Origin: Planctomycetota bacterium
GTDB lineage: Bacteria > Planctomycetota > UBA1135 > GCA-002686595
Length of the DNA stretch: 13,120 nt
Direction: 5' to 3'
Assembly (NCBI GenBank): GCA_011053145.1
Contig: DRLC01000329.1
Span: forward strand, 1-13,120
The position numbers were made by a program, and so were the translations under genes. A model generated the notes under the pieces. The model was not told where the DNA came from and searched no databases. It saw nothing but the letters and a program-made list of their open reading frames with translations. Numbering within the stretch: position 1 is the first letter of the stretch; each line of letters opens with the position of its first letter. Below, in pieces: positions 1 to 13,120 of this stretch.

Positions 1-1889
1 AAGCCGTCCTCGATGTACTTCTTCGCGTTGTCCCAGACCCCGCCGGCGTTCGACATGAAGATGGCCATCATCACGCCCGTGACGAGCGCTCCCGCGAGCA
101 TGCCGCCGAGGGCTTGGACGCCCAGGAACTTGCCCATCAGGATCGGAGCGGCGATCGCGAGAGCGCCGGGGACGACCATCTGCTTCAGGGAGCCGGCAGT
201 AGAGATCGCGACGCAGCGGGCCGGGTCGGGCTTGCCGGTGCCCTCGAGGATCCCCGGGATCTCTCGGAATTGACGGCGGATCTCATCGACCATCTCGCTG
301 GCGGCCTTGCCCACCGCGCGCATCGTCATCGCGCTGAACAGGAACGGCAGGAAGCCGCCGACGAGCAGCCCGATCATCACCATCTGGTTGTTGATGTCGA
401 GGGTCAGCTTGCCGGGGCCGGCGACGGCCTTCTCGCAGTAGGCGCTGAACAGAGCCAGTGCGGTGAGCGCGGCCGAACCGATCGCGAATCCCTTGCCGAT
501 CGCCGCGGTGGTGTTGCCGACCGCGTCGAGGGCGTCCGTGCGCTTGCGGACCTCCTCGGGGAGTTCGGCCATCTCAGCCATGCCGCCCGCGTTGTCGGCG
601 ACCGGGCCGTAAGCGTCGACACCGAGCGAGATGCCGAGGGTCGAGAGCATGCCGACCGCGGAGATCGCGACGCCGTACACACCCGCCTGGTCGTAGGAGA
701 CCCAGATCGCGACGCAGATCAGGAGGACCGGGAGTGCGACCGACTCCATGCCGGTGGCGAGGCCGTGGATGATGTTCGTCGCCGGGCCCGTCTTCGACTG
801 CGCGGCGATGTACTGCGCGGGCCGGGTCTCCTTCGCGGTGTAGTACTCGGTGACCTTGCCGACGAGAACGCCCGCCACGAGGCCGGAGATGACCGCATAG
901 AAGAGGTTCATCCCCTGGCCCTCGGGGAGTTCGAGCCCACCGTTCGTCAGCCACCAGCTGGCCCCGATCACGAGGACCGAGGCGACGATCAGGCCGCGGA
1001 AGAGGGCGGAGTGGAGACCGTGCTCGTCCTTCGCAGCGACGAAGAAGGTTCCGATGGCCGAGGCCAGGATGCCGCAGGCCGCCACGGCGAGGGGCAGGAG
1101 GACCATGCCTTCCACACCCGGCTGCCCCGCGAACAGCGCGGCGCCCAGGGTCATCGCGGCGATGATCGAGCCGACGTAGGACTCGAACAGGTCCGCGCCC
1201 ATGCCCGCGACGTCACCGACGTTGTCGCCGACGTTGTCCGCGATCGTGCCGGGGTTGCGGGGGTCGTCCTCGGGAATGCCGGCTTCGACCTTCCCGACGA
1301 GGTCGGCACCCACGTCCGCGGCCTTCGTGAAGATCCCGCCGCCGACGCGCGCGAAGAGGGCGATCGAAGAGGCGCCGAAGCTAAAGCCGAGGACCTGTTC
1401 GAGGACCCCCTCGGTGATCTGGCCGTCCACCGCATAGATCAGGGAGAAGCCCGAGACCCCGAGCAACCCGAGGCCGACCACGCACATCCCCATCACGATG
1501 CCGGAGCTGAAGGAGACGTGCAGAGCGTCCTGGAGGCTCTTCGTCGCGGCCTGGGTCGTGCGCACGGCTGCCCGTGTCGCGGTGTGCATGCCGAAGAATC
1601 CCGCGAGACCCGAGGCGACTGCCCCGCAGACGAACGCGACCGCGGTCTTTGCACCGAGGCCCTGGGCGGGGGAGAGCCCGATCGCCGCGGCCACCACGAT
1701 CACGAAGACGATCAGCCAGCGGTATTCGGCGAAGAGGAACGCCTTGGCGCCTTGCTGGATCATCACGGCGATGTCCTGCATCTTTTGGCTGCCGGCGTCC
1801 CACTTCATGATCCCGCCGTACTTGATGAAGGCGAAGACCAGCGCCAGAACGGAGAAGGCGGCGGATACGTAGAGGAAGGTGTTGTCCAT
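1..1889 (-). CDS. hppA: Membrane-bound proton-translocating inorganic pyrophosphatase (H+-PPase), K+-dependent type. The 3' end is truncated by the window edge; 629 codons are present.
   Basis: Reverse-strand translation starts with ATG (rc of cat 1887-1889) and reads [26 protein letters not shown]. It ends at the window edge with ...[19 protein letters not shown], the typical H+-PPase C-terminus. An internal [18 protein letters not shown] motif (Ala, not Lys, after GNTT) indicates the K+-dependent subfamily. There are multiple TM segments. The frame is open to position 3, so the six-frame track does not list it. Confidence 0.9.
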
Positions 1890-2212
1890 GTCCGGGCAGG
1901 GGGTGGGGGCTCGGTCGGAAGAGGTTCTTGGGGATTCGTGGCGAGGCCGGCATGTCCGGCTGGAGCCATCCGGTTCCTCGGGATCGAGGCCGGGTCCGAC
2001 GCGGTCGGGAACCGGGGATGTTCCGGGCGTCGGTCCAGAGGCTCCCGGGGAGCCGCACCTGGGGCCCACGGCCCGCTGCACCGACGATTTGGCGAAAGAG
2101 TCTAGAACGGACCCGCCACCTGTCAACGGCTGGGGGCCGATCCGGGTCGGGATCGCGAGAATGAGGCGTGATTTCGGGCTGATTCCCTCGTCGGGAGGAA
2201 GGCTTTTCCGCT

Positions 2213-2926
2213 CTAGCGGGGGAGCTGCGGTCCCTGCGCCTCGCCGCGCTCCGGGGGCGCGGAGCCTTCCGCCTGCCCCTGGCGGAGAGCCAGCTTGCGC
2301 GCTCTGCGAGCCAGCGATCGCCTCGTCCGCTGGCGCCGGTGCCGAACGACGAGGATCAGGGCCAGGGACAGGGCCAGGAACGCCAGGATCAGGTGCATGT
2401 CCTGCATCGTCCGCTCGAGTTCGTCCACCTTGCCCCCGAAGAGCTTGCCGAGGTAGATCGAGATCGGGACCGAGACCATCACCCCGAGGAAATCGAGCAG
2501 CAGGAACCGCGCGTAACGCATGCCCATGGTCCCCGCGAGGAAATAGCCGGGGATCCGGACCCCCGCGAAGAATCGGCACGCGAAGGTGGCCCAGTTGCCG
2601 TGCTCGTCGAAGCGCACCTTCATGCGTTCGAAGCGTTCCGGATGGATCAACCTGGCAACCCAGGGGATCTTCAGCGCGCTCGTGCCATACTTCCTCCCGA
2701 GCCAGAACGGGGCGGAGTCCCCCAGGAGAATGGCCACCGAGCACACCACCACGATGGGGATGAACTCGACCTCGCCGCGGTAGTACAGGATCCCCGAGCC
2801 GATCAGGGAGACCTCTTCGGGAAGGGGGAGTCCCATCCCGCACAGCACCAGCACCACGAAGGGGGCCAGGTAGCTGAATTCGCCGAAGATCCCGCTCAGG
2901 AAGCTAGTTTGCTCGATCCACCCCAT
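2213..2926 (-). CDS. DedA/SNARE-associated (VTT-domain) family inner-membrane protein
   Basis: 237-aa ORF with the hallmark DedA N-terminal layout (hydrophobic helix, then GLPLPEE... and FWLGRKYG). It has a highly basic C-terminal tail. Confidence 0.85.
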
Positions 2927-3065
2927 GGATAATCCAACTCAATGGAGCGTGGAGTATAGGGAGGAGAAAGCGCAATCGAGGGACGAGTTGGGGTGAATGC
3001 TCGGCGCTGGGCCGGGTTCAAGAAGGCCCCTCCGCCCGCCGGGAGAGTTCTGTTCCTCCACCGCC

Positions 3066-3069
3066 GAGG
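3066..3069 (+). promoter_or_regulatory. Shine-Dalgarno GAGG, 7 nt upstream of the ATG at 3077
   Basis: ccgccGAGGttctgacATG. It supports 3077 rather than the upstream GTG at 2993 as the start of the YqiJ-like gene. Confidence 0.5.
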
Positions 3070-3076
3070 TTCTGAC

Positions 3077-3679
3077 ATGCAGGAAATCTGGGAATCGATT
3101 CGGGGCTGGGCCAGCGAGAACCTGACCGAATTCACCCTGACGAAGATTTACATCGCCTGTGCGATTGCGGGAGGGACCGTCCTGGTCGGGCAGACCGGTC
3201 TGAACCTCTTCGGCTTGGGCGGGGACTCGGACATCGATCCTGATGTCGATGTCGACGATCTCGAAGGCGGAGACTCGCTCAGCTTCCTTTCGATCCGGGC
3301 ACTTGCCGGTTTTCTGACCTTCTTTGGTCTCGTCGGCTGGGGTGGCACCGCGTCGGGTTGGGGAGCCGGCATCACGATCGGCGCTGCCTTCTTGGCCGGT
3401 GCCTCGGTGATGGTCTTCGTCGCCCTGATGATGCGCTTCTTCCGCCGCATGGCGATGTCCGGCACGGTCCGTCCCGCCGAGGCGGTTGGGCTCAGCGCCC
3501 AGGTCTACCTTCGGATCCCCGCTTCGAACTCGGGCAAGGGGAAGATCACCGTGAAGCTCCAGGGGCGCAGCCAGGAATTCGATGCGGTGACCCGCGGTCC
3601 CGAACTCCCGACCGGAAGCGCCTGTCGGATCGTCGCCATGCCCACGGAAGGAACCTTCGAGGTGGAGCCCCTGGAGTGA
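3077..3679 (+). CDS. YqiJ / NfeD-like inner-membrane protein (DUF1449-type) with a C-terminal OB-fold
   Basis: The N-terminal TM helix is followed by an acidic GGDSDIDPDVDVDDLEGGD segment, two Gly-rich TM helices and a soluble beta-rich C-terminal domain (KITVKLQGRSQEFDAV...). This is the architecture of E. coli YqiJ-type NfeD-like proteins that partner flotillins. It is followed 50 bp later by the flotillin gene. The six-frame ORF begins at GTG 2993; the ATG at 3077 has a GAGG SD, and 2993 would leave only 66 bp to the divergent DedA start. Confidence 0.75.
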   Translation: MQEIWESIRGWASENLTEFTLTKIYIACAIAGGTVLVGQTGLNLFGLGGDSDIDPDVDVDDLEGGDSLSFLSIRALAGFLTFFGLVGWGGTASGWGAGITIGAAFLAGASVMVFVALMMRFFRRMAMSGTVRPAEAVGLSAQVYLRIPASNSGKGKITVKLQGRSQEFDAVTRGPELPTGSACRIVAMPTEGTFEVEPLE

Positions 3680-3718
3680 AGGTTTCCCCACGAGTTCCGT
3701 ACGCCCCGAGAACCCCAT

Positions 3719-3724
3719 AGGAGG
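3719..3724 (+). promoter_or_regulatory. Shine-Dalgarno AGGAGG, 5 nt before the flotillin ATG
   Basis: cataGGAGGAccccATG. Confidence 0.65.
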
Positions 3725-3729
3725 ACCCC

Positions 3730-5436
3730 ATGCAGATGCTTGCCAGTCTCTCGGTTTATCCAGTGCTCGCTCAGAACTCGATCCTCGGTGGAAGTGTGGC
3801 CTGGGGACTGATCCCGATCGCGATCGTCCTCGTCCTCTTCGCGCTCGTCGTCGCGCTTTCTCGGCGCTACAAGCGCTGCCCCTCGAACCGGATCCTGGTT
3901 CTCTACGGGAAGACCCGTAGTGATCGAGCCGCTCGGCCGATCCACGGGGGTGGCGTCTTCGTGATGCCGATCATCCAGGACTACCAGTTCCTATCGCTCG
4001 ATCCGATGCAGATCGAGATCCCGCTGGAAGGCGCCCTCTCGATCGAGAACATCCGCGTTTCGGTGCCCTCGGTCTTCACGGTTGCGATCGGAACCGAGCC
4101 CGAGGTCATGACCAACGCGGCCATTCGCCTTCTCGGCCTCTCGACGCAGGAGATCATGAAGCAAGCCGAAGACATCATTTTCGGCCAGCTCCGCCAGGTC
4201 ATCGCTTCGATGCGGATCGAGGAGATCAACCGGGACCGGGACATCTTCCTGTCCAGCGTTCAGAGTTCCCTGGAGCCCGAGCTCCGCAAGATCGGTCTTG
4301 TCCTGATCAACGTGAACATCAAGGACATCACCGACGAGTCCGGTTACATCGAGGCCATCGGGCGCAAGGCCGCGGCCCTCGCGATCAACCAGGCCGAGGT
4401 CGATGTGGCCGAGCAGCAGAAAATGGGGGCGATCGGAATCGCGAACGCGGAGCGCGAGCGCGCGATCCAGGTGGCCGAATACGAAAAGACCCGGGACATC
4501 GGGACCAAGGCCGCGGAGCAGGAGCGTGCGGTCTCCATCGCCGAACTCGAGAAGGAGGAATTGGTCGGCCAAAAGAAGGCGAAGTACGAGCAGGAGGCCC
4601 TGATTCGGGACCAAGAGCGGGAGATGCGGATCCGGGTGGCTCAGGCCAATGCGGAAGCCGTGGAGGGCGAGAACGAAGCCAAGGCCAAGGTCGCGATCAC
4701 GAACGCGGACCTCAAGATGCGCGAGGCCGAAGCCTTCGAGCGCAGCGAGTCGCGCTCCCGCGAGGCGAACGCGGCCGTGCTCGAGGCGCAGTACCGAGCC
4801 GAAGCGCGTGCCGCGGCCGCGGAGGCGGAGAAGATCGAGGCCGAGAAACGTGCCCAGCTCGAGGCGGTGTCGCGCGCCGAAAAGGCCAAGACGATCGTCG
4901 ATGCCGAGGCCGCCGCTGCGATGAAGAAGATCGCCGCGGAAGCCGAGGCCGCCGCGATCTTCGCGAAGATGGAAGCGCGGGCGCGCGGCGAGTACGAGCT
5001 GCTCGCGAAGAAGGGAGAAGGCCTGAAGCAGATCGTCCAGAACTGCGGTGGGTCGCAGGAGGCATTCCAGATGCTCATGCTCGAGCACCTCGACCACCTC
5101 TCGGAGACCGCGGCCAAGGCGATCGCGAACATCAAGTTCGACAAGGTCATCGTCTGGGACGGCGGCCAGAACGGCGAGGGGAGCGGGAACGCGACCTCCA
5201 ACTTCCTCCGCGGCCTCGGAACCTCGCTGCCGCCGATGCTTCAGATCATGAAGGACATCGGTGGGATCGAGATGCCGGATTATTTCGGCCGGCTGATGAG
5301 TCCCGACGAGCCGGAGAAGACGATCCAGCCCCAGGCGGCACAGGCACCCGACGCCCCGGAGGGGGATCCCGAGAAGGTCGCGTCGGTGTCCGATGGAACG
5401 GACGGGCCGGACGCAGGGAAGGGCGCCGGGTCCTGA
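3730..5436 (+). CDS. Flotillin-family SPFH/band-7 protein (YqiK/FloT-like), 568 aa
   Basis: N-terminal TM helix; SPFH domain (ILVLYGK..., GGVFVMPIIQDYQFLSL, EIPLEGALSIENIRVSV); then a ~250-aa Glu/Ala/Lys/Arg-rich coiled-coil region (AEQQK..., EAEKRAQLEAVSRAEKAK...) and an acidic disordered tail. Strong SD. Operon partner of the NfeD-like gene. Confidence 0.9.
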   Translation: MQMLASLSVYPVLAQNSILGGSVAWGLIPIAIVLVLFALVVALSRRYKRCPSNRILVLYGKTRSDRAARPIHGGGVFVMPIIQDYQFLSLDPMQIEIPLEGALSIENIRVSVPSVFTVAIGTEPEVMTNAAIRLLGLSTQEIMKQAEDIIFGQLRQVIASMRIEEINRDRDIFLSSVQSSLEPELRKIGLVLINVNIKDITDESGYIEAIGRKAAALAINQAEVDVAEQQKMGAIGIANAERERAIQVAEYEKTRDIGTKAAEQERAVSIAELEKEELVGQKKAKYEQEALIRDQEREMRIRVAQANAEAVEGENEAKAKVAITNADLKMREAEAFERSESRSREANAAVLEAQYRAEARAAAAEAEKIEAEKRAQLEAVSRAEKAKTIVDAEAAAAMKKIAAEAEAAAIFAKMEARARGEYELLAKKGEGLKQIVQNCGGSQEAFQMLMLEHLDHLSETAAKAIANIKFDKVIVWDGGQNGEGSGNATSNFLRGLGTSLPPMLQIMKDIGGIEMPDYFGRLMSPDEPEKTIQPQAAQAPDAPEGDPEKVASVSDGTDGPDAGKGAGS

Positions 5437-5457
5437 ATCCCGAGTCGCGGCGGGCGG

Positions 5458-6399
5458 CTACTGGTCGCTCGCCGCTTCCTTCGCCGAGACGATGATGCCG
5501 TTCTCGACGATGAGCTCTCCGGGCGTCGTGATCACGTAGGTCAGCGAGTCGGGGAGCTCGGCGTGCTGCACGAAGCCACCTTCCGGCATGAGGTGGACCA
5601 CGCGGTTCGCCTCGTTGTCCGTCTTTTCCTCGAGCCGTACCAGCGTCACCATGCGCTCGCCCACCTCGGTCTGCGCGAGGTGCGCCAAGTGCGCAGCGCA
5701 GTGGTCGCACGTCGTGCGATAGAGGACCCAGATCCCGTCGGGGATCAGGGAGTCGAGGTCGATGAAGTCCGCGAGCGGCGTCTCATCGAGCGACTTGCCG
5801 ACCCAACTCTCCACGTCGAGTTCCAGCCAGCGCTCGCCCGCGCCCGAGTCTTCCGTGCTGTGTGCGATGCCCGGTTCCGCGAGGGTCGTCACCTGGCGGT
5901 CGAGGAGCCAGGGCAGGACGGCGACCGCGGCGAGCGTCGGCGCGAGCACCAGGGTCGGGATACGCCGTGGAGCAAGGCGCCAGGGGCGGGCGGCGAGCAT
6001 CGCGACGAGCAGCCCCGAATCGATCCCGAGCATCACCGCCGGGGGGAGGGAAACCTTCGAGCCGAAACACCCGCAGCTCGGTGCGTCGAGCATCCGCACG
6101 AGGATCGCGTCGAAGACGAGGAATACGAGCCCGAGGCCGATCCAGCCGCGTCGGGGCACGAGCAGCGCCAGCGCGGCGATGACGAGTTCGATCGTGATCG
6201 CACCGTTGTAGGTCAGCCCGAGCTCCAACGGGAACTCGCGCACGATCGGGGGCAGGTCGTTCGGCGTTCCGAGGAAGAGCTTGAAGAGCGCGCCGGCGAG
6301 GAGCCACAGGGCCCCGAGGGTCACGGCGAGGACCGCCAGCGGGCGTCGTTCGCCGGCAGCGGAGGCGCCGGTCGGGGGGGTCGGGGGCTCGGATTCCAT
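5458..6399 (-). CDS. MauE/DoxX-like redox-associated membrane protein fused to a C-terminal thioredoxin-like (CxxC) domain
   Basis: Five predicted TM helices with an intramembrane SCGCFG motif (MauE-family signature), followed by a soluble domain carrying WVLYRTTCDHCAAHL (CxxC, thioredoxin-fold type). Start chosen at the ATG (rc of 6397-6399, MESEPPTPP...). In-frame alternatives are ATG 6478-6480 and GTG 6553-6555; the longest form would overlap the divergent acyl-CoA synthetase start. Confidence 0.7.
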   Translation of the reverse strand: MESEPPTPPTGASAAGERRPLAVLAVTLGALWLLAGALFKLFLGTPNDLPPIVREFPLELGLTYNGAITIELVIAALALLVPRRGWIGLGLVFLVFDAILVRMLDAPSCGCFGSKVSLPPAVMLGIDSGLLVAMLAARPWRLAPRRIPTLVLAPTLAAVAVLPWLLDRQVTTLAEPGIAHSTEDSGAGERWLELDVESWVGKSLDETPLADFIDLDSLIPDGIWVLYRTTCDHCAAHLAHLAQTEVGERMVTLVRLEEKTDNEANRVVHLMPEGGFVQHAELPDSLTYVITTPGELIVENGIIVSAKEAASDQ

Positions 6400-6529
6400 T
6401 GGGCGGATCGGGGCTCGGTTCGGGCCGGGAAGGGTCGCCGGAGGATACGGACGCTCGGCGACGCCTGCGAGTGCCGCCATCCGATGGGCTGGGTCGGGTA
6501 CGCTCTCACCGCCACGAGAACCAGAAGAG

Positions 6530-8044
6530 ATGATCGTCCGCTTCCTGATCGACACCGCCGCGCGAGACCCCGACGCGCCCGCCGTGATCTCGGGAACCGA
6601 ACGTCTTTCCTACGGCGAACTCCTCGAGGCGGTCCGGCGCGATGCGGCTCGGCTCCATGGTGCCGGTGTCCGTGCAGGGAGCCGCGTCGCCGTCCTCGAC
6701 GCGAACACGGTCGGTTTCCTGATCTCGACCTTCTCGGTCGCCTGGCTGGGGGCAGTCCTCCAGCCCCTGAACACGCGCCTGTCCCCCCGAGAGCTCGCCG
6801 AAATCCTGCGGGATGCGGAGACGAAGGTCCTTCTCGCCGGCGAATCCCTGCGCTCCACGGCCGAGCCCCTCGCGCGGGAGGTCGAGGGCCTGGAGGTCCT
6901 CGACTGCGGGCACCCCTTCGGTGCGAGACCGGCGGCGCAGCTCCCCACGCCGGACCCCGTCCCCCGCGATCCCGGGTCCCTGGCCCACCTCTACACGACG
7001 AGCGGGACCACCGGGCGCCCCAAGGGGGTCTGCCTCACCCACGGGAACGTCGTGGTCCACGCGCGCAACGTCGTGCGGGAACTCGGGATCGGGCCGGGTG
7101 ATCGCTGGGGTCACTTCGCTCCGATGTTTCACCTCGCCGATGCCTGGGCGAATCTAGCGCTGACCCTCGTGGGCGGCGTGCATGTGCTGCTCCCGCGCTT
7201 CGATGCCGACGCGGCGCTCGAATGCATCGAGCGCGATCGCGTGACGTTGACGAACCTCGTCCCGACGATGCTCACGCGTATGGTCGCCGCCGCTACCAAG
7301 CGCTCCTTCGATCCGGCGAGCCTGCGGCTCATCCTCTCCGGCGGCGCGCCGATCACACCGGCCCTCGTGCGCCGCGTGCTTCAGACCTTCCGGTGCGAGT
7401 ACGTGCAGACCTACGGCATGACCGAGACGAGCCCGTACCTCACCCTCGGCATCCTGACCGATGAGCTGCGGGCTCTCCCCGAACCCCAGCGCCTCGCCTA
7501 TCTCGCTCGCACCGGACGGCCCTTCGCCGGGATCGATCTCGAGGTGGTTGACGAGCAGGGGCGCGAAGTCCCGAGGGATGACCGCACCGTGGGCGAGATC
7601 CGCGTGCGTGGCGCCAGCGTTTCCCCAGGCTATTGGCGACGGCCCGAGGAGACGCGCGAGGTGTTCCGCGACGGCTGGCTCTACACCGGAGACCTTGCGG
7701 TGATCGAGGAACACGGTTACGTGAACATCGTCGATCGGAAGAAGGACATGATCCTTTCCGGCGGAGAAAACGTGTACTCGGCCGAAGTGGAGAGCGTGCT
7801 CGCGGAACATCCAGCCGTGCAGGAAGTGGCCGTGTTCGCGCTCCCCGACGAGGACCTCGGCGAGCGCGTCGCCGCGGCGATCGTGCTGCACGAGGGAGAG
7901 CGCGCGGAAGAGTCCGAACTCCGGGCCTGGTGCCGGGAGCGCATCGCTCACTACAAGGTGCCACGCGAAGTGCGGTTCCTCGAGGAGCTTCCCCGGACCG
8001 GTTCCGGCAAGGTTTCGAAGAAGGTGCTGCGCGAGGGGCGGTAG
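6530..8044 (+). CDS. AMP-dependent synthetase/ligase (acyl-CoA synthetase, FadD-like)
   Basis: AMP-binding motif I YTTSGTTGRPKGV, TYGMTETSP, GWLYTGDLAV...VDRKKDMILSGGENVYSAEVE, and C-terminal GKVSKKVLR. The six-frame ORF starts at 6281 with an R/G-rich leader; the conserved N-terminus MIVRFLIDTAARDPDAPAVI begins at ATG 6530. Confidence 0.9.
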   Translation: MIVRFLIDTAARDPDAPAVISGTERLSYGELLEAVRRDAARLHGAGVRAGSRVAVLDANTVGFLISTFSVAWLGAVLQPLNTRLSPRELAEILRDAETKVLLAGESLRSTAEPLAREVEGLEVLDCGHPFGARPAAQLPTPDPVPRDPGSLAHLYTTSGTTGRPKGVCLTHGNVVVHARNVVRELGIGPGDRWGHFAPMFHLADAWANLALTLVGGVHVLLPRFDADAALECIERDRVTLTNLVPTMLTRMVAAATKRSFDPASLRLILSGGAPITPALVRRVLQTFRCEYVQTYGMTETSPYLTLGILTDELRALPEPQRLAYLARTGRPFAGIDLEVVDEQGREVPRDDRTVGEIRVRGASVSPGYWRRPEETREVFRDGWLYTGDLAVIEEHGYVNIVDRKKDMILSGGENVYSAEVESVLAEHPAVQEVAVFALPDEDLGERVAAAIVLHEGERAEESELRAWCRERIAHYKVPREVRFLEELPRTGSGKVSKKVLREGR

Positions 8045-8084
8045 CGGGCGGCGAATCCCCCTCGGTGGTTCCGATCGACAGCGG

Positions 8085-8109
8085 CATGGGGCAGGATCTT
8101 GTCCCCATG
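8085..8109 (+). promoter_or_regulatory. Hairpin (7-bp stem catgggg/ccccatg, 11-nt loop) spanning both candidate start codons of the TerC gene
   Basis: Stem 8085-8091 pairs with 8103-8109. The ATG at 8086 and the ATG at 8107 lie in opposite stem arms. Possible translation-initiation control, or a weak 3' stem for the upstream synthetase gene. Confidence 0.3.
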
Positions 8110-8823
8110 GATTGGCTGACATCCCCGGACGCCTGGATCGCGCTCCTGACCCTGACCCTCCTCGAGATCGTCCTGGGTGTGGACAACCTCGTCTTCCTCT
8201 CGATCCTCTCGGGGCGGCTGCCCGCCGAGCGCCAGGCGAGTGCGCGCCGTATCGGTTTGGGCCTGGCGCTCGTCGGCCGCATCGCGCTGCTCTCCTGTGT
8301 CGCCTGGTTGATGCGGCTCGAGAGCCCGCTCTTTCACGCCTTCGGCCGCGACATTTCGACGCGCGATCTGATCCTGCTCGCCGGGGGGCTCTTCCTGCTC
8401 TTCAAGGCGACCCACGAGATTCACGGAAACATGGAGGGAGACGGCGAGGAAGCGCCGCGCTCCACGAATCCGCCGAGCTTTTCCTCCGTCCTCCTGCAGA
8501 TCCTGGTGCTCGATCTCGTCTTCTCCCTGGACTCGGTGATCACCGCCGTCGGCATGGCGGACGATCTCGGGGTCATGATCGTCGCCGTCGTCCTGGCGGT
8601 CGTTTTCATGATGTGGACCGCCGATGCCGTCGCGGACTTCATCGAGAGGCATCCCACCGTGAAGATGCTCGCCCTCTCGTTCCTTCTCCTGGTCGGAACC
8701 GCGCTGATCGCCGACGGCCTCTCGTTCCACATCCCACGCGGCTACATCTACTTCGCGATGGCGTTCTCGGTCTTCGTCGAGGTCTTGAACCTCAGGAGCG
8801 GTGCCCGCCGCAGGACGCCCTAG
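8107..8823 (+). CDS. TerC-family integral membrane protein (short YkoY/Alx-like form, ~238 aa)
   Basis: MDWLTSPDAWIALLTLTLLEIVLGVDNLVFLSIL... is the canonical TerC N-terminus. There is a second VLDLVFSLDSVITAVGM repeat half and ~7 TM segments. The track ORF (7633) is over-extended into the synthetase; the in-frame ATG at 8086 is an alternative start. Confidence 0.85.
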   Translation: MDWLTSPDAWIALLTLTLLEIVLGVDNLVFLSILSGRLPAERQASARRIGLGLALVGRIALLSCVAWLMRLESPLFHAFGRDISTRDLILLAGGLFLLFKATHEIHGNMEGDGEEAPRSTNPPSFSSVLLQILVLDLVFSLDSVITAVGMADDLGVMIVAVVLAVVFMMWTADAVADFIERHPTVKMLALSFLLLVGTALIADGLSFHIPRGYIYFAMAFSVFVEVLNLRSGARRRTP

Positions 8824-11308
8824 TCTTTCCACTCCTTCGTTGCGTCCCATGCTGCTCTTCCCCGTCGTCTACGCCTTCCTCAGCTCTTTCGCGCCGCAGC
8901 AGGCGGCCCCGGTGACCACTCCGCAGGCCTACCTCGGCCGGCCCCTGGGGCGTGACTTCGAGCTCGCGGACTGGGACGAGGTTTCGGGGTACTACCGGCG
9001 CCTCGCGGCGGAGAGTCCCTGCGTCCGCGTCGAGTCGCTCGGTCCGACCACCGAGGGCCGGGACTTCCTGCTCGCGGTCATCGCGAGCGAGCAGCACATG
9101 GCGCGCATCGACGAAATCCGTGCCGACTCCGCGAGGATCGCCGATCCGCGTCGTCTCGCCGGGGCCGGCGCGGGGGAGCTCGATGAGCTGTTCGAACGCA
9201 CGCCCCCGACGCTGTTCCTCTCGCTCGGTATGCATTCCACCGAAACCGCCGCACCGCAGTTCGGGATGGAACTCGCCCACCTTCTCGCCACTTCGCAGGA
9301 GGAGCCCTACCGCAGCGCGCGCGAGGAACTCGTCCTCCTGATCGCGCCCTGCTTGAACCCGGACGGGCTCGATCGCGTCGTGTCTTGGTACCGGGAAACC
9401 GTCGGCACGCCCTATGAGTCGGCGGATCTCCTCGAGCTCTACCAGCACTACGCCGGCCACGACAACAACCGCGATTGGTTCATGCTCTCCCAACCGGAGA
9501 CGCGCATGGTCACCAAGGCGCTCTACCACGATTGGTTTCCGCAGGTCTACTGGGACGTTCACCAGCAGGGGACCCACCGCGAAAGGCTCTTCGTTCCGGC
9601 CTTCCGCGATCCGCTCGACCCGAACCTCGATCCAGGGATCATTTCGGGCATCGGGAACCTCGGCGCCCGGGCCCTGTTCGACATGACGCGCGACGGCTTT
9701 CGCGGAGTGTCCACCGGCGTCACCTATGACATGTGGTGGAACGGCGGCAACCGCAACGTGCCCGTGCGTCACAACATCATCGGGTTGCTCACCGAGGCTG
9801 CGTCCGTGAACCTTGCGTCGCCGATCTTCCTGTCGAGGGAATCACTCGCGGCGCCGCGCGGGCTCGGCGAGTATGCGCCCTCGAATCGCTTCCCGGCGCC
9901 GTGGCCCGGCGGCTGGTGGCATCTGCGAGACATCATCGATTACGAACACGGCTTCGCTCGCTCGCTCCTCGCGAGCCTCGTGCGCGAACCGCGCCTGTGG
10001 CTCGAGAACGCGTATCAGTCGGCTTCGCGCGCGCTCGAACTCGGCGGCCGCGATGCTCCCCGCGCGTGGATCCTGCCGAGCACGAACCGCGATGTGGCGG
10101 CGGCGCGCCGGCTCGTCGACGCGCTCCTGCTAGGGGGCGTCGAGGTGCAGGTCGCGAAGGGGTCGTTCCGCGCCGACGGGCGCGAGTGGCCGGCCGGTTC
10201 GGTCGTGATCCTGCGCGCTCAACCCTACGGACAGCACGTCAAGGACCTCTTCGAGGTGCAGCGCTACCCCGAAGGCACGCCCCCATACGACGTCTCCGGC
10301 TGGACGCTCCCGATGCTTCTCGGAGTTCGGCGGGTCGAGGTGATGCGGGAGTTCGACGCCGAGCTCGAAAACGTCCAGGACGCCCAGGCCGCGGTCGCCG
10401 CATTCGGCGACGGGACGCGCAGCGACGGAGCCTGGGGATCGGCGGCCAACGGTGACACCTGGGTCCGGGTGTTCCGGGATCTCACGCGGGGAAAGCCCGT
10501 CGTGTTCCGTCCCGCTTCCCCCGACCAGGACGGCGCCTGCTTCGAGTTCTCTTCCCGCGAGGGCGGCGAGGAGATCGAATCGATGCCGAGGGTCGGGCTC
10601 TATGCTCCCTGGAGCGGGAGCATGGACGAGGGTTGGACGCGTTTCGTGTTCGATCGCTTCGGCGTCCCCTATATCGGGGTGCGCAACGAGATGCTGCGCG
10701 CCGGCGACCTTTCCGATTTCCTCGACGTCTTGGTTCTTCCGAGCCTCTCCGCCCACGAACTCGATGAAGGTCGCGCGCCGGGCAGTGTCCCCCCCGAGTT
10801 CGCGCGCGGACTCGATCCCGAGGGCGCGGTGGCGATCGAGGCCTTCGTGCGCTCGGGGGGCAAGCTCGTGGCGATCGAGTCCGCGGCCTCATGGGCGATC
10901 GACCTGTTCGAGTTCCCGCTCACGGACCTGACCCGGGGGGAGGAAGGATCGGACTTCTCCTGTCCGGGGAGCGTGTTGCGGGCGATCCCGGAAGGGTCGG
11001 GCGACTTGAGCGCCGGAATCGCCGATTCCGTTGCGCTCTTCTTCTCGCGCTCCGCGGCCTGGCGCTTGGAGGAACGCGAAGACCCCGAGACGGGCGATGC
11101 CCCTCAGCCGGAGGTGCTCCTGCGCTATGCGCCGACGCGGCTGCTCCTGTCCGGCTGGATCCGCTCTCCCGAAACGATCGAGGGTGCCATCGCCTGGGCT
11201 CGTTTCCCCCACGGAAAGGGGAGTGTCGATCTGTTCGGTTTCCGGCCGCAGTACCGTGGGTGGTCCCAGGGCACTTTCCAGCTTCTGTTTCGCTCCCTCC
11301 TCTTCTGA
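8801..11308 (+). CDS. M14-family zinc carboxypeptidase, large multidomain form (835 aa), secreted
   Basis: The N-terminus resembles a signal peptide (basic n-region, hydrophobic MLLFPVVYAFLSSFA, then AP/QQAA). The M14 catalytic core carries the zinc-ligand motif GMHSTE (HxxE), NPDG, GHDNNRDW, VHQQGTHRE and GLLTEAAS (candidate catalytic Glu), followed by ~500 aa of additional domains. Start is GTG 8801, overlapping the TerC 3' end by 23 bp with AGGAG at 8794-8798; the ATG at 8849 is the alternative. Confidence 0.8.
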   Translation: MPAAGRPSLSTPSLRPMLLFPVVYAFLSSFAPQQAAPVTTPQAYLGRPLGRDFELADWDEVSGYYRRLAAESPCVRVESLGPTTEGRDFLLAVIASEQHMARIDEIRADSARIADPRRLAGAGAGELDELFERTPPTLFLSLGMHSTETAAPQFGMELAHLLATSQEEPYRSAREELVLLIAPCLNPDGLDRVVSWYRETVGTPYESADLLELYQHYAGHDNNRDWFMLSQPETRMVTKALYHDWFPQVYWDVHQQGTHRERLFVPAFRDPLDPNLDPGIISGIGNLGARALFDMTRDGFRGVSTGVTYDMWWNGGNRNVPVRHNIIGLLTEAASVNLASPIFLSRESLAAPRGLGEYAPSNRFPAPWPGGWWHLRDIIDYEHGFARSLLASLVREPRLWLENAYQSASRALELGGRDAPRAWILPSTNRDVAAARRLVDALLLGGVEVQVAKGSFRADGREWPAGSVVILRAQPYGQHVKDLFEVQRYPEGTPPYDVSGWTLPMLLGVRRVEVMREFDAELENVQDAQAAVAAFGDGTRSDGAWGSAANGDTWVRVFRDLTRGKPVVFRPASPDQDGACFEFSSREGGEEIESMPRVGLYAPWSGSMDEGWTRFVFDRFGVPYIGVRNEMLRAGDLSDFLDVLVLPSLSAHELDEGRAPGSVPPEFARGLDPEGAVAIEAFVRSGGKLVAIESAASWAIDLFEFPLTDLTRGEEGSDFSCPGSVLRAIPEGSGDLSAGIADSVALFFSRSAAWRLEEREDPETGDAPQPEVLLRYAPTRLLLSGWIRSPETIEGAIAWARFPHGKGSVDLFGFRPQYRGWSQGTFQLLFRSLLF

Positions 11309-11314
11309 ATCTTG

Positions 11315-11902
11315 ATGGGACCTCGCTCCGCCCTCCTGCTCCTGTGTTTCGCCGCGAGCTGCCAGGTCACCCACCTCGTCGACCCGGCTCCCGAACCGAG
11401 TTCCCACCTGGAGACACGCCGAACCTGGTACGTGAAGGGTGAGGTGCCGCGCACCGAAATCGTGCTGCGCGTCTTCGACGACGGGCGCGCGGTGCAGGAC
11501 GGGGCGAAGCGCAACTGGTACTCGAACGGGCAGATGGAATCGGAGCGATTCCAGACCGACGGTCGCGGGTACGGGACCTGGAGGAGCTGGTATCCCGATG
11601 GGACGCTCCGATCGTCGGTCGAGATCGGCGATGGCCGCTCCCTGCTCCCGATGACCTTTTGGCACGAGAACGGCCGGGAGGCGGCCTCCGGGTTCGGGAT
11701 CGATGGAGTGCGAGAGGGGGCGTGGGTGTATCGGAGGGCGGACGGAAGCATCGAACGGCGCGGCGAGTTCCGCCACGGACTGCGCGAAGGCCGCTGGGAG
11801 TTCTTCGACGGCGCGGGGCGAGTGGTCGAGGAGCGCCTCTATCGGGAGGGAAAGCGCATCGAGACGATTCGGCGCGAGGAGGACGGGGCAGCGTCTCAGT
11901 AG
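11315..11902 (+). CDS. Lipoprotein with MORN-variant (MORN_2 / 'YwqK-family') repeats
   Basis: Signal peptide with lipobox LLLLCFAASC. Repeated G-x-W-x-x-WY-x-NG/DG-x-L units (WYSNGQMESERFQTDGRGYGTWRSWYPDGTL..., GAWVYRRADGSIERRGEFRHGLREGRWEFFDGAG). The ATG is 6 nt after the M14 stop; the track start at 11312 is TTG. Confidence 0.75.
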   Translation: MGPRSALLLLCFAASCQVTHLVDPAPEPSSHLETRRTWYVKGEVPRTEIVLRVFDDGRAVQDGAKRNWYSNGQMESERFQTDGRGYGTWRSWYPDGTLRSSVEIGDGRSLLPMTFWHENGREAASGFGIDGVREGAWVYRRADGSIERRGEFRHGLREGRWEFFDGAGRVVEERLYREGKRIETIRREEDGAASQ

Positions 11903-12381
11903 GGACGTCGATCGGGACGCGTTGCGTAGGACCGTAGGAGGGCCTGCGCGCGCTCGTTCTCGACGCGCCGCCATCCCACCCCCTCCGGGGAACCTTCGCC
12001 CAGGGCCACCGAGCGCAGCGCCCGATAGAAGCGCTCGTCATCGAACCCGGCAGCGGCCGCATCCCGGCGGTCCGCGGCGAATACGATCATGTCCACACGC
12101 GCCCAGAGAGAGGCACCGAGGCACATCGGACAGGGTTCGCAGCTCGCGTAGAGGATCGTCCCGCTGAGGTCGTGGGTGCCGAGGGCGCGAGCCGCCCCGC
12201 GGAGCGCGACGACCTCCGCATGGGCGCTCGGGTCGAGGTCGGCGAGGACGCGGTTCGCACCGCGCGCGACGATCTCGCCGTCCCGCACCACCACGGCGCC
12301 GAACGGGCCGCCGCCGGAATCGGCGGACTCCTCCGCGAGCCGCAGCGCCTCCTCGAGGAATCGGTCCGTGGCGTGCCCCAT
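11896..12381 (-). CDS. guaD: Guanine deaminase of the cytidine-deaminase fold (GuaD-like nucleoside/nucleobase deaminase), 161 aa
   Basis: GGPFGAVVVRDGEIVARG, DPSAHAEVVAL (HAE zinc/catalytic motif), ILYASCEPCPMCLGASLWAR (PCxxC zinc motif) and IVFAADRRDAAAAGFDDERFY closely parallel the B. subtilis GuaD pattern as I recall it (...CEPCPMCLGAIYWAR...DAAEAGFDD...). TadA-like tRNA deaminase cannot be fully excluded. Start taken as ATG (rc of 12379-12381) rather than the track's GTG at 12420. It is convergent with the MORN gene and overlaps it by 7 bp. Confidence 0.8.
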   Translation of the reverse strand: MGHATDRFLEEALRLAEESADSGGGPFGAVVVRDGEIVARGANRVLADLDPSAHAEVVALRGAARALGTHDLSGTILYASCEPCPMCLGASLWARVDMIVFAADRRDAAAAGFDDERFYRALRSVALGEGSPEGVGWRRVENERAQALLRSYATRPDRRPY

Positions 12382-12393
12382 AGCCTGCCATCT

Positions 12394-12652
12394 TAGCCCG
12401 GATTCTTCATGAGCCAGCACCCCAGACTTCGCAATCGACCGCCTTCGGCGGTCTCTCGGCCCCTGACGGCACTTTGCGATTCCTGCCGTCCTCGTCGACC
12501 CGTCAAGGGGGGATCCCCTTTCCAGGGATCCACTGGATCCCTTGAATCCGCTTCGCGGACCGGGGCTTACCTTCCGGGGTCAGGAATCGCAAAGCACCAT
12601 CAGGAAACGAGTTGCTGCGCCTGGTGCACAGGCTCATGAAGAACCCGGGCTA
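12394..12652. repeat. MITE-like / structured non-coding element bounded by a 22-bp terminal inverted repeat (21/22) with nested internal inverted repeats
   Basis: Left arm 12394-12415 tagcccggattcttcatgagcc; right arm 12631-12652 ggctcatgaagaacccgggcta, which is its reverse complement with one mismatch. An inner perfect 14-bp IR pairs 12472-12485 ctttgcgattcctg with 12581-12594 caggaatcgcaaag. Local hairpins: gaccgcc-ttc-ggcggtc (12437-12453), gacggca/tgccgtc (12465-12471 with 12484-12490), tccgc-ttc-gcgga (12547-12559). Central GGATCC palindromes ×3 at 12507-12541. No ORF of any plausible size. TA dinucleotides sit at both extreme ends. Confidence 0.55.
12507..12549. repeat. Cluster of three GGATCC-centred palindromes/hairpins (ggggggatcccc; agggatcc-act-ggatccct; followed by gaatcc)
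   Basis: GGATCC at 12511-12516, 12526-12531 and 12535-12540. The first is a perfect 10-bp palindrome ggggatcccc. The second and third form an 8-bp-stem hairpin with a 3-nt loop. Confidence 0.5.
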
Positions 12653-12678
12653 GGGCGAGGCGGAGCAAAAGGCTTCAC

Positions 12679-12697
12679 CCGCCCGTAGGATGGGCGG
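12679..12697 (+). promoter_or_regulatory. GC hairpin (ccgccc-gtaggat-gggcgg) ending 2 nt upstream of the methyltransferase ATG, covering the likely SD (AGGA)
   Basis: 6-bp all-GC stem with a 7-nt loop. The loop contains the only purine-rich SD-like sequence before the ATG at 12700. An in-frame TAG at 12685-12687 fixes 12700 as the first possible start. Confidence 0.35.
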
Positions 12698-12699
12698 CG

Positions 12700-13120
12700 A
12701 TGTCTTGCGGCCACGAACCCGAGCTCGAGATCCTCCAGGGTGAAAACCTCGCGGTCCTGCGCTCGCTCCCCGCCGCGAGTTTTCACCTCGCCTATGTCGA
12801 TCCGCCCTTCAACACGGGCAGGAAGCGGCGGCTCAGGAGCGTGGCGACCGAGCGCGATGCCGCGGGGAAACGGGTCGGCTTCGGCGGGGAGCGCTACCGC
12901 GAGAGTGTGCGCAGCGACATCGCCTACGGGGATACCTTCGACGATTACCTGGGCTTTCTGGCCGAGCGATTCCGCGAGGCGCGGCGCGTCTTGACCGACA
13001 CGGCGAGCCTGTTCGTCCATGTCGACCCACGTGAGTCCCACTACGTCAAGGTGATGCTCGACGAGCTCTTTGGACGGGAGTGCTTCCGCAACGAGATCAT
13101 CTGGGCCTACGACTTCGGCG
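12700..13120 (+). CDS. Beta-class site-specific DNA methyltransferase (N6-adenine/N4-cytosine, PF01555-type), N-terminal 140 aa; continues beyond the window
   Basis: ILQGENLAVLRSLPAASFHLAYVDPPFNTG (motif IV DPPF at the N-terminus is the beta-class order), then FVHVDPRESHYVKVMLDELFGRECFRNEIIWAYDFG. There is no stop before the window edge. Confidence 0.85.
   Translation, partial: MSCGHEPELEILQGENLAVLRSLPAASFHLAYVDPPFNTGRKRRLRSVATERDAAGKRVGFGGERYRESVRSDIAYGDTFDDYLGFLAERFREARRVLTDTASLFVHVDPRESHYVKVMLDELFGRECFRNEIIWAYDFG

Follow-up and report, generated by a model that had tools for sequence, protein, structure and literature searches.

The spacer between a guanine deaminase gene and a divergently transcribed DNA methyltransferase gene in a Planctomycetota bacterium (contig DRLC01000329.1) is largely filled by a conspicuous nested palindrome, and this locus raises the question of whether such a structure is a mobile repeat, the gene of a structured RNA, or a control region shared by two promoters. 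In this article, the window denotes the whole stretch of DNA that was analyzed, with a length of 13,120 nucleotides. A preliminary description of the window had presented a Tc1/IS630-type MITE with a TA target-site duplication and a structured RNA or retron-like locus as equally likely readings of this palindrome. Our comparative data separate them, and the evidence is presented below, from the structure of the locus to its relatives, and from there to the competing explanations.

Structure of the repeat and its host locus

The nested inverted repeat extends over 259 bp, at window positions 12394-12652, as re-checked in the sequence. The features of the locus are as follows.

11896-12383, - strand: nucleoside/guanine deaminase gene (dCMP_cyt_deam_1, Pfam PF00383); start codon from the gene call and the N-terminus of the orthologue
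12394-12395: left TA, presumed target-site duplication, preceded by a host T (target T-TA-G)
12396-12650: element proper, in all probability a MITE, 255 bp from terminal G to terminal C; delimited by the second copy on the contig, relatives elsewhere, and absence from the syntenic locus L035
12396-12415, + strand: left terminal inverted repeat GCCCGGATTCTTCATGAGCC, presumed transposase binding site; sole block conserved in all subfamilies
12416-12434: left subterminal arm, pairing with 12612-12630; sequence varies by subfamily, complementarity is kept
12437-12453: side hairpin GACCGCC-TTC-GGCGGTC, on the left arm only (from the fold; common to copy L004a)
12455-12485: left arm of the inner inverted repeat, with the perfect 14-mer at 12472-12485 (repeat search)
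12486-12508, + strand: core motif CCGTCCTCGTCGACCCGTCAAGG, which sets the orientation of the element (alignment); the OFTM281 subfamilies have TTCGACGACCCGTCAAGGTCGCC
12509-12580: central subfamily-specific segment with small hairpins and GGATCC at 12511, 12526, and 12535; absent from the 168-203-bp relatives
12547-12559: second TTC-loop hairpin, read directly in the sequence
12581-12611: right arm of the inner inverted repeat (repeat search)
12612-12630: right subterminal arm, partner of 12416-12434
12631-12650, - strand: right terminal inverted repeat, GCCCGGGTTCTTCATGAGCC on this strand (repeat search, family comparison)
12651-12652: right TA, presumed target-site duplication, followed by a host G (flank reading)
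12700-13120, + strand: N6/N4 DNA methyltransferase gene (N6_N4_Mtase, Pfam PF01555), cut by the window end; 284 aa in the full contig

The architecture given in the preliminary description was recovered at the coordinates stated there, including both TTC-loop hairpins and the three GGATCC sites, and the identities of the two divergent genes were confirmed by Pfam. The 22-nt terminal repeat (TAGCCCGGATTCTTCATGAGCC) stands at 12394-12415 on the + strand and at 12631-12652 on the - strand with one mismatch (0 matches expected, from 200 shuffles), and the outer arms are longer than had been stated, reaching 41 nt at 78% complementarity (12394-12434/12612-12652). Likewise, the perfect 14-bp inner repeat, with its spacers of 56 and 36 nt, belongs to a repeat that extends to 31 nt at 81%, and most of the asymmetry between the two spacers comes from the side hairpin present on the left arm only. 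The methyltransferase ATG lies 47 nt from the element, as described; the 12 nt given for the deaminase holds from the element proper to its ATG, the distance from the outer TA being 10 nt. With regard to the effect on both divergent promoters envisaged in the preliminary description, a consensus scan of 12200-12900 revealed neither a sigma-70-like promoter nor an intrinsic terminator.

The palindrome is predicted to fold with extreme stability on both strands, with energies of -149.5 kcal/mol on the + strand (z = -10.2) and -174.5 kcal/mol on the - strand (z = -11.7), and in either case 0 of 200 shuffled sequences folded as well. The better-folding sense of the element is the sense of the deaminase gene.

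Reading frames are open through the element on both strands, and their peptides are not conserved between subfamilies and match no Pfam family, among them that of a 76-aa ORF. A small-protein reading was rejected on account of this lack of conservation, and because open frames are expected at such GC content. In the terminal repeats, an ATG and a TGA both lie within the motif TCATGA.

Copies at other loci and the target site

The exact terminal 20-mer was the query by which the family was retrieved from genome and metagenome collections. On the source contig, which is 42,996 bp long, a second copy was identified at the contig end, 8.2 kb from the window copy (L001 3-128). This copy is partial and matches the initial 127 nt of the element at 97.6% identity; its flanks are unrelated to those of the window copy, and it has TG at the position where TA would be expected. 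No more copies were present in another 8 kb of the source contig, and the two copies documented in the source genome come from the part of one contig that was read. At least eight copies with unrelated flanks were found on four contigs of the Planctomycetota MAG OFTM281 (three in L004, one each in L008 and L009, two in L012, and one at L041 2833-3013), the copies at L009 and L041 11546-11726 being one place, counted once. Furthermore, OFTM79, a third Planctomycetota MAG, carries one deletion derivative (L006), one copy was detected in a Myxococcales MAG (L003), and two metagenome contigs carry copies as well (L017 and L020). Dispersed copies, which the preliminary description had named as the mark of a MITE, are thereby documented on the source contig, in OFTM281, and beyond. 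Going by these sequence matches, the family occurs in Planctomycetota and in a small number of other GC-rich bacteria.

Matches to the 20-mer that had neither a TA flank nor a second arm were discarded as chance (6 of the 12 loci from genomes and 18 of the 20 from metagenomes). Many of them are clearly coding, such as a conserved Accumulibacter sequence reading ...SPGFFMSL..., and one, L010, resembles a terminator hairpin. A scan of viral contigs for the terminal repeat gave 0 matches, a blastn search of a plasmid collection with the whole element gave no match, and the related deaminase loci L036-L038 and L040 held no copies.

The family has in common its ends of about 20 bp (GCCCGGRTTCTTCATGAGCC), and across subfamilies the termini alone are conserved, with interiors that vary in sequence and in length, from 168 to 259 bp. 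In the outer stem, both sides have changed between subfamilies in 16 of 40 pairs, so that the complementarity of the arms is maintained. Contigs from other samples end inside copies (L002, L042), as is expected of a repeat, and repeats of this kind account for places where contigs break off in these metagenome assemblies.

The flanks of 11 complete copies were read, and in all of them the element stands in the context Y-TA|GCCCGG...CCGGGC|TA-G. Elements of the IS630 family use TA as their insertion target and duplicate it (PMC2170065), and IS630 itself prefers the TA within 5'-CTAG-3' (PMC2170065 and the title of Tenzen & Ohtsubo 1991 in its reference list). Two copies, the window copy and L004c, have TTAG on the left yet CTAG on the right; these flanks fit a duplication of the 2-bp TA around an element bounded by G...C better than a 4-bp duplication. 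The closest syntenic locus, L035, comprises a deaminase 73% identical to that of the window, the same downstream MORN_2 gene, and the same divergent methyltransferase, and its spacer measures 29 nt and holds no element, which provides the empty site that had been proposed as a check, in a relative that is distant (73% protein identity). Since the L035 spacer is not alignable base by base, we infer the TA duplication from the flanks. For the L009 copy, an empty site was sought via the flanking sulfatase, for which no close relative was found, the next best match being 60% identical. At the window site, the predicted element-free junction reads, in the deaminase sense, ...GCCTCGCCC-TA-AGATGGCAGGCT..., and by arithmetic the deaminase-methyltransferase spacer would have grown from about 59 nt before the insertion to the present 316 nt, leaving the deaminase displaced 257 bp further from its former upstream sequence.

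Many element ends fall precisely on the TAG stop of a long ORF that has a strong coding signature, and at two places, L009 and L041 2833-3013, both stops of a convergent gene pair lie at the element ends. In the source genome CTAG is depleted about seven-fold, with 13 sites observed vs. about 94 expected in 30.8 kb. The family is a clean example of a TA/CTAG-specific element in a GC-rich, CTAG-depleted genome, which accumulates exactly at gene ends and whose termini restore the stops. As a separate observation, several CTAG sites of the window fall on the ends of listed ORFs.

Identity of the element and competing explanations

Taken together, these data make it highly probable that window positions 12394-12652 are one copy of a family of non-autonomous DNA transposons (MITEs). 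The element is repeated and, in evolutionary terms, mobile; it has conserved ends flanked by TA, and the nearest syntenic locus lacks it. Moreover, its size (259 bp here, 168-203 bp in relatives) and the absence of conserved coding capacity are those of a MITE, as are the conserved terminal inverted repeats, the multiple copies at unrelated sites in one genome, and the polymorphism in presence observed through L035, a distant relative. Beyond this, we infer which family the transposase belongs to, that the chemistry is of the cut-and-paste type, and any influence that the element may have on neighboring genes. A transposase encoded elsewhere would bind the terminal inverted repeats of about 20 bp (GCCCGGRTTCTTCATGAGCC), and the element would be excised and pasted into the TA of (C/T)TAG, with duplication of the TA in the IS630/Tc1-mariner fashion. 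Because the first base of the element is G and the last is C, every insertion would rebuild CTAG/TAG at both ends, so that insertion into a TAG stop would preserve the stop codon and make new target sites; by this route the element could occupy TAG stops, even the CTAG that two convergent genes share, and leave them intact. In the window, the insertion would have occurred into the short spacer of the divergent deaminase/DNA methyltransferase pair. If transcribed through, the element may place in the 5' leader of the deaminase a highly stable hairpin, of about -170 kcal/mol and ending 10 nt before the start codon, and in this manner a MITE could reshape expression.

The partner enzyme was sought in several ways. 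The gene calls for 29 kb of the source contig (record 14185-42996) include no transposase or reverse-transcriptase Pfam family, which agrees with the remark in the preliminary description that no reverse transcriptase was in view, and no RVT family adjoins the L041 copy. The fetched loci contained no autonomous partner with matching ends, no matching pair being more than about 260 bp apart, and L021 and L034, checked for a full-length IS, showed no evident transposase-like ORF. Since no autonomous partner was found, the assignment to a transposase family is made from the target site only.

A competitor within the mobile elements would be a MITE of IS5-family origin (IS5 or IS427 group), which would duplicate the 4-bp CTAG/YTAR and not the TA of the IS630 type. 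Nine of the 11 copies can indeed be read as CTAG|CCCGG...CCGGG|CTAG, and MITEPsy1 of Pseudomonas syringae, an IS5-related MITE, is likewise small, bounded by terminal inverted repeats, and directed to CTAG/YTAA, duplicating CTAG or YTAA (PMC3189936). However, the duplication of MITEPsy1 is of 4 bp, whereas the window copy and L004c, two informative cases only, argue here for 2 bp, their TTAG on the left and CTAG on the right being at odds with the 4-bp (CTAG/YTAR) or 3-bp (TNA) duplication, the same on either side, of an IS5-type insertion, and the fetched loci contain no IS5-like partner; consequently, an IS5 origin appears rather improbable. Further removed is a dedicated structured non-coding RNA gene, a riboswitch-like deaminase leader, or a retron msr/msd locus. 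The extremely stable fold with its multi-hairpin apex would suit such a locus, and so would the favored sense, which is that of the deaminase, together with an element proper that stops 12 nt before the start codon. On the other hand, the nearest syntenic deaminase-methyltransferase locus does without the element, and homologous copies occupy unrelated, non-orthologous loci, in many cases on the downstream side of a gene or between a convergent pair. Rfam 15 gave 0 matches at the gathering threshold in the window and eight related loci, and chance-level matches only (E above 3) when the window was searched at the permissive threshold; as the gene calls for the 29 kb include no reverse transcriptase either, we regard this second reading of the preliminary description as very improbable, and the two readings that had been set on a par do not fare equally. 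As for an immobile, single-locus palindromic operator or protein-binding region of the divergent promoters, it would account for the position between divergent genes and for the many short palindromes, including three GGATCC. The dispersed copies, which lie at unrelated sites and have conserved termini and TA flanks, already refute this explanation, and the syntenic locus lacks the repeat; the probability of an immobile operator is practically negligible. GGATCC is neither avoided nor rare outside the element, with 12 sites in the whole window vs. about 4.5 expected. A link between the GGATCC cluster and the methyltransferase was also considered and rejected, given that GGATCC is not avoided, that an orthologous methyltransferase exists without the element, and that the cluster belongs to the element, as its first site, with the start of the central segment 12509-12580, is also present in the second copy of the source contig.

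As a MITE, the element resembles several known systems. RUP of Streptococcus pneumoniae, an accepted IS630-type bacterial MITE (PMC2229807), is likewise small and non-coding, with terminal inverted repeats, insertion at TA, and many intergenic copies, and its mobilization in trans by an IS630-family transposase has been proposed (PMC2229807). RUP is 107 bp long and AT-rich, with ends that match IS630-Spn1, whereas the present family is GC-rich, measures 168-259 bp, and had no partner IS in the fetched loci, the likeness being one of description. To the IS630/ISY100 elements of the Tc1-mariner-IS630 superfamily, the family is likened by its target site, the Y-TA...TA-G flanks of the 11 complete copies; IS630 elements, of about 1.1-1.2 kb, encode a DDE transposase, whereas the element here encodes nothing conserved. 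The Correia/NEMIS elements of Neisseria are MITEs of the 100-160-bp class that lie near gene ends or starts, form a long hairpin over the whole element when transcribed, and can alter the expression of neighbors through RNase III processing and promoter-like ends (PMC2229807). They differ in sequence family and host phylum, and the IHF site, the promoter, and the RNase III processing are features of Correia/NEMIS, the element here being known from its sequence. The ERIC/IRU elements of enterobacteria are imperfect palindromes over their whole length as well, co-transcribed with neighbors and with an orientation-dependent effect on mRNA stability (PMC2229807); they have no sequence relation to the present element, and their orientation effect may be a parallel, by analogy, to the strand-biased wobble pairs described below. 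REP/REPIN sequences, mobilized by RAYT, are palindromic units of 20-40 nt with GTAG or CGTC tags and no target duplication (tag definition from PMC3733652); this assignment was rejected, since the ends here read YTAG|CCCGG, carry terminal inverted repeats of 20-22 nt, and are flanked by TA.

Hence, an RNA-like palindrome that attracts attention in a Planctomycetes MAG can be annotated as a mobile repeat, in place of a riboswitch, a retron, or an operator. The kind of element is ordinary, and the family seems to be undescribed.

Strand-biased wobble pairs

When the window copy was refolded, the - strand reached -170.3 kcal/mol vs. -143.5 kcal/mol for the + strand, with nine G·U pairs vs. two. 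The same sense folds better in L004a, L004b, L004c, L008, and L012a. Indeed, transition mismatches between the arms fall predominantly as G·U, or G·T, on the favored sense, with ratios of favored to other sense of 9:1 in the window copy, 5:0 in L004a, and 8-9:0-1 in the L008 type. The only mismatch positions clearly common to the window, L004a, and L008-type subfamilies are 25-26, and with shared positions counted once the ratio is about 18:3 (p about 0.001-0.002, by our own binomial estimate). Little or no bias was observed in L009 (3:2), L017 (2:5), and L020b (6:2), and the bias of L003, the orientation of which is uncertain, is opposite (3:12).

These mismatches bear on a variant of the MITE reading in which the element is propagated or selected via a single-stranded, folded form of one strand, so that the hairpin, and not only the protein-binding ends, would be the functional unit. 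The form envisaged is either an RNA hairpin, as an RNase III substrate or a regulator of neighboring mRNAs (cf. Correia/NEMIS, ERIC), or a folded ssDNA transposition intermediate. In this context, the much better folding of one sense in the window copy and several relatives, the excess of G·U-type mismatches on that sense, and the presence of the bias in both insertion orientations on one contig (L004b vs. L004c) are all suggestive, as is the complementarity that the arms keep between subfamilies despite changes on both sides, and there is a precedent in MITE RNA hairpins that act on neighboring mRNAs (PMC2229807). However, copies of one subfamily are not independent, and the bias is partly inherited (positions 25-26); the unbiased copies and the opposite one do not conform; in the three copies that each occupy the 3' region of one gene (the second copy in L001, L004b, and L012a) the co-transcribed sense is the weaker-folding one; and co-variation of the arms is also expected if both ends bind the same transposase. 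On balance we consider this variant unlikely, and a one-strand constraint on the family, by which propagating copies would have to fold as single strands, through an RNA in the spread or regulation of the element or through an ssDNA intermediate, is put forward with the same reserve, as a tentative possibility.

Single-strand folding would be unexpected for a TA-duplicating element with terminal inverted repeats, and a strand-biased wobble, if it holds across the whole genome, would hint that a MITE of this type passes through a single-stranded stage. For the plain cut-and-paste of double-stranded DNA, it may be observed that strand-biased arm mismatches are not predicted by that model.

A MITE in the spacer between divergent deaminase and methyltransferase genes

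The 259-nt segment at window 12394-12652 is a MITE (miniature inverted-repeat transposable element), whose target site suggests that it most probably belongs to the IS630/Tc1-mariner type, which duplicates TA. The preliminary description had offered a MITE with a Tc1/IS630-type TA duplication as one reading; this is supported by dispersed TA-flanked copies with conserved termini and by a syntenic locus without the element, the duplication being read from the flanks. The features concerned are as follows.

11896-12383, - strand, deaminase (dCMP_cyt_deam_1)
12394-12652, the element
12394-12415 (+) and 12631-12652 (-), 22-nt terminal inverted repeat
from 12700, + strand, methyltransferase (N6_N4_Mtase)

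The terminal repeat was recovered as first described, with one mismatch and a chance expectation of none; with the repeat finder, complementarity continues over 41 nt in the outer arms (78%) and over 31 nt in the inner arms (81%). The TTC-loop hairpins and asymmetric spacers also reported there are visible in the sequence itself, and the three GGATCC sites were located inside the element. RNA folding of the 276-nt region gave energies of -149.5 (+ strand, z = -10.2) and -174.5 kcal/mol (- strand, z = -11.7), with no shuffle as stable in either case. The window shows no avoidance of GGATCC (12 sites, 248 to 12535, against about 4.5 expected), so the cluster of three gives no support to a BamHI-like system linked with the adjacent methyltransferase. 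A consensus scan of the element region gave no sigma-70-type promoter or intrinsic terminator.

The called genes in 29 kb of the source contig are ordinary housekeeping genes, with no reverse-transcriptase or transposase Pfam family on record among them, and none of the loci examined contained an autonomous partner with matching ends. A hydrothermal-vent metagenome assembly (ENA ERZ940665) contains the deaminase protein on a contig of 42,996 bp, and NCBI lists the protein under a Planctomycetes MAG. The last 130 nt of the source contig (L001 1-130), about 8.2 kb past the window's right end, carry a second copy, incomplete and with a different flank, that matches the window copy at 97.6% identity across 127 nt. 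The contig terminates inside this copy, and the contig carrying the same deaminase in a second sample (L002) likewise breaks within the element. A 332-aa gene has its stop codon 13 nt upstream of the second copy, which shows TG at the expected TA flank.

Among 5.8 billion proteins, the closest relative of the deaminase is 73% identical, and its contig (L035) is syntenic: as in the window, a MORN_2-like gene lies downstream of the deaminase and the methyltransferase is divergent from it (N-terminus MNRESGIELEIVQGENLEVLRSL... vs MSCGHEPELEILQGENLAVLRSL... in the window). Other deaminase relatives have neighbours different from those of the window. The empty-site comparison suggested in the preliminary description found, in this 73%-identical relative, a start-to-start spacer of 29 nt without the element. 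The window spacer is 316 nt, 257 nt of which are the element plus one TA, and by our arithmetic the spacer before insertion would have been about 59 nt. L035 shows the absence of the element from the ancestral arrangement, not the TA duplication itself, the spacers being too diverged base by base. For the L009 copy, a search for an empty site matching it exactly was negative, there being no close relative.

Distribution of the family and its target site

The terminal 20-mer GCCCGGRTTCTTCATGAGCC, scanned against a collection with a single genome for each species, hit 12 loci, of which six are true relatives: four contigs of the Planctomycetota MAG OFTM281, one of the Planctomycetota MAG OFTM79 and one of a Myxococcales MAG. 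A metagenome scan added two (L017 and L020). The remaining 20-mer hits, without TA flank or second arm and many of them clearly coding, were discarded. The exact 20-mer also occurs within a conserved ...SPGFFMSL... coding sequence of Accumulibacter-like genomes and similar metagenome contigs; these matches (L005, L011, L014, L015, L022, L023, L025, L028, L030, L031) are taken as coincidental, with no second arm or TA flank.

With looser matching and more flanking DNA, OFTM281 was found to hold at least eight copies, all in unrelated flanks (three in L004, one each in L008 and L009, two in tandem in L012, and L041 2833-3013). Together with the second copy in the source contig and those in other genomes, these are the dispersed copies foreseen for a MITE. 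Only the termini are conserved across all subfamilies; the interiors vary (168-259 bp) and differ largely in sequence, with a short core motif, TCGACGACCCGTCAAGG, common to the Planctomycetota subfamilies. Full-text literature searches gave no description of the family and it is absent from Rfam; the family seems undescribed, and the kind of element is already known.

In OFTM79, L006 1344-1438 is a deletion derivative of about 95 bp: its left end and core motif are intact, and its right end is reduced to the final ~8 nt. It lies in the interval from one gene's TAG stop to the start of another, which begins MPIYEYK. GGGTTCTTCATGAG and GGATCATTCATGAG are two forms of the terminal repeat within a single subfamily, found at one end or the other depending on the copy (L004b, L004c, L009), and the right arm of L009 complements the left almost perfectly; these arms and variants suggest exchange or conversion between ends or copies.

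All 11 complete copies with flanks read show Y-TA/GCCCGG...CCGGGC/TA-G (slashes, element boundaries). In most copies these flanks fit either a TA duplication in (C/T)TAG with element ends G...C, or a 4-bp CTAG duplication. The latter would make the element an IS5-type MITE, a minor rival with a precedent in MITEPsy1, which duplicates CTAG/YTAA (PMC3189936). However, in two copies (window, L004c) the left flank is TTAG and the right side is still CTAG, as predicted by the TA model and not by the 4-bp model, and the TA model is therefore favoured. These flanks are consistent with IS630-family elements, which insert at TA with TA duplication (PMC2170065) and prefer TA in 5'-CTAG-3', according to the title of Tenzen & Ohtsubo (1991) in the reference list of PMC2170065.

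Stop codons and the CTAG target

CTAG is depleted about seven-fold in the GC-rich source genome (13 sites against ~94 expected in 30.8 kb; window, L001 and L039), and TA is also depleted (281 against 844). The window sites are at 2102, 2213, 2904, 7154, 8820, 10130 and 12650, several being ends of listed ORFs (e.g., 2102-2105, 2213-2216, 7154-7157). Many element ends fall exactly on TAG stops of long ORFs whose coding signature is strong (L004b, L012a, L017, L003, L006, and both ends in L009 and L041 2833-3013). In L009 3666-3846 and L041 2833-3013, the element is placed between convergent genes whose TAG stops both consist of the TA flank and the terminal G/C, which implies that each pair originally shared one CTAG.

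With G as its first base and C as its last, the element would rebuild CTAG on both sides when inserted into C-TA-G; a single gene's stop codon, or those of a convergent pair sharing CTAG, would be kept, and one target site would become two. Such preservation and target doubling by the G...C ends would fit the tandem arrays: with a rebuilt CTAG at the element end itself a target, the shared junctions of tandem copies (one TA in L012, 4430-4661; TCA in L020, 1-251) are as expected. These stop-codon-restoring ends and a strand-biased wobble pattern are the only features of the element beyond the ordinary.

Strand-biased mismatches and RNA readings

The 259 nt fold more stably on the window's - strand than on the + strand (-170.3 vs -143.5 kcal/mol; 9 vs 2 G·U pairs), and related Planctomycetota subfamilies favour the same sense. 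Arm mismatches in the window copy, L004, L008 and L012 are almost all transitions, giving G·U on the window's - sense and A·C on the + sense. Transitions were classed in each copy by aligning the left arm to the reverse complement of the right.

Wobble pairs on the favoured sense : on the other sense
Window, 9:1
L004a, 5:0
L008 type, 8-9:0-1
L009, 3:2
L017, 2:5
L020b, 6:2
L003, 3:12 (orientation uncertain)

Clear inheritance across the three biased subfamilies is confined to positions 25-26; with shared positions counted once the ratio is ~18:3 (p ~0.001-0.002, our own binomial estimate). For a pattern seen in about a dozen copies, chance plus shared ancestry is a possible explanation. So are left-right end differences inherited from a parent IS, and a constraint by which propagating copies must fold as a single strand (RNA or ssDNA). 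Local replication or transcription cannot explain the bias, since it is seen in both insertion orientations on one contig.

The structured RNA or retron-like locus that the preliminary description had considered equally was not borne out: the syntenic locus lacks the element, relatives of the element occupy non-orthologous sites, frequently 3' of a gene or between two convergent ones, no Rfam family matched the element region at gathering or permissive thresholds or any copy, and no reverse transcriptase gene lies nearby (29 kb of source contig) or near the L041 copy. The arms co-vary between subfamilies: both bases have changed in 16 of 40 outer-stem pairs, and none of 500 shuffles attained the values observed. 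The copies compared are paralogues of a mobile palindrome and not spacers at orthologous loci, and concerted change of both ends is also expected if the same transposase must bind both. Reading frames are open through the element on both strands, from ATG to TGA within the TCATGA of the terminal repeats; a protein-coding reading was rejected, the peptides not being conserved and open frames being expected at this GC content.

As for the host genes, insertion of the MITE would add 257 bp between the deaminase and the methyltransferase side. A deaminase leader transcribed from upstream of the element would carry the more stable hairpin sense, ending 10 nt before the deaminase AUG, and could affect processing or translation of the mRNA. 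Such effects have been reported for Correia/NEMIS and ERIC elements (PMC2229807). Outside the element, a host-derived hairpin (CCGCCC-GTAGGAT-GGGCGG, window 12679-12697) lies 2 nt before the methyltransferase start codon, its last base being 3 nt from the A of the ATG.
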